A DNA stretch of 64,000 bases from an uncultured Elusimicrobia bacterium (GTDB taxonomy: Bacteria > Elusimicrobiota > Elusimicrobia > 2-01-FULL-59-12), in assembly GCA_963702895.1 (NCBI GenBank), contig OY969767.1, forward strand, positions 2,304,001 through 2,368,000, given 5' to 3'. The translations under genes and the position numbers were made by a program. The notes under the pieces were generated by a model. It was not told the DNA's origin and did no database searches. It saw only the letters and a program-made list of their open reading frames with translations. How positions within the stretch are numbered: the stretch's first letter is position 1; every line of letters begins with the position of its first letter. Positions 1-64,000 of the stretch are shown here, one piece after another.

Positions 1-24
1 CCTAACACCTATGCTCGGATGGCG

Positions 25-666
25 CTATTTGGAGCGGGAAACGACGAATTCGACAGGCGTGGTGACAACAATCGGCGTGGCTTCAGAATAATCTTCTTCC
101 TCTTGCACGATACGACGGCCCGAAAGCTCGAGCTTCTTGAACTCGGGGCTAAAGGCCTCCATGTGCCAATCCACAGGAGCGCCATCGGCAGCCAGAACCG
201 GGAACTCGATCGTGTAGGTTCCGTCCTGGCGCGTGATGCCGCCGCGCGCAAAAGTCTGGTGACCCGAAATCACGCGAATAAGAACGCTGGCCTTGGGACA
301 TGGCACACCGTGATAAGAAGCTTGCCCTTCAAAGCGGTAGGTATAACGGCGCATGGCGACATGGGTGTTGAGGCGCATGCTATTGGGGGATTCAGGAACG
401 GCTTTCGCGATCCGCGCTGCCGGTGTCATCGGCCGAAAAGGTGCAAAGTGCGGGAGCGATGACGGTGGCGTTACCGGCGAGGCAAGTCCGAGAAAAACGA
501 GGAGGAGGCGAACCATATGCCTGGCGAGGTGCTGGGCCGATTGAAGGAGCGTTTGCGAATGTCCAGGTGAACCGACCAGGAAGAGGAGCATCGCCCCGAG
601 CAGGCTCCAAAACTCCCGTCGATCAGCACCGCCTGACGAGGCTCCGTGCTGACTTTTAAACAACAT
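25..666 (-). CDS. Hypothetical exported protein with a beta-sandwich (carboxypeptidase regulatory-like) C-terminal region; start uncertain (666 or 516)
   Basis: ORF 25..720; DRREFW twin-arginine-like motif followed by hydrophobic stretches; C-terminal GGITRQDGTYTIEF pattern. Confidence 0.5.
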   Translation of the reverse strand: MLFKSQHGASSGGADRREFWSLLGAMLLFLVGSPGHSQTLLQSAQHLARHMVRLLLVFLGLASPVTPPSSLPHFAPFRPMTPAARIAKAVPESPNSMRLNTHVAMRRYTYRFEGQASYHGVPCPKASVLIRVISGHQTFARGGITRQDGTYTIEFPVLAADGAPVDWHMEAFSPEFKKLELSGRRIVQEEEDYSEATPIVVTTPVEFVVSRSK

Positions 667-822
667 GCGCGCGTCGAAGTGATTAGGGGCTATCCTCATG
701 GCTATTAAAGGATAGTACACCCAGGTTACGGGAATGTTTCTGGCCTGTTACATCTCTGTAAATCTATTTCGCTGAGGGACGACCCTGGCCATGCAGGGCT
801 ATGATAACTTTGCGCTGATAAA

Positions 823-2784
823 TCAAGCTGAAATCCACTCCCAGGCGGAATGGTGAGCCTCGCAGCGTTCGGCGTATTCCAGAAACCGGGCGTAAAAGGG
901 GTGACGGGCGAGCGTCGTGGAATCTCCCAGAACAATTAAAAGGCGGCGGGCGCGGGTCATGCCGACATTCATCCGACGCGTGTCTCCTAAAAAACCAACT
1001 TCTCCTTTGTCGTTGGAGCGAACGAGCGATAAGATAATGGCTTCTTTTTCCCTCCCCTGGTAACCGTCTATGGATCCAATTTCTATCCCCTCCTCCATCC
1101 CGGCCAACTGCCGCAAGAGCCGGGCCTGAGCGACGTAGGGGGTCAGAAGCGCCATCGATTTGGCTGGCACCCCTGAGCCGCGAAGTTCTTGATAGAGAGA
1201 CAACGCCAAGCGTGCTTCTCCTTCATTCTCTCGACTTTCCAAGAGCTCGTTCCAGGTTTCGTCATAGCCCGCGCCCGCGGTATCGATGAACATCAGGGGT
1301 TTCGACGTGAGGGTCGAGGGGGTAATGCCGGGCAATTCTTCGATGGTGTGATCGCGCACAGACTCGTCCGCCACGAGTTTCCCCTCATAGAGCTGTTGCG
1401 AAGGAAAACCCATGATCGTCTCGTGCATCCGGTATTGCACCCGAAGCAACGTCTGAACCTCTCGGGGGACAAGGCCCTGCAGACGTTCAAAGAGCGTGAG
1501 GCCCAGTCCTTGCTTTTTGGCCTCCTCCGAGTAGATGGTGGGCGGCAGCTGCAGGGAATCCCCCGCAAAGACAACCTTCTTCGCTTGCGTGATGGGGATC
1601 CAGGAGAGCGGTTCGGTGGCTTGCGAGGCTTCATCCATAATCAGGAGATCAAAAGGCTTCTTGGAGAGCGTCTTCGCAAGGCCCCCATGGGTGACGAGCA
1701 CCACATCCGCCGAAGCCACGATCCCTTTGCCGATGCCGTATTCCATATCACGCGCTTCCTGCCAGAGCGCGTTGATCTCTTTTTGCAGGGCGTGACGCTC
1801 ATCCCAACTGAGCCGGCGATCATGCGCGCGCTGGAGCTGCCGAACGAGATGCGCCCGCTGGACGTCCAACTCATCGATGAATTTTTGGTCCGGATGTTCA
1901 GCGACCTGGGCCGAGAGCGTCGCGTGCCGCAAGGAGTCGAGGATGCGGGCGGGGTGGCCCATTCGCACAACCTTAAGATCCGTGTCGAGCAGTTTCTCGA
2001 GCATGTTGTCGACCGCGATGTTCGAAGGGGCGGAGGCGAGGACCCGAGCCCCTCCCGCGATCGCATGACGGATGATTTCCACCAAAACCGTGGTTTTCCC
2101 TGTCCCGGGGGGACCATGCACGAGGGCGACGTCATGGGCGGCCAGGGCTTTCGCGACGGCTTCGCGCTGATACTGATTAAGCTTCTGGTTGAAGTATGTG
2201 CCCTCACCCGCACCAGCAGTTCGCCCTCTCCCGCCTTCGGCGGGAGAGGGTGGGGGTGAGGGCAAATCAAAAGTTGCGGGTTCGGCCCCCATGAAGATTT
2301 CTCTTAAGTGTGCGACTTCCTTCTTCTGAGCATGCTGGACGCTCGCGAGCACCTTCTTCATGCGCTTGTAGGTGGCCTCACTGCCCAGAACGTCCAGCTG
2401 GCATTTCCCTTGTGGCGGGGTCTCGAGGGCGGGAAGGCCCTCCAGCGCGACCGTGATCTCAAATTGGTCGACGTCATAGAGCGTCCCCTTGAACTTGGGC
2501 ACTTCAGGATCCTGGAAAGAGAGACTGACCAGATCTCCCTGGTTGAGTGCCTGAAACGGGGAATACTCCTCCCCATGGGAGGGCCGGGAGAGCACCCAGA
2601 GGACGTGGCTGCCGACGCCGTAGTCCTCGCGTGTGATCACGAGGCGGGTCACGGTCTTGCCCAGCGCCTCGCGTGCTTGCACGGGGAGCTTCTCCAGTTT
2701 TCTCTCGTTTTCCGAGCGCTCGGCTTCCCGTTCGATATCGATGAGCCTCAGAAGCTTTTCAAAATGTTCATCGTGCACGACCAT
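823..2784 (-). CDS. SF1B Upf1-like (IGHMBP2/DNA2-NAM7 family) helicase
   Basis: HGPPGTGKT, SAPSNIAVDN, DEASQ, GDSLQLPP, QYRM, DGYQGREK, NVGMTRAR motifs; in-frame repeat insert at 2199-2264. Confidence 0.92.
   Translation of the reverse strand: MVVHDEHFEKLLRLIDIEREAERSENERKLEKLPVQAREALGKTVTRLVITREDYGVGSHVLWVLSRPSHGEEYSPFQALNQGDLVSLSFQDPEVPKFKGTLYDVDQFEITVALEGLPALETPPQGKCQLDVLGSEATYKRMKKVLASVQHAQKKEVAHLREIFMGAEPATFDLPSPPPSPAEGGRGRTAGAGEGTYFNQKLNQYQREAVAKALAAHDVALVHGPPGTGKTTVLVEIIRHAIAGGARVLASAPSNIAVDNMLEKLLDTDLKVVRMGHPARILDSLRHATLSAQVAEHPDQKFIDELDVQRAHLVRQLQRAHDRRLSWDERHALQKEINALWQEARDMEYGIGKGIVASADVVLVTHGGLAKTLSKKPFDLLIMDEASQATEPLSWIPITQAKKVVFAGDSLQLPPTIYSEEAKKQGLGLTLFERLQGLVPREVQTLLRVQYRMHETIMGFPSQQLYEGKLVADESVRDHTIEELPGITPSTLTSKPLMFIDTAGAGYDETWNELLESRENEGEARLALSLYQELRGSGVPAKSMALLTPYVAQARLLRQLAGMEEGIEIGSIDGYQGREKEAIILSLVRSNDKGEVGFLGDTRRMNVGMTRARRLLIVLGDSTTLARHPFYARFLEYAERCEAHHSAWEWISA
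2199..2264. repeat. Palindromic repeat family A (CCCTCACCC / CCCTCTCCC..GGGAGAGGG), in frame within the helicase
   Basis: Outer stem tgccctcaccc/gggtgagggca, inner stem ccctctcccgcc/ggcgggagaggg; 66 bp = 22 codons. Confidence 0.85.
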
Positions 2785-2797
2785 ATCTTACCAGACT

Positions 2798-2833
2798 CGT
2801 CCGACGTGCGACGTCCGACGTCGGACGTCGGAC
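2798..2833. repeat. Heptamer (GTCCGAC-type) inverted array, family C
   Basis: 27 nt cgtccgacgtgcgacgtccgacgtcgg identical to 22459-22485. Confidence 0.85.
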
Positions 2834-2910
2834 CCGCCACACTGCTGGCGGGCGCCTGTTGTGTGGCGCCTCGGACGCATGGACCCAAATAATCCGATAA
2901 GCCACCCCTG

Positions 2911-2946
2911 ACGTCATCCCCCGCGGCCGTCAGCGGGGGATCCATC
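2911..2946. repeat. Half copy of palindromic repeat family B
   Basis: cgtcatcccccgc..cgtcagcgggggatccat resembles the left half of 62385-62469. Confidence 0.65.
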
Positions 2947-3129
2947 GACGGCCTTGGTGTAGGTGTTGGTGGCGGGATCGAAGACGAAGGGTTTCACTTA
3001 TTGGGTGAAAAATGAGGGGTCAACACAGGAGGCTTTGAAAAAGGGTGCAGCGCGTGATTTTACAGCGACGCGCAGAGGCAATAAAATACCTCGCAAGCCA
3101 GAGTGGAATCTGAACTGCGAGGTGCTTTT

Positions 3130-4449
3130 ATGTTACTGAAGAACTTGGACGTATACAAGGTCTCGACGACGGATCAAGCGGTGACGAGTTTTGCAGGGCT
3201 GCCGTTGTTGTTGGGGACGGCACGGAGCCTGGGGTTGGAGGAGCGGCTCAATGCGCTGCCGGTGAAGGAGCGGGCGCGGGGATACGATCCTGCCGAGAGT
3301 ATTTTGGGGTTGATGGGATCGATCCAGGCGGGCGGGGAAGCGCTCGAAGACATCGGGCTGCTGCAAGGGGACGAGGGGATACGGCGCTTGCTGGGGGATT
3401 TTCCGGCAGCGAACACGTTGGGCGAATTTCTTCGGCGTTTTGGGCGCAAGACGATTCATGGGTTGGGATGGGTCCAGCTCAAGACGGCGGCGAAGGTGAT
3501 CCGGGCCTGCGAGCTGTCTATTGTGACGATCGATATCGACGCTTATTTTTTGGAGTCACAGAAGGAAGGCGTCTTGATGAATTACGATGGACTGGAAGGG
3601 TATTGTCCGGTGATGGTCAGTTGCGCGGAGCTGAAGATGCCGCTGGCCGGGGCGTTTCGGGCAGGCAATGCGAGCCCGATGGCGAACCTGGCGAGTTTGT
3701 TGCGGCGGGTCTTGCGGCAGTTTTCCGGTTTGCGGATGAGGGCGCGCTCAGACAGCGCGGGGTATCAGGCGAAGGTGGTTCGGGAATTGGATCGGGCCGG
3801 GGTGGACTTCACCATCACGGCGCGCAAGGATGATGCCGTTTTGGAAGCGATTCGGTCGATTCCGGAGAAGGCCTGGAAGAAGTACAACTCGCCGGTCTAT
3901 CCCCATAAGGGATCTGAGATTGCCGAGACGGTGCATGCTTTTGGGGAGGCGGACAAGGATATCGCCGCATTTCGGTTGGTCGTGGTGCGCTGGCAGCAGG
4001 AGCCGCAAGGCGAGCTTTTCGATAAGGAGCACTTTGAATACCATGCGGTGGCGACGCGGTTCACATGGGAACCGGGATTGGTTCTGCAATTTCACCGTAA
4101 CCGGCAGGATGGGTCGGAGAACGTGAACCGGGAGATGAAGAGCGAGGGTGGGTTTGGATTATCCAAGCTGCCGTGCCGGGATTTTATGGCCAATGCCGCC
4201 TATTTCCAGATCGCGATGTTGGCGTCGGTGGTCACGGCAGCCTTCAAGCATTTGGTTCTGCCGAAAGCCTGGCAGAGCTTCACGATCCAGACGCTGCGGC
4301 ACCGGCTGATCCGCTTGGCCGGGACAGTGTGCCGGAAGTCGCGCTATCTGTGGTTAAAGATTCCGGAAAACTACCCGTTCCGGCGGGTTTTTGAAGAGGC
4401 GCGCTATGGCGTGTTGGGGCTGTCTGTGGTGATCGCGTCTACCGGTTGA
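3130..4449 (+). mobile_element. IS1380-family DDE transposase (element ends not resolved)
   Basis: VTSFAGL, TIDID, RSDSAGY, HRNR..SENVNREMK, LPCRDFMANAAY, TLRHRLIRLAG motifs; the SD (gaggtg) lies in a hairpin at 3088-3123. Confidence 0.9.
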
Positions 4450-4713
4450 TTGACGGGACGGCGACACCGAAGGCATCGACGGAGGGAAAGAACCGAACAG
4501 AGGGTCGGAGCGGCGAAAACTGCCGCAAAAGGCCGACAATTGATCAGACGGTAGTCTGAACCGCCTCCGAGGGAAGCCAAGGGTACCCGAAGCAGGCGAG
4601 AAACCTGGTCGCCGCGGCGACCGAGCGGTGAAAAATTGGGACCTATGTGTGGCCTACGTCAAAACGCAGCGCTGCAGAAAATTACCGGAGCTTTTGGGGC
4701 ATGGAAAAAACCG

Positions 4714-4741
4714 TTGCAATCGACCTTTTATGTAGTATCCT
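4714..4741 (+). promoter_or_regulatory. Putative sigma70 promoter for the cold-shock gene
   Basis: TTGCAA-N16-TATCCT about 90 nt upstream of the start, consistent with long csp leaders. Confidence 0.45.
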
Positions 4742-4831
4742 TACGGCGGTGCGTCGCAATTGCTGCCACCCCGGAACGCCTGTCTGCAGACGGGCTGACG
4801 GAATCTAAAAACAGTAGAGGTACATAAACAA

Positions 4832-5038
4832 GTGAGTACAAAAGGTAAAGTGAAGTGGTTCAATGATGCAAAAGGGTTTGGTTTCATAACCCCTGAAGAT
4901 GGGTCAGCGGACGTGTTCGTGCACTTCTCCGCGATTCAGGCTGAAGGATTCAAGAGCCTCGCCGAGAATGACACGGTCGAATTCGATATCGTGCCATCCG
5001 ATAAAGGACCCAAAGCCGCAAACGTGAAGAAAGCCTAA
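4832..5038 (+). CDS. cspA: Cold-shock protein (CspA family)
   Basis: [15 protein letters not shown] and [12 protein letters not shown] motifs; the exact csp paralogue is not determinable. Confidence 0.95.
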
Positions 5039-5067
5039 AAACACACTTCCGCTACGGCACAACAGAG

Positions 5068-5093
5068 ACCCCGGGACAACCTCCCGGGGTTTT
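5068..5093 (+). terminator. Intrinsic terminator after csp
   Basis: accccggga-caacc-tcccggggt followed by ttt. Confidence 0.75.
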
Positions 5094-5101
5094 CTGCGTC
5101 C

Positions 5102-5184
5102 AGGGGACGTTCCTCACGATCTCACGGTGTTGAACATCTGGTGCCGGTGCCCGCAACACCGTGAGATCGTGAGGAACGTCCCCT
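5102..5184. repeat. Long perfect hairpin, family D (GGGGACGTTCC ends)
   Basis: 31-bp perfect inverted repeat (5102-5132 / 5154-5184) with a 21-nt loop. Confidence 0.9.
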
Positions 5185-6418
5185 AGACGTTGCGGCGAAA
5201 GTGGGAGAAGAGGAGCTTTCGAAAGTCCGCGGACACACCCAAGAGAAGAACAAACACGCTCAAGGTCAAGGCCCCGACGGTGAAGAGGACTTGGGCGGGA
5301 TTGAGATGGAGAAGGCTGCTCATGATCCACAGGGCGCCGCTCGCCCAAAGGATGGCGGCAAAGGAAACGAAATTCTGGGTGGCCAGGACCCTGGCGCGCT
5401 CGCCCGGAGGACTCCGCCACTGGATCATGGCGTTCAAGGGGATTTCGTAAAAACCTCCGCTCATGCCCAGCATGAAACAATCGAACAGCGTTCTCGTATA
5501 GGACGGATAGGACCAAAGGAGGTCCATCGCGAAAAGCCCCATACCGAACGCCCCCACCGGGACCCATTTCAAGTCAATCCCCTCCCGCGACCACCGCCCC
5601 GCCAAATAACTCCCCAAGGCAATGCCGACGGTGACCGAAACCAGGAGCGATCCCGACACTTGAGGGGTGGCATTCATCATTTCTTTGGCATAGAGGAAGA
5701 TCACGAGCTGCAACAGCGCTCCCATAAACCAGAAATAGTTCACCGCAATGAGCCCCAGCTTCAAGGCTCTATCTTGACAGATCAAACTCCAATTGGCCCA
5801 CAAATCCTTGAGGGGGTTCCAGGCCCAGGGCTCCTCCGGTTTGGCCGCCGGCAGGGGAGTGATAAAAAGACTTCCCAAGAGCCCCCCGACGCTCCCTGCA
5901 ATGAGCAACGCGCTCGCGACAGGAAGGTGCGTGGAAAGGAAACTCCCGGCGACGGTCCCGCCGAGAATCGCGACAAACGTCGCCATGTTGAGGATCCCGT
6001 TCCCGTAAGAAAGCTCACGCTCGCCCATGAGCTCAGGCATGATCCCGTATTTGGCCGGGCTAAAAAAAGCCGCCTGCATCGAAAGACAAAAAAGAGAGAT
6101 CATCATCCAGGGGATATGCTTCGACAAGAGGCTCACGGTCGCCACGGACACCACCACGAGTTGCCAGATCTGGACCCCGTAAATCACGCGCGGCTTACCG
6201 ATCCGGTCCGAAAGGCGTCCGGCCATCATGGAAAAGAGGAGAAACGGGGCCACAAAAACTGCGCCGCACAAGTTCACCATGGCCGAGCGCTGATCCGGAT
6301 CATCGATCAGCTCGACGATGAGAAGCGTCACGAGTATTTTGAGCAGGTTGTCGTTAAACGCCCCAAAGAACTGGGTGACGATGAGCGCCCAAAATGATTT
6401 CTTCTGAATTTTTTCCAT
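5183..6418 (-). CDS. MFS transporter, LplT/Aas-type lysophospholipid transporter
   Basis: TQFFGAFNDN, GRLSDRIGK, AFFSPAKYGIMPE; about 12 hydrophobic segments; paralogue of the Aas N-terminus. Confidence 0.88.
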   Translation of the reverse strand: MEKIQKKSFWALIVTQFFGAFNDNLLKILVTLLIVELIDDPDQRSAMVNLCGAVFVAPFLLFSMMAGRLSDRIGKPRVIYGVQIWQLVVVSVATVSLLSKHIPWMMISLFCLSMQAAFFSPAKYGIMPELMGERELSYGNGILNMATFVAILGGTVAGSFLSTHLPVASALLIAGSVGGLLGSLFITPLPAAKPEEPWAWNPLKDLWANWSLICQDRALKLGLIAVNYFWFMGALLQLVIFLYAKEMMNATPQVSGSLLVSVTVGIALGSYLAGRWSREGIDLKWVPVGAFGMGLFAMDLLWSYPSYTRTLFDCFMLGMSGGFYEIPLNAMIQWRSPPGERARVLATQNFVSFAAILWASGALWIMSSLLHLNPAQVLFTVGALTLSVFVLLLGVSADFRKLLFSHFRRNV

Positions 6419-6452
6419 GTCCAGCGGCTTCGGGGTGTACTGTACTCCTTTT

Positions 6453-9400
6453 TTAAACCTTCGCGCCAGCGGGCGGCGGGAAATGTTCCCTTGCGAAGAA
6501 GCGGACTTTCGCTAAATCGAGCTTCCCCGTCCCCAAATACGGCAGGCTCTCGATCGTAACGAATCGGTCTTTGGCGGGGACCCATAATTTCGGGAGCTCA
6601 CTCTGGTTCAACTTCTCCCATAGATCCTCGAACGACCCCTCGTAGCCCGCACCGAGCACGACGAGTTGTTCCCCCTTCTTTTCATCGGGGACCGCCGTGA
6701 CAACAAAGGTGGGATCGGTCCGGCCGGCCACGGCGTGGAGCTTTTCCTCGACCAGCACATGCGGCACCATCTCGCCCGCGATTTTGGAAAAGCGGCTCAA
6801 GCGGTCCGTGATCTGAATAAATCCGTCTTGGTCGATGGAGGCAATATCGCCCGTCACGTACCAGCCGTCGCGCATGACCTCGCGTGTCTTCTCCGGGTCC
6901 TTCCAATAGCCCTGCATCACGTTGGGGCCTTTGACGAGCAACAGACCCGCTTGCCCTTGCGGGAGGAGTTGGAACGTTTCAGGATCCACAACGCGCACGG
7001 AGACGCCGGGAATGGGATGTCCGATTTTCCCCGGTTTACGTCCCACTTGAACGACCTCTCCCATCGACACATCGGGAATGTTCGCGCTCACGACGGGCGA
7101 AAGCTCGGTACAACCATAACCTTCCAGCGGCGCCTTGCCGAACTTTTCCTCAAAGGCTTTGGCGATCGCCTCGCGCAAGCGCTCGGCGCCCGTGATCACA
7201 AACCGAAGGGATTGGAACTGCTCCGGCGCGCATTTGCGGATGTAGGCCGCGAGAAACGTCGGGGTCGCCATCAGCATGGTGGCCTTGTGCTTGTGGGTGA
7301 GCTCTCCCACCGTTTTGGCATCCAGGGGATTCGTGTGATAAACCGCGCTGAAGCCATGGACCAAGGGAAACCACAAGGTGGCCGTAAACCCGAAGGAATG
7401 AAAGAAGGGCAGAACACCCAGGATGCGGTCTTTTTTCCCGAGGTCGAAGACCTGCGCCAGCCCCAGGATGTTCGACAAGATGTTGGAATGCGAAAGCGTC
7501 ACCCCCTTGGGGATGCCGGTGGATCCGCTGGAAAACAGAATGGCGGCGGTGGCCGAAAGGGGAACGTTCGCCGCGGCCCCCCAGCGCTTCATCAGGACAG
7601 CCCTTGGCAGGAGAGACAACAGAACACGCTCCAACACCACCTGCCATTTGGGGAGGGTCGCCAAGAGGTCCTCGAGATAAATCATCTCCGGCTTGGCCGG
7701 CAGCGCTGTTTTCTCGAGAAGCTTGCGGCTCGTGAGGACCCGTGTGATCTCGGCCTTCTTGATACATTGCGCCAGGACTTCGGGCCCCGCCGTGTAGTTC
7801 AAGTTGACGGCAATTCGTCCCAGAAGCGAAACCGCGACGTTGGCCAGCGCCCCGCCGACAGAAGGCGGCAGCATGATGCCGACACAGGTTCCTACAACAT
7901 CGTCATTCCGGCGAAAGCCGGAATCCAGCACATTGGCCTGGACCCCGGCTTCCGCCGGGGTGACGTCTTGGGGAGGGGTTTCGCTTGGCTGTAAAAGAAG
8001 TTTTTTTAATTGTCTCGCCAATATAACGCTTGCTGCTGCGAGCTGTCCGAAGGAAAGCTTTTTTCCGGTGGAATCAGCGACCGCCATCAGGGTCGGATGA
8101 CGTTTGGCCCTCCGCAAGAATTCGAGGGGCAGCGATTTCGTTTCTTCCATACGGTGAACAAAGGACTCCGCACCCAGGTCGAGGACGGCATGGCGCACGT
8201 CCTCGGCACTCACGGGCGGCTTGATCGGCTGACCAAAGGTGAGCGTCACGGGGTAGGGAATGCGTCGCGGTTTCTTCCAGAGGACGGATCCCCGCTCAAA
8301 GCTGAAGATGCTCCCCCACACGCGGTCCAGGAACACGGGAATGACCGGGACGTCCAGACCTTTCACGATCACTTCGAAGCCGCGCTTAAATTCCAGCAGG
8401 TTCCCGGTCCGGCTGATTTCCCCTTCCGCAAAGATGCAGACCAGGTGCCCTTCCTCCAAGGCTTTGCGCGCCGTCATCAAGGAGCGCAGGATTTCCCTGG
8501 GCGGGTCAGTCTCCGAAATGGGAATGGCGTTCATCGTTTTCACAAGCCAATGAAGGCGCGGGTCGTCGTAATAGGTGCGCCACATCACAAAACGTACGAG
8601 GCGCGGCAGCGCCGCCCCCACAAGAAACCCGTCAGCCAGCGAGAGGTGGTTCACGACGAGGAGCGCCGGCCCTTTTACGGGAACATGATTCAGGCCACTC
8701 ACCCGGATGCGGTAGATGGTGTTCGTGAGCACGTAAAGGACAAGCCGCAAAAGCGAGTCCGGAACGTACCGGCAAACGGCATAGGTTTCCAGGAGCGCCA
8801 GAACACCCAGAGCGAGAAAGACCTGGGCCGAATCGAGATGGAAGACTTTTCCGAATACCCAGAGCGCCAGGGCCGCCAGGGCAATGGCGACAAAGCTCAG
8901 GAAATTCGTCATGGCCATGACCCGGCCGCGTTCGGCCGCGGGGCTGCGCCACTGGATGAGTGACACAAGAGGAATATAGTAGAGGCCGGCAAAGGCCCCC
9001 AGCATGAAGAAGTCCACAAAGGTCCGGGGCACGGAGGCATGGGCCCAGAAGAGATCCGCCGCGAAAATACTCATCCCCAGGGAGCCAACGGGGACAAGTC
9101 CCACTTCCACTTTCTCTTTGGAAAGACGCGCCGCCAGATAGCTCCCCGCTCCGACGCCCACGGCGATCACCACGATCAGGTAACCGGTTGTTTCGGGTGA
9201 GGCCTTCATGATGTCTTTCACATAGAGGAAGATGTTGGTCTGAAAGGCCGCCCCCATAAACCAGAAAAAGTTCACGGCAATGACGGAAAGATAAAGCGCG
9301 CGGTCCGTACGCAAAAGCGCCCAATTGGAAACGAGGTCGGACAAGGGGTTCCACACCATCGGGGACTGGGGCTTCGCGGCAGGAAGCGGTCTCATGAAGA

Positions 9401-9950
9401 GACTGGCGATGAGTCCCAGAACAGCTGTAGCTCCCATCAGGGCCGCGGCTGTCATGCGCTGGGCCGCGAGATGACTGGCCACAAGCGTCCCGATGAGAAT
9501 GGCGGAGAAGGTGCCGATGTTCACCCAGGCGTTGCCGAGCGAGAGTTCCGACTCTTCCATCATTTCAGGCAAGATGCCGTACTTGGCCGGCCCAAAGAAA
9601 GTCGCCTGCATCGATAGCACAAAGAGACAAAGGAGCATCATCGGAATGCTTTTTTGCCAAAGGGCGACCGCGGCGGCCGCCATGACCAGGAGTTCCCAGA
9701 CTTTGGTCGCCACGATGAGTTTGGGCTTGGGGAGACGGTCCGCCAGGCGCCCGGCGACCATGGAGAAGAGGATAAAAGGGGCGGCAAAGATCGCGGTCCC
9801 CAAGGAGACGAGCTGGCTGCGCGCATCAGGGTCTGCCACCCACTCCACGACGAGCAGGCTGATCAGGACTTTGAGAACATTGTCATTGAACGCCCCGAAG
9901 AACTGGGTGACGATCAGCGCCCAAAACGATCGATTGTTATTCTCATTCAT
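6453..9950 (-). CDS. aas: Acyl-[ACP]--phospholipid O-acyltransferase / acyl-ACP synthetase with N-terminal MFS domain
   Basis: MFS domain + NHLSLAD acyltransferase motif + FSSGSTGIPKG, GYGCTE and TGD AMP-binding motifs. Confidence 0.92.
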   Translation of the reverse strand: MNENNNRSFWALIVTQFFGAFNDNVLKVLISLLVVEWVADPDARSQLVSLGTAIFAAPFILFSMVAGRLADRLPKPKLIVATKVWELLVMAAAAVALWQKSIPMMLLCLFVLSMQATFFGPAKYGILPEMMEESELSLGNAWVNIGTFSAILIGTLVASHLAAQRMTAAALMGATAVLGLIASLFMRPLPAAKPQSPMVWNPLSDLVSNWALLRTDRALYLSVIAVNFFWFMGAAFQTNIFLYVKDIMKASPETTGYLIVVIAVGVGAGSYLAARLSKEKVEVGLVPVGSLGMSIFAADLFWAHASVPRTFVDFFMLGAFAGLYYIPLVSLIQWRSPAAERGRVMAMTNFLSFVAIALAALALWVFGKVFHLDSAQVFLALGVLALLETYAVCRYVPDSLLRLVLYVLTNTIYRIRVSGLNHVPVKGPALLVVNHLSLADGFLVGAALPRLVRFVMWRTYYDDPRLHWLVKTMNAIPISETDPPREILRSLMTARKALEEGHLVCIFAEGEISRTGNLLEFKRGFEVIVKGLDVPVIPVFLDRVWGSIFSFERGSVLWKKPRRIPYPVTLTFGQPIKPPVSAEDVRHAVLDLGAESFVHRMEETKSLPLEFLRRAKRHPTLMAVADSTGKKLSFGQLAAASVILARQLKKLLLQPSETPPQDVTPAEAGVQANVLDSGFRRNDDVVGTCVGIMLPPSVGGALANVAVSLLGRIAVNLNYTAGPEVLAQCIKKAEITRVLTSRKLLEKTALPAKPEMIYLEDLLATLPKWQVVLERVLLSLLPRAVLMKRWGAAANVPLSATAAILFSSGSTGIPKGVTLSHSNILSNILGLAQVFDLGKKDRILGVLPFFHSFGFTATLWFPLVHGFSAVYHTNPLDAKTVGELTHKHKATMLMATPTFLAAYIRKCAPEQFQSLRFVITGAERLREAIAKAFEEKFGKAPLEGYGCTELSPVVSANIPDVSMGEVVQVGRKPGKIGHPIPGVSVRVVDPETFQLLPQGQAGLLLVKGPNVMQGYWKDPEKTREVMRDGWYVTGDIASIDQDGFIQITDRLSRFSKIAGEMVPHVLVEEKLHAVAGRTDPTFVVTAVPDEKKGEQLVVLGAGYEGSFEDLWEKLNQSELPKLWVPAKDRFVTIESLPYLGTGKLDLAKVRFFAREHFPPPAGAKV
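7901..7965. repeat. Palindromic repeat family B, in frame within aas
   Basis: gtcattccggcgaaagccggaatcca..tggaccccggcttccgccggggtgac; translated as VTPAEAGVQANVLDSGFRRND. Confidence 0.85.
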
Positions 9951-9968
9951 AGTTTCGCACTCTTACTT

Positions 9969-10085
9969 TCTCCCCTCTCCCGCGGACCGCGGGAGAGGGC
10001 GGTCGCCACACTTCTGGTGACTGGGTGAGGGCACAGCCTTGCCCTCATCCCAACCTTCTCCCGTCGCAAGCGCCGGGAGAAGGAG
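9969..10085. repeat. Palindromic repeat family A, intergenic full copy
   Basis: Reverse complement aligns along its length with 11935-12047. Confidence 0.88.
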
Positions 10086-10088
10086 TAT

Positions 10089-11024
10089 CTAAAGGATGAT
10101 TGCTTCCGGGCTCATGCCCGTAATTTCCAACAGCCTGTAATGCCGGTCAAACGGATTTGTCGTTTTAAGGAGTTCCCCATAACCCTTCCATTGCCCAGCC
10201 AGCAGCGCCGGATAGGCGAAGCAGGCGAGCGGATAATCGGTCCCGAAGAGCATTCGGCCGTGAAGTTCCGGATGCCGCCGGAGCCGCAGGAGCATCCCGA
10301 CGCGGTTCGGCAGGCTGAGCGCGGAAGCGTCCCAATAGAAATTCGGATAGCGTCGCACGTACTCCAACAGCGTGGGCCAATATTTCTCGTAAAAGAAGAG
10401 ACCGAAGCTCGCGCCATGCGCCGCGATCACCTTGACGCCCGCTTCCAGTGCGTTTCGAAGCCGTGCCGGATCTCCCGCCGATTGGTCTTTTCCCCACAGG
10501 CTGAATTCGTACCCCACATGACAGAGGAGCGGGATCTTACGCTGAGACATCGCTTTCCAAAACGGCACAAAGGCAGGATCGGCCGGGTCGAATTGTTTGC
10601 TGTTGGGAAGCACCTTGATGAGCGCCGCGCCGCGGTCCGCCACCCGGTGAAGTTCCTCCACCGCCCCCTGTCGGCGCGGGTTGATGGAACAGCCCGGCAA
10701 GAGTTGATCGGGGAAGCGCTTGGCGACTTCCAGCACGTAGTCATTGGGAATCAGAAAGTGGGTTTCTTTCTTGTTGAGGCGGCCGCTGGCGTCGTAAACA
10801 CCATCCATCGCCAGAACGACCGCGCGCTTCACATACTTCGCTTCCTTGAGCAGGCCCACGAGCTTCTGAATATACAGCTCGTTGGTGCGCAGAGGATCAT
10901 CCGGTGATAGCCCCATCTTCTTCAACAACGACCGGAAGAGAATGCCGTTGAGCATCTTCGGCGAGATATAACAGCCGTTCTGGCCGTCCGGCAGCGCCGC
11001 CAGATGCGAGTGGACGTCGATCAT
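10089..11024 (-). CDS. Amidohydrolase family protein (Amidohydro_2-like)
   Basis: IDVHSH, LCHVG, AAHG, WDAS and FGTDYP motifs. Confidence 0.88.
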   Translation of the reverse strand: MIDVHSHLAALPDGQNGCYISPKMLNGILFRSLLKKMGLSPDDPLRTNELYIQKLVGLLKEAKYVKRAVVLAMDGVYDASGRLNKKETHFLIPNDYVLEVAKRFPDQLLPGCSINPRRQGAVEELHRVADRGAALIKVLPNSKQFDPADPAFVPFWKAMSQRKIPLLCHVGYEFSLWGKDQSAGDPARLRNALEAGVKVIAAHGASFGLFFYEKYWPTLLEYVRRYPNFYWDASALSLPNRVGMLLRLRRHPELHGRMLFGTDYPLACFAYPALLAGQWKGYGELLKTTNPFDRHYRLLEITGMSPEAIIL

Positions 11025-12874
11025 AATTCCCCCTGAATAATGGCCAAGACACCCTGCGCGGCCTGGGCCATGCGCTCATAGTCGAGTTTGTCAGCGGTAT
11101 CTTGCGGCGTGTGGTAATGGGGATTCCTGTAAGAGGACGTGTCGGTGAGCATCACGGCGGGATAGCCGTGACGCCAAAAGTTGCGGTGGTCGGAGAAGTC
11201 GACACCGGGCAGAAAGGAGGGCGCCGTCAGGATGCGCACGGGAAGAGGAGACGCCTCACGCATGCGCTTCTTCAAAGCCCAGCACCGTCCGAGAGAGCCG
11301 ACCCTGCCGATCAGAGCAAGATAATTCCCCCGCGAAGGGTAGAGCGCCTTCATGATAGGGACAGGGTACTTCTGGCTTCCGGGTTCGTCGCTAAAATAGC
11401 CCAGCATTTCGAGCGACACCATCAGGCGCACCCGAACACCTTCCTTCGCCAGGCTTGCCGCATGGACAGCGCTGCCCATCTCCTCCTGGCCAAAATAGGG
11501 AGGCTCTTCCAGCGTATAGGCCACGAGATCCGTCCTTAAAGACGGAGGTCTCTCTTTGAGAAGTCTCGCGAGCTCCAGGAGCGCGGCCACCCCGCTCGCG
11601 TTATCATCAGCCCCTGGATAGGGGCCGTCCGCGTCATAGTGGGCCCCGATGATGAGCCGTTCGCCAGCCTCTGGCCCAAAGCTTGCGATCACATTCCTGT
11701 ACGGACCCTTGGCGACTTGCTGATTTCTCTGGTTCCACTCCTTGATCGTATAAGACTGTTCCGTGAGGCGCCCGCCTGACTCTTCTAGGTGACCGCGGAT
11801 GTAATCGGCCGCCCGGTCCAGGTTTTGGATGTGATCTCCGTCCCGCGGGATCATTTTTTCCGATAGGGTGCGGACATGTTCTTCGAGTCTCTCCGGGGAG
11901 GCTTCACCGCTTGTCTGTATTGCTCTCGAAGGCCCCTTCTCCCGCCCTTCGGGCGGGAGAAGGCTGGGATGAGGGCTAAATTGTGCCCTCACCCGGTCGC
12001 CCGAAGTATGGCGACCGCCCTCTCCCACGCTTCGCATGGGAGAAGGACTCTCATCGAGAGATAAAACAAACTTTCTAATCGCATCAACATAGGCCTTGCC
12101 AGTGACTTCAAAACCATCGTTGTGGCCCCCTGTAAGCTCGAATAATTTCTTTGGGCCGGGAGCCGCCGCAAAGAGCGCTTGCGCCATCCAGAATGGAACG
12201 ATTTCGTCCTGCGGGCTATGCAGGATGAGGAGTGGGGCCTTCAGACGCGGGATCTTGGCCAGATTGTCATAGCGATAGCGCACGAGCCACCGGACCGGAA
12301 GCCAGGGGTAGACGAGCTTTCCCATCGCGAGCGTGGAGGTAAACGCGCTTTCCAGGATCAGCGCGGCGGAGGGGTGCCTTACAGCCATCTCCAGCGCCAC
12401 GGCAGACCCCAGGGACTCGCCATAGAAAATGATCTTGCCCTGTGGAATCTTTTGGGTTTCGACCAGATAGCGGTAAGCGGCCTCCGCGTCCTGGTAGGTT
12501 CCCTGCTCGGTGGGCTTGCCTTCGCTCTTCCCGTATCCGCGATAGTCAAAGAGGAGAACATTCAGCCCCAGATCGTGAAACAAGCGAAGCTTGTCCAGCC
12601 GGTGACTGATATTGCCGGCGTTGCCATGGCAGAAGAGCAGGGTAAGTCCCATTTTGGATTTTGGATTTTGGATTTTGGATGGGCGGCTCGGGACAAACCA
12701 AGCATGGATTTTCGTCCCGTCGCTCGCCTTGAGCGAGAGATCCTCATACACAAGCCTATAGACGCTGGGGGTCGCCGCCATGTCGCGCTCCGGATAGTAG
12801 AGCGTCCGCGGCTCAAGAGACCTCAAGCCCAGCCACATCAAGACGAGCAGAACAACGAGAACCATGATTTTCAT
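11021..12874 (-). CDS. Alpha/beta hydrolase fused to an M28 peptidase
   Basis: HGNAGN, DYRGYG, GESLG, GGHND; then GAHYD, GADDNASG, LEEPP, FSDH, HYH; repeat-derived linker. Confidence 0.85.
   Translation of the reverse strand: MKIMVLVVLLVLMWLGLRSLEPRTLYYPERDMAATPSVYRLVYEDLSLKASDGTKIHAWFVPSRPSKIQNPKSKMGLTLLFCHGNAGNISHRLDKLRLFHDLGLNVLLFDYRGYGKSEGKPTEQGTYQDAEAAYRYLVETQKIPQGKIIFYGESLGSAVALEMAVRHPSAALILESAFTSTLAMGKLVYPWLPVRWLVRYRYDNLAKIPRLKAPLLILHSPQDEIVPFWMAQALFAAAPGPKKLFELTGGHNDGFEVTGKAYVDAIRKFVLSLDESPSPMRSVGEGGRHTSGDRVRAQFSPHPSLLPPEGREKGPSRAIQTSGEASPERLEEHVRTLSEKMIPRDGDHIQNLDRAADYIRGHLEESGGRLTEQSYTIKEWNQRNQQVAKGPYRNVIASFGPEAGERLIIGAHYDADGPYPGADDNASGVAALLELARLLKERPPSLRTDLVAYTLEEPPYFGQEEMGSAVHAASLAKEGVRVRLMVSLEMLGYFSDEPGSQKYPVPIMKALYPSRGNYLALIGRVGSLGRCWALKKRMREASPLPVRILTAPSFLPGVDFSDHRNFWRHGYPAVMLTDTSSYRNPHYHTPQDTADKLDYERMAQAAQGVLAIIQGEL
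11935..12047. repeat. Palindromic repeat family A forming the inter-domain linker
   Basis: Two CC(T/C)TCTCCC..GGGAGAAGG hairpins plus gatgagggc/gccctcacc. Confidence 0.88.
12651..12680. repeat. (ATTTTGG)x4 heptamer array in frame, read as SKIQNPKSK
   Basis: Direct tandem repeat inside the hydrolase gene. Confidence 0.85.
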
Positions 12875-13491
12875 AGAGGCCCCATCTCGCGATCATGTCT
12901 CTTGCTCAAGAAGAGCAAGGCCGCCGCTGCGCCGATCAGCGCCGTCGCCATGTCCCATTGGGTGTCCCAGGGATCGCCTTGCGTGCCGAGGAAGGAGTCG
13001 GCCTTCTCTCCCGTCCAGACTGCTGCCTGCCATTCAATGAGTTCGTAACTCGCGCTGATCGCGAGGCAAATACAGATGACCATGAAGATGAGCCAGCCTC
13101 CGCGCTGAAGCACCCCTTTGCGCAAGAGGATCTCCCGGCTGATCATGGCCGGCACAAAGCCCTGCAGGAAATGCCCCACCCGATCGTAGTAATTCCGGTC
13201 CAGGTGAAACGTGTCCCGGATCCAATTGAAGAGCGGCACCTCCGCGTAGGTGTAGTGACCGCCGACCATCAACACGATAGCGTGAAGCGCCAGCAACCAG
13301 CACACGAGACGCGAAAACCTCCAACGGGAGTAGACAATCAGCAGAATGGCCGATCCAAGAAGAACCGGAAAGACTTCCATGAGCCAAGTGAACTGGTCAT
13401 GACAGCCCACAAAAGACCAGGCCATCACAGCCCCCGCGATGAGCCAAAGCGCCAGGTGTAGCTGTCGGTCAGGATTAGGGGTCAGAATCAC
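12871..13491 (-). CDS. DUF2238 (YjdF-like) membrane protein; native ATG displaced by IS4
   Basis: TWLME, GGHYTYAEVP, RNYYDRVGH, FLGTQGDPWDTQWDM; in-frame GTG at 13491-13489 is the IS terminus. Confidence 0.88.
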   Translation of the reverse strand: MILTPNPDRQLHLALWLIAGAVMAWSFVGCHDQFTWLMEVFPVLLGSAILLIVYSRWRFSRLVCWLLALHAIVLMVGGHYTYAEVPLFNWIRDTFHLDRNYYDRVGHFLQGFVPAMISREILLRKGVLQRGGWLIFMVICICLAISASYELIEWQAAVWTGEKADSFLGTQGDPWDTQWDMATALIGAAAALLFLSKRHDREMGPL

Positions 13492-14760
13492 TCGTGTCCG
13501 GTTAAAAATGCGAAATCCCCCTGGTTCGGTAGAATGATTGCGACCAAGCAAACCATTCTGTCCGAGGGAGGATTTCGCTCATGCATTCTAACACCATAAT
13601 GAACCAACTGCTTCTCCTTTTACCACGACATCAGTTCGACCAAGCCGTTTCTGGCTTCGGCGGCGACGCCTACGTTAAAAAATTCTCGACTTGGAACCAG
13701 CTCACGACACTCCTCTATGCTCAGGCCAGCGGTAAAACAAGCCTGCGTGACATCCAGACGGCTTTAGGCACGCAACAACCCAAGCTCTATCACTTGGGGC
13801 TGCCGCCAGTGAAACGTTCTACCCTGGCTGACGCTAACGCTGGGCGCGACTGGCGCATCATGGAAAAGCTCTTCTATCACCTGCTGGATCGGTGCCAAGC
13901 CATCGCGCCTAAGCATCAGTTCCGTTTTAAACACAAAGTGACCTGCTTCGATTCCACGAACATGGAACTGTGCCTGAACCTTTTCCCTTGGGCCACCTTT
14001 AAACAGGCCAAAGGAGCGATCAAACTGCATTGCCAACTGGACTTGCGTGGCCAAATCCCTTCCTTTGCCGTCATCACCGATGGAAAGTGCTTCGACCATG
14101 CCGCCAAACGTCTTTTTCCCTTAGAACCGGACAGCATCTATGTCTTCGACCGCGGCTACATGGATTACGGCTGGTACCGTCAGATCGACGATCTCGGCTC
14201 TTTCTTCGTCACCCGTGCCAAAGACAACCTCACCTGCCGCATCACCGGACAGCAAGAAATTCCCTTAAAAAACGGCCTGTTGTACGATCGCACCATTGAG
14301 CTTACAGGCCCACGCACCAAGACGAAATACAAGAAACCTTTACGACTCATCGGCTACTACGATGCCGACACCGCCATCACTTACCAGTTTATGACCAATA
14401 ACTTCAAACTGGCCGCTTTCACCATTGCCCAAATCTATAAGGCCCGTTGGCAGATCGAGCTGTTCTTCAAGTGGCTCAAGCAGCATCTCAAAATCAAAAC
14501 GTTCCTCGGCACTTCCAAAAATGCCGTCTTTACCCAAATCTGGGTGGCCTTGTGCTATTTCCTGCTCCTGGCCTACATCAAGTTCCAGACACGATTCCAG
14601 CGTTCGCTGTTCTTGCTGCACCGGTTGGTTCAGAATACCCTTCTCGACCGGCTCAGTCTCATCGATCTATTGCGTATGCCCGAAAAGAATCTTTCAAAAG
14701 TTCGAACTATGGAGCCTCAGCTATGGCTAAGCTTCGGCTAACTTTTACCGGACACCAGTG
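13489..14760 (+). mobile_element. Complete IS4-family insertion sequence, 1272 bp
   Basis: IRL cactcgtgtccggttaaaa, IRR ttttaccggacaccagtg; 9-bp direct repeat ggtcagaat at 13480-13488 and 14761-14769. Confidence 0.93.
13581..14741 (+). CDS. IS4-family transposase (DUF4372 + DDE_Tnp_1)
   Basis: RSTLADAN, FDST, FDRGY, YKARWQIELFFKWLKQ (YREK) motifs. Confidence 0.95.
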   Translation: MHSNTIMNQLLLLLPRHQFDQAVSGFGGDAYVKKFSTWNQLTTLLYAQASGKTSLRDIQTALGTQQPKLYHLGLPPVKRSTLADANAGRDWRIMEKLFYHLLDRCQAIAPKHQFRFKHKVTCFDSTNMELCLNLFPWATFKQAKGAIKLHCQLDLRGQIPSFAVITDGKCFDHAAKRLFPLEPDSIYVFDRGYMDYGWYRQIDDLGSFFVTRAKDNLTCRITGQQEIPLKNGLLYDRTIELTGPRTKTKYKKPLRLIGYYDADTAITYQFMTNNFKLAAFTIAQIYKARWQIELFFKWLKQHLKIKTFLGTSKNAVFTQIWVALCYFLLLAYIKFQTRFQRSLFLLHRLVQNTLLDRLSLIDLLRMPEKNLSKVRTMEPQLWLSFG

Positions 14761-14811
14761 GGTCAGAATCATAAAGATACGTTTGCGGCCTCGGCGATCG
14801 TGATGTCCATC

Positions 14812-14831
14812 AATATTAGGGCCCTAATATT
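14812..14831. promoter_or_regulatory. Perfect 20-bp palindrome, possible operator
   Basis: aatattagggccctaatatt upstream of the native DUF2238 start. Confidence 0.4.
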
Positions 14832-14891
14832 CCTAATGGGCACTAAGTCCTACCCCCAGAGCTATGCAGAACCAATTCTCTTTGCCCTGAA

Positions 14892-16880
14892 TCATTTTTC
14901 CTCCGGCAACAGTTTGGCAATCACCATCAAAAGACCAAGGACCACCAGGCCCATCACCGCCCAGAAGGCATACTTCATGCTGCCGGAGGGGATGGGCGCT
15001 TCCCACCAGGGTTTGACCTTAAGAACTTCTTCCGCGCCCAGACTCGCTTCGAACGGTGGAGTGGCCAGCAGTTCGCCGGCGATCAGGGCCAAGTCATACT
15101 GAGGCGCCGCGACGTCGTCATTGCCATAGTAGAGATAGATTTCCTTGCCGGGTGCCGCTTTGAACAGCAGGCGGGATGTTGTGTAGTAGCCTTTGGCGCT
15201 CGTGAGATGAATGGGCGGATTGTCCCGGTTGTCCGTTTCCAAGAGCAGCTTCTTGGACATGGGGTAGCGGGATAAGGCGAAATGAAATCCCTCGTTTGAT
15301 TCTCCATGCGTTCGCACCCAAGTGGCCTGACCCAGCGGACGGTGTTGCGTATCCCCCCGCTCGTCGAGAACATCTTCATACAGCGACACCGTGCGCTGAA
15401 AAAGTGGTTCCTGAACCCTAAAACGCAGTCCATTCAAGGGCAGGTTCGCATCAGGCAGGGTCAGTGTCCATTGGCTCACGGACCCTTTGGAGGGGACGGA
15501 TTCGATCGTGACCTCGAGGTCCCGGATAAGACCCCCGTAATCCAGCACGTAAGGCAGTTGCTTCCCCTCCTGCACAATCCTTAAGGCGGACAGACGCTGG
15601 CGGTTATGCGAAAGCACCTCCAAGTCGGGCTCCACACGCTGGATGCCGGCCTGGCTCAGGGTCACCTTCTTCCGAAAGTGCCAGAGCGACAGATCGATAT
15701 CGGTCCCGTGATCACTCACTTGCGGCAGTGTCGCGGGAGCGGCATAGGAGGGGTTCATGTTCAGCGGGCCGAGCTCAGCGGACAAAAAGGCAGCGGTGGC
15801 AAGACTCTCCCGAAGGCTGGCGACATCATAATTTTTTGGAGTGGCGACTGGGTTTCCTGACCAGAGGGAGTAAACTCCCGGAGCCGGCGCATGAAACACC
15901 AGATACGTGGGAACCACTTGGCAGGTGACCTGGGTGATGGACAAAGGCCGGCTATCGCCGTTTTCGATGCGCAGGGTTAATTGCCGGCCCGGCAGCCGGT
16001 GGCCCAAGGCTATGTCGAGCCCTTCTGCAGCTTTCGCGTCCAAGGCCACGCGGTAAATATACCCTTCGCCTAAGATTATCCCCTGAAGCTCCCCGCTGGA
16101 AAACTGTTTCATGCCGGCGGTCACGCGGCGACGGAACGTTCCCTCGGGTGTTTGCAGCCGAATTGAGTCCACCGTTAAGTTGTTCGCGGGAAGCAAGAGA
16201 CGCAGTTCGGTCTGGCGCGTGTCATGGAACGTCTCGAGCACTTGGACCGTCAGCGTGGACAGGTTCCCCACCTTCTTCGGCGCGCTATAGAGCGATACGC
16301 CCTGGATCCGGATCGGTGGTGTGGCTTTGTCGTCTAAGGTGATCCGAAGGTAGGGCCAGTGGGTTCGGGCGAATTCGACCGGCGTGCTCGTGGCCCCGTC
16401 CGGTTGTCGGAAGACCGGATAGGAATTCACCAAGGTGACCCAGTGGGTTTTATCTTTGGACCCCTCCAAGGTCACGGGCTTCAGGAAATCCTGGGTCGCG
16501 GTGTGAAGATAAACCAGATCGTATCCATCCGAGGCCCAGGCGGCGGGGACCTGCCCGGTCATGACGGTTTTCCCATTCGCCATGACGATCGTCATATTGG
16601 CGAGCTGGGTCTGGCGCGCGCTTTCGATCACCGGCTGGTCCATCAGGATAGACACTTCCTGACCCGATGGATCCATCAAGCGCAGGTCGGCTCTCGATGG
16701 CTGCGCGTTGGACAGTGTTTCCAAAGGCAACTGGACTTTGATGAAGCCCTGCTGGGCGACCTGGACATCCTGCGAAAACTGCCACTCCGATGGAACCGGC
16801 ACCGCAGAAACGGCACACCTCAAGAACAATATAGATAGCACTCCCGCCTTCGCGGGGGTGACGGTGAAATATTTAATCAC
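14892..16880 (-). CDS. DUF3999-like exported protein with C-terminal TM anchor
   Basis: GTG overlapping the upstream stop; repeated DLR/ENGDSRPL/DNRDNPPI and YGN..P.YDL motifs; follows DUF2339. Confidence 0.75.
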   Translation of the reverse strand: MIKYFTVTPAKAGVLSILFLRCAVSAVPVPSEWQFSQDVQVAQQGFIKVQLPLETLSNAQPSRADLRLMDPSGQEVSILMDQPVIESARQTQLANMTIVMANGKTVMTGQVPAAWASDGYDLVYLHTATQDFLKPVTLEGSKDKTHWVTLVNSYPVFRQPDGATSTPVEFARTHWPYLRITLDDKATPPIRIQGVSLYSAPKKVGNLSTLTVQVLETFHDTRQTELRLLLPANNLTVDSIRLQTPEGTFRRRVTAGMKQFSSGELQGIILGEGYIYRVALDAKAAEGLDIALGHRLPGRQLTLRIENGDSRPLSITQVTCQVVPTYLVFHAPAPGVYSLWSGNPVATPKNYDVASLRESLATAAFLSAELGPLNMNPSYAAPATLPQVSDHGTDIDLSLWHFRKKVTLSQAGIQRVEPDLEVLSHNRQRLSALRIVQEGKQLPYVLDYGGLIRDLEVTIESVPSKGSVSQWTLTLPDANLPLNGLRFRVQEPLFQRTVSLYEDVLDERGDTQHRPLGQATWVRTHGESNEGFHFALSRYPMSKKLLLETDNRDNPPIHLTSAKGYYTTSRLLFKAAPGKEIYLYYGNDDVAAPQYDLALIAGELLATPPFEASLGAEEVLKVKPWWEAPIPSGSMKYAFWAVMGLVVLGLLMVIAKLLPEEK
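16840..16863. repeat. Half copy of family B in the signal region (VTPAKAGV)
   Basis: actcccgccttcgcgggggtgacg. Confidence 0.6.
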
Positions 16881-19845
16881 GGCGCGCCTCCTTGGTCTTG
16901 TCCTTGGCGACATACTTCTGATAGAGAAACGAAACAAGCATGAGGATGACCGCCAGCCCCACAAAGGAAGCCACACGAAAGAGCTGCCCCAGCCGCCAGA
17001 GGTCGTGCAAGAAGACCTTCACGATCGTGAGGGTGAGCAAGCCCAGGCTGGCGTAGCGCGCCCCCTTGGAGGCCTCGCGAATACCCACCAAGAGCAGGCC
17101 AATCGCAAACATCGCCCAAGCCAGGGAGTAGGTGAGATCCTGGCCAAAACTGCTGGAGAAGTTAAAGGTGATCGTCGCTCCGGTGCTGAAGTAATCAGCG
17201 ATCTCAATGTTCAGCAAGAGGAAGAGCAAGATCGCCCCAAGGCTCTTGAGGAAGGGCGGCATGTCCGTGTTCATGAACATGTTTTTCGGAGATCTTAACC
17301 AAAACGCCGCGGCAAAGTAGCACAGCGCCGACACACCGTACACCCACAAATACCAATTGAGGAGCGGCGTGTCCGTGCGCGGGTGGTAGGAGAAGACCGC
17401 CGGGTTGATCGCCAGGCGGACGAAGGCGATGGTCAACAGTCCGACGGCCCATCCTTTAAGTCCTTCATGGGGTACTCGCTGGAACAACCACAGGAGCGCC
17501 GCTCCTTCCAGCGCCAACCCCAAGGTCAGCCATTCTTTATCGAACTGTATGGGCAGAATCAGCGTGATAAAGAAGAGGGCGACACCTCCGAACCAGGCAA
17601 GCAACGAGGTGCGCCGGGTGTCTGAGACCGGCACGGTCTGCACAATCAGGTAAAGCTGCAGCAGGCAGACCGCAGCAAACATAGCAGGGACTGTCCCGAT
17701 CGATCCTTTCCCCATGGCCTGGGTGGTGGCGTTATACACCAGCCAGAAATGGACCGGTCCCGAGAGGGCGGAAGCGATCCAGGGGAATGTCCCCCGGAGC
17801 CGTTTTTGACAGAGAAATGGGAAAACCGCATATACCCCATAGAAGAACAGATACCAAGCGGCTGCCATAGGCTCCTGCGGATGAAAGCTCTGCCGATGCC
17901 AGACGTATTCCACCAAGGCCGTGGAAAACAGTGCGACGAGCGCCACCGAGTCAACGGCCCGGTAGCGCACCAACCCCAACAAGAGTATTCCTAAAAGCAG
18001 CATCAATCCGAACACAGCGGAAGGATCGGGCATGTTCATTTTGAGACAGACCATGGCCAGCAGCGCAAACGGCATGAGTGCCGAAAAAACCGGCAATTGG
18101 GCGGCTTGTTCCGGGGGGATTCCACACGCCAGGGAGACTTTGGCGTTTCCTGGGAAGAGCGAAGCTCTCCTTGTCACGAGAAGACTCCACGCGAAGAAGG
18201 CGCAGGCAAAAAAAGCTAAGAGAATGAGAATCCCTGGCAAGCCAGCTGCGTCCGGCAGGCGAAAGAGCCAAACACCGAAACTGGCCATGACAAGTGCCAG
18301 GGTGGCCCCAGCCGCGAGGATCGACCCAGCGAGCCATGCCACCGCGACAGCGAGCATTCCGATCAGGAAGACCACCGGCCACATGACAAAGGAAAGGATG
18401 TCGCAGAACACCATCGCAAAGAGAATCAGAAGCAACATCAGGATCGGCGCCATATACCCCCATTGAAATGGGGAGGCAGAGGGTTTGATCCGTTGCAGCA
18501 AGATCGGCAGCGCGGCGTGAACGACAGCAAAGGCCATGTAATACCCCAACCCCCAATACAAGAGATCAGACTTCAAGTGCGCCGTGGTCCAGATCATGAG
18601 CAAGACAAAGGCAACCAGCCCTCCCACCACATACGCCGGTCGCATTTCGTCAAAACGGACCGCGACATAGGCCAAGAGCAGGCTCAAGACAAGCAGTAAT
18701 GTCAGAACCAGACCGGGACGCATCGCCAACGCCTGAAAGGTGAGCATGTATCCCACAAATCCCATCGATGCGAGCGGCAGGACCGCGCCGGGAGCGATAA
18801 AAGCCTGGCCTTTCGCCTGTTTCGAAGAGGCCCACTCGGAGGCGATCAGATAGAGGAGAGAGTTCGCCAGATAGATACCAAAGGCGATCTCGGCTTTAGC
18901 GGGAATGAAAAATTTGCCAGTCCAGCCGATCTCCATGAGGAAAGTCGCCGCGGCGGAGAGGCCCACCAGGAAGCCCCAACGTTTTTTCACGGCCACCGCG
19001 ATCAAGCCGGCGTCCAGAAGCGCGATATAGGAAAAGAGCGTAATCGGGTGATCGACCCCGGTCGACAGCAAGATCGGCGTGAGAAACCCGCCCACAAGCC
19101 CCAAGACCGCCACGTAGCGGGAGTCTAATCGCACGGCCAGAAAGAAGGACGCCACCGTAACGAGAATCATCAGTGGGAAGGCCGCTTCCGGGCTCAAGAA
19201 GTTATAGAACGACCGGCATGCGAAGAGATCGGCATAAAGGATCGAGATGCCCGCCGCACAAAGTGTTTGGACCGTCACCGCATACCCTTTGGGACGCAAG
19301 CCCAGACCAGCGATGATCACACCGATGCCTACCGCAAAACCCATCATCACCCGCATCAAGGGACTGATCAGGTTGTGGTCAATCGAATATTTGACAAAAA
19401 AGGCCATTCCCAGAAAGAGCGCGAAGCCGCCTAACCAAGCGAAAAGTTTCACACCCATAAAGCTTTCCCAATCGATCGCAGGCTTCATGAACGAAGGGTG
19501 GGCCGGCTGAGATCGCACGACAGCCCCTGGCAATGAAAACTTTTTAGGTTGTTCAGGAAAATCGCTCAAGACAGGGAAGACCGGCTTGGACTGGGCAGCA
19601 GGCTCAACCGGAGGAGGAGGCTGAACAGGACCCGTCGGAGTCAACTCAGAAGCAATGCCTGGGCTTTTGGGAGTTTCTTCCAGAAAACCTGGTAGTTGGT
19701 TGACGATCTTGACATGGAGCCGGCGGAGATTTTCTTCGAGCTCTTTGAGGCGGGTACGCATCAGCTTCACGTCCACACTCATGTCCTGGGTCTTAATCAC
19801 CAAATAGATGACGCCGCAAAGAAGAATGAAAACGATAAATCCCAT
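16873..19845 (-). CDS. DUF2339 predicted multi-pass membrane protein
   Basis: WESFMGVKLFAWLGG, GGFLTPILLSTG, KVFLHDL..RVASF motifs; many TM segments. Confidence 0.88.
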   Translation of the reverse strand: MGFIVFILLCGVIYLVIKTQDMSVDVKLMRTRLKELEENLRRLHVKIVNQLPGFLEETPKSPGIASELTPTGPVQPPPPVEPAAQSKPVFPVLSDFPEQPKKFSLPGAVVRSQPAHPSFMKPAIDWESFMGVKLFAWLGGFALFLGMAFFVKYSIDHNLISPLMRVMMGFAVGIGVIIAGLGLRPKGYAVTVQTLCAAGISILYADLFACRSFYNFLSPEAAFPLMILVTVASFFLAVRLDSRYVAVLGLVGGFLTPILLSTGVDHPITLFSYIALLDAGLIAVAVKKRWGFLVGLSAAATFLMEIGWTGKFFIPAKAEIAFGIYLANSLLYLIASEWASSKQAKGQAFIAPGAVLPLASMGFVGYMLTFQALAMRPGLVLTLLLVLSLLLAYVAVRFDEMRPAYVVGGLVAFVLLMIWTTAHLKSDLLYWGLGYYMAFAVVHAALPILLQRIKPSASPFQWGYMAPILMLLLILFAMVFCDILSFVMWPVVFLIGMLAVAVAWLAGSILAAGATLALVMASFGVWLFRLPDAAGLPGILILLAFFACAFFAWSLLVTRRASLFPGNAKVSLACGIPPEQAAQLPVFSALMPFALLAMVCLKMNMPDPSAVFGLMLLLGILLLGLVRYRAVDSVALVALFSTALVEYVWHRQSFHPQEPMAAAWYLFFYGVYAVFPFLCQKRLRGTFPWIASALSGPVHFWLVYNATTQAMGKGSIGTVPAMFAAVCLLQLYLIVQTVPVSDTRRTSLLAWFGGVALFFITLILPIQFDKEWLTLGLALEGAALLWLFQRVPHEGLKGWAVGLLTIAFVRLAINPAVFSYHPRTDTPLLNWYLWVYGVSALCYFAAAFWLRSPKNMFMNTDMPPFLKSLGAILLFLLLNIEIADYFSTGATITFNFSSSFGQDLTYSLAWAMFAIGLLLVGIREASKGARYASLGLLTLTIVKVFLHDLWRLGQLFRVASFVGLAVILMLVSFLYQKYVAKDKTKEARRD

Positions 19846-19860
19846 GAGAAAGCTCCTCCT

Positions 19861-20451
19861 TTAGTTTGCCCTTCTCAGCATCGTCCAGATCATCTCCGAC
19901 ACCAAAGCTACAGAGTTTTGCAGGTTTTCCGTGATCGCGCCATACATTTTGACGACGGCGACCCGGATGACGCCCCCGACAAAAAGCGATCCCAACACAT
20001 AGGGGTCTCCCGAACGAATTTCCCCGCTCTTTTGTCCCTCTTTGACAATGCGCAGCACCACGTGACCCGGGTGAATATAGGCTTCCGCGAACTTCTCGAG
20101 CTCGCTGTGCTCGCGCAGAATAAGGTAAGTGTAGAGCTCAGGGTCAGACTCGAAAGCGGAAAAAGACTCGGATACAAAGGCCCGGATGCGCTTTTCGGCC
20201 CCCTCCTCCGCAAACACTTTGGCTTCGAGCTCTTTTGTAAAAGCATCCAGGTGGGTGCTGAAGAGGCTCCAGGCCAACTCGTCCTTGCTCTTGAAGTGAC
20301 GGTAGAGCGCTCCTTCCGCGACTCCAGCCTCCCGGGCAATATCTTTAATGGTTGTTCCATCAATGCCCTTCTTCACAAACAGCTTAATCGCTGCCCGCAT
20401 GACCATGGGCAGCTTTGTAGTTTCCTTGTTCTTTTCAATTATGAAATTCAT
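19861..20451 (-). CDS. TetR/AcrR family transcriptional regulator
   Basis: LFVKKGIDGTTIKDIAREAGVAEGALYRHFKSKDEL HTH. Confidence 0.95.
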   Translation of the reverse strand: MNFIIEKNKETTKLPMVMRAAIKLFVKKGIDGTTIKDIAREAGVAEGALYRHFKSKDELAWSLFSTHLDAFTKELEAKVFAEEGAEKRIRAFVSESFSAFESDPELYTYLILREHSELEKFAEAYIHPGHVVLRIVKEGQKSGEIRSGDPYVLGSLFVGGVIRVAVVKMYGAITENLQNSVALVSEMIWTMLRRAN

Positions 20452-20497
20452 GTGAGTGAGTATTCACATATATAACAGACCATCGAAGATTTGTCAA
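20450..20497 (-). promoter_or_regulatory. tetR promoter with overlapping imperfect palindrome (likely autoregulatory operator)
   Basis: TTGACA (20497-20492)-N17-TATATA; atgtga-N8-tcacat at 20450-20469. Confidence 0.6.
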
Positions 20498-20544
20498 ATT
20501 AATTTTTGGTTAATTACTATTTATGTCTATATTTAGATTTGATT

Positions 20545-20943
20545 TTATCCGCGGCGTAGGGTGCGGACAGGTTGCGTGTTTCGAATGGTGAGATGTTGGG
20601 TGTTGCCAGGGCAACTGAGCTCCGAGCTGGCACAACTGTATTGGCGGGAACCGATGCCCTGTGGGATATTGATGCAGCATACGGATGGGTGACTAAAAAA
20701 TCCGGATTTACATTCTTGATTGCCACACCAGAAGGACGGGCATTTTTGTCCAGCGGGAACACACTCCCCCTTAATGTAGGGAGGAGCCGAGGTATGGTCC
20801 CCCGTAAACGTCGCGATCGCATGCTCACAGCAGAGCTCTTGGTCCAGGCACGTCAGCCCCTCATCTCCGCAGGGAGCATCGGCCATCGCGCCGAGGGGCA
20901 CGAGAAGCAAAGCCAGTCCAAGCGAGAATGCCAACGGTTTCAT
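20545..20943 (-). CDS. Small secreted cysteine-rich protein (2 x C-C-CC-C-C)
   Basis: Signal peptide MKPLAFSLGLALLLVPLGAMA; 12 Cys. Confidence 0.75.
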   Translation of the reverse strand: MKPLAFSLGLALLLVPLGAMADAPCGDEGLTCLDQELCCEHAIATFTGDHTSAPPYIKGECVPAGQKCPSFWCGNQECKSGFFSHPSVCCINIPQGIGSRQYSCASSELSCPGNTQHLTIRNTQPVRTLRRG

Positions 20944-21189
20944 GACACCCCAGAACTACACCAGGAAGAGTCGAAAAGCAATGGAAAAATTGAGGGACCA
21001 GAATCAGAACACGAAGAGGAGTGAGCTAGCAAAATAGGTCTATTATTATACACGTTTTGTTTTCCGTGCTCTTTTCTCGTTCCTCTGCCCTCTCTCTCCT
21101 GAGTTCATGGTTCGTCGTCTTTCGATCGACGCTGCTCAGCGCTCAGGTCCTTCTGGCGACGGCGGACAGGTCCGCTTTAGCAACCCAAT

Positions 21190-23049
21190 TTACTCGTCAT
21201 CCTTCGAACGTCGATGGTCAGCGGTTAAGTCTTTTTTGCGGAGGCGGATGCTTTTGGGGGTAACCTCCACGAGCTCGTCATCAGCGATGAACTCGATGGC
21301 CTGCTCGAGTGAGAGGACCCGCGGCGGGGCAAGGAGAATCAAATCATCGGAGCCCGTCGCGCGCATGTTGGAGAGCTTCTTGGCCTTGCAGGGGTTGACG
21401 ACCGTGTCATTATCGCGGGAATGCTCTCCAATAATCATCCCCTGGTACACAGAAACGCCCGCTCCCAGGAAGAGCACACCTCGTTCCTGGAGGTTGTCGA
21501 GCGCGTAGGCGGTTGTGTCACCCGGTTCCTTGGCCACCATCACACCGTTTAAGCGCTTGGCCACCGAAGCGACTTTGGGAATGTAGCCGTGAAAGCTGTG
21601 GTGCATGATGCCCGTGCCGCGCGTGCGCGTGAGGAGCTCGTTCTTAAATCCAATGAGCGCGCGCGCGGTGATGATGTACTCGAGGCGCAGCCGGTCTTCC
21701 CCCTCCACCACCATGTTTTTCATTTCCGCGCCGCGGCGTCCGAGGCTCTCCAAAACCGCCCCTTGATAGTCTTTTTGCACATCCACAATCAAATACTCCG
21801 CCGGCTCAAGGGTTTTGCCGCCCTCTTCTTTGTAAATCACCTGCGGCCGTGAAACAGAAAGTTCAAAGCCCTCGCGCCGCATGGTCTCAATCAAGATGGC
21901 CAGATGAAGCTCTCCCCGCCCAGACACCTTAAACACGCCGGTATTGCCCATTTCTTCGATCAGAAGCCCGACATTGGTTTCCCTTTCGCGCTCCAGACGA
22001 TCCCGGAGCTGCCGGGAGGTGAGAAAGATTCCCCCGTCTTTTCCGGCAAAGGGACTGTCATTGACCAAAAAGTCCATCGAAAGCGTCGGTTCGTCGACGG
22101 TCAGCGGGGGCAGCGCAACGGGATGGGCCATGTCCGCAAAGGTGAGCCCCACCGTCACTTCGGAGCAGCCCGCAATGGCCACAATGTCGCCGGCCTGGGC
22201 CGAGTCGACGTCCTGCCGGCTAAGACCCACAAAGCCTTGGAGTTGTGTCACACGGAACGGGACATTCCCCTCCGGTCGTACGAGAACCACAGCTTGCCCT
22301 TTCGAGATTTTGCCATTCGAGATACGGCCAATCCCGATGCGCCCGACGAAATCATTGTAGTCGAGCATCGTAATCAGCATCTGCAGCGGCGCTTCTGCGT
22401 GCGCGAGCGGCGCCGGTACGTGTTTGACGATCGTCTCAAACAACGGCTCCATGCTCATCGTCCGACGTGCGACGTCCGACGTCGGGCCTCGGACCTCGGA
22501 CGGTTTGTAGTCGAGGGTCGCCCACCCTTCGCGTCCCGAAGCGTAGAGGATCGGGAAGTCCAACTGGGGGTCTGAAGCGCCCAGGTTGACGAAAAGATCA
22601 AAGGTGTGGTTCAAGGCCTGCTCCGGCACCGCCGCGGGGACGTCCACTTTGTTGATCACCACAATCGGGCAAAGCCCGAGATCGAGCGACTTCTTGAGCA
22701 CGAAACGGGTCTGCGGCATCGGGCCGTCTTTGGCGTCCACCAGCAGCAGGACGCCGTCGACCATCTTCAAGATGCGTTCGACTTCGCTGCCGAAGTCGGC
22801 GTGGCCCGGGGTGTCCACGATATTGATCGTGATGCCTTGATAAGGGACCGAGGTGCACTTCGCCAGGATCGTAATGCCGCGCTCGCGCTCCAGAGGATTG
22901 GAGTCGAGGACTGTCTCTTGGGCCTCGTCCGCCTTCACCTTGAACTCGCCCGTTTGCTGCAAAAGGGCGTCGACTAAGGTGGTCTTCCCGTGGTCGACAT
23001 GCGCAATGATGGCGATATTTCGGACGTTTTGACGGCGTTGTTCGGTCAT
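21190..23049 (-). CDS. typA: Translational GTPase TypA/BipA
   Basis: AHVDHGKTT, ERGITI, DTPGHADF, GRGELHL, EVTPKSIRLRK. Confidence 0.97.
   Translation of the reverse strand: MTEQRRQNVRNIAIIAHVDHGKTTLVDALLQQTGEFKVKADEAQETVLDSNPLERERGITILAKCTSVPYQGITINIVDTPGHADFGSEVERILKMVDGVLLLVDAKDGPMPQTRFVLKKSLDLGLCPIVVINKVDVPAAVPEQALNHTFDLFVNLGASDPQLDFPILYASGREGWATLDYKPSEVRGPTSDVARRTMSMEPLFETIVKHVPAPLAHAEAPLQMLITMLDYNDFVGRIGIGRISNGKISKGQAVVLVRPEGNVPFRVTQLQGFVGLSRQDVDSAQAGDIVAIAGCSEVTVGLTFADMAHPVALPPLTVDEPTLSMDFLVNDSPFAGKDGGIFLTSRQLRDRLERERETNVGLLIEEMGNTGVFKVSGRGELHLAILIETMRREGFELSVSRPQVIYKEEGGKTLEPAEYLIVDVQKDYQGAVLESLGRRGAEMKNMVVEGEDRLRLEYIITARALIGFKNELLTRTRGTGIMHHSFHGYIPKVASVAKRLNGVMVAKEPGDTTAYALDNLQERGVLFLGAGVSVYQGMIIGEHSRDNDTVVNPCKAKKLSNMRATGSDDLILLAPPRVLSLEQAIEFIADDELVEVTPKSIRLRKKDLTADHRRSKDDE
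22459..22502. repeat. Family C heptamer array, in frame within typA
   Basis: Encodes SEVRGPTSDVARRT; 27 nt identical to 2798-2824. Confidence 0.85.
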
Positions 23050-23082
23050 AAGGAGGTGGGATTATAGATGATTTCTACAACA

Positions 23083-23171
23083 TGGGGACGTTCCATCACA
23101 AACGTCACAAACTCTAGAGAGCCAAGAACAAGACGTCGGGAGTTTGTGACGTTTGTGATGGAACGTCCCCA
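23083..23171. repeat. Long perfect hairpin, family D
   Basis: 32-bp perfect inverted repeat (23083-23114 / 23140-23171) with a 25-nt loop; GGGGACGTTCC ends. Confidence 0.9.
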
Positions 23172-23175
23172 AGCC

Positions 23176-24276
23176 TTATAACGCGAGGAGTTGTTCGAGG
23201 GCGGAGCTGTCAGCGTCCTTGGGAGCCGAGGGGTTGTCATCCATGCCCGCCGCGGCCGAGGCTTGCTTCATTTGCGCGTGACCAGGCACATCGAGATTTT
23301 CTCCGACAGGTCCAAACTTCACATGCAAGCTAAAGCGGTAAGCGTTGCCGAGTTCGCCGAAGGGAACCCAGGCAAAATCGATGATGCCCCGACCGAGGGA
23401 CAGACCCGATCCGATCGAAAGACCTTTCAATCCATCCACGTCGCTATCGGTCCGATATCCCGCTCGCACCGCATAGCCGAGATCGCTCGTCACCCGCCCG
23501 CGATATTCGGTTCCGAAAGCCGCTCCGATCTCGTGATCCCGCGGCATGATCAAGTCACTCGACACGAGCATCTTCCGTTCAAGCAGCGGCGCGCTCGCGC
23601 CGAGACGGTAGGTGAGCGGAAGGGGGTCGGACTCATCGATGAATTTCACCTTCGAACCCAGGTTTTGGAACGAAGCTCCCAGGCGAACATCGTGCCAGTC
23701 CGTGAGGTAGAGCAAGCCACCGTCAGCTGCAAAGGCATCGGCCTTGACCGAATCGAGCGTCTGCCGGATGTATTTGGCGCTCGCACCGAGGGAGAACCGC
23801 GAGGTCAGGCTCTTGCCATAGCTCAGACCATAAGCGCTGTCCGAAGCACTGAAGTCGCCGATGGGAGCGTCTGTGTCCTCGGTTCTTCGCTCCAGGTCGC
23901 TCATGTGCAAATTGGTGATGGCCACGGCCCAGGTGCCGTGAGAAGTGGTCGGCACGGCAAAAGCCGCAAACTCGTAGGCCATGTTTTGGAAATACTGCAT
24001 ATGCATGCCCGTGATTTCTGAATGCTTGAGCAGACCAAGTCCCGCCGGGTTCCAATAGAGGGCGTGAATGTCATCGGCGACACCCGTAAAGGCCTCGCCC
24101 ATGCCGACCGGACGCGCGCCGGGGGCAATCTTGAGGAAGGCGGCGCCGGAGGTCCCCGCATTGTCCTTGCCGAACGCAGCAACGGCTGACGGCGAAAATA
24201 GAGAATAGAAAATAGTTAGAGCCATCAAGACTCTATTGTCTATTCTCCATTTTCGCTGTTGGCCGTAACCGGTCAT
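23176..24276 (-). CDS. PorV/PorQ-family outer-membrane beta-barrel
   Basis: FLKIAPGARPVGMGEAF, ALYWNPAGL, QNLG..DPLP motifs; ATGA overlap with the upstream giant gene. Confidence 0.85.
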   Translation of the reverse strand: MTGYGQQRKWRIDNRVLMALTIFYSLFSPSAVAAFGKDNAGTSGAAFLKIAPGARPVGMGEAFTGVADDIHALYWNPAGLGLLKHSEITGMHMQYFQNMAYEFAAFAVPTTSHGTWAVAITNLHMSDLERRTEDTDAPIGDFSASDSAYGLSYGKSLTSRFSLGASAKYIRQTLDSVKADAFAADGGLLYLTDWHDVRLGASFQNLGSKVKFIDESDPLPLTYRLGASAPLLERKMLVSSDLIMPRDHEIGAAFGTEYRGRVTSDLGYAVRAGYRTDSDVDGLKGLSIGSGLSLGRGIIDFAWVPFGELGNAYRFSLHVKFGPVGENLDVPGHAQMKQASAAAGMDDNPSAPKDADSSALEQLLAL

Positions 24277-27200
24277 TTGATCACCGCCATCTTCCATGTC
24301 TTTTTGTGGTCGCCCACTTTGAGCAGCCCGACATAGACGCCCGACGCCACGTTGTTGCCGGAATCGTTTTTCCCGTCCCAAGCCACATAGTGATAGATGT
24401 CTTCGGAGGCGTTGCCCAAGTCAATCGAGCGGACCTTCTCGCCGACGACGTTAAAGATGTCGAGATGTGCGCGCCCCCCTTTGCCCGCCGGAAGGAGGTA
24501 ACGGACGATGGTGCCGGTTGTGTCCATCGTGCTCGTCGAGCCGCCGTGATTGAGCGTCTTGGTCTTCGCGGTCAGATCAAAGGGGTTCGGGAAATTGAAG
24601 ACTTTGATATCGGCGGCGGAGCCGCTGTCGCCGTCGGTGATGACCACGGGGAGGCTGTTTTGAAGAACGACAAAGGTGGAAAAGTGGCTGACGTTCACTG
24701 TGATCGTGCGGTTGACGGCATCGATGGTACGGTTGGCGTTCTCGATCAGATACTTGGAGCCATCAAAATAGTAGATGTTGATCGCGCTCGGGTCCGCTCC
24801 TGTGTCGTATTGAAGCGTGAGCGTCGCCGACTGGTTGAGCGTGTGGGAGAGCCCCGCCGGCAAGAGCACGCTGTAGAACGAGCTCAAGGGGTTGATCGTG
24901 GCTGAGGCATGCGCCGCTTTCATGGCTTGATAGGCCTCGGGGACATAAGCCGCTTCGCCGCGGGCGAGCTGGACCCCGAGCGCCGCCGCGCGCGCGCCGC
25001 GGCCGGCGCGCATGCCCGGCGCCTGCGCGGGCAAATCGGCGGCATCTTCCGTTGCCGTGAAACTGATGCCATAACTCGCATCGGCGTCGACGGCAGCCCC
25101 CTCCTCATCCAACAAGGCATTGGCCGGCAAATCGACGCCGGAGGGATCACCGGCGGATTCCGCCAGCGTCACTTCGCCGCCCAACACAGGGTTAATATTT
25201 TGTTCCGCGGACGCTCTCTGACCAAAGCGCAGGATGACGGATTTGGTGATCGGAAATTCATTGCCGGTGCTGGGATCGATGTCGACGGCAGAGCCGCTTA
25301 AACGCAGCGTGGCGGTCTGCTCCTCCGCCGGCGGCGTATAGAGAACACTCATGGTGCGGCGGTCGCCCCCGATCGCAAACGAGCTCAAGGCCCCATTGCC
25401 TGCGGTCACCGTGAGGAGGCTCGCCATGTCGTTATCCGCGGGCAGGACATTCCTCAACGCCCGGCTGAGATAGAACGTGGCCTCCACCGCGCTGCCGACC
25501 TTCTTTACCTGGACGTAGGCTGTCGGCGCGGAGGGCTGGTAGGTGAGCGTGAGGTTCTTCTCTTCTGAATCGCTCGAGAAAGCCAGGTTTCTGCCTTCGT
25601 TGGGCGAGGTGATGTTGTCACGATTATCGAAGAGAAGCACCGAGTAGCGCTTCGTGGAATCAAAACCGGAGAACCGGATCGACCGGATGGTCCGCGTGTG
25701 CTCGTCTTTCGAGATCTGGCCGAAGATGATCGTGCCAAGATCGGCCGTGACGGCGACGGCAAATTCAACATCCTCCGAGCTGACGTCCGAGCCGTCTGTT
25801 TTCTGCAATGTGGTGTTGAGGATGGCCCCTACCTGCAGCGTGATGGTGCCGGCGTTGTTGGATCCGGCTTCGATGGTGAAAGCGAATTTATGGGGTTTGT
25901 AGTTGAGCGAGACGACCTGCACGTCATACCGGCCCGGAACGAGGCTCGTGATGGAGAAGCTCCCGTCGAGATTGCTCGCCGCCTGGATGTCGCCCAGGGG
26001 ATTGTCGCCGGCCGTCGGCACACCCTGCTTTTGCAGATAGATCGCCGCCGCAGGATAACCCTGCTCTTTGTCTCCGTCGGGATAACCCAGAGGCCCGCTG
26101 TCCATGGTCAGGACCTGTCCGGAGAGCGACGCGTTGGCCCCCTCCAGCGTGAACGCCACCGTGGGCAGGGGGGTCTGCGTCACGTCGACGGCTTTTTTGA
26201 TGACCTGGCCGTAGGCGGAGGGCGGGGTGGTGTCGCCGATCCAGGGACGCGGGGCGGCGATGATGTCATAGGACTTCAGGTCAGGGTTGATGCCGCTCAG
26301 CGTAAACTGACCCGCCGTGTCCGTAAAGGTTTCGGCCTCGTTAGAGTAGTCGTGTTTGCCTGACGGGCGCGCGCGGACCCGGATGTTCGGCAGAGCGTTG
26401 CCGCTTGTATCCTCGACCGTACCGGTCAGGGAGAGCCCCTGTTTGAGCTCGATCGTGCCGAGGTCCGTCACCTGCCCTTCCGTCACGATGAGCTGCCCTT
26501 TGACATACGACGCCAGGCTCACGCTGCCCTCTCCCACGAAAGCGGCACCGAAGGAATCCTGCCGGAACTGCACATCGTAGGTGCCCGGAACGAGCCCGTC
26601 GATGTGGAACTGGTTGCTGGCGTTGATATCGACATGGAACCCCGTGGAGCTCGTCGACATGGAAGCTTCCTGATAGCCTCCCTCCACCCAGGGATTGGCC
26701 ATCGCCGCGATGCGGAAGTTGTTGGGCAGGACCGTGATGTTATTGGGCGTCACCAGGGTTGAGACCGGCTCCCCGTCGGGAGTTTTCCCGAGGATGGAGA
26801 GTTTCCCAATAATGCGGCTCGCGCGCGCCAGGGTGATGTTCAGAGCGGGGATATCAGCCCCATCAATTTCGAAAGTGGCGGGTTTGGCCGAATACTTGCG
26901 CGTCATCTGCATCAGGCTGGGGTCCCATGTCCCAGGATCACGGATGATCAGGGCGTAATTTCCCGAGGGCAGGTTCTTGAAGAGATAGGCGACGGAGGAC
27001 GCGGGACTGCCCGCGGAGCCAATTTGAAGTGAAGAGGATTGCACATAATCCCCCCGATCCGTGACGATGATGACTTCAAAAGTCCTGTGATCGGTGGCTC
27101 CCCCCGGCAGCGAGATCGTGCCGCCCACGCTGTTGCCCGCCGTCAGGCCGAAGTCGATGTCGGTTTTGTTGCCCGCGGTGATGGTCAGCGTCTGCCGGGT

Positions 27201-30200
27201 GACCGCCATGCTCGGCACCGTGCCGCCATCCAGGTACGGGAAGACGCTGACTTCCCACAAACCGGGCGTGATGCCCGGGATGACGTAACTGCCGTCCGCC
27301 TGGATCGCACCGTATTTGATGTCGGCGCCAAAAAAGGAGCTGTCGAATCCTCTCCGGCTGGCCCCGCCATACGAATGGAACTGCTTCGGGAAAGCTTCCA
27401 CGCGCGCGGTGGGAACGATCACGGGAATGCCGTTGATATAGAAATATTGTGTGGTCGCGTTCGACAGGAGCTCACTGATCGTATTGATCGTGACGGGTGT
27501 TCCGCTGGTCGGGGTGACGGTGAACGGCGACTGGATCGTCACGCTGCCGCTGATCACATAGGTCGGCGCGCTCAGATCAAGCTCCAGGGTGCTCGTCTGG
27601 CCATTCACGACCGCGATGGAGCGCCGCATGTGGGCGCCTGTTGTTCCATAAACGGCCGTGACATCGAAGAATCCGCTCCCAAGACGTGGAAGGGCGTAGG
27701 TCGCGCCGGCGGCCGCCACGCTGGTGCTGATCATCGGTCCGTTGACGGAGATGAACACCTGGTTGTAATCCACGCTGCCGCCGGGCAGCGTGATCGAACC
27801 GCCGATTTGGCCCGTATTTTCAGTGAGGAGCAAGTTCAATGTTCCAACACCGCCTGTGACGGTCGCGGATTTGGGGCCTGGGGGCGTCAGTTCAAAACCA
27901 GACACATAGGGTGGGTAGACCTGGTAGGTGCCGTCCGCCAGGCCGCCAATCTGATAAGAGCCGCTGGTGGAGGTGGCGCTCGTCGCGAGCGTCACCTGCG
28001 CGAATTCGCCGGAACCCAGCGACGGCGAATAAGCGTTGATCCAGAGGGACAGGCTTGGGGAGGCCGAGGTATCACCTTGCACCGTGATGGTGCCCGAGAT
28101 CTTGCCTCCCGTACTGAAGCTCGTGCTGGGGATGTCGAGACCACCGTTGATGAAATCGCCGATATCACTTCCGGTGACCGTGGTGGAAACGACGACGGGC
28201 AGGTACCCCTGGGCACGGATTTTGAACGAATAGTTGCCGGCGGGCACGTTATAAACCTGAAAGATGGCCGTGGATTGGCCGATCTCAAAATACGCGCCGC
28301 CCCATACCATCGGGGAGGTTTGGCCGGAGAGGATGCCTTCGACTGGAACCCACATGGAGTGATCGGTTGCCGCGGGCAGGGTGATCAGGCCAAAGACGTT
28401 GGCGGGACGCGTCAGGTTAAACACGGGCACATCGACCGTTTCCCCGGCGCTGACCGTCACCGTTTGCTGCATCGGCGGGAAGCTCGGCATGTGGAGCCGC
28501 ACCGTATAGGAGCCGGGCTGCGCGGCGATGATCGTCCACGTCGACGGATTGAAATAGTCCCCGTTGTCCGAGGTTGTGGAGCTCATCTGGAAACGGATGG
28601 AGCTCCAATAATTTTGTGAATAGTCCGCCGTATACGCATTCACCTGGCCAAAGAGCTGGAAGGGAGCGGCCTGGCTCAAGGTTGCCGCGACGCGGATTTT
28701 GGCCGGCCGGCTCACCGTGATATCCGCCGTGGCGGACGGCGCGGTGATGTTGAAAAGAGAGCCGGATACGGCGCTCATCGTATTCGGGTCGTAGAAGGAG
28801 ACTTGAAGGTGATAAGCTTGTCCGCTGGTCAGACCGTTGATCGAATAATTACCATTTCCATCGGTCATGGCCCCGCCAAAACCATAGCCGGATGTCGCAT
28901 TGGCATTGACCCAGACGTTCGCCATGGGGGTGGCGCCCAGTCGCACTTTCCCTGAGATGCTCGCACCCGAAACCGTGATGGACAAGCTGGTGTCCGGCGG
29001 CATGCCGGGGACCTCCATTCGCACCTGGTAGACGCCATTCGGAACAATCGCACTTCCAGACGGGCCAAACATGTTTCGGCCATCCCACTGCATGGTCCCG
29101 AACGGATCCCCCGTCCCCCAGCGCTCATAGACCCGGGTCACGAAGTTGTCGCTGGAGATTCGCACGCGCCAGGAGATGTCGTCGTCCGACGGCGTAAAGC
29201 GGATGAAGACATAGTCGTTCTCGCCGTCATTGTTGGGAGTGAGTGTAAAGGTGCTGGTCCCGGACCCCGCCATGCCGCTGTCCAGCGACGCGTCGGAGAA
29301 CGTGACAGCAGAGCTGAACACATGGACTTGCCTGGAAACGGAGGTGGGATGGCCGAACTGGATATCCAGATAGCTGGCGCGGATCGAAAGGTTGGTGCCC
29401 ACCGTGTTGGTCCGGTAGAAGAAGGAGCTTTGCGTGGCTCCCGTGGACAAGGTGACGGACGTGATCAGCGCCGAAAAGTCCGACGTTGCGGAAAACTCCG
29501 CGTTCGGATCGGTCGTGATATAGTCCGGCAGCAGTCCACTCAAGTCCATGACCACCGACCCCGCCACGGGAGCGATACTCCAGCAGCTTGACCGGCCTGT
29601 GACGGTAATCGTGGAGGAAGCCAGCCCGCTCACCACCGACAGGGGTTCCTGAGGCGTGAAGGAAATGCTGGCGGCGGTCGATACGATGATGGATTGCGCC
29701 GGCTGCGTGACGATATTCTGGAATGAGGCGCCCCCGGCCGAACGGCTGGACACTGTCCAATAGACCGTCGACTGCCCTGGAAGAGGGCACGGGCTCCACA
29801 ACCTGGAAATGAAGACCTGAATCGTGGCGCCGGCGGCGAGGGTCTGTCCGCTGTCCAGGGTCACCGCGACCGAAGCATCCGACATGGAGGGGGTCAGGGC
29901 GAGCGTTCTGGAAGGATTGCTCGCGGCCGCGACATGGCCCGGCATTCCCGGACTGGTCGTCTGTAAATACGGCCCCCATCCAAAGGGAAGCTGCACTTGG
30001 ACCCCGCCACCCGGGAAATAGTTGCCGCTGGGCACAATAAAGGTCATGGTCGCCGTTTGAACCATCGCGCCTTCCGCAAGGCTGGCCGGTACAAGGGTGG
30101 CCGCACCCTCTCCGGCGGAAATGCCGCCGGGGGATAACGTCCTCGTGCTGGCGATCGTTAGAAAATTCGTGGGGATACCATCTCCATTCCTGGCCCGAAC

Positions 30201-33197
30201 ACGGACGTAATAGGTGGTGAGCGGCGACAAATTGGTCAGCGTCGTCGTATTGGCCGTAAGCGCGGCGGCGAAGGTTACGGGCGTGCTCAGGCCCACCGTA
30301 AAGGAGCTATCAAGGGCCATGGAAATCTCATAGGGCGTATGATCGGGGTTGCTGCTCGTGCTCCACTTCACCGTGAAGGAGCTGGATCCGACGTCGGAAA
30401 CGGGAGTCATCGCCACCGCAGGCGTGTTCGCAAGCGTATAGACGGTCTTGCTGCTGGAAGGGCCCGTCTCCGTCCCGCCCGACCAGGCGGTGACCACGCG
30501 GCTATGGGACGAGTTGGAGACCAGACTGTTCTCCATATAGATCAGCGCGGCAAGATCGGTCGCAACGATCGTCGGGCTGGTCGCGTAGTACAGGGTATAG
30601 CCGGTGGCGCTCGGAGAGAGGTTCCAGGACCATTGGATGGAGGTCACGGCATTCGACACGCCCGTCAGGCCGGACGGAGGCGGCAGGCCGGCGCTCCACT
30701 GAATAAGGTTCGCCGTATCAAACCGTTCATTCGCATCCCCCGCGAGTGAGCCATTGGCGATGTAGTGGGTCCAGGACAACCCGACGCTCGATCCTAGGAT
30801 GGTAAAGTTGTAATTGGCATCGTTGAGCCGGGAGTTGCGATACGTGACGTTATCGAGGGTGATGGTGGACTCCGTGACATCCATCAGGGTGATCAAGGTG
30901 CTGGTGGACGATTGACCGGTTCCACTGAAGTCAAACGTGCTGTGCTCAATGGCGAAGGGGCCTGAACCGGACAACCAGATCCCCTGCTCGTCCATATTGG
31001 TGATGCTGGCGTAGCGCACGATAAAGGTGCCCGAATCGACGAAGCTGTAGTAGGTGCTGCCGGCGTCCAGGCCCCCCATGACGGAGGGATTGCTCATGGT
31101 GCCCGAGAGCTCAAAGGAGCCCGTTGGATCAATGGTGATTTTTGAGCGGCCGTTATTGAGTGAAGGCGCCACCGGCCCGAAAGTCATTTTTTTGCCGATG
31201 CCTGGATCGCTGGAGGCGCCCACCAGCAGAAATTCAACGCGGTCGTTGGCTTGGGGCGTGCCGGGGGTGAAGCTCAAGTAAAACTGCGGGTTCGCCGAAG
31301 GGATGGGCAGGCCGGATTGAGTACCCATGAAACTTCGCATGAAGCCGCTGATGCTTCCGGACACATTCCAAACGGCGCCCGTGTAGACGATGGTGATCCA
31401 CTGCGTCGTCGCGGTCAAGTCCTCCGTGGTGTCGATGCTCGCGGTGTGAATGCCTTGCGTGGCGATGGGATAGAAGGCGAACGAGCCATAGGTGGGTGAG
31501 GATGCGGCGACGGTGAGGGTCTCGCCGGAGATTTTTCGATAGCCCTGGAAACGGATGTTGCCATTGGAGCCATTCTGGTTGAACGACGTGATCCAGCTGT
31601 CTGGAATAGACAGGCCGGAAGAGTCAATCCCCGAGGCGGGATTGATCTTGGCCCCATGGAGTGTAAGACGTGAAGAAGACGAATTGCCAAAGCTGATTTC
31701 GGCCAGCGCATTCGCCGAGGCTGTTTCAATGGGCGTATAACCCAGCTTTCCCCCGACCCAGTCAATCGTTTGACCTCCGTCACTATAGAACCCGTACCCC
31801 GAATTCCCATAGACCGCGTTATTCCAGAACCCGTTTTGATTTCCAGAGATAAGCTTGATGCCGTCCGTGACCTTTGTGATGTCGTTGGAGGTCACGATAT
31901 TCCGGACCGCCGTCTCCAGATGAAGGCCGTCCTGCGTCATCACGCGGATGGTATTGGAAGAAACGAGATTATCGCCTGCGCCAAAAAGACCGATTCCGCC
32001 CTCGCCGGCATAGATGTCGTTATCTCGCACGGTGTTGTTGTCAGAATAATTCGCCGCCTGATTCGTCAGCCCGATACCGTAAAAGCCATGGTGCTGCATG
32101 ACGTTGCCAAGGATCTGGTTAAAGTCAGACGCTTGAAGCAGGATGGCGCCGTCAGGGTGAGAGAAGAAATGATTGTTGATCAGCCGGTTGTTGTCAGAAT
32201 TTGGCAGCAGTTCAATGCCCGAACTCTGCTGGTCATAGAAGACATTGCCGTTGATGAGACACCCGTCCGCGTTATCCAGCTGCAGCCCATCATCACCACC
32301 GCGGAACGTGGAACTCGAAATGTCCGCCCGGGATCCCGCGCCGCTGATTGTGAGGCCCTGTTTGCCTGTCATGCCGGTGCCGAGGTCCTTGAACTCCGTG
32401 GAAAAAGCGACAAAGTCTACCGGATTGGTGACGTAGCTGATCAGATAGGAAACATCGGCCGCGGGATTCGTCCCGGAGGAAGTGACCACCACGTTGCGGG
32501 TGAGATTGCCTATCGAAAGCGGGAAGTCGGAGTTGGGATAGCTGGCGGTGAGGGCCGGGGAGAAATCAATGGAACCCGCCGCCATGGATACGATGGTCAC
32601 GGCTTCCGTACCAATGACGATGGTGTCCCCAACAGACCAGTTCAAACCGGTGGTGTTCACGCTGATGGTGGTGTTGCCCGCCGAGACGCCGGCCAAGGCG
32701 ATCGCCGCGGGCGCTTTGCTCGCGCCATAGGAGGTGAATTTTCCGCCCGTGTTGACGATCAGGCCGAATTGCCCGGCGGTGGTTCCCGCCGCCAGCACCA
32801 ACTTCGCTTGATAGGCTGCGCTAATGGGCATCGCGCTGTATCCCATATCGAGCCATCCGCCTGAATTGACGGTGAGATCTCCGCCCACCAGGGTTAAAGA
32901 ACTGCTTTGGATCCGGCTGAATGAAAGCCTGCCTTCCACCGTCATCGTGCTGGCCGTCGCGGTATTGATGTCCACGGTGACGGTATGACCGGCATTGATG
33001 ATGACCTGATCGGATGCGGTTGGCACCGTGGCGGGAGTCCACGTGCCGGGACTCGACCAGTTGCCGCTGGCATCGCTGGAAATCGCGGCCGAGGCGTTCC
33101 CGCACACAAGGACCAGGATCAAGAGGAGGAGCGCGCCCATGGCGGCCGCTCTGTTTCCCCTGTTCTCTATCCCCTGTCCCCTGTTTTTAATACGCAT
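24273..33197 (-). CDS. Giant (2974 aa) secreted surface protein: G8-like, parallel beta-helix, FN3, carboxypeptidase-regulatory-like repeats, internal and C-terminal FlgD-Ig-like domains
   Basis: Signal peptide; GNWSSPGTW..VP; GIxL/N-rich beta-helix repeats; LSPLTTYYVRVRA; NFPNPF..WDGKNDSGNNVASGVY..KMAVIK. Confidence 0.85.
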   Translation of the reverse strand: MRIKNRGQGIENRGNRAAAMGALLLLILVLVCGNASAAISSDASGNWSSPGTWTPATVPTASDQVIINAGHTVTVDINTATASTMTVEGRLSFSRIQSSSLTLVGGDLTVNSGGWLDMGYSAMPISAAYQAKLVLAAGTTAGQFGLIVNTGGKFTSYGASKAPAAIALAGVSAGNTTISVNTTGLNWSVGDTIVIGTEAVTIVSMAAGSIDFSPALTASYPNSDFPLSIGNLTRNVVVTSSGTNPAADVSYLISYVTNPVDFVAFSTEFKDLGTGMTGKQGLTISGAGSRADISSSTFRGGDDGLQLDNADGCLINGNVFYDQQSSGIELLPNSDNNRLINNHFFSHPDGAILLQASDFNQILGNVMQHHGFYGIGLTNQAANYSDNNTVRDNDIYAGEGGIGLFGAGDNLVSSNTIRVMTQDGLHLETAVRNIVTSNDITKVTDGIKLISGNQNGFWNNAVYGNSGYGFYSDGGQTIDWVGGKLGYTPIETASANALAEISFGNSSSSRLTLHGAKINPASGIDSSGLSIPDSWITSFNQNGSNGNIRFQGYRKISGETLTVAASSPTYGSFAFYPIATQGIHTASIDTTEDLTATTQWITIVYTGAVWNVSGSISGFMRSFMGTQSGLPIPSANPQFYLSFTPGTPQANDRVEFLLVGASSDPGIGKKMTFGPVAPSLNNGRSKITIDPTGSFELSGTMSNPSVMGGLDAGSTYYSFVDSGTFIVRYASITNMDEQGIWLSGSGPFAIEHSTFDFSGTGQSSTSTLITLMDVTESTITLDNVTYRNSRLNDANYNFTILGSSVGLSWTHYIANGSLAGDANERFDTANLIQWSAGLPPPSGLTGVSNAVTSIQWSWNLSPSATGYTLYYATSPTIVATDLAALIYMENSLVSNSSHSRVVTAWSGGTETGPSSSKTVYTLANTPAVAMTPVSDVGSSSFTVKWSTSSNPDHTPYEISMALDSSFTVGLSTPVTFAAALTANTTTLTNLSPLTTYYVRVRARNGDGIPTNFLTIASTRTLSPGGISAGEGAATLVPASLAEGAMVQTATMTFIVPSGNYFPGGGVQVQLPFGWGPYLQTTSPGMPGHVAAASNPSRTLALTPSMSDASVAVTLDSGQTLAAGATIQVFISRLWSPCPLPGQSTVYWTVSSRSAGGASFQNIVTQPAQSIIVSTAASISFTPQEPLSVVSGLASSTITVTGRSSCWSIAPVAGSVVMDLSGLLPDYITTDPNAEFSATSDFSALITSVTLSTGATQSSFFYRTNTVGTNLSIRASYLDIQFGHPTSVSRQVHVFSSAVTFSDASLDSGMAGSGTSTFTLTPNNDGENDYVFIRFTPSDDDISWRVRISSDNFVTRVYERWGTGDPFGTMQWDGRNMFGPSGSAIVPNGVYQVRMEVPGMPPDTSLSITVSGASISGKVRLGATPMANVWVNANATSGYGFGGAMTDGNGNYSINGLTSGQAYHLQVSFYDPNTMSAVSGSLFNITAPSATADITVSRPAKIRVAATLSQAAPFQLFGQVNAYTADYSQNYWSSIRFQMSSTTSDNGDYFNPSTWTIIAAQPGSYTVRLHMPSFPPMQQTVTVSAGETVDVPVFNLTRPANVFGLITLPAATDHSMWVPVEGILSGQTSPMVWGGAYFEIGQSTAIFQVYNVPAGNYSFKIRAQGYLPVVVSTTVTGSDIGDFINGGLDIPSTSFSTGGKISGTITVQGDTSASPSLSLWINAYSPSLGSGEFAQVTLATSATSTSGSYQIGGLADGTYQVYPPYVSGFELTPPGPKSATVTGGVGTLNLLLTENTGQIGGSITLPGGSVDYNQVFISVNGPMISTSVAAAGATYALPRLGSGFFDVTAVYGTTGAHMRRSIAVVNGQTSTLELDLSAPTYVISGSVTIQSPFTVTPTSGTPVTINTISELLSNATTQYFYINGIPVIVPTARVEAFPKQFHSYGGASRRGFDSSFFGADIKYGAIQADGSYVIPGITPGLWEVSVFPYLDGGTVPSMAVTRQTLTITAGNKTDIDFGLTAGNSVGGTISLPGGATDHRTFEVIIVTDRGDYVQSSSLQIGSAGSPASSVAYLFKNLPSGNYALIIRDPGTWDPSLMQMTRKYSAKPATFEIDGADIPALNITLARASRIIGKLSILGKTPDGEPVSTLVTPNNITVLPNNFRIAAMANPWVEGGYQEASMSTSSTGFHVDINASNQFHIDGLVPGTYDVQFRQDSFGAAFVGEGSVSLASYVKGQLIVTEGQVTDLGTIELKQGLSLTGTVEDTSGNALPNIRVRARPSGKHDYSNEAETFTDTAGQFTLSGINPDLKSYDIIAAPRPWIGDTTPPSAYGQVIKKAVDVTQTPLPTVAFTLEGANASLSGQVLTMDSGPLGYPDGDKEQGYPAAAIYLQKQGVPTAGDNPLGDIQAASNLDGSFSITSLVPGRYDVQVVSLNYKPHKFAFTIEAGSNNAGTITLQVGAILNTTLQKTDGSDVSSEDVEFAVAVTADLGTIIFGQISKDEHTRTIRSIRFSGFDSTKRYSVLLFDNRDNITSPNEGRNLAFSSDSEEKNLTLTYQPSAPTAYVQVKKVGSAVEATFYLSRALRNVLPADNDMASLLTVTAGNGALSSFAIGGDRRTMSVLYTPPAEEQTATLRLSGSAVDIDPSTGNEFPITKSVILRFGQRASAEQNINPVLGGEVTLAESAGDPSGVDLPANALLDEEGAAVDADASYGISFTATEDAADLPAQAPGMRAGRGARAAALGVQLARGEAAYVPEAYQAMKAAHASATINPLSSFYSVLLPAGLSHTLNQSATLTLQYDTGADPSAINIYYFDGSKYLIENANRTIDAVNRTITVNVSHFSTFVVLQNSLPVVITDGDSGSAADIKVFNFPNPFDLTAKTKTLNHGGSTSTMDTTGTIVRYLLPAGKGGRAHLDIFNVVGEKVRSIDLGNASEDIYHYVAWDGKNDSGNNVASGVYVGLLKVGDHKKTWKMAVIK

Positions 33198-34506
33198 AGC
33201 TGAATCCCATCAAATAGTTCTGTGAGTTAAAGTGATACTGATACAGTTGGCTGTACGTGTTGTTGGAATCACTCCACCCAAAGCCCGAGGTCGCCTTGAC
33301 CTGGAAGTTCCGAGCGATGGGGTATGACACCGTGAGCCCCGCGCTCACGTAATCCACGTCAGTCGTGTCGGTCCCATAGGCCCCGGAACTGTCTTGCACG
33401 AGCCTGTCCGTATAGCTTTGACGTGAGACCGCGCCGCTCACGTTCACCGTCAACGGAGCAGGCCCAAGCAGAAGAGTCCAGTCATTCTTCAGAGCGTTGG
33501 TCACGTAGGAGTAATAATTCGGGTTGTAGAACGTGCGTGAGGCGTCATAGTGGTTCTGATTGGAGAAGAGGTGTGTGCGGCTGTACCCCAGCGAAGAGAA
33601 GATCCGGAACCCCAGGCCGTCCAAGATCGGCCACGTTCCCATGAGGGAGAGCGTCTCGATGCGGTCATCCCGAAGATCCGCGACGAGGCTTCCGGAGGCA
33701 TCCACGAGGTGTTGGTCAGGAAACGACGTCCAGGTATTCGAAAACGCCGCCTCAAGCAACCCATTTCCAGGAACGGTGAATTGGGACCCCAAGGTGAGCA
33801 TGTGGTTTTGGGTGTTGTGCACGTCCGGCGCGTTGAATTCCCTCCCCTGACCCACAGAAGCCGCCTCTGAGGAAAGGCTCTGATAATTGGGGAAATCAAT
33901 CCTAAAGTAGTCATAAGCGAAGCGGACGAAATTGTCTTTCTTCCAGAACCACTCGGATTCGGCGCCTGCGGAGAGGCGCCGGTTGTCATAGAGACCGTCT
34001 CCCCAGTCTTCATCCTCTGTTTCGCGTAAGAATTCGGAACCATAGCCGGTGACGGCCTTGAGCCTTAGGCCATTCTCGAAAGAACGGATCCCCTTCACCG
34101 ATATATTGTGGTTCTGAGAATCTTGGAACAGGGTTCCTCCACCGATCAAGTCCTGGACTTGCTTGGTTCCCTGATACACGCCGCTGTATAAAGGAACGAG
34201 ACTCCACTGGTCGTTGAATTTCATGAAGGGAGAGGCGATCAGCGACGCGAAGCCGCCAAAGGAGCTCTCGGCCCCTTGGTAAAAGTCCTGCCCGCCTAAA
34301 AGTTGCGCCTGAACCACCGGTTTCACCTCAACGGCCATGGCCGCATTTGCGAACACAAAGACACTGGCTGTCACCCCGGCGAACGCCGGGGTCCATCGAT
34401 TACATCTATGATGGATTCCGTCCCCATCCTTAGATCTCAGAGGAAGGGACAGTCCCCCGGACGTAAGGGGGACGGCTTTCGCCGGAATGACGTCACGACT
34501 CATCAT
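33187..34506 (-). CDS. Hypothetical outer-membrane beta-barrel protein
   Basis: Signal-like ASVFVFANAAMA; aromatic-rich amphipathic strands; C-terminal YLMGFSYAY; overlaps both neighbours. Confidence 0.7.
   Translation of the reverse strand: MMSRDVIPAKAVPLTSGGLSLPLRSKDGDGIHHRCNRWTPAFAGVTASVFVFANAAMAVEVKPVVQAQLLGGQDFYQGAESSFGGFASLIASPFMKFNDQWSLVPLYSGVYQGTKQVQDLIGGGTLFQDSQNHNISVKGIRSFENGLRLKAVTGYGSEFLRETEDEDWGDGLYDNRRLSAGAESEWFWKKDNFVRFAYDYFRIDFPNYQSLSSEAASVGQGREFNAPDVHNTQNHMLTLGSQFTVPGNGLLEAAFSNTWTSFPDQHLVDASGSLVADLRDDRIETLSLMGTWPILDGLGFRIFSSLGYSRTHLFSNQNHYDASRTFYNPNYYSYVTNALKNDWTLLLGPAPLTVNVSGAVSRQSYTDRLVQDSSGAYGTDTTDVDYVSAGLTVSYPIARNFQVKATSGFGWSDSNNTYSQLYQYHFNSQNYLMGFSYAY
34370..34492. repeat. 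Family B repeat carrying a nested 52-bp TCCCC..GGGGA element
   Basis: gtcaccccggcgaacgccggggtcca..tggattccg [34421-34472] cggctttcgccggaatgac. Confidence 0.8.
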
Positions 34507-36173
34507 TGAATCAATCCGCTCTTGATGAAGATCTTGGGTTCGACCACCAGGTCGATTTTCCGTCCCTCAAATTCTGTCGCCGTGATTTGCTGCTCGTAAT
34601 TCCACTTCAAAAGCTCTTCCTTATATTGGGCCCCGGTGGAGGCGCCCGAAAAAGCGCTCAAGGGGGCGATGGCCCCGCTGTCGTCAATGAGGACCGTGCG
34701 GTAGCTCTCGAACGTTCCATCGCCGTAATAATGGGTGACCGTCGCGTCGATATTGTTCGCGTCGACCGAGACCACCGGCAGGACAAAGCCGCCGGCGTAA
34801 TTCCAGGTCGCATCCAGGGGGTTCGCCAGGGTGTTGGCCGCACCGGACTTCGTGTAGTTGATCTTGGTGACGTCATTGATCGCGTGGGTGTAGCTGTTGA
34901 ACCGGCCCTTCCAGAATGTGTCGCCACTCGAAAGATTTTTGAAACTGTCACTCTCGGGCACAAAGACCCCAATCTGGGTGGCGCTGGGCAACTGGGCCTC
35001 CGTCACGGTGGAGAAGCTGTCCGCGAGAGGGTGATAAACCTTGTAGGTCCCATCGAGCTGGAGCTCCGAAGCGGCGACGGTCCTCGTATTGGTCGGATCC
35101 GCGGCATCGGTGAGAACGTAATTGCCGGAGCCGTCGACCTCAATTTTCACAAGATGCCCGCCCGTCGCTGTATCGTGGATGGAATCACGGGTATTGGACT
35201 GCCCCATCTCATAGGAGGTGAGGAAGTAGTCGGGAGCGGTCTCGCCGAGTTTTCCGGACAGGTCTTTGAGGGCAACCGAGAGATCCACGGGCAGGGGTTG
35301 ATTGAACGTTCCTTTATAGAAGTAATAATCGAGCTGGTCATTGCGCTCGTTCAGAACAACAAATTTGAAAGAGTCCGGCGTGGTCCGGACGATGTACTCA
35401 TCGAGCCTGACGCGGCGGCCTTCCACGTCGACGAGGCTTTTCCCCTCCGTATAGTCCGCGTAGCGCCGCTCCATCGCCGCGGCCGCGATCACGGCATTGC
35501 GGTCCATGTCGAGCCCGACTTCATGCCTGGCCTCATGGGCGAGCGCATTGTCAGTCTTTTTCCGCGTGTCCTGCGGGATGGGCCGAGGCCGTTCAATTGA
35601 TCCGTTCCTGACGCTGGTCATTTGGCCCGCGGGAACCCTGATTTCATCCTGCGTTCCCGGGATGGCGACCCCCACCACCCCGTGATAAACAGAGACCAGA
35701 GTCCCCCCGTCCCCTGTTACCGTGTCAAATTCGGTCCCGCGCACGGCGCAAACGGCGGTCGGCGTTTGGACGGAGAATTTCTCCAGACCTTTTAGTGTTT
35801 TGACCTTGGAGATGAGGCGGCCTTTGTCCAGATAGGCTTTCGTATCTCCGTCTTGCAGTGACTTGAATTGAAGGCTGGAGTCCGCTTTGACGACGAAATG
35901 ATGACCTTCCGCCGTCACGATGTCGACGGTTGAGTGAGATCCCGTGCGGAAGATGGACCCCTCTTCCACCCGTTCTCCGGGGGAAACCACGCGCCACTGA
36001 AGAGCGCCCGGCGCGCGCATGTCGACCGTGCCCCGCACATCATCCACTTTGGCGGAGGCCGCAAAGCTCGCCGCCGCGGGGGATAAGCCCAGACATAAAA
36101 AAAGCAAGCGCTTCACCCAAAAAGCGGCGAATCGCTTGCGCCGAACTTCCGATACCTTTAAAGATGCCCTCAT
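34503..36173 (-). CDS. Secreted FecR-domain protein with uncharacterised C-terminal domain (alternative GTG start at 36116)
   Basis: FRTG, FSVQTPTAVCAVRGTEF, VSVYHGVV FecR motifs; signal peptide. Confidence 0.82.
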   Translation of the reverse strand: MRASLKVSEVRRKRFAAFWVKRLLFLCLGLSPAAASFAASAKVDDVRGTVDMRAPGALQWRVVSPGERVEEGSIFRTGSHSTVDIVTAEGHHFVVKADSSLQFKSLQDGDTKAYLDKGRLISKVKTLKGLEKFSVQTPTAVCAVRGTEFDTVTGDGGTLVSVYHGVVGVAIPGTQDEIRVPAGQMTSVRNGSIERPRPIPQDTRKKTDNALAHEARHEVGLDMDRNAVIAAAAMERRYADYTEGKSLVDVEGRRVRLDEYIVRTTPDSFKFVVLNERNDQLDYYFYKGTFNQPLPVDLSVALKDLSGKLGETAPDYFLTSYEMGQSNTRDSIHDTATGGHLVKIEVDGSGNYVLTDAADPTNTRTVAASELQLDGTYKVYHPLADSFSTVTEAQLPSATQIGVFVPESDSFKNLSSGDTFWKGRFNSYTHAINDVTKINYTKSGAANTLANPLDATWNYAGGFVLPVVSVDANNIDATVTHYYGDGTFESYRTVLIDDSGAIAPLSAFSGASTGAQYKEELLKWNYEQQITATEFEGRKIDLVVEPKIFIKSGLIQ

Positions 36174-36310
36174 ACTGATTTGGCAGCCCCACTATCCCCG
36201 ATCCAGGGACTGGAAGCTTTGCGTACACACCCTTGTTGCCAACCCGCCGTGACTGCACCGGAGGGCCCGCCAGCGTCTCCATGGCGGGGGGGTAGCCTTT
36301 AACAATCAGT
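36174..36310 (-). ncRNA. Cyclic di-GMP-I (GEMM)-like riboswitch with expanded P2
   Basis: AAAGGC..ACGCAAAGCUUCCAGUCCC..GGGAUAGUGGGGCUGCC matches the conserved GEMM core; P1 ACUGAUUG/CA(A)AUCAGU. Confidence 0.75.
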
Positions 36311-36316
36311 GGGACA

Positions 36317-36345
36317 TGTTTAGCGCGGAATCAGAGGTTCGTCAA
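36317..36345 (-). promoter_or_regulatory. Putative sigma70 promoter upstream of the riboswitch
   Basis: TTGACG-N17-TAAACA(T); predicted TSS coincides with the P1 5' end. Confidence 0.5.
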
Positions 36346-36432
36346 CGAAGAACTTTTCACGTAAATTCGTGTTAAAAGTGATTTCCCCACCCTTGTCGAG
36401 AGAAGCGGTTCTACGCCTTAAAATAAGGGGGT

Positions 36433-37404
36433 TTATCGAAACTCGAAGCGCAGTCCAAAGGCGGCGGCCATGTTATTGTGGTTAGCGAACTCACCATGAA
36501 GGCCCAGCTTCAGGAAGGGTAAAACGGTGATCTCAAGCCCGACTAGCGCGCGCAGGTCCGTATCTTCCACATCGCGGCTCGCCGTCCCAACCGTGTCCAG
36601 GGTCGTACTGGTGGGCGTCCCAGCGACAGAGGTAATCGTCCCAGTATTGGTGATGGAAGTACTCACTGACCCAAAATTCATATTCGCCGATGCGCCCACG
36701 TAGGGATTGAAGATCGTGATCTTCTTATTCAGAACGGCCTGGAGGCCGAAGCTCGTCGTATCCCATTGCGAACGCGTGGACCCCTCAGCATTCGATAAGA
36801 CCACGTCCGACGGGATCGTTGGATCATAGGGGGTCGTCGCGTCAAGATGACCCTTGGCATGAGTGAAATTGGCTCCCAGGGTTAGCCCAAAAGGGCGGGT
36901 GATGCCTTCCTCGATGAGATTCTTGCGGACATCCACCCCGAAAATAGTGTTTCCAATACTCGTATGGGTCGTCCCTTCATCGTGGCTGTAGGAGGGAATG
37001 CCGCCAAAGCGCACGCCCGTATCAAGCCCCCAAGGTAAGCCGATTTTAGCGTGGCCGATGATGGCGGGCATAGGGAAACGGTCTTGGACATCAATCAGGC
37101 CTGTGTCGACTACGGAGGTGCCAAGATTTCGCAGACCATCGATGTCCGCTTTCGTCCCTGATACAACGGCTTCCACGCCGAATTCAAAACCCAACATTTT
37201 GAGCTGCGTCGGCATGACATTGCCGGAGGTGGAATTAAAAGGAACGGCAACTTTGAGCTGATCGCTGATCCAGCCGCTCAGGAGCACGGAATCCGCCGTA
37301 ATCGCGTCAATGGCCTCTTCTGGCGTGGTCGGAGGAGCGGCAAGGGCGCTTCCTGATAAGAGACTCGCGACACATCCTAGGGCAAATAATTTTTCCAGTC
37401 TCAT
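36433..37404 (-). CDS. Hypothetical outer-membrane beta-barrel (DUF6588-like)
   Basis: Signal peptide; FEFGV, P..HAKIGLPWGLD.G.R, PYVG; C-terminal GLRFEFR. Confidence 0.65.
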   Translation of the reverse strand: MRLEKLFALGCVASLLSGSALAAPPTTPEEAIDAITADSVLLSGWISDQLKVAVPFNSTSGNVMPTQLKMLGFEFGVEAVVSGTKADIDGLRNLGTSVVDTGLIDVQDRFPMPAIIGHAKIGLPWGLDTGVRFGGIPSYSHDEGTTHTSIGNTIFGVDVRKNLIEEGITRPFGLTLGANFTHAKGHLDATTPYDPTIPSDVVLSNAEGSTRSQWDTTSFGLQAVLNKKITIFNPYVGASANMNFGSVSTSITNTGTITSVAGTPTSTTLDTVGTASRDVEDTDLRALVGLEITVLPFLKLGLHGEFANHNNMAAAFGLRFEFR

Positions 37405-37415
37405 GGTGATCCTCC

Positions 37416-38186
37416 CTATGCGTTTCTTTCCCAGAGTATCCGAAGGCCCTCCAAGGTCAAATCCGGGACGATACGGGGCCGGGCCTTCAAGTGGGGGCCG
37501 ATGACCGAGGAAAGCCCTCCAGTGACAAGGACGAGCGGCCGACTGCCCATTTCCGCTGTTAAGCGTTGTAAAAGACCCTCAATGAGGGAAATATAGCCCC
37601 AAAAAAGACCACTCTGCAAGCTTTCTTTTGTGGTCCTGCCGATCGCCCTCATGGGAACTGCCTGGAAGGTGACGCGCGGCAGCTTCGCCGTATGCGTCGC
37701 CAGCCATTCGCCAGCGAGTTCCAGCCCTGGACAAATCGCGCCGCCCAGGTATTCTCCCTTGGCCGTGATGCAGTCGAATGTTGTCGCTGTTCCAAAATCA
37801 ACCACAATGGCCGGCTTCCTATATAAGGCATGCACCGCAACGGCATTGACAAGACGATCGGCCCCCACTTCTTCTGGGTATCGATACAGGTTCTTAATGC
37901 CGAGATGGGTCTTGGGCCCAACGACCAGGGGCGTTTGACGAAGGTAGGTCCGCGACATCACGCGAAAAGGCTCATCCAAGGAAGGAACAACGCTCGCCAT
38001 GCTCACACCCTGGATTTTGGAAACGTCGAGGTTGCGGGTCGCCAGAAGACTCAAGAAATGCACGCCCAACTCATCGGAGGTGTAATGACGGTTTGTGTTG
38101 AGGCGCCAGGTGTGTCGGAGCGCTCTCTTTTGAAAGAAACCGACGGTGATGTGGGTGTTGCCGATGTCAACCGCCAGCAGTGTCAT
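37416..38186 (-). CDS. coaX: Type III pantothenate kinase
   Basis: DIGNT, GADR, VDFGTATTFD, GGAICPG, TGG, LTLEGL. Confidence 0.95.
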   Translation of the reverse strand: MTLLAVDIGNTHITVGFFQKRALRHTWRLNTNRHYTSDELGVHFLSLLATRNLDVSKIQGVSMASVVPSLDEPFRVMSRTYLRQTPLVVGPKTHLGIKNLYRYPEEVGADRLVNAVAVHALYRKPAIVVDFGTATTFDCITAKGEYLGGAICPGLELAGEWLATHTAKLPRVTFQAVPMRAIGRTTKESLQSGLFWGYISLIEGLLQRLTAEMGSRPLVLVTGGLSSVIGPHLKARPRIVPDLTLEGLRILWERNA

Positions 38187-38192
38187 AAAGCC

Positions 38193-38270
38193 GTGTCGGG
38201 GTAACGGTGTAACGGGGTGTCGGGGTCACAGCCTTGACTCCGATACTCCGATCCCCCGATACTCCGATAC
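38193..38270. repeat. Inverted octamer arrays between mdh and coaX
   Basis: gtgtcggg/gtaacggt/gtaacggg/gtgtcggg versus ccgatact/ccgatccc/ccgatact/ccgatac. Confidence 0.75.
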
Positions 38271-38275
38271 ATACC

Positions 38276-39202
38276 TTAGAGTCCCGTCAGGGACTGCAGC
38301 TCCCGAACGGATTCCGCCGACTTCTTGAGGGCGGCGAGCTCTTCCGTCTGGAGTTTCAGAGGAATGATTTGCTCCAGGCCCTTGGCTCCGAGCTTCACAG
38401 GCACGCCAACATAAACGTCTTTTAGCCCAAATTCTCCCTCGAGCCAGACCGCACAGGGGAGAATTTGCTTCTTGTCGTAGAGAATCGCTTCGGCCATTTG
38501 CACGGCGGCGGCGCTCGGAGCGTAGAACGCGCTGCCGGTTTTCAAGAGCCCCACAATCTCCGCTCCGCCATTGGCTGTTCGCTTCACGATCGCGTCGATT
38601 TTTTCCTTGGGGAGGATCTCCGTAATCGGCACGCCGCTCACCGTCGTATAGCGCGGCAGCGGCACCATGGTGTCCCCGTGGCCGCCCAGCACAAAAGCAT
38701 TCACGTTTTTCACGGAAGTCTTGAGTTCCTGGGCGATGAACGTCGCCATGCGGGCGGAATCAAGCACCCCGGCCATGCCGATCACGCGCTCCCGGGGAAA
38801 ACCCGTGACCTGTTTCATGACATAACACATGGCATCCAGCGGGTTGGACACGACGATCACCAAGGCGTCGGGGGAGGTCTTTTTGATTTGTTCCGCTACC
38901 GCTTTGACGATGCCGGTGTTGGTTTTCAGTAAATCGTCACGGCTCATTCCGGGTTTCCTGGCAATGCCGGCGGTCACAATAAAGAGGTCAGAGCCTGCGG
39001 TGGGTCCGTAGTCGTTGGCTCCGGTGATCTGGGCATCCGAGCCCACGATCGGACCCACCTGCATCAAATCGAGAGCTTTGCCCTGGGGCATCCCCTCCAG
39101 CACGTCGACCAAAACAACATCGAAGCTTCCCTTTGGGGCAAGCCACGCAGCCGCGCTCGCGCCGACATGGCCGGCGCCCACAACGGTAATTTTCTTTTTC
39201 AC
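38276..39202 (-). CDS. mdh: Malate dehydrogenase (LDH-like type)
   Basis: [31 protein letters not shown]. Confidence 0.95.
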
Positions 39203-39235
39203 GTACAGGGATTATATCAGGCGTTCGAGACGGAT

Positions 39236-40411
39236 TTAAGCGGCTTTGGCTTCCTCGATGCGAAGGATATCGAGGTAGGCTTTGGCCACCTCGGGATGGA
39301 ACTTCCTGCCGGACTGTTCGCCGAGGATCGCCTGGATTTGCTCGGGAGCGTAGCCGTTCATGCGCATCTCTTCACTCTGCTCGATAATCGAGAGAATGTG
39401 GCCGCCCAGAGGGATCTCCTCCCCCTTGAGCCCTCTGGGAAATCCCGAGCCATCAAAACATTCATGATGAAACTGGATGAGGCCAGCGGCGCCCTTTAAA
39501 ATATCGATGCCTTTGATCATGTCTGCGCCAATCATGGGGTGTGTTTGCTCCATATGGGGTGTTTCCATGATCAGGATTCGGGACATGTTCCATTCCCCCG
39601 TGACCTTCAGGAACCCGACATCATGCAGAAGCGCGGAGTAGTAGAGGTCCTTGAGGACTTGCCCCTCAAGACCCAGCTTGCGTCCAAGCGTCGTGGCTCT
39701 TTGGGCAAAGCGCCAGCAGTGGCCCGCCATGCGCGAGTCGCGGGCCTCAATAGCGCTGATTAAGATCTCGATGGTGTTGGAATAAAAGTTGCGGAATCCT
39801 CCGACCACGCGCGCGTTGGCGATGGCGAGGGCCGCCAAGCTCGCCAAGCTCTCGAGAAGCGCTTTGTCCGCTTCCGAAAAGCCGTCCGTGGACTTTTTAT
39901 TGAGGACTTCCACGACGCCCACCAGGTCCCCCCCCGCCATCATGGGAACGCACAAGAGCGATCTCGTTTTAAATCCGGAGGACTGATCGTGTTGCCCGGT
40001 AAAGCGGGGGTCTTGGGTGACGTCATTGACGAGCACGGTGTCCCGGTTTTGAGCGACCCATCCCGCGATGCCCTCCCCGACCTTAATGCGGAACTTGGTG
40101 ACCATTCCTCCTCGTTCCCCCGTGGCCACTTTGAAGAAGAGATGATGCTGGTCTTCATCGAGGAGCATAATGGAGGAGGCTTCACACAAAAACATTTGTT
40201 CCGCGGACTGTCCGATCCGCTTGAGGAGCGCATCGACATCCAGGGTGGAGGCCAGGCCCTTCGCCAGGGCAAAGAGCTCCTTCACAAAGTTTTCTTCCCC
40301 TGTCGCCGACCAACCCTCCGCGCCTGAAGGAGCCCCGCAACGATGGCAGAACCGCGCTTCCGGCGCGAGCTCCTTTTTACAGTGATTGCAGCTGATGAGG
40401 GCGTGGTCCAT
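39236..40411 (-). CDS. Zinc-ribbon + GAF + HD-GYP-like protein
   Basis: CxxC..CxxC; GEGIAGWV..D.RF..VLNK GAF; LHDVG, HHECFDGSGFP. Confidence 0.85.
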   Translation of the reverse strand: MDHALISCNHCKKELAPEARFCHRCGAPSGAEGWSATGEENFVKELFALAKGLASTLDVDALLKRIGQSAEQMFLCEASSIMLLDEDQHHLFFKVATGERGGMVTKFRIKVGEGIAGWVAQNRDTVLVNDVTQDPRFTGQHDQSSGFKTRSLLCVPMMAGGDLVGVVEVLNKKSTDGFSEADKALLESLASLAALAIANARVVGGFRNFYSNTIEILISAIEARDSRMAGHCWRFAQRATTLGRKLGLEGQVLKDLYYSALLHDVGFLKVTGEWNMSRILIMETPHMEQTHPMIGADMIKGIDILKGAAGLIQFHHECFDGSGFPRGLKGEEIPLGGHILSIIEQSEEMRMNGYAPEQIQAILGEQSGRKFHPEVAKAYLDILRIEEAKAA

Positions 40412-40415
40412 GAGC

Positions 40416-42185
40416 TTATTCTCCGGAGGTTGCCACCGAAAACACCTCTTCGAGCGTCGTGACGCCCAGGGTGACTTTCATCAGACCATCCTGGAAGAGG
40501 CCGCGCATGCCGCCCTTGAGCCCGAGTTCACGAAGGGGGCCCGCCGCCACCTCCGTCAAACAGAGAGCCCGTATTTCGTTATTGACCACGAGCAGCTCAT
40601 GCAGAGCCGCTCTCCCTTTATAGCCAGTCAGATTGCATGTGCCGCATCCCCTCCCTTTAAAAAACGTAGCTTTGGAAATATCGATTTTATTGTCCTCAAA
40701 GACTTTCAACATTTCGGGGGGGGCCTTCAGGGGCTCCTTGCAGTCTTTGCAAACGCGCCGCACGAGGCGCTGCGCGAGCACCGCCTCGATGGCGGAGGCG
40801 ACCAAAAAGTTGGGAACACCCATCTCATGAAGCCGCGCCACGGCGCTTGGCGCATCATTGGTGTGAATCGTGGAAAAGACGAGGTGGCCGGTCATGGCCG
40901 CCTCCATGGCGATCTGCGCTGTCTCTTTGTCTCGAATTTCACCGACCATCACGATATCAGGGTCTTGTCTCAAAAACGCACGCAGGGCGATGGCAAAATC
41001 AAAACCAATTTCTTGATTAACGTTGACCTGCACAATTCCCGGCAAGTTATATTCGACCGGGTTTTCCGCCGTGAGGATTTTCATGTCCGGCGTATTGATG
41101 GAGTTGAGCGCCGCGTAGAGCGTCGTGGATTTGCCGGACCCGGTGGGACCGCACACCAGGACCAGCCCATAGGGCCTCTGCAGGATTTCCTTGAAGCGGT
41201 TCAACGTATCGGGGAGGAACCCCATCTTGCCCATGTCCACCTGGATGGAGCTGCGATCAAGGACGCGCATGACGCAGGCTTCTCCAAAAACGGTGGGGAC
41301 CATGTTGACTCGAAATTCAATAGGATTTCCTCTGGCCGTGACCTGGATGCGACCGTCCTGGGGTTTGCGCCTTTCCGTAATGTCCATCTGGTTGGTCATG
41401 ATCTTGATTTTCGCGATCAGTGCATTGCGATAGGGGTAGGGGAGCGCGAACGGCGCCTCTCGCAGGGACCCGTCAATGCGATACCGAAGGACAAGCTTCT
41501 TCTCAAAGGGTTCGATGTGAATGTCGGAGGCCTTCTGCTGCAGCGCGCCCAAGATAATCGCGTTGACGAGCTTCTCGACCTCCGGCGCGTCTGCGGAGAC
41601 TTCTGCGACATCCGCGAGTTCCTCTTGGATGCCGCCGACGGTCAGCTCATCCGAACCCGATCCGCTTGCGCCTGCAGCGACGCCCTTAATAATGTCCTCG
41701 ACACTGACATCCGCGGTGGCCGCCGAGGTCGAGACGCCATACGCCTTGTCCAAAAGAGCTCCAATGTCGTCCGGGAGGGCCAAATACGGCTGGACCTCAA
41801 AGCCGGTCCTGAGCTGGATGTCCTCGACGGCAAAGAAATCGCGGGGATCCACCATGGCCACAAAAAGGACATTTTCTTCCTTGGCAAAAGGGGTCGCCTT
41901 GTGGCGCCTGGCGGTCGCCTCGGGAATGACTTTGACCACATCCAAATCGACCTCGATATCCGTGAGATTGACCGCCTTGATGCGCCATTCCTCGGAGAGC
42001 GCCTTGAGGACAACCGTCTTATCCAGTATTTTTCGTTTCACCACCGCCTGCTGAAGGGTGATATCGCCTTTGCGACACTCTTCCACCGCCGGCTGAAGCT
42101 GGCTTTCTGTCACGAGCTTCCGACTGAGGAGGATCTCGATGACGCCTTTCGGGTTCGAGGCGCCTTTGGGAGAGGGCAGAGACAT
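40416..42185 (-). CDS. GspE/PilB-family secretion or type IV pilus assembly ATPase
   Basis: ASDIHIEP, GPTGSGKST, LRQDPD..GEIRD, TGHLVFST, tetracysteine motif. Confidence 0.95.
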   Translation of the reverse strand: MSLPSPKGASNPKGVIEILLSRKLVTESQLQPAVEECRKGDITLQQAVVKRKILDKTVVLKALSEEWRIKAVNLTDIEVDLDVVKVIPEATARRHKATPFAKEENVLFVAMVDPRDFFAVEDIQLRTGFEVQPYLALPDDIGALLDKAYGVSTSAATADVSVEDIIKGVAAGASGSGSDELTVGGIQEELADVAEVSADAPEVEKLVNAIILGALQQKASDIHIEPFEKKLVLRYRIDGSLREAPFALPYPYRNALIAKIKIMTNQMDITERRKPQDGRIQVTARGNPIEFRVNMVPTVFGEACVMRVLDRSSIQVDMGKMGFLPDTLNRFKEILQRPYGLVLVCGPTGSGKSTTLYAALNSINTPDMKILTAENPVEYNLPGIVQVNVNQEIGFDFAIALRAFLRQDPDIVMVGEIRDKETAQIAMEAAMTGHLVFSTIHTNDAPSAVARLHEMGVPNFLVASAIEAVLAQRLVRRVCKDCKEPLKAPPEMLKVFEDNKIDISKATFFKGRGCGTCNLTGYKGRAALHELLVVNNEIRALCLTEVAAGPLRELGLKGGMRGLFQDGLMKVTLGVTTLEEVFSVATSGE

Positions 42186-42186
42186 C

Positions 42187-42543
42187 TTAATTCACGTCCT
42201 TCATTTCAATTCGGTCGCCCACTCGGGTGCCTGTGCGCGCGAGGCTTCCTTCCGGCAACTCGAGGGCTCCCGCGCTCCTCCAGTAGACGCGGGAGAGCCG
42301 CCAGGGACGGTGCGTTTGTCCTCCTAGCACGGTCCCTTGCCGGTCTAAAAACAACACATCGATGGCATAACGCATGAGGAAGGTATGGACGGATTTACAC
42401 GGACTTACATACATCCCTTCGCCTTCACCCAGCGATGGGGTGGACAAGAGACCGATCGCGCGCTCCAGAAGAGAAGTCGCGACACGTATGTTCCGCCCAA
42501 GATCGACATTCCGGGTGGCATTCCGAACGGAGATATGCCTCAT
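42187..42543 (-). CDS. DUF192 family protein
   Basis: RAIGL, VHTFLMRYAIDVLFLD, ALELPEG. Confidence 0.85.
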   Translation of the reverse strand: MRHISVRNATRNVDLGRNIRVATSLLERAIGLLSTPSLGEGEGMYVSPCKSVHTFLMRYAIDVLFLDRQGTVLGGQTHRPWRLSRVYWRSAGALELPEGSLARTGTRVGDRIEMKDVN

Positions 42544-42612
42544 ACAGGGCCTAGTTTACAGGGGTAGAGGGCAAATGCAATGGTTTTTTCGCGATAAATG
42601 AATGTGTTATTA

Positions 42613-42791
42613 CAGCAGAATAGGCAGACCAGCAGAAAAGCCAAGACAGCAGAATAGCCACCATCTCTCCATGCAGGAGCAACTTTTTGTCATTGAGCAT
42701 CTTCCGCCGTGATGGTATCTCCGCTGTCTAGGCTATTCTGCCTTACTGGCTATTCTGATGTTATGGCTTTTCTGATGTTCTGGATTGTCTG
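42613..42791. repeat. Inverted arrays of 17-bp-period repeats (core CAGAATAGCC)
   Basis: Copies at 42613, 42630, 42647; inverted copies at 42731, 42748, 42765, 42782. Confidence 0.85.
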
Positions 42792-42801
42792 TCGTTGGTT
42801 C

Positions 42802-43614
42802 TTACTGGGAGTGTTCGCTGACCTGAACGTCTTTTCGCAAAGGGAGGCTCAAGCTCACCGCCTCGAGGAGCCCGGACGCCAGGGCCCCCCCGTAATAGAT
42901 CCACCACTGGTTCGGGACCTTAAAGAAGACCAGCACGCCTGTGAGCAGCATGGACACCGGAAAGGCGAAGACGGCGGCGGACAAATAATAGAGCTTCCGG
43001 GGCATGTTATCGTAGACGGCCCCTTTTTCTTCCGGATAATGGCGGGCATGGCGATAGACAATCACCCCAGCGAGGAGCAATAAGAAGACCGGGTCAATAA
43101 AGCGTAGTACAAAAACGATCGACATGAGCGCTTTGGCGTGAGGGTCTTCCGCTTTAAACCAGACCCCATCGTACGCGGGATAATTGCCCAGGCGGAAAAT
43201 CTCCACCGCCCCTCCCATGGCACGGGCGTTCAGGGTGACAAAGACGATTCCCAAGATAAATCCGAGGGTGAAGATCCCCGCGACGAATTTACGAGGAACG
43301 CGCTCGGAGCCGAAGCAGAGGCTGATCATGGCGACGAAAACCGCCGGGGCAAAGAGCGCCATCATGCAGAACTCCCGCAAACTGTTGATGACCAGCGGCA
43401 TCGGGTGCGGTCCCAGCAGGATCTGAAGGGGACGGCTGATGAGGTAGGCGCCAAAAAAAGCGAAGCCCCAAGACGCTCCCTTGTAGGTTTTTTCTCCCGT
43501 CACAAGGATCCGCATCGGAGCGATGTGAGAAGTGTAGCGCGCCAGCCCAAAGAAGGTGATGCCCGCGCTGATCGGAAGCGCGACATTGGCCAGGACCAGC
43601 CAAAAATCTCTCAT
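42802..43614 (-). CDS. Hypothetical membrane protein (about 7 TM)
   Basis: Seven hydrophobic segments; ATGA overlap with the glyS stop. Confidence 0.75.
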   Translation of the reverse strand: MRDFWLVLANVALPISAGITFFGLARYTSHIAPMRILVTGEKTYKGASWGFAFFGAYLISRPLQILLGPHPMPLVINSLREFCMMALFAPAVFVAMISLCFGSERVPRKFVAGIFTLGFILGIVFVTLNARAMGGAVEIFRLGNYPAYDGVWFKAEDPHAKALMSIVFVLRFIDPVFLLLLAGVIVYRHARHYPEEKGAVYDNMPRKLYYLSAAVFAFPVSMLLTGVLVFFKVPNQWWIYYGGALASGLLEAVSLSLPLRKDVQVSEHSQ

Positions 43615-45740
43615 GCCTCGACCTTCATTCCTGATTGTTGTAATTTGGAAAAATCCGCGATCTGGCTGAAGAGGCCCACCAGGCGCTTCATGAGCGCTAA
43701 GCGATTGGCGCGCAGGGCCGGGTCATCGGCCATGACCATGACGCCATTAAAAAATCCATCCAGAGGGTCCCGCAAGGGCACCATGGTCTCCAGCGCCTGC
43801 CGGTAAGCTTGCTGCGCGAGGTGCCGGGACACTTCCTCTCCTGCAAACTCCATGGCCTCGTACAGCGATTGCTCGCACGGCTCCCGAAAGAGACTGGGTT
43901 GGATGGGAACACTTTCCGCGCGCTCCCCGCCCTTAAAAGCTTGACGGACGATGTTCATGCCCCGCTTAAACGAAACCGATAAAGGCTCAAACTCTTTTTT
44001 CTTGCGAAGTTCATGTAGAGCCTCCAGCCGCGCGATGGCTTCGGGCACGAGACCCACGCTCGTGGAGAGCACCGCGTCAATCTCATCACTCTTAAAGCCC
44101 CGCTCTTCCAGAAGGGCAGAAAAACGCTGGAGCATGAAGATTTTCAGTTTTTGTTGGGTATCGTCCGATTGGCTTTGGGCATGGGCTGGCTGCAAACCGA
44201 CGCTCTGCTCCACCAACCATTCCAAACGCCAGGGCCAGCGGGAAGCTTCCAAGATCCTGAGCACCCCCACGGCTGCTCTTCTCAATCCATAAGGATCCGC
44301 CGATCCAGAAGGGATGAGTCCAACGGCAAAGTCGCCTGCCAGAGTGTCCAGCTTATCCGCCAAGGCCACGAGCGAAGCGATGGGAGACGAGGGCAGCTGG
44401 CTGGTGAGCGTCATCGGATGGTAATGTTCCTCGAGCGCCCGGGAGACCGCCGCGTCTTCACCATCGGCCTCCGCGTAGAGCCTTGCGACAACGCCCTGAA
44501 GCTCGGGGAACTCGCGCACCATATCGGTCACCAGATCCGCCTTGCAGAGGTCCGCCGCCCGAAGGGCCTTCGCCAGGTCCTCCAGCCCGCCCGCCGCTGA
44601 GGAGAACGCCTCGATGAGTTTTTTAACTCTTTCTTTTTTGTCGAAGAGATGCCCTAATTTTTCCTGGAAGATGACGCCTTTCAAAGCTTCCACGCGGGAC
44701 GCGAGCGTCTGGCGCCGGTCATGGTCATAGAAAAAGCGGGCGTCGGCGAGCCGTGCAGCCAGCACCCGCTCATAGCCCTCACGGACCATCTCCTGGTGGA
44801 CGGACATCCCGTTACGGATCCCGACAAAGTGCGGCAGAAGATGGCCGCCCGAGGCCTCTTCGACAGGAAAATACTTTTGGTGGTGTTCGAGACACGTCAC
44901 GAGAACTTCCTTGGGAAGCTTTAAATAACCCGCTTCGAAATTGCCGAGGATGGCCACAGGATGCTCGACCAATTGGGTGACCAGCTCAAGCAGGGGCTGC
45001 GACATATGGACCTTCCCGTGGATACGCTTCACCGTCTGATCCGCCAAGCGACGGATGGTCTCCCGGCGCGTTTCGGATTCTACGAGAACACACTGGTTTT
45101 TGAGAGTCATGACATATTTGGACGCTTGCGTGACTTGCACCTTCTTGGGGGCCCAGGGCCCAAGGCCGAGCGTCCAGCGTGCTGAACGTACGCCCGCGAG
45201 CGCAAACGACACAAGATCGGGTCCATAGAGGGCGCAAATCCAACGGATGGGACGCGGGTATCGGAAATTCGAGGGTTCCCAGACCATGGACTTCGGAAAT
45301 TCGAGTTTCGTGATCCATTGGGGAAAAAGATCAGCGAGGAGCTGCCTGGCGGGAACTCCTTTAAGGTGGAGCACGGCACTCACTTTGCCATTTTCGATTT
45401 GGAGCTCGGAAGGTTTGAGTCCCTGCTTGCGCGCAAAACCGAGAGCGGCCGGCGACCATTGTCCCTGCGCGTCCTGCGCAACCTGAACCGGCGGTCCGGA
45501 GACACGCTTTTCTTGGTCCGGCGAGCGATCGGGAAGGCCATGAAGAACGACCGCAAGACGCCGCGGTGTCCCAAAAACTTCAACGCGGTCATACTTCATC
45601 CCGCTTGCCTTCAGGGACTCTTCTGCGAGTCGCGAAAGTTGCTCAAGGGCCGGCGCGATAAAGGAAGCGGGGAGCTCTTCGGAACCAATCTCCAATAGGG
45701 CATCCGACGTGCGACGTCCGAGGTCTGGAGCCTTGGTCAT
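43611..45740 (-). CDS. glyS: Glycine--tRNA ligase beta subunit
   Basis: [39 protein letters not shown]. Confidence 0.97.
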
Positions 45741-45780
45741 GGGGCGAGGGCCTCGGACGTCGGACGTTGGACATCGGACG
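45703..45780. repeat. Family C heptamer inverted array straddling the glyQ stop / glyS start
   Basis: tccgacgtgcgacgtccgagg .. cctcggacgtcggacgttggacatcggacg. Confidence 0.8.
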
Positions 45781-46612
45781 ATTGGACGTAAGCCTGAGCG
45801 ACGGCGCAGGCGAGCGCCCGCACGCGCGCGATATAAGTGACACGCTCTGAAACGGAGATGGCCCCGCGCGCGTCGAGCAAATTAAACGTATGGGAGCATT
45901 TCATGACCTGCTCATAGGCAGGCTTCACAAGACCCGCAGCCAGCAGGCGTTTGGACTCCCGCTCATAATTCGTAAAGCTCTGGCGCAGGAGGTCCACATC
46001 CGCCAGCTCAAAGTTGTATTTCGAAAACTGTTTTTCATCTTCCAGGTGCATTTCCCCATAGGTGGTTTTGGCCGTCCAGAGCACGTCAAAGACGTTATTT
46101 TTCTTTTGGGAGTACATGGCGAGGCGCTCCAGGCCATAGGTGAGCTCCACTGAAATCGGGTCAAGCTTGACTCCCCCGATTTCTTGAAAATAGGTGAACT
46201 GCGTGATCTCCATGCCGTCCAGCCAAACCTCCCAGCCCAACCCCCAGGCGCCCAGTGTCGGAGATTCCCAGTCGTCTTCCACAAAGCGGATGTCGTGCTG
46301 TTTGGGGTCGATGCCGATCGCCCGCAAAGAGGCCAGGTAGAGCGCCTGGACATTTGAAGGAGAGGGCTTCAGGATCACCTGGTACTGGTAATAATGCTGG
46401 AGGCGATTAGGGTTGTCGCCATAACGGCCATCGGTGGGACGCCGGCTGGGCTCGACATAGGCCACTTTCCAGGGTTTGGGGGTCAGGCACTCGAGGAACG
46501 TCGCGGGGTTGAAGGTCCCGGCGCCTTTTTCGATGTCGTAAGGCTGCCACAGAAGGCATCCCTGCTTCGCCCAGTATTTATGAAGGGTCAGGATGATGTC
46601 TTGAAAGGTCAC
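45737..46612 (-). CDS. glyQ: Glycine--tRNA ligase alpha subunit
   Basis: [45 protein letters not shown] start. Confidence 0.97.
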
Positions 46613-46716
46613 CCCACCACCTCTTTTCCAACCCTTGATCGCGCAAGCGAGCAAGGCCCGGTCGCGACGGCGACCGGGATTCGCTCCCGCGAATGTTGCA
46701 AAAGAGGTGGTGGGGT
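46611..46716. other. Perfect four-way junction structure in the recO-glyQ spacer
   Basis: 21/22-bp closing stem plus three contiguous hairpins (46633-46656, 46657-46678, 46679-46694). Confidence 0.8.
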
Positions 46717-47375
46717 CATATTTCAACTCCTGCCAGCTGTCTAAAACGGTTCACGTGCAAAGGTCGGGCCAGATGATCCGTGACGGTTGCCCCGGCCAGA
46801 TGCTCTACGGCCGTGAGCGCGGGGCCCTTCCAATTTTCCCGGGCCAGCACTTCCAAGGGAGCGTTTTTGAGCGCGCCCGCCCAGATCGGGTGCTTTTCCT
46901 CCAAATCCATCCAGGAGTCCCGGTGATCTAAACCCAGTCCCGCCGCCGCCAGAAACCGTACCGCAAAGGCCAGGCGCAGAACCCCCAGATAAGGCGCCGT
47001 CGTCAAAGCGTTCAATGTCTCTTTCAAGAGCGCAAACTTATCCGGACTGGGCTGTTCTTCGGGGGTGAGCCGCTGGACCACTTCGCAGACCCAGGACGCC
47101 GCCGTCGTGCGCGCCACTTCCGTACGAAGAGCGGGGTAGCTGGAGACCATGCGGCCCCCGGTGATTTTCCCCCACCCTCGTCCAGGCACAAGATAAAGCG
47201 CGAGATCGCTTTCCACAAAAGGCTCTGTGAGCGCAGAGAACTTGGCGGTGGCGCGCGCAGCACTGGTCGCCTTGGCCGTCAAGCGGCCCATTTCACGCGT
47301 AAAAAGCCCGACGATTTTATCCGCCTCGCGACTTCGCCGGGACCACAACACGACCGCACGCACATTATGAATCAT
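46716..47375 (-). CDS. recO: DNA repair protein RecO
   Basis: [18 protein letters not shown] motifs; canonical position before glyQ; no Zn-finger cysteines. Confidence 0.88.
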
Positions 47376-47385
47376 ACTCTTGAGA

Positions 47386-47643
47386 GAGAGTGTGCCATAT
47401 CTGGCCCTTGCCCTTCCAGCCCATCCAGCCAATCCCCGATTGACTTCCAGAAAGTTATGCGCCACGCTCATGCCTGTGAATCGCATTTCCCTTAGCTTTG
47501 TCTTCGGTTTAGGGATCGTTTTTCAGGACGGTCTTGATCGGATGAATGATCGTTTCGGCTGGCTCCCCTCGTCGGCCATGGCAAACCTCAGCTTCATTGC
47601 TCTGCAGTATGTCTTTCTTCTCATCTCAGGCTTCAACAGACTC
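47386..47643 (-). pseudogene. Possible internally deleted IS1182/IS5-like remnant
   Basis: Weak ends GAGTCTGTTGAA / GAGAGTGTGCCA; fragment ..SVAHNFL resembles a transposase C-terminus; no TSD. Confidence 0.25.
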
Positions 47644-47683
47644 CAAAATTCTCCCGCTTCTTAATCCCCAAGGAAGGTCGAAA

Positions 47684-47696
47684 GGGGTCTGACCCC
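47684..47696. repeat. Short REP-like palindrome GGGGTCTGACCCC
   Basis: Perfect 6-1-6 palindrome. Confidence 0.5.
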
Positions 47697-47900
47697 AAGC
47701 GATATTCCCCTACCAAAACGACACCCGTCGATTGCGCGAACGGGGGTGTTCGGGGGATGTTCCTAGGTTGGTCGAAGGGCCTATTCAAGACAACAAAAGA
47801 CCCATATCTTTTTGGCCAAAAGGCATCTGGAAAGCGTCTCATAATCCGCCTAAAATTAAGTACCTCGAACGCGCGCGCATTACGCGCGTTCGATGTATCT

Positions 47901-50900
47901 ATGCAAAGATCGCTCCTACAGTTTGTGGCCCTGGTGCTCGTTCAGTGTTTCCTGCTCGATCCTGCCTTGGCGCAGGTCTCGCCTCTAACTCCGGGCGTCT
48001 CACTGTCCATGCCCCAAGAGCTTTCGGTGATTGAGCACCAAGCGATTACCGCGCCCTTTGCCTTTTTTTTCCGTCGAAATAGGCTCAACGAACCAGCGGC
48101 TATCTCGCTCGTGGCTCAATTTCGAACCTACTGCGCGTCCGCCGTTACGCGAATTCGTCATTCTCCGAAACCGCGGACATCAGCTCCAGCGGAAGATCCT
48201 AGAGCCCGCCTGCATACGGCGTTTGACACGCAGGACGAAGCGCTCTTTAAGCAGGCGCGGCGGGATTTCGACGAGCGGGGAGAGGGGCAATTGACGGTTT
48301 TTTCACTCCACCCGATTACCACCTGGGGAGGCTCCTCGGTTTTGACCGGAGCCGCCCTTAAGGATCAGCTGGAATCGATTTGCCAGCTCATTCCGGCCAC
48401 CAATCCATACAACCGCTTGCTGCTGCGTAAACTCCTGATCTCCATTCAGTTCTGGTCCGGCACCTTTGGGGGTCCGAAAAACGTGGGCGGGTTTATCATT
48501 CAGAAGGGCCAGTTCATGAACTCCAACGGGATGAACGAAGAGTCTCTGCGCCTTACGGTGCTCGGACCGATCCATCGATTTGTGCCGATTTATTTGTTTA
48601 GCGGCGGAAACAGCGGGTATCAGCCGGCTTTTCAATCCCACTCTTCAGGGATTGAAGTTATCATCCCCCTGGCCCACGATATTCGCGGGTCCAGGCCTCC
48701 GGACTGGGGCGCCGACGTGATCGACGTGTTCAGCGGCATCGGCGGATCGCGCAACCGGGTCGAGAGAATTTCCCTCCCCGATGGCCGGACCGCGATCCGG
48801 AAGACGACTCGGCTGGACGAAGAAGTGGTCCCTTCGAAACTCCGTGATGAAATCTCCTACATCCAACGGCTGCGGGCGGAAGGACTGACCACCCTGCCGG
48901 AGATCTACAGCGTCTCAGAATCCGAAGGCACGCTCAGTGTCGTGATGGAGGACTTTGAGCCAGAGGGATATTTTTCGGTCACCAACCTCTCCTACTTGAA
49001 TTCTGATCTGGAAACGCTCGCGATTTCAAGTTTGGCAATTTGGGATTTCGGGATGCATGTGTACAGAAGTCTATTGGACCCGCTCTATCGCCAGAACGTC
49101 GGCGAAACCCCGAGCGACTTTGTCGAGCGCTATCACCTTCGCAAGATTGATGAGCGCCTCGCGCAGGCTAGACAAAAAGCGCCAGTCCTGGACGAAATGA
49201 TCGATGCGCCGGTCGTCAGGGCACCGGGTATGTCGGGGGAAGAAGCCTATCTTCCCGGGTGGGCCGCGCTGCGCCCCTTTCTTGTCGCGATCGCGGGCAC
49301 CGGGCTATTGTCCCCGCCTTATCTTGCGCGGGATCATGGCGATCTCAATTTCGGTGATATCCTGATGGATCCTCTGGAGTATGCCCGCGATGGGAAATTC
49401 CAAACCTTTCGGCTGATCGATCCGAAGTATTACCCCGAAGGCAATGACTATCTTTACGATTTTGCCAAGCTCCTGCATCACTTTGTGTCACTATATGATC
49501 TCGGCCGATTTGATCCGGTTTTTGAGATGCGGGCCATGAACCGCGGGCAGTCAGGGCGCGTCCCTCATTTTAGGATCGAAGTGGATGACGAGGGCTCCAT
49601 GGTTCCCTTCCGCCTGAGCATGGAAATGCGCCAGCACTTTATTCGCTGGCTCGAGGGATCGCCTGACTTCTTTGGGTTGGAGCAGGGCGCCGACTGGAAA
49701 ATTCGTCTCCTGTTCACGGTCGGCCTTCAAATGGCAGGTTTGCCTCCTTTTCACCTGCGGCATAACGGCATGGAATCGCCTGCACGAACGTTCTATCTGA
49801 TCTCGCTCGCGTTCCTTTATCCGCTGGTCGATCTCATCCTGACGGGCGACTATGATCAGACCGTGCTGCGAAAGATCGACCCGGCCATCCGCTCCGCGTG
49901 GGTTCAACTGAAGATGCAGGTGGAAGAGGCCCGTGATGCGGATACACTAGACGATATCTTATCCTCCAAAAACCCGGTCCCCGCGCTGCGGGAGTTTCTG
50001 TCGAAACAGCGCCGCGCTCCCATGTTCATGCCGGCCTATCTGGGCCGCCTGGCGAGAGCTCTCTCGCCTGAACAGGTCGATGTTTTGAGCCGCTGTCTGT
50101 TCGAAATCGTGACCGGTCAATCACCAAGCGATTATGCCGCCGCCCTACCCGCTCCAGGAACGAGGCCCGCGAACCAATCGGTCTCGGAGGAGGGACTTCC
50201 CCGCATCGCCACGTTGACCCCCAATCCCGTCCTTGTCCTAACCGTTGATTTCAATCATTTCCCAGGCTCCGGTGCGTCGCGCGATACCAGGCCCATACTT
50301 CTTGAACCCAGCGGCAAAGCCCTCAATATGTCTGTGGAATTACACCAATGGGGCGTATGCCCGATAACTGTGGCGCCCGTTGGAGGGGCCATGGGTCAGA
50401 TCATCAGGACGCTCCTGGAATTCCAAGGGGTCGATACACGGGGGCTTGTACCGATTGAGGGCGAATCCCGGCTTTACCTGATCTTAGAGGCAAGCCCCGG
50501 AAATCATGTTGAGATCTTCGGAGCAGGGCCTCGCGTTCCCTCGGAGGTGCTCCAGCAGATGCGGGAGACACTCTGGGAATCCTTACAGCCGGGCGATTTC
50601 CTTTTGCTGGGAGGAAGCCTACCGAAGGGCGCTCCCGACGACTATTATGCGACGGTGATCCAGGAAGCCAAAGCGCGTGGCATAAAGACCTATCTCGATA
50701 CGCGGGGGGCGGCCCTGCGGCCCGCGATCGAGGCCGCGCCCCATTTTATCGGCGTCAACCTCCTTGAGTTTTCAAGCTACCTGGGTCATCCCTTGACGTC
50801 CTTGGAGGAAAACAAAGAGGAAATTCTTGCCGCGCTCAAACGGCTGGTGGCCCGCGGTACGGATATCGTGGTCATCAGTCATGAAAGCGAGGGGATGATC

Positions 50901-52106
50901 ATGGCCACACGGGACGGCGCCTGGATCGCTCATCCGCCCGCGGTGACGCTCGTTTCTCACACCGGAGCGGGGGACACTATTAAGGTCGCTTTCAGCTACA
51001 GTGAGCGCCAGGGGGCCACGATCCTTGACGCCTTGCGGCTAGCTGCGGCCGCCAGCGCCATCTCTGTGACGAAGCCCGGGACGGGCCTTGCCGGCCTGGA
51101 AGAAGCCCAGCAGAAGCTGGGCGAGGTGACGATCGAAGCCCTTGAACAGGGACCCCCAAGTAAACGGGTGGCGATCATCGGCGCCTCCGCGTTCCTGGGA
51201 AAGAAGATCGATGCGACACTGCGCCGTCGGGGTATGGACGTTATCGGCACCGCATTTACAAAGCGAGGGGATGTTCAACTCGATGTGACGCAAGCCGCTG
51301 ATGTAAAGGCATTCCTGGACAAGGAACAACCCGATGTCGTGATTTATGTGGCCGGAGAGACTGATCCTGAAAAAGCCGAGGCCAATCGGCAAAGGGCACA
51401 CCTGCTCAACGCCGGAGCGCTCGATCACTTTTCCAATTTTAAAGGACAGTTTATTTACATCTCTTCCAATTACATCTTTGATGGGATAAACCCGCCCTAT
51501 GCCGCGGGAGATCCGCCTCGTCCTCTGAATATTTACGGGGAAACAAAATGGGAAGGTGAACAAGCTGCTCAGCGGCTATTTCCGGGCCGCTGCACCATTG
51601 TCCGATCGGATTTCCTTTATGGCCATAATGATGCCTCAGACAAACAAACGTTTATCCACCAGCTCGTCGCCGCTTTTCAGGAAGGCCGCCCGGTGGAGAC
51701 GGACAACGTCCAGGTCCGATCGCCGGTCCTGATTGACGATGTCTCCCGTGTGGTAGCGGATGCCATCGAAGAAGAGCGTTTAGGAGTGATCCAGGTCAGT
51801 GGTCCCGACTCCTTGACCAAATTCCAAATGGCCCAAATCGTCCGCGTGGTTTTTGATCGCCTTTACCCGCACGCCAAAGCCAGCACGATTTCCGATGGCG
51901 CTTCGGTCGATCTAACGCATCGTCCCCGCGATGCCAGAATGACGACCTCCTGGGCTTCCACGTCGTTTCGAGAAGCGCTTGAAACTTTGATCCCGCTCAT
52001 CGCCGGGGGCATCGCGGGAGGCCCAACGACGGACGCTCTCCTTGAGATCCTCGACCACCGCGGCGATGCCCCGCCGGGCCATGCCAAGCTCAGCCGAGCT
52101 GCCTGA
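47901..52106 (+). CDS. Signal-peptide-bearing multi-enzyme fusion: APH/choline-kinase-like + PfkB (1-phosphofructokinase-like) + RmlD-like SDR
   Basis: MQRSLLQFVALVLVQCFLLDPALA; HGDL, LIDP, YDFAKL; TLTPNP, SGKALN, GAGD; GASAFLG, YISSNYIFDG, YGETK. Confidence 0.82.
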   Translation: MQRSLLQFVALVLVQCFLLDPALAQVSPLTPGVSLSMPQELSVIEHQAITAPFAFFFRRNRLNEPAAISLVAQFRTYCASAVTRIRHSPKPRTSAPAEDPRARLHTAFDTQDEALFKQARRDFDERGEGQLTVFSLHPITTWGGSSVLTGAALKDQLESICQLIPATNPYNRLLLRKLLISIQFWSGTFGGPKNVGGFIIQKGQFMNSNGMNEESLRLTVLGPIHRFVPIYLFSGGNSGYQPAFQSHSSGIEVIIPLAHDIRGSRPPDWGADVIDVFSGIGGSRNRVERISLPDGRTAIRKTTRLDEEVVPSKLRDEISYIQRLRAEGLTTLPEIYSVSESEGTLSVVMEDFEPEGYFSVTNLSYLNSDLETLAISSLAIWDFGMHVYRSLLDPLYRQNVGETPSDFVERYHLRKIDERLAQARQKAPVLDEMIDAPVVRAPGMSGEEAYLPGWAALRPFLVAIAGTGLLSPPYLARDHGDLNFGDILMDPLEYARDGKFQTFRLIDPKYYPEGNDYLYDFAKLLHHFVSLYDLGRFDPVFEMRAMNRGQSGRVPHFRIEVDDEGSMVPFRLSMEMRQHFIRWLEGSPDFFGLEQGADWKIRLLFTVGLQMAGLPPFHLRHNGMESPARTFYLISLAFLYPLVDLILTGDYDQTVLRKIDPAIRSAWVQLKMQVEEARDADTLDDILSSKNPVPALREFLSKQRRAPMFMPAYLGRLARALSPEQVDVLSRCLFEIVTGQSPSDYAAALPAPGTRPANQSVSEEGLPRIATLTPNPVLVLTVDFNHFPGSGASRDTRPILLEPSGKALNMSVELHQWGVCPITVAPVGGAMGQIIRTLLEFQGVDTRGLVPIEGESRLYLILEASPGNHVEIFGAGPRVPSEVLQQMRETLWESLQPGDFLLLGGSLPKGAPDDYYATVIQEAKARGIKTYLDTRGAALRPAIEAAPHFIGVNLLEFSSYLGHPLTSLEENKEEILAALKRLVARGTDIVVISHESEGMIMATRDGAWIAHPPAVTLVSHTGAGDTIKVAFSYSERQGATILDALRLAAAASAISVTKPGTGLAGLEEAQQKLGEVTIEALEQGPPSKRVAIIGASAFLGKKIDATLRRRGMDVIGTAFTKRGDVQLDVTQAADVKAFLDKEQPDVVIYVAGETDPEKAEANRQRAHLLNAGALDHFSNFKGQFIYISSNYIFDGINPPYAAGDPPRPLNIYGETKWEGEQAAQRLFPGRCTIVRSDFLYGHNDASDKQTFIHQLVAAFQEGRPVETDNVQVRSPVLIDDVSRVVADAIEEERLGVIQVSGPDSLTKFQMAQIVRVVFDRLYPHAKASTISDGASVDLTHRPRDARMTTSWASTSFREALETLIPLIAGGIAGGPTTDALLEILDHRGDAPPGHAKLSRAA

Positions 52107-52155
52107 TTCATTCGATTGAAAGACGCCTTAACAGCTGCTTTGCGGAGTTCGTAAC

Positions 52156-53514
52156 TTAGTTGCCAGCGTCCCCTAGGGTGTATTTGCTGACGAAAGCTTC
52201 GGAGAGTTTGTGGCGGCGGAGCTTGCGGACTGAGATTTGGAGCCCTTCTGCGCGCAGGGTTTCACCCTTGGCGATGAGGCGCCCCATGATTTGGTTGCAC
52301 CAATCGGCCAGACGAAGGTTTTTGGGGGCAGCAAAGGTGGGAGACCAAGGCACTCCGAGGCGTGAAGCCACGGCGGTGATCGGCACCCCTCCGCCCATAA
52401 TCCAGCCCCCCGAGGTGGGATGGGTATGCAGGGGCAGCGAGTCCTCTTCGTCCTCAATATCGCCGACCAGCTCTTCGATAATATCCTCAAGCGTCACCAG
52501 GCCCAGCACCTTTTCGTCTTCGCTGATGACCAGTGCGATATGGAGTTTTTCCCGCATCATCTGCTCGAGCACCTGCGAGATGGGCAGGTCGGCCCGTAGG
52601 CGCTTGATGGGGCGGGCAATCCCCTGGACCGTGGGGGTCGCGGCATGCATTTTAAGAGCGCTGACCAAATCTTTGAAGGTGATGTAGCCTTCAATCGTCT
52701 GGGCGTCATTTTCGACTGAGCAAATGGGGAAGCGCGTGTGAAGATCCATGTGCGCTCGGAGAAGGCCCTCGGTTAAACTGAGATGGGATGGCACCATGGA
52801 GATTTCCGACGCAGGGATGGTGATGGCTTTGATGGGGCGGCGTGAGAGCTGGGCGGCCGCGAGCACAATTTTCTCCTCTTGAGCGCCCATGAGCCGCTGC
52901 GTCCTGGCCAGGGACGCCGCCGCCTCCAGTTCATGGAGGCCATGGAGATCGCCAAGCTCGCGTTCCTTCGCCTTAAAGAAAAATCGTTCCAGTCTCAGGA
53001 AGAATTTGACGCACGCCTCGAAGAGATACGCGACAGGCCAAATCGCCCATGCCACGACACGCATGACGGGCGCAAGGCGCAAACAGACCCATTCCCTATT
53101 TTCCACGGCGAACACCTTCGGGATGAGCTCTGCGAAGATGATGGTGAACGCGCTCAAGGGAATAACAATGCCGACAATCGCGACCGCGCGGGCCAGGCCA
53201 TGGGAAAAGCCTAAAGCCTCCTTGAGCCATGGCGCGACCACCTCCTGGACACCCGCCCCTCCTGTGGCGGCGGCAACAGCCCCCGCCACGGTAATCCCAA
53301 TCTGGATCACCGCGAGGCTCGCCTCGAAACGTTCTTTCATGTAGAGCGCCGACGCTGCGCCGGCTCGCTTGTGGTTGGCCAGCACTTGAAGACGGGCCGT
53401 GGAAATAGACGCCAGGGCCATCTCAAAGGCGGCGAGCAGCGCATTGAGAGCGAGCATCGCCCCGATCACGAGGACTTCGTAGCTGTAATTCATGAAGGGT
53501 GTTTCGCCTCCCAT
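52156..53514 (-). CDS. Hemolysin-family CNNM/CBS/CorC domain protein
   Basis: EMALAS, ELIPK, TRFP, GLVTLEDIIEELVGDIEDE. Confidence 0.92.
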   Translation of the reverse strand: MGGETPFMNYSYEVLVIGAMLALNALLAAFEMALASISTARLQVLANHKRAGAASALYMKERFEASLAVIQIGITVAGAVAAATGGAGVQEVVAPWLKEALGFSHGLARAVAIVGIVIPLSAFTIIFAELIPKVFAVENREWVCLRLAPVMRVVAWAIWPVAYLFEACVKFFLRLERFFFKAKERELGDLHGLHELEAAASLARTQRLMGAQEEKIVLAAAQLSRRPIKAITIPASEISMVPSHLSLTEGLLRAHMDLHTRFPICSVENDAQTIEGYITFKDLVSALKMHAATPTVQGIARPIKRLRADLPISQVLEQMMREKLHIALVISEDEKVLGLVTLEDIIEELVGDIEDEEDSLPLHTHPTSGGWIMGGGVPITAVASRLGVPWSPTFAAPKNLRLADWCNQIMGRLIAKGETLRAEGLQISVRKLRRHKLSEAFVSKYTLGDAGN

Positions 53515-53993
53515 TGTCTGAGGATAGCATTCTGGCGTTTAAACATGCGCCTCCGGGGGCGTGGTTGATAGTCTGTATAGCCAAGAAGATGGAGAACGCC
53601 ATGGATCAGCAAGAGTCGCATCTCGCGCTTTAAGGAATGGCGCATTTTTTTCGCTTGAAGCGCTGCCTGGTGAACGTTGATGGCAAGGTCGCCAAAAAGG
53701 CCGTCCGACGTCCTACGTCCGACGCCATTCCCTTGATCTTCGACGTCGGACGTCGCACGTCGGACGACAAAGGGATCATTCCTAAACGAAATTACGTCTG
53801 TCGTACGGTCAACCCCACGAAACCGACGATTCAACTCTTGGATTCTCTTGTGGCCTGTCACATCAACCGCGAGTTCCGCAGGACCACGAAAGCCTTCCTG
53901 CTGGAGGACATAGGCAGCCAGGCACTTGTAATCGCTCGCCCGCAAGGCCCCGGAAGGCACGCGCGCGGACTTAAGAAGAGTGATGCTGGTCAA
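53490..53993 (-). CDS. ybeY: rRNA maturation endoribonuclease YbeY (start uncertain, TTG assumed)
   Basis: LNRRFRG..TDVISF, GDLAI, HGVLHLLGYTD. Confidence 0.9.
   Translation of the reverse strand: MTSITLLKSARVPSGALRASDYKCLAAYVLQQEGFRGPAELAVDVTGHKRIQELNRRFRGVDRTTDVISFRNDPFVVRRATSDVEDQGNGVGRRTSDGLFGDLAINVHQAALQAKKMRHSLKREMRLLLIHGVLHLLGYTDYQPRPRRRMFKRQNAILRQWEAKHPS
53702..53766. repeat. Family C heptamer inverted array, in frame within ybeY
   Basis: Right arm is the exact reverse complement of 26 nt of the 2798/22459 copies. Confidence 0.85.
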
Positions 53994-55500
53994 GTGGGGA
54001 GGGAGGGGTTTCGGCTTCGGGCATCTCGGGATATTCGATCCGGACATGATAAATGGCGGACAGTGACGTCGCGAAACTGTCGATGATCTTGCGAAGGTCT
54101 CGCAGCGTAATGGGCGCCTCATCAAACTGGCCATCCATGAATTTTGCATTGACGATTTTTTCGACCAGGGTCTTCAGGCGCTCATAGGTCGGCTCTTCCA
54201 TCGAGCGGCTGGCCGCCTCCACCGAGTCCGCCAGCATCCCGATCACGGTCTCCCGCGAATGCGGCTTGGGCCCAGGGTACCGGAAAACCTCCGCGGGAGG
54301 GGTTTCCTCATCGCTTTGTTCCAGCGCCTGCATATAAAAATACTTGATGAGGCTGGTCCCGTGATGTTCCGGAATAAACCGTATCACCTCTTCCGGGACA
54401 CCATAGGTCCTGGCGAGGGCCACGCCGTCTTTGACATGAGAAAGAATGACGAGGCTTGAGATCGAGGGATTCAACTTATCGTGGAGCTCGGCCTTGTCCC
54501 GAACGCTGCGACGCATGGTCTGGTTTTCAATAAAGTAGTCAGAATGCTCGAGTTTTCCCACGTCGTGGTAATACATCCCGACGCGGCACAGAAGCGAGTT
54601 GGCCCCAATGGCTTCGGCCGCCTGCTCCGCGAGTGCGGCGACCAAAAGCGTGTGGTGATAAGTGCCTGGCGCTTCCATCATGAGGCGCCGAAGCAGCGGA
54701 TGGTTGAAATCTCCAACCTCCAGAAGCGTAATCGGCGTCACTCGGGAGAAGAAGGACTCCAGGATCGGCAAAAGGGCCAGCACCAGGATCACGCAGAGCG
54801 CCGCGTTGGCGCCCGCCCAAGCAAAACGATTCAGCGTCAGCGCCTTTCCCCAGTCATGAAAGAGGCTCAGACCATAGATACAAAGGCAGGTGACCCACAC
54901 GATATGGAAACCGGTGCGCAGGACATCGGAGCGGTGACGGACGTTCTGTGCCGCCAAAAGCGCCGTCATGCTGGAAAAGAACGCGACAAACATGGCATTG
55001 AAGGACAGGTTGTAGAGAACGCCGCAAAAGATGGAAAGCATGACGCCAATCAGGAAGGCCAGCCGAACGTGCAACAGGAGGGCCACCAGAATCGTGATTC
55101 CGCCGATGGGCACCCCGTATTGGGAAAAGCGCGGGATACGCTGACAAAGCTCGATGAGCCCGACGCCCAGGACCATGCAGAGGCCCATGAGGAAGACAGC
55201 TTCATCATCGTCGGCGAATTGCGGCAGGTCGACGCGGATATAGATCACAAAAAAGAGCGTGAGAACGGAAATGAGCCCGGCAAGCGCCAGCACCCGGGGC
55301 AGCGTGATCTCAATCTGGGGCAAGAGCAGCGCGAAGAGCACAAGCGCAGACCCCACCGTGACGATCGGCGTGGGGACATGCACTTGCCGAGCCAGAAGCG
55401 AGGAGGCCTCCTGGCGAGGATTTTTGTCCTGGGCGCGATTCACCCAGTCCAGGAGCGACTGGAGGATTCGTCGGAAGCCGTTCAACCACCATTTGACCAT
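53971..55500 (-). CDS. 7TM-HD (HDIG) phosphohydrolase, PgpH/YqfF-like
   Basis: APGTYHH, YYHDVGK, FIENQ, HHGT, YPGPKP, ADSVEAA. Confidence 0.9.
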   Translation of the reverse strand: MVKWWLNGFRRILQSLLDWVNRAQDKNPRQEASSLLARQVHVPTPIVTVGSALVLFALLLPQIEITLPRVLALAGLISVLTLFFVIYIRVDLPQFADDDEAVFLMGLCMVLGVGLIELCQRIPRFSQYGVPIGGITILVALLLHVRLAFLIGVMLSIFCGVLYNLSFNAMFVAFFSSMTALLAAQNVRHRSDVLRTGFHIVWVTCLCIYGLSLFHDWGKALTLNRFAWAGANAALCVILVLALLPILESFFSRVTPITLLEVGDFNHPLLRRLMMEAPGTYHHTLLVAALAEQAAEAIGANSLLCRVGMYYHDVGKLEHSDYFIENQTMRRSVRDKAELHDKLNPSISSLVILSHVKDGVALARTYGVPEEVIRFIPEHHGTSLIKYFYMQALEQSDEETPPAEVFRYPGPKPHSRETVIGMLADSVEAASRSMEEPTYERLKTLVEKIVNAKFMDGQFDEAPITLRDLRKIIDSFATSLSAIYHVRIEYPEMPEAETPPSPLDQHHSS

Positions 55501-55501
55501 A

Positions 55502-56437
55502 TCAGTGTGAGGGGAGGTCCTGTTGTTTTTCCCAATGCTCGTACGCTTGAAGAATGTCCTTGACGAGTGCGTGCCGCACAACGTCTTCCTGGGTCAAGTA
55601 AATGAACGCGATGCCAGGCACCCCGCGAAGAATATCGGGCAGACGGAGAAGCCCGGAGAGCTTCTTGGGTGTAAGATCGATCTGCGTGACATCGCCGTTG
55701 ACCAGCATTTTGGAATTGTGTCCCATGCGCGTGAGCAGCATCTTCATTTGCTCCGGGGTTGCGTTTTGGCCTTCGTCCAAAATAATGAAAGCGTTGTCCA
55801 GCGTTCGTCCGCGCATGTAAGCCAGCGGCGCGATCTCAATGGTCTCCTCGTCCCGGTAGAGCCTGAAGCGGTCCGGTCCCAGCATCGAATAAAAAGCGTC
55901 GTAGAGGGGCCTCAAATAGGGGTTCACTTTTTCGTAAAAATCTCCTGGCAAAAAACCCAACTTTTCCCCCGCTTCCACCACAGGCCGTGTGAGAACAATC
56001 TTGGAAACACGGCCCTCGCGCAGGGCGGCTAAAGCGCAGGCGACCGCAAGATACGTTTTCCCCGTTCCCGCCGGACCGATCGCGATCACCATGTCCTTCT
56101 GATCAATAGCCTCCACATATTCTTTCTGCATGGGGGTGCGGGGACGAACGGCTTTGCCGAGGCTGCTCGTAAAGGCGCTGGGGGCGTTGTCGGCTGAGAC
56201 GCCGCTCAGGAGGGATCCTCCTCCACCATCGCCCTCCCGAATCTGCTCACGCATCTCATCGAGGGCGATGAGCGCCTTGTCGACTTTGCCGGGAGAACCG
56301 CGAATGGAGAGCACCTCGCCCCGTCCAAAGATTTGAACCCCGTAGTTTTTCTCAAGGGACCTGAGGGTGTGGTCATTTTGACCAAAGAGCCTTAACGCTT
56401 CGTCCGCACCCTTCAGGTGGACTTTCTTCGTGACCAT
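55502..56437 (-). CDS. phoH: PhoH-family ATPase
   Basis: GPAGTGKT, LGFLPG, YMRGRT, DEGQN, GDVTQIDL. Confidence 0.95.
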   Translation of the reverse strand: MVTKKVHLKGADEALRLFGQNDHTLRSLEKNYGVQIFGRGEVLSIRGSPGKVDKALIALDEMREQIREGDGGGGSLLSGVSADNAPSAFTSSLGKAVRPRTPMQKEYVEAIDQKDMVIAIGPAGTGKTYLAVACALAALREGRVSKIVLTRPVVEAGEKLGFLPGDFYEKVNPYLRPLYDAFYSMLGPDRFRLYRDEETIEIAPLAYMRGRTLDNAFIILDEGQNATPEQMKMLLTRMGHNSKMLVNGDVTQIDLTPKKLSGLLRLPDILRGVPGIAFIYLTQEDVVRHALVKDILQAYEHWEKQQDLPSH

Positions 56438-58194
56438 TAAGGTAATTTAATGCCTAATTCACGCAGTTGTAAAGGGGAAACTGGAGAGGGGGCTCCGGAC
56501 ATGACATCCTGCCCTTTTTGGGTTTTGGGGAAGGCGATCACGTCCCGAATGGTGGGTTCGCCAGAGAGCAGCGCGACGAATCGGTCCAGTCCGAGGGCAA
56601 ATCCTCCATGCGGAGGCGCCCCAAACTCAAGGGCCTCCAGGAGGAAACCAAACTGGAGCTGGGCGGTCTCCGGCGGGATCTGGAGGAGCTTAAAGATGAG
56701 TGCCTGGTCCTCCCTCCGGTGGATACGGATGCTGCCGCCGCCGATTTCTGTGCCGTTTAAGACAAGGTCATAGGCCCGCGCCCGGGCCTGGCCCAGATCC
56801 CTGCCCTCTCGAAGCGCCGGCCAATCCTCCGGGCGCGGGGCGGTGAAGGGATGATGCACGGCATTCCAGCGCTTGGCCTCTTCATCCCATTCAAAGGAAG
56901 GAAACTTTTCGACCCACAGGAATTTCCATTGCCCCTGGGGGATGAGCTTCTGCGTCTCCGCCATCCGCCGCCGCAAGAGCCCCAGGACCTTCAAGACAAG
57001 CGCAGGTTGGTCCGCGACAAAAAAGGTAATGTCTCCCTCCTGGGCTTTGGCTTTCTGTCGAATGGCGGAAAGCTCTTCCGGCTGAAAAAATTTGACAATA
57101 GGGGATTCCGGCGCCCCTGCGGTCCATTTGACCCAGGCAAGTCCCCGGGCGCCCACGGTATTGGCCCATTGCGTGAGATCGTCCGTCTCTTTCCGGGAGA
57201 AGGAGGCGCCCTTGGGCACGGTGATGCCGCGCACCGTTCCACCCTCCGTCACCATTTTGGAAAAAACCTGAAAACCGCAGGCCTTCACGATCTCAGAAAA
57301 ATCGGTCAATTCAAGGCCATACCGGACATCCGGGGCATCCGATCCGTAGCGTGCCATCGCTTCGTCATAGCTCATATGAGGAACAGGCCCGGGAAAGGGT
57401 TGGCCGGTCGCGGCCTGGAAGGCCTCCGCCATAAAGCCTTCGATCACGTTTTGGACGTCTGCTTCATCGACAAAGGACATCTCCAGGTCGACTTGGGTAA
57501 ACTCCGGCTGGCGGTCCGCTCGAAGGTCCTCATCACGAAAGCAGCGCACGATTTGGAAATACTTGTCATAGCCTCCCACCATCAGAATCTGCTTAAAGAG
57601 CTGCGGACTTTGCGGCAGTGCGTAGAAATGACCGATCGCAAGGCGTGAGGGAACGAGAAAGTCACGGGCCCCTTCGGGCGTCGACTTCGTGAGGAAGGGT
57701 GTTTCGATCTCGATAAAACCTTCTTTCGTCAGGTGGTTCCGGACCGCTTGCGCGATTTGGTGCCGCCGCAAGATATTTTTCTGGAGGGGCGGACGGCGCA
57801 GGTCCAGGTAACGGTAGCGCAGCCGGACTTCTTCCCCCGCCTCGGAATAGTCCGAGATCTCAAAAGGAGGCGGCTTGGAGCTGTTGAGCACCTCCAGATC
57901 CACCGCTTCAAGCTCGACATCGCCGGTCGCGATGTTGGCGTTGCGAGTGCCGGCGGGCCGCTCCGTGACTTTCGCGCGGACCTGTACCACGAACTCATTT
58001 CCCAGATTCTGGGCTTTTTCAAAAAGATCCTTGTTCTCCGGCCGAAAGACGACCTGGACCAGCCCCGTTCGGTCACGCAGGTCGCAGAAAATGACCCCTC
58101 CATGATCCCGGCGGCTATGGATCCAACCGCAAACCGTGGACGTCTGCCCGACATGGTTTTTCCGCAAATTCCCGCAATAAATGGTTCGTTTCAT
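56437..58194 (-). CDS. aspS: Aspartate--tRNA ligase
   Basis: RRDHGG, STPEGARDF, QSPQLFKQ, FRDEDLRADRQPEF, PPHGG..GLDR. Confidence 0.97.
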   Translation of the reverse strand: MKRTIYCGNLRKNHVGQTSTVCGWIHSRRDHGGVIFCDLRDRTGLVQVVFRPENKDLFEKAQNLGNEFVVQVRAKVTERPAGTRNANIATGDVELEAVDLEVLNSSKPPPFEISDYSEAGEEVRLRYRYLDLRRPPLQKNILRRHQIAQAVRNHLTKEGFIEIETPFLTKSTPEGARDFLVPSRLAIGHFYALPQSPQLFKQILMVGGYDKYFQIVRCFRDEDLRADRQPEFTQVDLEMSFVDEADVQNVIEGFMAEAFQAATGQPFPGPVPHMSYDEAMARYGSDAPDVRYGLELTDFSEIVKACGFQVFSKMVTEGGTVRGITVPKGASFSRKETDDLTQWANTVGARGLAWVKWTAGAPESPIVKFFQPEELSAIRQKAKAQEGDITFFVADQPALVLKVLGLLRRRMAETQKLIPQGQWKFLWVEKFPSFEWDEEAKRWNAVHHPFTAPRPEDWPALREGRDLGQARARAYDLVLNGTEIGGGSIRIHRREDQALIFKLLQIPPETAQLQFGFLLEALEFGAPPHGGFALGLDRFVALLSGEPTIRDVIAFPKTQKGQDVMSGAPSPVSPLQLRELGIKLP

Positions 58195-58268
58195 GAGAGA
58201 ACGGATTATACCCCGTTTCGAAGGCCCGGGACAGCCCCCGTCCAGCTCAGGGTATAATAAGGCAGGCT

Positions 58269-58850
58269 ATGAAAATTCAGCTCTTTCTCATTCCTTTGCT
58301 CTGCCTCACTCTGGCAAGGGCGGAAAATGACATTTCCGCGCTAGAGACGGGGGTGGAGCGCGAAGACGATACCACCTCGGCCATGGAATCCGAAGCCCAC
58401 GGCATCATTCCTGAAGGCGTGGTGGCCGTCTCCACGCCCCCCCTGACTCCGATTAGCGTGGTGCTGGAAAAAAAGCCATATGAGCAAGCCTTGGAGGAAC
58501 TGGCTCTCGCCCAGGAGCTCTGGAAAAAAGGCAAGGCCGAGGCCGCCTCGGACGTCGCCTTGCAGGCCTATGACGACCTCATGGGCATCCATGTCCCCAA
58601 AAAGAAAACCCAGCAACGCCAGAAACTGCGCCTTGAGCGCCGGCAAGCGGCGACGCTTTACATCGACGCCAGCGTCGCTTACATTCAGGAATACATCAAC
58701 ATGAAAGGCAGCACGCCGGCTGCTATTAAGGAAGGACGTGCCCGCTTGGGCGATTTGTGGGACGTGGCGGTGAACTATCCAGAACTCCAGAAGAAACTTC
58801 GTCGCACCCTGGATGCTTACGACACGACGCTCTCAAGCTCGACCCGCTGA
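58269..58850 (+). CDS. Hypothetical exported helical protein
   Basis: Signal peptide MKIQLFLIPLLCLTLARA; TATAAT 10 nt upstream. Confidence 0.65.
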   Translation: MKIQLFLIPLLCLTLARAENDISALETGVEREDDTTSAMESEAHGIIPEGVVAVSTPPLTPISVVLEKKPYEQALEELALAQELWKKGKAEAASDVALQAYDDLMGIHVPKKKTQQRQKLRLERRQAATLYIDASVAYIQEYINMKGSTPAAIKEGRARLGDLWDVAVNYPELQKKLRRTLDAYDTTLSSSTR

Positions 58851-58904
58851 CCTTGAAGACGCAGGAACACCGGCTTTCGGCGCAGTGCCCGCTGGATTCA
58901 AAAG

Positions 58905-58933
58905 TTGACGCCTTTCCTCAGGACTGGTATACC
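58905..58933 (+). promoter_or_regulatory. Putative promoter for the NlpC/P60 operon
   Basis: TTGACG-N17-TATACC(T), 6 nt before GTG 58940. Confidence 0.5.
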
Positions 58934-58939
58934 TTCCTC

Positions 58940-59899
58940 GTGTTGATCGCGCTTGCGCTTCTTGTCCTATCACTCCCAGCTTTGGCTTCGCCCAGTTCAC
59001 TTAAGGCTCTCGTGATGGTGCCCGCCGCTGATGTCTGGAGCCGGCTTCCACAGGACCGCGCGGCCCCCGCCGATGAAGAGAGGGAAACGCAGGTGCTCTT
59101 CGGCGAAGAAGTCGTGGTTCATGAAACCCAGGGCGATTGGGTCAAAATTGAAGCGCTCGAGCAGCCGGAATTTACCCACCGGCAAGCCTGGGAAGGCTAC
59201 CCCGGTTGGGTGCACAAGAGCGCGCTTCGGATCGACGCGCTACGAAACGAAACGGGCGCTGTGGTTATCTCCAGCTGGACGTCGATTACAGAGCCAGAGT
59301 CGGCGCCCCATCTCTGGATCCCTCTGGGGAGCCTGATCCGTCCGATGGCGAGGACCCGTGATTGGTACGTCGTGTCGACGTTCTTAGGTGATCGCTGCGT
59401 CGTCATGGACCAAACCCGCTCCACCAAGCCCTCCAAAGGCCCTCTTCGCCACCAGATCCTCTCCGCTGCCACCGTTTTCTTGGGTGTTCCATATCTTTGG
59501 GGCGGTCTCACGGCGGGGGACCCACCCCCGCCACAGACACCGAGCGTCTCAACGAAGCATGGCGTGGATTGCTCCGGTCTCGTCCATCTCGCCTACCGGG
59601 CTTGCGGCCTGAAGATCCCGCGAGATTCCCATGAACAATGGATGAGGGCCATACCCCTCGAAAGGAAGGACCTTCGGCCCGCGGACCTCATTTTTTACGC
59701 CCAGGCGGACAAGCCCAAAAAGATCACCCATGTCGCGCTTTATACGGGTTATGACGGGATTCTGGAGTCCCCCCACACAGGATTAACGGTCAGAAAAATT
59801 TCTTTTAAAGAAAAATTCGGTGAGGACATGATCAAAGTCCGCTCGGGCGATCGTCTGGGCGAGCGGGTGATCTACTTTGGGCGTCTGGTGAAAGACTAA
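58940..59899 (+). CDS. SH3b + NlpC/P60 (C40) peptidase, YkfC-like
   Basis: ETQVLFGE, YPGWV, PYLWGG, DCSG, PRDS, THV. Confidence 0.9.
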   Translation: MLIALALLVLSLPALASPSSLKALVMVPAADVWSRLPQDRAAPADEERETQVLFGEEVVVHETQGDWVKIEALEQPEFTHRQAWEGYPGWVHKSALRIDALRNETGAVVISSWTSITEPESAPHLWIPLGSLIRPMARTRDWYVVSTFLGDRCVVMDQTRSTKPSKGPLRHQILSAATVFLGVPYLWGGLTAGDPPPPQTPSVSTKHGVDCSGLVHLAYRACGLKIPRDSHEQWMRAIPLERKDLRPADLIFYAQADKPKKITHVALYTGYDGILESPHTGLTVRKISFKEKFGEDMIKVRSGDRLGERVIYFGRLVKD

Positions 59900-60960
59900 T
59901 GCCTTCTATTCGCTCCCTCCAGGCAAGTCCCATCCAATACCGCCTCAAGAGTCCCTTAGTGACCGCCGCGGGCAAGAAGAAAGAAACCCATAATGTGCTG
60001 GTCATGCTTACGCTCGAGGATGGCACGAGGGGCCTGGCGGAGGCCTCCTCTTCGATCGCCATGCCGCAGGAGTCGCAGAGCAACATGCTGGACGCCATCA
60101 AACTTCTTAGGCCTGAGCTCCGCGGCAAACCCATTGAAGAGTATCGTGATCTCATCCAAAGGGTGTGGCGCCTCGCCGTCTATCACCCTACCGCCGCGGC
60201 GGCCGTGGAATGTGCGCTCCTGGATGCCTATACGCGCTACCTCAAGCAACCCCTGGCGGCCTTCTTCGGAGGAAAGATCTCCACGATCGAAACAGATCTC
60301 ACGATCTCTCTCGGCAAACCCGTGCTCATGCATCAACAGGCCAAGGATGCCGTTCGAAAAGGTTTTCGCAGGCTCAAAATCAAGCTTTCCGGGGCGCTCC
60401 CCGCGCTGGATCTTGAGCGCATGCGGGCTGTCCGGAAAGCGGCGCCGCGCGCGCTCCTGGTGGCCGATGGCAATCAGGGCTTTCGGCTATCGCACGCGTG
60501 CGATTTTCTCCATCGCCTGAAGCGTGAGGGGATTGCCATCCACTTTTTTGAGCAGCCCTTGCCGAAGCACGATCTGCGGTCCATGCGACTTCTTCGCCAA
60601 AGAACACATGTCCCCTTGTTTGTGGATGAATCCGTGCTGAGTCCGGCAGACGCCATTCGCGTTTTTGAAGCGGAGGCGGCCGACGGCATCATCATCAAGG
60701 TCGCGAAAAGCGGGCTGCTGGGGGCGCTGGACATCCTCCACATCACCCAGCGCTTCAAGAAGAGACTGGGCATCGGCTGTATGGAAGAGTCGAAGCTGGG
60801 CCTTGCGGCGAGCGTCCACCTGGCCTGCGGCACGGGGGCCTTTGAATGGGTGGACCTCGATTCCGTGTTCCTGCTCGCTGAACACCCGCGCCGTGGCGGC
60901 TTCCACATTCGCGGGTCGCGACTCTCCGTCACTGGAATACGATCAGGAATTGGAATTTGA
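59899..60960 (+). CDS. Dipeptide epimerase (L-Ala-D/L-Glu epimerase, enolase superfamily)
   Basis: KIK, DGNQG, EQP, DES, K, GCM.E, DLD motifs. Confidence 0.9.
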   Translation: MPSIRSLQASPIQYRLKSPLVTAAGKKKETHNVLVMLTLEDGTRGLAEASSSIAMPQESQSNMLDAIKLLRPELRGKPIEEYRDLIQRVWRLAVYHPTAAAAVECALLDAYTRYLKQPLAAFFGGKISTIETDLTISLGKPVLMHQQAKDAVRKGFRRLKIKLSGALPALDLERMRAVRKAAPRALLVADGNQGFRLSHACDFLHRLKREGIAIHFFEQPLPKHDLRSMRLLRQRTHVPLFVDESVLSPADAIRVFEAEAADGIIIKVAKSGLLGALDILHITQRFKKRLGIGCMEESKLGLAASVHLACGTGAFEWVDLDSVFLLAEHPRRGGFHIRGSRLSVTGIRSGIGI

Positions 60961-61084
60961 AAAAAGCCAGCGGATCGAAGCAGATCGTTGACAGCAAGAA
61001 CAGTCAGCAGACCACTCACATTTCATTTCTTGACGATCCCTCTTCGGCGATGTCCTTTCCGCTTTCGGGTCTGGATTTTTCTTC

Positions 61085-62302
61085 ATGATTTCCAATTCCG
61101 TCGCTGTCTCTGTGGTTCTGCTGGGGATCGTGCTGACACTGCTTCAACTGAACCAAAAACGAGTCTTCCCGAAACTCTTTCATTACCTGCCGCCCGCTTT
61201 CTGGTGCTATTTTCTACCCATGGTCCTTGCCACCTTCGGGATCTTACCCGAGAGATCTCCTGTCTATGACTTTCTCACCACCTATGTTTTATCAGCGTGT
61301 CTGGTGCTCTTGCTCCTGGACATCCGGCTTCCCTCCATCCTCAAACTGGGTCCGACCGCTTTGGGAACGATGGTGGTGGGGGCTCTGGGCATCGGTCTTG
61401 GAGCGGTCGCGTCCTACGCTCTGTTTGCGAAGTCACTTCCACCCGAAACCTGGAAGGGAGTGGGCGCCCTCTCGGCCAGCTGGATTGGAGGAAGCGCGAA
61501 TATGCTTGCGGTCAAAGAAGGCCTCCAAGCGCCGGACGCTGTGTTTGCTCCGATGGTGATCGTCGATACCGTGATCACCTATTCCTGGATGGGGATCCTC
61601 GTCGCCCTTGCCCCCTGGCAGGGCGCTTGGGACCGTTGGGTGGGAGCCGACCGTACGACACTCGAGCATGTCGTTGAGCGCCTGCAGTTCATGTCCTCCC
61701 CCTTGGTCGGGGAGGAAGCGGCTGGGGGTGTCCCCCCATCCTCGCCTTCCCCCACAAGGGGGGAAGGGCCAGCGGTCTGGCACGCGGTGTGGCTCCTCGG
61801 GTTGGGGATGATCGGCGGTGCGGTGTGCATGAAACTGGGAGCCAGCCTCCCCAAAACCTCCTGGCTCTCAGGCTCCGGCTGGGCTTTTCTCCTCGTGACC
61901 CTTTTGGGCATCTTGCTTTCGCTCACCCCCGCGGCAAAACTGGAGCGCTATGGAGCCTCCCGCTGGGGTTATTTTTGCCTGTATCTTTTACTTGCCGCCA
62001 TAGGATCCAAAGCGCGACTTCAATACATTTTCCAGGCACCGCGGCTCTTGCTCATGGCCTCGACTTGGGTGGTGATCCATGCTCTGATTCTGGTTGGCTA
62101 CGGCTATATTCGCCACGTCCCCATGTTTTTCCTCGTGACCTCCAGCCAAGCGAACATCGGCGGGACCGCTTCAACCCCCATCGTGGCCGGTGTCTACCAG
62201 CCGAGGCTGGCCAGCCTGGGACTCTTCCTCGCCATTACGGGCAACGTGATCGGCACCTACGCCGGGATTCTGATCGCCCAAGCCTGCCGCTGGACCGGCT
62301 AA
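61085..62302 (+). CDS. DUF819 family membrane protein
   Basis: SWIGGSANM, SQANIGGTAS, GNVIGTY. Confidence 0.88.
   Translation: MISNSVAVSVVLLGIVLTLLQLNQKRVFPKLFHYLPPAFWCYFLPMVLATFGILPERSPVYDFLTTYVLSACLVLLLLDIRLPSILKLGPTALGTMVVGALGIGLGAVASYALFAKSLPPETWKGVGALSASWIGGSANMLAVKEGLQAPDAVFAPMVIVDTVITYSWMGILVALAPWQGAWDRWVGADRTTLEHVVERLQFMSSPLVGEEAAGGVPPSSPSPTRGEGPAVWHAVWLLGLGMIGGAVCMKLGASLPKTSWLSGSGWAFLLVTLLGILLSLTPAAKLERYGASRWGYFCLYLLLAAIGSKARLQYIFQAPRLLLMASTWVVIHALILVGYGYIRHVPMFFLVTSSQANIGGTASTPIVAGVYQPRLASLGLFLAITGNVIGTYAGILIAQACRWTG
61694..61768. repeat. Family-A-related double hairpin, in frame within DUF819
   Basis: tcctcccc..ggggagga and ccttcccc..ggggaagg; encodes SSPLVGEEAAGGVPPSSPSPTRGEG. 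Confidence 0.75.
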
Positions 62303-62384
62303 ACACCCCGGGGACGTAGACAGTTAACCGGAAAAGTTCTATTGGACGTGGTTGATCGACTGACACGTCGGGACTTTTTTGTGC

Positions 62385-62469
62385 CGTCATCCCGGCATGC
62401 CGTCAGCCGGGATCCATCATGTCTTTTATGTCGATGATGGACCCCGGATAACGGATCTCCGGGGTGACG
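62385..62469. repeat. Family B repeat, intergenic full copy
   Basis: cgtcatcccggc..gccgggatccatc..gatggaccccgga..tccggggtgacg. Confidence 0.8.
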
Positions 62470-62604
62470 TCAACTGCAGGTTTTCAGTTAACACTTGTAA
62501 ATTCTTCCGCCTGAGAATACTTTCTCCTTGAATATCGCCTGAATTCCCGTTAAACCCTTTCCGTCATCGCTATCCTTTCTGATTGGATAAAGGAGAAAGA
62601 TTTC

Positions 62605-64000
62605 ATGCGTTGTCCGCACAAGGTACAAACGATATTTTCATGCCTGGTCGCCTCCTGCCTCGTGTCCCAGCCGCTCTTGGCGGATGTGCCCAGGCTCATC
62701 ACACCGGACCACGCGCAAGCCATCTACCGGCAGCTGGTGGAGTTTCACTATACGCCGCAGACAGGGCTCTTCCGCAGTTTTCCCGATTCCACCGATTTAA
62801 AGCTTTCTCAACAAGCCTCGACCTATGAACAAGCGGCGATGGGGCTCCTCGCGATTCGTTTTGGAGACAAAGAGCGCGCAGAGGGTCTCTACCAATTCTT
62901 CAAGCGTGCCTGGGAGGCGGGGCCGCAGGCCCAGGGTCCGCGCTACGGGGTTCGAGGCCTCGCGAATTTCTACAACGCCTATTTTGGTTCGGAAGGAATT
63001 GAGAAAACGATTCACGCGGGGCCGAATGCCTGGGTGGGCCTCTTTGCCGCCAAGTACGCCAACACGACGAAAGACCGCCAAGCCCTCCAGTTCGCGCTGG
63101 ATATCCAGTATTGGATGGCGATGGTCCTGCCGCACGACCGCGGCGGGATCGCCATGGGACTGCGCAACGACCCTTATGGCGCCTCCTGGAACCGCATCTA
63201 TTCGACAGAAAACAACCTGAGTTACTTCGCTTTCCTCACCGAGATTCTCCGAAGCCCCGCGCTGGAGAAAAGCAAACGCATCGCCATCACGCAGGAGCGC
63301 GACGGCCTTGAGCGCTGGCTTTTCAAAATCGCTTACGACCCCAAGAAGCGCTCGATGCTGCGCGGCCTCAATCAGCATGGCCATGACATGATCCGCGCGC
63401 TGGACACCTTTACCTGGCTGATCTCGACCCTGGGCCCTCGGCGTCTCGATGAAAAGGGCCTTGATCCTTTTGCGCTCATGCGTCAGGCCGAACAAGAGTT
63501 TGAAGTCACCGTGAGCGGACTCCGCGGCGTGGACGCCACCGATGAGACGGAAGCCGCCCGTGTCTTTGTCGATCTGAGAAACCACCTGGAAGAAATCAAT
63601 CGTCCTTTCGACGATGGCCATCGCGTCATTTGGTACGAAGGACTGGGCCAGTATATCCTGGCCTGGAGCAAGCTGGCGGATTACGCCTCCCATATCGGTG
63701 ATCAAGAGAGGGCGGCAGCCTGCAGGCAAAAAGCCCAGCGGATGACCGAAGAATTTGACAAGGCGGCGCTCGCCCGGTTCAGCGGCCTGCGGGCCTATCC
63801 GTATGCGACGCCGGGTAAATTTTTCCGCTACGGCTGGGGTGCCCCGCGCGAAGCGGAGGGAGGCCCTGCTGCCTCCCTGATTGCGGGGATTTGGCGGTGT
63901 TTTGCCGGCCTTGGCCTGGATCCACTCTCCGGGCAATCGGCAGGATACGCAAAATCTCTCAAGGTCTCTCTTCCGCAAAACATCCAGCTGGCACAGAGCA
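62605..64000 (+). CDS. Secreted six-hairpin glycosidase-like protein, truncated by the window end
   Basis: AAGGAG SD; signal peptide MRCPHKVQTIFSCLVASCLVSQPLLA; STYEQA, GPNAW, STENN, IWYEGLGQ motifs; absent from the ORF track, presumably because it runs off the window. Confidence 0.7.
   Translation, partial: MRCPHKVQTIFSCLVASCLVSQPLLADVPRLITPDHAQAIYRQLVEFHYTPQTGLFRSFPDSTDLKLSQQASTYEQAAMGLLAIRFGDKERAEGLYQFFKRAWEAGPQAQGPRYGVRGLANFYNAYFGSEGIEKTIHAGPNAWVGLFAAKYANTTKDRQALQFALDIQYWMAMVLPHDRGGIAMGLRNDPYGASWNRIYSTENNLSYFAFLTEILRSPALEKSKRIAITQERDGLERWLFKIAYDPKKRSMLRGLNQHGHDMIRALDTFTWLISTLGPRRLDEKGLDPFALMRQAEQEFEVTVSGLRGVDATDETEAARVFVDLRNHLEEINRPFDDGHRVIWYEGLGQYILAWSKLADYASHIGDQERAAACRQKAQRMTEEFDKAALARFSGLRAYPYATPGKFFRYGWGAPREAEGGPAASLIAGIWRCFAGLGLDPLSGQSAGYAKSLKVSLPQNIQLAQS

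Follow-up and report, generated by a model that had tools for sequence, protein, structure and literature searches.

A low-scoring c-di-GMP-I-type aptamer with a repeat-like insert in its P2 helix abuts the start codon of an Elusimicrobiota FecR gene

In a 64,000-nucleotide stretch of DNA from an uncultured Elusimicrobia bacterium (hereafter the window), a c-di-GMP-I aptamer forms essentially the entire 5′ leader of a gene encoding a secreted FecR-domain protein. The account that we consider probable is that c-di-GMP is its ligand, that its P2 helix carries an inserted twin-hairpin repeat, likely as a passenger, and that it controls translation initiation.

The element, at 36310-36174 of the minus strand, is on sequence grounds a genuine, full-length aptamer of the c-di-GMP-I type, with a low score. 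In a scan of 501 nt on both strands, cmscan aligned it to the whole of the RF03167 (c-di-GMP-I-GGC) model (positions 1-80 of 80, E = 5.7e-6), the sole large deviation being a 53-nt insertion at the first hairpin. Since the match is full-length at this E-value, and orthologous elements precede FecR genes in two other genomes (G003 and G009), we consider it more than a chance resemblance. These two observations bear out the initial annotation, which had proposed an aptamer of this type, searches with the Rfam c-di-GMP-I models and a collection of homologues upstream of orthologous FecR genes; the match is sub-threshold but extends beyond the P1/P3 half. The annotation had also correctly anticipated poor performance in standard models: the element scored 32.9 bits vs. 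a cut-off of 59 for RF03167 and 31.3 bits vs. a gathering cut-off of 35 for RF01051, and Rfam gave no match at gathering thresholds in the entire 64-kb window. The RF01051 score is still the highest of the whole genome, and all three c-di-GMP-I aptamers of this source genome (G000) fall below the Rfam threshold. A fourth, weak RF01051 match (C1:2010619-2010690, 18.9 bits, E = 0.34) was left out of this count, as the core motifs are missing from it. RF01051 matches were found in 46 of 61 related genomes, in 41 of them above the cut-off. Single-sequence folding gave no thermodynamic signal (z = -0.11 for the element of the window, -1.70 for that of G001 and 0.08 for that of G003), and the energy of the comparative structure of the window element, whose pairs were checked as standard, exceeds the minimum by 11.9 kcal/mol.

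The sequence quoted in the initial annotation and its three hairpins are present where it placed them (Table 1), and P2 is multibranched as it described, with two extra hairpins (H1 and H2) within the P2 5′ strand and the third forming the P2 tip. P2 is interrupted, however, rather than replaced as had been thought: minus the 47 nt from 36289 to 36243, it reads as a perfect CCCUUG-GCAA-CAAGGG hairpin. In other words, P2 is a normal 6-bp, GCAA-capped hairpin whose 5′ strand is split between CCC and UUG by 47 nt. The insertion would make P2 a four-way junction, with stacking between the GCAA tip and the lower stem still feasible.

Table 1. Features of the aptamer, its putative promoter and the downstream gene cluster (window coordinates).
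Feature	Position	Strand	Basis or remark
Promoter-like TTGACG (36345-36340), 17-nt spacer, TAAACA (36322-36317)	36317..36345	-	inferred
P1 5′ strand ACUGAUUG	36303..36310	-	pairs with 36182-36174, 8 bp plus one bulged A; cmscan P1 columns
Junction UUAAAG + GC	36295..36302	-	G36297: first G of GGC, unpaired; cmscan structure line
AAAGGC	36300-36295	-	read from sequence
Lower P2 stem, 5′ strand ACCC	36290..36293	-	pairs with GGGU 36232-36229; in minimum-free-energy fold of P2 segment
Insert, 47 nt (one C + two 23-nt hairpins)	36243..36289	-	sequence, repeat profile
H1 CCCGCCA-UGGAGACGC-UGGCGGG (N9 loop)	36288-36266	-	hairpin read from sequence
H2 CCCUCCG-GUGCAGUCA-CGGCGGG (N9 loop), one U x C mismatch	36265-36243	-	hairpin read from sequence
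P2 tip UUG-GCAA-CAA, GNRA-capped	36233..36242	-	retained P2 end, predicted to stack on lower stem
3′ side of P2 internal loop GUGUAC, paired GC, A36220	36216..36228	-	cmscan alignment
ACGCAAAGC, containing A36220	36224-36216	-	read from sequence
P3 AGCU-U-CCAGUCCC, loop, GGGGAU-AG-UGGGGCU	36185..36218	-	cmscan alignment, pairs checked
..AUAGUGGGGCUGCC	up to 36182	-	read from sequence
GC (C36183), then P1 3′ strand CAAAUCAGU (36182-36174)	36174..36184	-	ends one base before start codon
AUG of FecR gene	36173-36171	-	ORF list
FecR gene, 556-aa secreted FecR-domain protein, first of cluster	34503..36173	-	ORF list; Pfam FecR 9.1e-13
439-aa protein without Pfam match	33187-34506	-	ORF list, Pfam
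2974-aa protein: G8, beta-helix/NosD, fn3, CarboxypepD_reg, C-terminal FlgD_ig	24273-33197	-	ORF list, Pfam
401-aa PorV/UPF0164-like outer-membrane protein	23176-24381	-	ORF list, Pfam

In the cmscan alignment, the GC at 36296-36295 pairs with the GC at 36222-36221. P1 has counterparts in both FecR orthologues (CUGAUUG/CAA-C-UCAG in G003, CAG..UCG/CGA..CUG in G009), and P2 tips of relatives read AA-GUAA-UU, GA-GUAA-UU, CCGG-GUAA-CCGG and, in G003, CCUCUGG-GCAA-CCAGGG. The block GGGUGNGUNCGCAAAGC is common to the window element, a second aptamer of the source genome (G000b), G001, G002 and L093. The P2 tip retains its GCAA loop, and a tetraloop receptor is not evident in the alignment of the short P3. 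Potential pairings between the hairpin loops, or between these loops and P1, whether kissing or competing, amounted to just 3-4 nt matches that are not conserved, and were discarded.

The most likely explanation for the extra hairpins is that a 46-47-nt palindromic repeat, of twin-hairpin form and resembling REP/REPIN elements, inserted into the 5′ strand of an ordinary GNRA-capped P2. A profile built from 17 copies of the repeat lying outside riboswitches matched the P2 inserts of four of 14 aptamers tested (E = 1.2e-14 in G001, 5.5e-13 in L093, 7.5e-13 in G000b and 2.1e-4 in the window). The last match, of 12.6 bits, covers H1 only, and its E-value, obtained in a targeted search of 2044 nt, becomes 0.28 genome-wide. 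In size (2 x 23 nt) and P2 site the insert agrees with the unambiguous copies of G000b, G001 and L093, and it is recognizable, if weakly, as what we take to be a degenerate copy of the repeat; it would be an old copy that has partly decayed. A twin hairpin of this kind occupies the same P2 site in all three c-di-GMP-I aptamers of the source genome, and its removal from the other two leaves CCCUAA-GUAA-UUAGGG (G000b) and CCCGUC-GUAA-GACGGG (G000c). Orthologues free of the insert were found for all three loci: the same-genus FecR orthologue of the window element (G003:C384, 29.8 bits with RF01051, below the cut-off) and those of the two other aptamers (G002:C263 and G003:C92, 41.4 and 39.7 bits, respectively, both above it). 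A 261-nt contig of a relative, from two DNA sequencing runs, covers only 35968-36228; it ends short of P2 and is uninformative about the insert. When the genome and metagenome contigs were scanned with a long-P2 pattern, two of the 10 loci retrieved were real (L093 and L090, a G001 contig); the other eight are missing the 3′ half and look like chance matches. MAFFT alignments misplaced one column in the 5′ part, and the four sequences that carry inserts were compared by eye and with a script.

The repeat itself is dispersed throughout the genome. The motif CGCCA-N5-10-UGGCG occurs 183 times, vs. 34 for a reversed control, and the twin pattern 18+22 times (forward + reverse) vs. 0+1; there are 18 strict tandem pairs, and 40 loci were found at a profile E-value below 1e-3 and 70 with a looser pattern. 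Pair tables of 40 copies indicate that the stems are held by compensatory change (C-G, U-A or G-C as the outer pair; CGCGCCA/UGGCGCG, CCCUCCA/UGGAGGG), and in the genome-wide search both strands of each locus matched the profile at similar scores. We assessed extragenic location by the length of the surrounding open frame, as distinct from called genes, at 41 copies and 2000 random sites. The longest frame had a median of 143 aa around the copies vs. 433 aa at random sites, and 32% vs. 74%, respectively, lay in frames of at least 300 aa, several of these copies being upstream of the real start. Twin-pattern matches (forward + reverse) number 18+22 in G000, 11+10 in G001, 6+8 in G002 and 2+1 in G003, and it is in repeat-rich genomes that repeat-bearing riboswitches occur. 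Copies also lie in structured-RNA genes or their remnants, namely in riboswitch P2 and P3 helices and in a tRNA-like remnant. In the latter, a twin hairpin sits in the anticodon loop, raising the idea of a tRNA intron; ARAGORN made no call and the T arm is broken, and we regard the sequence as a remnant rather than as a sign of splicing. A loose pattern (AAGGC..CGCCA..TGGCG) that matched 189 of 401 genomes of the phylum, mostly by chance, was uninformative.

These properties recall the REP/BIME/REPIN elements, repetitive extragenic palindromes mobilized by RAYT Y1 transposases. In both cases, short, GC-rich, imperfect palindromes occur as inverted doublets in dozens of copies, mostly outside long frames, with stems kept by compensatory changes and copy numbers that differ sharply between close relatives. 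The repeat described here differs in being just 46 nt long, in having several copies inside structured RNAs, and in the lack of a clear RAYT gene: a genome search for a mobilizing enzyme found only one partial Y1_Tnp match (23.3 bits, covering 10-64 of 121 positions), which lies in an 89-aa frame that no copy adjoins. A literature search found no report of a REP-like element inside a riboswitch aptamer. Most likely, the insert in the window element is a tolerated passenger, whose effect would be to push the aptamer under annotation thresholds.

The arms might instead be domesticated, whether born of a repeat or not, and needed for proper switching, the four-way-junction P2 being a functional, selected variant; they could then act as a folding scaffold in place of the missing tetraloop receptor, which the window P3 indeed does not evidently possess, as a protein-binding site or as a second input. 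We consider this unlikely, but several observations favor it. The same two-hairpin design is found at the same P2 site in other Elusimicrobiota families (G008/G010, G058 and G019), where the hairpin sequences are unrelated and are not dispersed repeats. Altogether, nine of 46 aptamers that we read, a sample chosen for length and thus not a measure of prevalence, have two hairpins in the P2 5′ strand, 2-4 bp below the GNRA loop; they come from three families (f1, f10 and f14) and three kinds of gene context, and their pattern of presence and absence in orthologues implies that the arms arose at least five separate times. The arms of G008a and G010b are unique in their own genomes; they share 76% identity between two genera, which favors retention or function over passive passengers, and the tip shows compensatory changes. 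The arms of G019 are likewise unique in their genome. In the window, H2 retains six of seven pairs despite a change of its closing pair from A-U to G-C. A point against the passenger account is that for three out of three aptamers of one genome to be struck at nearly the same bases is far beyond random insertion. Against a function for the arms, the same-genus orthologues of all three loci manage without them, two of the three scoring above the cut-off, and the arms of G000, G001 and L093 are plain copies of a repeat found mostly elsewhere, which matches equally on both strands as a palindrome acting at the DNA level would. An extension of this idea, to which we give a similarly low probability, is that twin-hairpin repeats prefer, or are selectively kept at, this position in the P2 5′ strand, and that at least five gains across the Elusimicrobiota have produced a four-way-junction subclass in which the arms are now working parts. 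If so, the P2 arms would provide a documented instance of new riboswitch structure built from mobile hairpin DNA.

It is very unlikely that the repeat broke P2 and left a decaying, non-functional riboswitch, the leader being now merely a structured 5′ end. The sub-threshold Rfam score, the energy gap between the comparative and minimum-free-energy folds and the mismatch in H2 would fit such decay, but the strongly conserved junction nucleotides are all intact, and full pairing persists in P1, in P3 and at both the base and the tip of P2. An old, decayed insert next to a core without such decay implies that selection has continued to act on the core, and the same arrangement is present in the genome's two other aptamers, in G001 and in L093.

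By the numbering of the Vc2 aptamer, G20, A47 and C92 presumably correspond to G36297, A36220 and C36183. The window element has the canonical G, A and C at these unpaired junction columns of the cmscan alignment; they are the G of GGC that is left unpaired, the A that follows ACGC and, in the GC downstream of P3, the C. Bases G20, A47 and C92 have ligand-contact roles in c-di-GMP-I aptamers (PMC5888326, PMC6140456), and cGAMP sensors have A in place of G20 (PMC6140456). Because the junction bases are canonical, c-di-GMP is the expected ligand, its binding being predicted, and a change of ligand is unsupported. The initial annotation had seen a structurally novel aptamer, possibly for another ligand, and had noted the change of GGCAAA to GGCUAC. 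This reading was not supported: the mapped contact positions are canonical, the extra arms appear to be a dispersed-repeat copy with no counterpart in the same-genus orthologue, and GGCUAC, where the Rfam consensus has GGCAAA, falls within ordinary class variation, relatives that reach the Rfam cut-off having GGCAUC, GGCUUC, GGCAGC, GGCACA or GGCAAC.

Least likely of all is a switch of ligand, for example to 3′,3′-cGAMP as in GEMM-Ib or to another dinucleotide, with GGCUAC and the remodelled P2 as part of the change: although the top Rfam match is the named variant model RF03167 rather than RF01051, the P2 internal loop departs from the AAA/GAC consensus, and the G20 equivalent is A in some aptamers of the same class (AAUAGC in G025b, G015b, G015e, G019 and G032) and C in another (AAACGC in G008b), the window has G where cGAMP sensors have A (PMC6140456), keeps the A47 and C92 equivalents, reads ACGCAAAGC where the RF03167 consensus has ACGCGAAGC, and shares its kind of internal-loop variation with relatives above the RF01051 cut-off. 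The GEMM-Ib riboswitches, such as Geobacter Gs1761, belong to the same fold family and have A-type analogues in this bacterial class, from which the window element differs by its G (AAAG-GC vs. AAUA-GC in the A-type relatives). Nor is it a member of RF03167, since its score is far under 59 and it has ACGCAAAGC and not ACGCGAAGC, even though this is the top-scoring model over its full length and both have a short P3 without receptor. We take 'GGC' in the name of that model to denote three binding-site bases.

The initial annotation had placed a promoter at the 5′ end of the aptamer, and a likely candidate is indeed present: the putative -10 box, TAAACA, ends 6 nt before the first P1 base, and the boxes are kept in position in both orthologues (TTGACT-17-TAAACA in G003, TTGAAG-17-TATAAG in G009). 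A sigma-70 promoter scanner makes no call on TTGACG-17-TAAACA, as it requires the second hexamer to have T at its sixth position. At the other end, P1 finishes at 36174 and the AUG begins at 36173, as had also been noted, at the head of a four-gene, 13-kb surface-protein cluster. The three genes after FecR (23176..34506) are on the same strand, with successive frames that overlap or abut, and the cluster is presumably co-transcribed. The G003 and G009 orthologues carry a FecR domain and start 4-5 nt past the end of the aptamer model, such that the aptamer adjoins the start in all three FecR orthologues; the G009 aptamer (G009:C99) scores 43.7 bits vs. the cut-off of 35. More generally, of the 24 relatives that were examined, 17 have a start codon 0-8 nt downstream of the aptamer.

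Since P1 ends at -1 of the AUG, with no space for a separate expression platform or a Shine-Dalgarno sequence between aptamer and start codon, regulation is most likely at translation initiation, through a ligand-stabilized P1. Our best guess is that the bound aptamer would hinder 30S access, making it an OFF switch. It should be noted that P1 is a strong 8-bp helix already in the unconstrained fold and so may not depend strongly on ligand. The 3′ end of the 16S rRNA is canonical, and the positions of Shine-Dalgarno cores have their maximum from -14 to -9, in about 26% of starts called crudely. A terminator-like hairpin at 36126-36109 was rejected as an expression platform; one such hairpin was found vs. 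0.9 expected in shuffles, and its U-run consists of Leu/Phe codons of the signal-peptide region. SAM-II and preQ1-II are translational riboswitches without a separate expression platform, in which the aptamer overlaps the ribosome-binding region. As in these, the 3′ strand of a ligand-stabilized helix would reach the start region, with competition between binding and ribosome access; in contrast, the helix here ends at -1 of the AUG and involves no Shine-Dalgarno sequence.

Compared to the RF01051 (GEMM-I) class of clan CL00126 and its type example, Vc2 of Vibrio cholerae, the window element has the same three-helix junction, the AAAGGC, ACGCAAAGC and AG-bulge-GGGG..CC core, canonical bases at the positions mapped to G20, A47 and C92, a GNRA loop on P2 and a place before surface- or adhesion-type genes. 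It differs in its score (31.3 vs. 35), in the four-way junction that the 47-nt insert creates in P2, in its internal loop (UA/GUGUAC vs. AAA/GAC), in its short P3 with no evident receptor and in having P1 against the AUG instead of a separate expression platform.

A genome that standard Rfam annotation would score as having no c-di-GMP-I riboswitch has three, all masked by repeats inserted into P2 or P3, and riboswitch counts in repeat-rich uncultured lineages may be too low. The peripheral helices of riboswitches can apparently absorb mobile hairpin DNA while their cores stay working, a plausible route to new RNA arms. Within this Elusimicrobiota family, c-di-GMP appears, from the genes that follow the aptamers, to control three kinds of surface gene: the cluster of FecR, giant beta-helix and PorV-like proteins, a small secreted protein, and UPF0164/PorV-like outer-membrane proteins. 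The leaders contain nothing beyond the aptamer, and the start codon sits at the base of P1, a compact arrangement.

The minus-strand sequence quoted for the aptamer in the initial annotation is present at 36310-36171, as read directly, and every pair of its proposed structure is a standard pair. No Rfam family matched the 64-kb window at gathering thresholds, and the expectation that the element would score poorly in standard models was borne out: it reaches 31.3 bits with the c-di-GMP-I model (RF01051, cut-off 35; E 3.2e-4), the top match of the 2.72-Mb genome, and 32.9 bits with the c-di-GMP-I-GGC model (RF03167, cut-off 59; E 5.7e-6 in a 501-nt scan). The latter alignment covers all 80 positions, from 36306 to 36178, with a single 53-nt insertion, located in the first hairpin. 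Orthologues occur in G003 (same genus) and G009 (same family), each followed after 4-5 nt by a FecR-domain gene of similar N-terminus, and that of G009 scores above the RF01051 cut-off (43.7 bits). RF01051 matches were found in 46 of 61 related genomes, above cut-off in 41. Judged by its core features, the window element is a c-di-GMP-I riboswitch, failing only on curated score. It is set apart from the GGC variant by bearing ACGCAAAGC and by its RF03167 score (32.9 vs. 59 bits), and from the cGAMP-sensing GEMM-Ib group by a G at the position equivalent to G20. Thermodynamics alone lent no support, the element folding no better than shuffles (z -0.11) and its comparative structure lying at -41.9 vs. 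a minimum of -53.8 kcal/mol; the evidence for the structure is thus comparative. P1 does form in the unconstrained fold.

Features of the window aptamer, its relatives and neighbouring sequences
Feature	Position	Strand	Sequence or description
P1 5' strand		minus	ACUGAUUG, read from sequence
Segment after P1 5' strand		minus	UUAAAGGC, read from sequence
Stretch between paired GC and ACGC		minus	~72 nt, read from sequence
P2, in order from paired GC		minus	U, lower stem ACCC, one C, hairpin 1, hairpin 2, tip, GGGU, GUGUAC, GC
Hairpin 1		minus	CCCGCCA-UGGAGACGC-UGGCGGG
Hairpin 2		minus	CCCUCCG-GUGCAGUCA-CGGCGGG
P2 tip		minus	UUG-GCAA-CAA
GGGU		minus	closes lower P2 stem (ACCC)
Segment after ~72-nt stretch, before P3		minus	ACGCAAAGC, read from sequence
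P3		minus	short, 3' end ..AUAGUGGGGCU, then GC; read from sequence
P1 3' strand	directly before AUG	minus	CAAAUCAGU
AUG	36173-36171	minus	starts 556-aa frame
Gene 1		minus	FecR-domain protein, 556 aa
Gene 2		minus	439 aa, no Pfam match
Gene 3		minus	2974 aa: G8, beta-helix/NosD, fn3, several CarboxypepD_reg, C-terminal FlgD_ig
Gene 4		minus	PorV/UPF0164-like, 401 aa
Conserved upstream block	36365-36385	minus	CTTTT(A/T)ACACGAATTTACG
Terminator-like hairpin and U-run (rejected)	36109-36126	minus	within codons 16-27 of FecR gene
G000b P2			CCCU|AA-GUAA-UUAGGG; 46-nt insert, two 23-nt hairpins
G000c P2			CC|CGUC-GUAA-GACGGG; 40-nt insert, two 20-nt hairpins
G001 P2			CCUC|GA-GUAA-UUGGGG
L093 (metagenome) P2			CC|CCGG-GUAA-CCGGGG
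Insert-free orthologue of window	G003:C384
Insert-free orthologue of G000b and G001	G002:C263
Insert-free orthologue of G000c	G003:C92
G000b P3 foldback	L082 ~1215-1300; G000:C1 ~73970-74050	minus
Y1_Tnp match	L099; G000:C1:390719-390889
tRNA-like sequence	L098 1871-1965; G000:C1:1653371-1653465

An altered ligand, raised as a possibility in the initial annotation, is not supported. Excerpts of two papers (PMC5888326, PMC6140456) describe G20 as pairing with one guanine of c-di-GMP and C92 with the other, the phosphate of A47 as touching the ligand, and an A as replacing G20 in cGAMP sensors. The Rfam structure line leaves unpaired both the first G of GGC and a GC 3' of P3, and it pairs the GC following that G with the one in ACGC. 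We infer the numbering by taking the unpaired G as G20, the A after ACGC as A47 and the C of the post-P3 GC as C92; the window bases at these positions are G, A and C. The G20-mapped position is A (AAUAGC) or C (AAACGC) in some relatives in the class, so a difference in the window would show if present. The P2 internal loop also varies among relatives (GGCAUC, GGCUUC, GGCAGC, GGCACA, GGCAAC), several of which score above the Rfam cut-off, and on this comparison GGCUAC for GGCAAA is ordinary loop variation. The A-type was seen in four genomes (G025, G015, G019, G032; loci L086, L087, L137, L143, L145) and the C-type once (G008, L079); within Elusimicrobiota, these aptamers are candidates for cGAMP-type sensors or for sensors altered in another way.

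Nor has P2 been replaced by new hairpins, as initially described. Its 3' strand, CAAGGG(U), is unbroken and its 5' strand is split by 47 nt (CCC | UUG), without which a perfect CCCUUG-GCAA-CAAGGG hairpin remains. P2 is similarly split in G000b and G000c, the two other c-di-GMP-I-like aptamers of this genome (G000), and in two relatives.

Inserts of this kind match a dispersed repeat. Genome-wide, the pattern CGCCA-N5-10-TGGCG was counted 183 times vs. 34 for the reversed control, with 18 strict tandem pairs spaced 2-6 nt apart; 70 twin hairpins came out of a looser pattern and fall into at least two subfamilies, one with 9-nt loops and one, to which the G000c insert belongs, with 6-nt loops. 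A profile made from 17 pairs, leaving out the riboswitch copy, found 40 genomic loci at E<1e-3, each scoring about alike on either strand, as expected of an inverted doublet. The stems are preserved via compensatory changes, the copies shun long open frames (median longest enclosing frame 143 aa vs. 433 aa at random sites), and several are found in the leaders of genes for very large secreted proteins. Among 14 aptamers (2044 nt) searched with the profile, matches fell on the P2 inserts of G001 (1.2e-14), L093 (5.5e-13), G000b (7.5e-13) and the window (E 2.1e-4, 12.6 bits), the last extending over hairpin 1 into the beginning of hairpin 2; the remaining ten gave no match, bar a non-significant E of 0.16 in G000c. 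Genome-wide, the window copy has an E of 0.28 and would go unfound by sequence alone. We regard the window insert, whose size and site agree with those of clear copies, as a decayed member of the repeat.

The insert is like REP/REPIN elements in behaviour, but smaller. No clear RAYT gene was found in the genome; the sole Y1_Tnp (IS200/RAYT-type) signal (23.3 bits, model positions 10-64 of 121) sits in an 89-aa open frame and adjoins no twin hairpin. Just upstream of an intact tRNA-Arg(TCG), a tRNA-like sequence that ARAGORN does not call holds a 46-nt twin hairpin within the anticodon loop. It has an Arg-type acceptor and D arm and an intact anticodon stem, but its T arm is broken, which suggests a remnant that the repeat has invaded. 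Many twin hairpins of G000 have GAATCG/GGATTT at one flank and CGAACC/GAACC at the opposite one (e.g. C1:907744, 909344, 1175938, 1394791, 2184201). Read on the other strand, these flanks together resemble both halves of a tRNA T arm, which hints at a T-loop-like insertion target or tRNA-derived carriers. Neither a dispersed palindromic repeat within a riboswitch aptamer nor c-di-GMP riboswitches in Elusimicrobia turned up in a literature search, whose thin coverage of subscription journals falls short of proving absence; the portions of reviews consulted mention only T-box-like motifs within BOX elements.

At each of the three loci, a same-genus orthologue lacks the P2 insert. Twin-pattern counts (forward + reverse) fall from 18+22 in G000 to 11+10, 6+8 and 2+1 in its relatives G001, G002 and G003, and each strand has 0-3 in most of the class's other families. 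This copy-number order and the insert-free orthologues fit the expansion of a repeat family within part of the genus and its entry into the aptamers. None of the three G000 aptamers reaches the Rfam cut-off (31.3, 23.9 and 23.0 bits). Of their three insert-free orthologues, two pass it, at 41.4 and 39.7 bits; G003:C384 (29.8 bits) does not, and is without the P2 insert but has a different insertion in P3. P3 loops are also invaded elsewhere: G000c and L093 bear single CGCCA-type hairpins, and G000b an ~80-nt near-perfect foldback of 8-nt tandem units (CUCAGAAC/CUCAGAGC), which produces spurious Rfam microRNA matches. The P3 loop of the G003 FecR aptamer holds a GAGAGCAGAAAGCAGAGA stretch related to these units.

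Arms recur at one P2 site. Two hairpins in the P2 5' strand, 2-4 bp below the GNRA loop, were seen in nine of 46 aptamers picked by length or orthology, a fraction that is no prevalence: the window, G001, G000b, L093, G000c, G008a, G010b, G058 and G019. In three more (G007, G010a, G008b) the pair of hairpins is on the 3' side, and the remaining 34 have a simple P2, with extra length in P3. In isolated P2 segments, the minimum-energy fold was a four-way junction in four of the nine bearers (window, L093, G000c, G019) and a partial one in G000b; G001, G008a, G010b and G058 fold otherwise. The arms of G019, G008a and G010b have no repeats elsewhere in their own genomes; G008a and G010b, from two genera, share 76% identity in theirs. 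Taking 70 twin hairpins, ~10% non-coding DNA and 3 x 6 nt as the target, random insertion predicts roughly 0.005 P2-site events vs. 3 seen, an informal estimate, since tolerance and selection bias which insertions survive. Either the repeat prefers such sites or arms there are retained as useful; the non-repeat, cross-genus arms and the excess over expectation keep alive a bolder, less likely reading in which such arms became working parts. A different multibranched form is seen in three other genera (G007, G010, G008; L068, L069, L079), in aptamers that precede the small secreted protein: two extra hairpins, kept across these genera, between the internal-loop GAC and the closing GC.

P1 comprises 8 bp and a single bulged A and extends to -1 of the AUG, leaving no space for a Shine-Dalgarno (SD) sequence between aptamer and start; the organism's anti-SD is canonical, and SD-like cores precede about a quarter of crudely called starts. 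The start codon lies 0-8 nt past the aptamer in 17 of 24 relatives (16 of 23 without L093, whose end was set by hand), three of these starts being GTG or TTG; other class members have terminator hairpins in place of an abutting start. Promoter-like boxes, TTGACG-17-TAAACA, end 6 nt before P1, with counterparts in G003 (TTGACT-17-TAAACA) and G009 (TTGAAG-17-TATAAG); the promoter scanner's stricter rule made no call at the window boxes. The leader would thus be the aptamer alone, and a ligand-stabilised P1 with the folded aptamer at -1 would hinder 30S binding, giving an OFF switch. We lean slightly towards translational control by the window aptamer and, within it, moderately favour OFF over ON; an ON effect through 5'-end protection is a live alternative. 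The terminator-like hairpin in the FecR gene was rejected, its U-run being signal-peptide Leu/Phe codons and the count of such hairpins not above shuffles. A possible regulator site or UP-like element is the block some 20 nt farther upstream than the -35-like box, which G003 shares almost unchanged and G009 in part.

The four downstream genes lie on one strand with overlapping or abutting frames, spanning 13.0 kb (36173 to 23176). The 2974-aa FlgD_ig protein followed by the PorV-like protein (23176-33197, minus strand) is similar in layout to a type IX secretion cargo and shuttle, a system that is, to our knowledge, not established in the Elusimicrobiota phylum. Of the other two G000 aptamers, one stands before the gene for a 167-aa secreted protein and one before that for a UPF0164/PorV-like outer-membrane protein.

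What the first reader, a model, noticed from the sequence alone, without database searches (positions are those of the whole stretch)
47901..52106. Secreted-looking 1401-aa chain of cytoplasmic sugar enzymes (APH-kinase + PfkB + RmlD) dropped into a conserved operon
Seen: a Sec-like signal peptide (..DPALA|Q), an unassigned ~240-aa leader containing EHQAITAPFAFF, then a kinase-like domain (~48700-49850), PfkB (~50200-51145) and an RmlD-like SDR (~51160-51990), ending LSRAA. It lies antisense between corC and recO, splitting the phoH-HD-ybeY-corC-recO-glyQS string. Established: these enzymes need ATP or NAD(P)H, which are normally cytoplasmic, and a C-terminal AA resembles ClpX degrons. Some motifs deviate from consensus (HGDLNFGD for HGDLxxxN; GVN for KPN). 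Inference: an effector delivered into a host or prey cytoplasm to rewire sugar metabolism, with the N-leader and C-terminal AA as possible targeting signals.
Basis: partly seen in the sequence, partly recalled or inferred. Interest (0 to 1): 0.76.

Follow-up and report, generated by a model that had tools for sequence, protein, structure and literature searches.

The report
Enzyme chain with paired terminal tags
This gene from an uncultured bacterium is one of many scattered genes that wrap ever-changing strings of normally intracellular enzymes between the same export-type start and the same short end tag, which points to an undescribed protein-delivery route, perhaps into a partner or prey cell, though no delivery has been shown.

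Summary
The 1,401-aa ORF is real: signal-type leader, APH/choline-kinase-like domain, FruK/LacC-type PfkB kinase, MAT2B/RmlD-like SDR, ending LSRAA. It is a lineage-specific insertion; corC abuts recO in 3 of 3 congeners. The leader is not unique. A profile grown from it, with tails hidden, finds 12 large ORFs in this genome; 12 of 12 end Ala-Ala or Ser-Ala (background 62 of 1,520), as do 24 of 36 complete members in relatives. Cargo is unrelated from gene to gene and mostly cytoplasmic in type. A second head class carries the same tail, hydrophobic-x-x-[ASQ]-A, across the phylum (probably Elusimicrobiota). Members share a 46-bp upstream element, which this gene keeps only in part. One relative lacks leaders, second heads, element and the Tad/giant-gene block together. 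Best reading: exported cargo with paired sorting signals, acting on a partner cell's contents (0.5). Delivery, cleavage and enzyme activity are untested. Gln-Ala tails argue against a plain ClpX degron, and Tad does not track the family phylum-wide. The protein class is in preprints; the paired signals were not in the parts read. The scan noted leader and tail separately before, on other DNA.

The parts
47808..47856 (+). Partial copy of the family upstream element (second half-site, 33-nt spacer, -10-like TAAAAT)
   Evidence: Same spacing as relatives; -10 seen. Weak: fails the full 46-bp matrix (-13.5 bits); core plus -10 score is reached by 118 real vs 86 shuffled positions.
47864..47894 (+). 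GC-rich hairpin just before the start codon, shared with family genes
   Evidence: -20.6 kcal/mol, z -3.3; strict pattern at 3 genome places, all before family start codons, 0 in one shuffle (pattern drawn by eye from these genes); also before several relatives' genes.
47901..47972 (+). Conserved signal-peptide-like leader, predicted signal peptidase I site after Ala24
   Evidence: Basic n-region, hydrophobic core (KD 2.04), D-P-x-x-A; family logo Arg 132, Leu 134, Pro 115, Cys 126, Ala(-1) 105 of 138. Cleavage inferred.
47973..48074 (+). Second conserved motif F-x-[EQ]-[QE]-A-[LIV] after a variable linker (here I-E-H-Q-A-I)
   Evidence: Matched in 132 of 150 representatives; alignment A1.
48075..48686 (+). 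Basic/Pro-Ser linker and about 160 unassigned residues
   Evidence: No hit.
48687..49880 (+). APH/choline-kinase-like small-molecule kinase domain
   Evidence: HGD at residue 479 and DP at 507 shared with 3 relatives.
49881..50195 (+). Helical linker without relatives
   Evidence: no hit among fetched proteins; helical in a low-confidence model.
50196..51149 (+). PfkB kinase of the FruK/LacC (1-phosphofructokinase-like) type
   Evidence: G-A-G-D intact at 1022-1025.
51150..51998 (+). RmlD/MAT2B-like extended SDR
   Evidence: YxxxK intact at 1212-1216; glycine loop has Ala for the second Gly.
51999..52106 (+). Low-complexity tail ending hydrophobic-x-x-Ala-Ala and stop
46716..47486 (-). recO, left flank of the insertion
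   Evidence: TIGR00613; adjacent to corC in relatives.
52156..53514 (-). CNNM/CorC-family gene, right flank of the insertion

Best explanation
The gene is one member of a polymorphic class of exported cargo proteins. Each member keeps a fixed frame (shared upstream element, conserved leader, C-terminal hydrophobic-x-x-[ASQ]-Ala) and fills it with enzyme or regulator domains swapped in from a pool shared with the giant proteins of related phyla. Shown: the frame, its coupling, the cargo turnover, the lineage-specific insertion. Inferred step 1 (about 0.75): the leader takes the chain through Sec and is cut; with no membrane span after it, the whole chain leaves the cytoplasm. Inferred step 2 (about 0.55): the free C-terminal tail is read outside the cytoplasm by a dedicated receptor as a second sorting signal for passage of the outer membrane. 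Inferred step 3 (about 0.45): because the cargo needs ATP, NAD(P)H, SAM or DNA, it acts in, or on the released contents of, a contacted partner or prey cell; here two kinases and a reductase would divert sugar phosphates or nucleotide sugars.
For: Leader-only profile: 12 of 12 hits end [AS]A vs 62 of 1,520. Relatives 24 of 36 complete ORFs; representatives >=300 aa 36 of 48. Hydrophobic residue at -5 in the 12 of 12 vs 6 of 34 other distinct [AS]A endings. Second head class: 12 of 13 complete ORFs from other families. Canonical A-x-A-type site and invariant n-region Arg. 15 of 36 complete relatives have no hydrophobic span beyond the leader, among them adenylate kinase, HAD/methyltransferase and HTH cargoes. 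Cargo includes sigma70-r4, HTH, FBPase, TIM and a five-enzyme NAD-salvage string. Catalytic cores kept here. No orthologue in 10 family genomes. Matrix trained on relatives finds 20 sites >20 bits (0 shuffled), 14 before family genes, the rest largely before secreted or outer-membrane proteins. G007 (95% complete) has 0 leaders, 0 second heads, background-level element and lacks the Tad/giant block. Tad-based contact killing is described in Myxococcus (review passages).
Against: Nothing here shows export, cleavage, activity or a host. The Tad ATPase is in 58 of 58 genomes of family f8, which have no second heads, and was not found at E<=1e-105 in f11 (0 of 4), f6 (0 of 2), f4 (0 of 1), which have many; G001 has 30 leaders and no Tad orthologue found (73% complete). 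The co-loss is one genome. Some cargo is ordinary extracellular fare (LysM, SLT, GH16, trypsin), and 18 of 30 and 17 of 25 members had no Pfam hit. Several members have one span at residues 70-135, which would return cargo to the producer's own cytoplasm. 8 of 20 second-head ORFs and 12 of 36 lack an [ASQ]A ending (some have assembly gaps or look truncated; not checked one by one). This gene's upstream element is weak. Leader conservation is inflated because hits were chosen by a profile of it.
Confidence: 0.5

Rival explanations
1. Exported by the same signals but kept in the periplasm or on the producer's surface, working on metabolites that leak from neighbours, or serving as non-catalytic binding, scaffold or decoy modules.
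For: Preprints read the Omnitrophota signal-bearing multi-enzyme giants as surface or extracellular proteins. The regulon includes PorV-like barrels and lipoprotein-like genes (by sequence inspection). Motif drift in all three domains.
Against: Sigma70-r4 and HTH repeats and an ordered NAD-salvage string have little use on a surface. The query has no anchor.
Confidence: 0.25
2. The tail is an ssrA-like degron, a built-in failsafe: chains that fold early, jam Sec or stay in the cytoplasm are destroyed by ClpXP or FtsH. Compatible with export; it replaces only step 2.
For: Own tmRNA tag ends LALAA, the same pattern; ClpX and ClpP present; E. coli screen consensus [LFYW]-[LAR]-L-A-A with Arg favoured at -4 matches -5 and -4 here; folded Sec substrates jam the channel and are cleared by AAA+ proteases.
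Against: 6 of 20 tails end Gln-Ala and two more in G004; Ser-Ala, Ala-Ser and Ser-Ser are common, whereas the screen calls terminal Ala-Ala critical; -3 is mostly Arg or Ala, not Leu.
Confidence: 0.3
3. Not exported: the leader is a membrane anchor or re-entrant hairpin, the enzymes work in the producer's own cytoplasm, and the tail sets their turnover.
For: Simplest fit of cytoplasmic cofactors and a degron-like end; members with a single span after the leader; a ten-residue hydrophobic run followed by Arg residues at 48-61 in the query.
Against: Basic n-region, acidic c-region and a conserved A-x-A site predict N-in, C-out and cleavage; the second segment is short and polar in most members; complete cargo turnover between congeners is odd for housekeeping metabolism.
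Confidence: 0.15
4. Misassembly or chance fusion.
For: No read or contig bridging the domain junctions was obtained; no full-length relative.
Against: One-contig genome, 98% complete; 4.2-kb unbroken frame with GC3 0.65 like neighbours; family frame intact at both ends; the nearest kinase relative in metagenomes also lies inside a >=4,309-codon frame.
Confidence: 0.02

Closest known systems
Multi-enzyme signal-peptide giant proteins of Omnitrophota and Elusimicrobiota (West-Roberts et al., 10.1101/2023.11.21.568195; Nielsen and Lui, 10.64898/2026.06.07.730766, class 1 and SP-only topology)
   Same: Signal peptide plus strings of metabolic and regulatory domains, sequence-unique proteins, Tad/pilus genes beside the giants, proposed link to host-dependent life.
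   Different: Only 1,401 aa, no membrane spans, no SecA-like or C39 domain found; dispersed singly into housekeeping operons. The parts read describe no shared leader motif, terminal tail or upstream element ('motif' 0 and 'degron' 0 hits in the 2026 text).
ssrA tag and ClpXP C-terminal degrons (Beardslee and Schmitz, 10.1101/2024.01.29.576913)
   Same: Free Ala-Ala end, hydrophobic -5, Arg/Leu/Ala at -4, unstructured basic stretch before it.
   Different: On proteins with an export-type leader; Ser-Ala and Gln-Ala spellings; Arg/Ala at -3.
Two-signal secretion: Sec signal plus C-terminal sorting domain, as in type IX secretion (recalled; PorV, FlgD_ig, Por_Secre_tail hits near the Tad cluster)
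   Same: N-terminal Sec signal with a conserved C-terminal feature on unrelated cargo.
   Different: The tail is about five residues on a helix or disordered stretch, not a 70-80-residue beta-sandwich; this genome's CTD-like proteins end differently.
Polymorphic effector repertoires with a host-targeting motif after the signal (RXLR, PEXEL; recalled) and the Myxococcus Kil/Tad contact system (PMC12428579 passages)
   Same: Signal, then short conserved motif, then fast-changing cargo; Tad cluster nearby.
   Different: No immunity genes looked for or seen; cargo is metabolic rather than toxin; delivery unshown; Tad does not track the family phylum-wide.

Membership tests
Omnitrophota/Elusimicrobiota multi-enzyme giant proteins | Several unrelated metabolic domains in one chain | tested here: met
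Omnitrophota/Elusimicrobiota multi-enzyme giant proteins | Signal peptide or membrane spans | tested here: inconclusive
   Signal by motif and hydropathy; SignalP and DeepTMHMM not available
Omnitrophota/Elusimicrobiota multi-enzyme giant proteins | Length of 10,000 aa or more, as the preprints define it | tested here: not met
   1,401 aa; a 12,935-codon frame in the same genome shares leader and tail
Omnitrophota/Elusimicrobiota multi-enzyme giant proteins | Host in these phyla | tested here: inconclusive
   Best Tad-neighbourhood matches among 80 named loci are the 3 Elusimicrobia ones; earlier notes say Elusimicrobiota; no marker tree made
1-phosphofructokinase / tagatose-6-phosphate kinase (FruK, LacC) | Score above the family cut-off; G-x-G-D catalytic motif | tested here: not met
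   195 vs 216 and 188 vs 292 bits; GAGD present: works like one, not filed as one
RmlD dTDP-4-dehydrorhamnose reductase | Score above cut-off; glycine loop, S/T-D-Y, YxxxK | tested here: not met
   131 vs 224 bits; YxxxK kept, loop Gly and Asp changed
APH/choline-kinase-like phosphotransferases | HxD catalytic loop with Asn, second Asp motif, kinase fold | tested here: inconclusive
   HGD and DP kept, Asn is Asp; fold hits only at E 5e-3 or worse
ClpXP C-terminal degron | Terminal Ala-Ala with favourable upstream residues | tested here: inconclusive
   Query L-S-R-A-A fits -5, -2, -1 only; family variants depart
ClpXP C-terminal degron | ClpXP-dependent degradation | not testable with these tools
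   Needs an assay
Type IX secretion cargo | C-terminal beta-sandwich sorting domain | tested here: not met
   No such Pfam hit at E<=1
Tad-delivered effector | Co-occurrence with a Tad machine | tested here: inconclusive
   9 of 10 leader-bearing family genomes have the Tad ATPase orthologue and the leaderless one lacks it; not so phylum-wide
Tad-delivered effector | Transfer into a target cell | not testable with these tools
   No culture or host known

The most novel reading that the evidence does not exclude
An undescribed two-signal delivery pathway of Elusimicrobiota (with a drifted form in Omnitrophota): a co-regulated, fast-turning repertoire of metabolic and DNA-binding cargo is exported by a dedicated leader and then threaded C-terminus first, by a receptor or AAA+ unfoldase that grips the hydrophobic-x-x-small-Ala end, into the cytoplasm of a host or prey microbe, which it reprogrammes rather than lyses.
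Probability: 0.3. Interest if true: 0.92.

Novelty: new variant of a known kind. Interest (0 to 1): 0.7.

Why it matters
Why these phyla put cytoplasmic enzymes into signal-bearing giant proteins is open. A 1,401-aa, span-free member with definable signals at both ends and a shared upstream element makes it testable: leader and tail can be put on reporters, the tail used as bait, and the element used to list the whole repertoire in any genome of the family. If delivery holds, it is a new effector route between uncultured microbes.

Tried and rejected
Single-sequence fold of residues 1-770 failed (pLDDT 36). Search for shorter relatives of residues 90-760 found none among 8,000 candidates; atlas gave nothing for 90-265. 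Rfam: 0 matches in the window. One DNA run held 0.07 of the words; its 151-262-base contigs match parts of the gene and flanks but bridge no domain junction; no RNA holder listed: no evidence either way. Captured-operon idea: 4 of 8 metagenome kinase loci were read and none had PfkB or SDR matches beside the kinase; not supported. SecA-like giant as the dedicated motor: 2 of 11 family genomes; rejected as general. Short FtsH paralogue beside the Tad cluster: in 5 of 5 genomes tested including leaderless G007; rejected as marker. Tad as universal machine: rejected. Lipoprotein reading of the leader Cys: rejected, Pro precedes it and the hydrophobic core continues. No repeats or second copy of the inserted DNA in the genome. 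Loose hairpin pattern was not enriched (22 vs 17 shuffled). Weak leader hits outside family f1 (14 genomes, E 3e-5 to 9e-3) vanished with the larger profile at E<=1e-4 (0 of 190 in the class; other classes not re-searched). Cluster look-up gave no organism names. No complex prediction was run.
Full report
Observation. The ORF at 47901-52106 (+) encodes 1,401 residues without a break. Pfam places PfkB at 802-1063 and an RmlD-like SDR at 1089-1357. By sequence the nearest solved structures are fructose-1-phosphate and tagatose-6-phosphate kinases for the first and MAT2B, ahead of RmlD, for the second; both fall under the NCBIfam cut-offs, so substrates are unknown. The kinase (about 263-660) has 3 relatives at 25-33% among 6,083 candidates, atlas neighbours with APH on a minority to two thirds of members and only weak fold matches to small-molecule kinases. 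Catalytic cores are kept (HGD and DP; GAGD; YxxxK), while the three deviations are real. The only clear hydrophobic span is the leader; a weaker one at 631 lies in the kinase and aligns with helices of soluble-looking relatives.

Context. The flanks are recO and a CNNM/CorC gene in the aspS-phoH-HD-ybeY-corC-recO-glyQS run. Of 19 relatives' recO loci read (plus the own one; 20 of 30 matches), the full corC abuts recO in all 3 congeners and in G004; other family members have other CBS-type genes there. No orthologue of the gene was found in 10 family genomes, only RmlD-like matches at 24-29%. GC and GC3 match the neighbours. The genome is one contig of 2.72 Mb, 98% complete. The phylum is probably Elusimicrobiota: earlier notes say so, and the three best Tad-neighbourhood matches among 80 named loci are the three Elusimicrobia records; I made no marker tree.

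The leader and tail are coupled. A first profile was seeded with ORFs chosen for their tails and is circular. The clean test started from the query's first 60 residues and searched only the first 200 residues of the 1,520 ORFs of 300 aa or more: 12 hits, the query among them, and 12 of 12 end Ala-Ala or Ser-Ala against 62 of 1,520 (hypergeometric 7e-18, overstated because paralogues are kin). All 12 have a hydrophobic residue five from the end, against 6 of 34 other distinct such endings. The leader occurs in 9 of 10 other family genomes, 3-30 copies each, and in none of 190 other genomes of the class with a 51-sequence profile at E<=1e-4. I fetched 40 regions from the top's list, skipping hits that ran off a contig or were under 100 aa; they gave 47 leader ORFs, 11 open and 36 closed; 24 of 36 end [AS]A and 31 of 36 end in two small residues. 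A scan of 1.84 billion representatives gave 431 hits; of the 150 listed, 139 are not from this genome; 36 of the 48 of 300 aa or more end [AS]A, but only 1 of 84 under 200 aa, which I take for fragments (a few repeat proteins). The leader logo is far tighter than a generic signal: Arg 132, Leu 134, Pro 115, Cys 126, Ala at the predicted cut 105 of 138, then F-x-[EQ]-[QE]-A-[LIV] in 132 of 150 (selection by the profile inflates this).

The tail is wider than the leader. A second head, an unannotated domain after a signal, begins several giants here that end the same way and occurs in 62 of 201 phylum genomes. Of 20 such regions fetched from other families, 13 were closed and 12 end hydrophobic-x-x-[AS]-A. 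Of 20 more, from three families without a Tad ATPase hit and one named Omnitrophota genome, 6 end [AS]A, 6 end Gln-Ala, and 8 end otherwise, some visibly broken. This drift moved me from 'degron' towards 'family sorting signal'. The degron case remains: the own tmRNA tag ends LALAA, ClpX, ClpP and one S41 protease are present, and an E. coli screen gives [LFYW]-[LAR]-L-A-A while calling terminal Ala-Ala critical.

Cargo. In this genome members carry HEAT/TPR, HTH, sigma70-r4, DnaJ, methyltransferases, histidine phosphatase, aldo-keto reductase, receiver, FBPase, TIM and GHMP kinase domains; the 12.9-kaa giant also has LysM and SLT. In relatives 12 of 30 had Pfam hits, including adenylate kinase, HTH repeats, PCMT and a nicotinamidase-NAPRTase-NAD synthase-NUDIX string, and also a trypsin; 8 of 25 representatives had hits, one a GH16. 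15 of 36 closed relatives have no hydrophobic span after the leader, by a simple hydropathy rule; a few have one span at 70-135. The nearest metagenome kinase relative lies in a frame of at least 4,309 codons and the nearest SDR relative (39%) has 200 extra residues and looks like a piece of a larger protein: the domains seem to come from a pool shared among such giants.

A shared upstream element. Family genes share about 46 bp of direct-repeat-like DNA, a -10-like hexamer 62 bases from its start in 21 of 30 relatives, and often a GC hairpin before the start codon. A matrix trained on 45 relatives' regions only finds 20 sites over 20 bits in this genome, 0 in one shuffle; 14 of 20 precede leader or second-head genes and most others precede signal-bearing, lipoprotein-like or PorV-like genes (these names by inspection). 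The query fails the full matrix and its half-site is not significant alone (118 vs 86), but it has the hairpin. A regulon is inferred; no regulator was identified.

Machine. A Tad cluster with PorV- and FlgD-like genes lies beside the giants at genome 715-808 kb, likewise in G004 and G005. G007, 95% complete, runs from the adjacent LuxR gene straight to homologues of 812.8 kb and has 0 leaders, 0 second heads and 1 element match against 3 controls, where the other ten have 7-12. The Tad ATPase orthologue is in 9 of 11 family genomes, missing from G007 and from 73%-complete G001, which has 30 leaders. Phylum-wide Tad is neither sufficient nor needed. So a programme is lost as a block once, but its outer-membrane step is not identified.

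Mechanism. Best supported: Sec export by the leader, a second signal at the free C-terminus, and action on a partner cell's cytoplasm or its released contents (0.5 overall; steps and odds in Best explanation). Rivals: surface or periplasmic retention (0.25), failsafe degron (0.3, compatible with export), own-cytoplasm anchoring (0.15), artefact (0.02).

Literature. West-Roberts 2023: part 1 of 8 and 12 of 13 passages. Nielsen and Lui 2026: abstract, sections 8, 9, 21 and a term search; they describe multi-enzyme, signal-bearing giants and leave function open. Beardslee and Schmitz 2024: part 1 of 5 and passages. PMC12057145, PMC12428579, PMC11573180, PMC8076867: passages only. Kizina 2022 and Seymour 2023: only as cited there. 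Searches listed no paper on a paired leader and tail or on this upstream element; the library lacks most subscription papers, and the preprints' supplements, which could hold motif notes, were not seen. RXLR, PEXEL and the type IX domain size are recalled.

Verdict. Observation confirmed; interpretation partly supported; new variant of a known kind; interest 0.70.

Noticed in passing
G000:C1, nine places, e.g. 91743-93011, 1400593-1401855, 1731885-1733153: All 9 of 9 copies of an IS256-like transposase gene (family name by inspection) lie 86-97 bases from a copy of the upstream element, in either orientation; 0 of 5 copies of another IS do. Looks like a site-targeted IS that rides this regulon.
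   Followed up: partly
G000:C1:1604215-1608966 (L015): A leader-and-tail family gene is broken by two in-frame stops, one TAA and one TGA; pieces carry URO-D and HATPase_c. Probably a pseudogene.
   Followed up: partly
L098:4831-13134 (G006): A 2,768-codon family member strings nicotinamidase, NAPRTase, nitrilase plus NAD synthase, PRPP-synthase-like and NUDIX domains: a whole NAD salvage route behind an export-type leader.
   Followed up: no
G000:C1:2186000-2232000 and others: About ten large secreted-looking proteins end in a FlgD/type-IX-like C-terminal domain; PorV-like genes are present. A second export class, distinct from the tail family.
   Followed up: no
G000:C1:711026-712669 (L109): A short second FtsH (AAA plus M41, 547 codons) beside the Tad cluster, kept in 5 of 5 genomes tested including G007.
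   Followed up: partly
G000:C1:1409024-1409125: A family leader lies in a separate 69-codon frame just before a 2,464-codon tail-bearing ORF: a frameshift or assembly error at its start.
   Followed up: no
   Followed up: no
G007:C1:28720-29079: Clean junction where about 98 kb of the G000 gene order (Tad cluster and five giants) is absent: a natural comparison strain for finding the tail reader and the regulator.
   Followed up: partly
window 40416-42543: PilB-like ATPase and a small DUF192-like gene downstream of glyS on the same strand (names by inspection).
   Followed up: no
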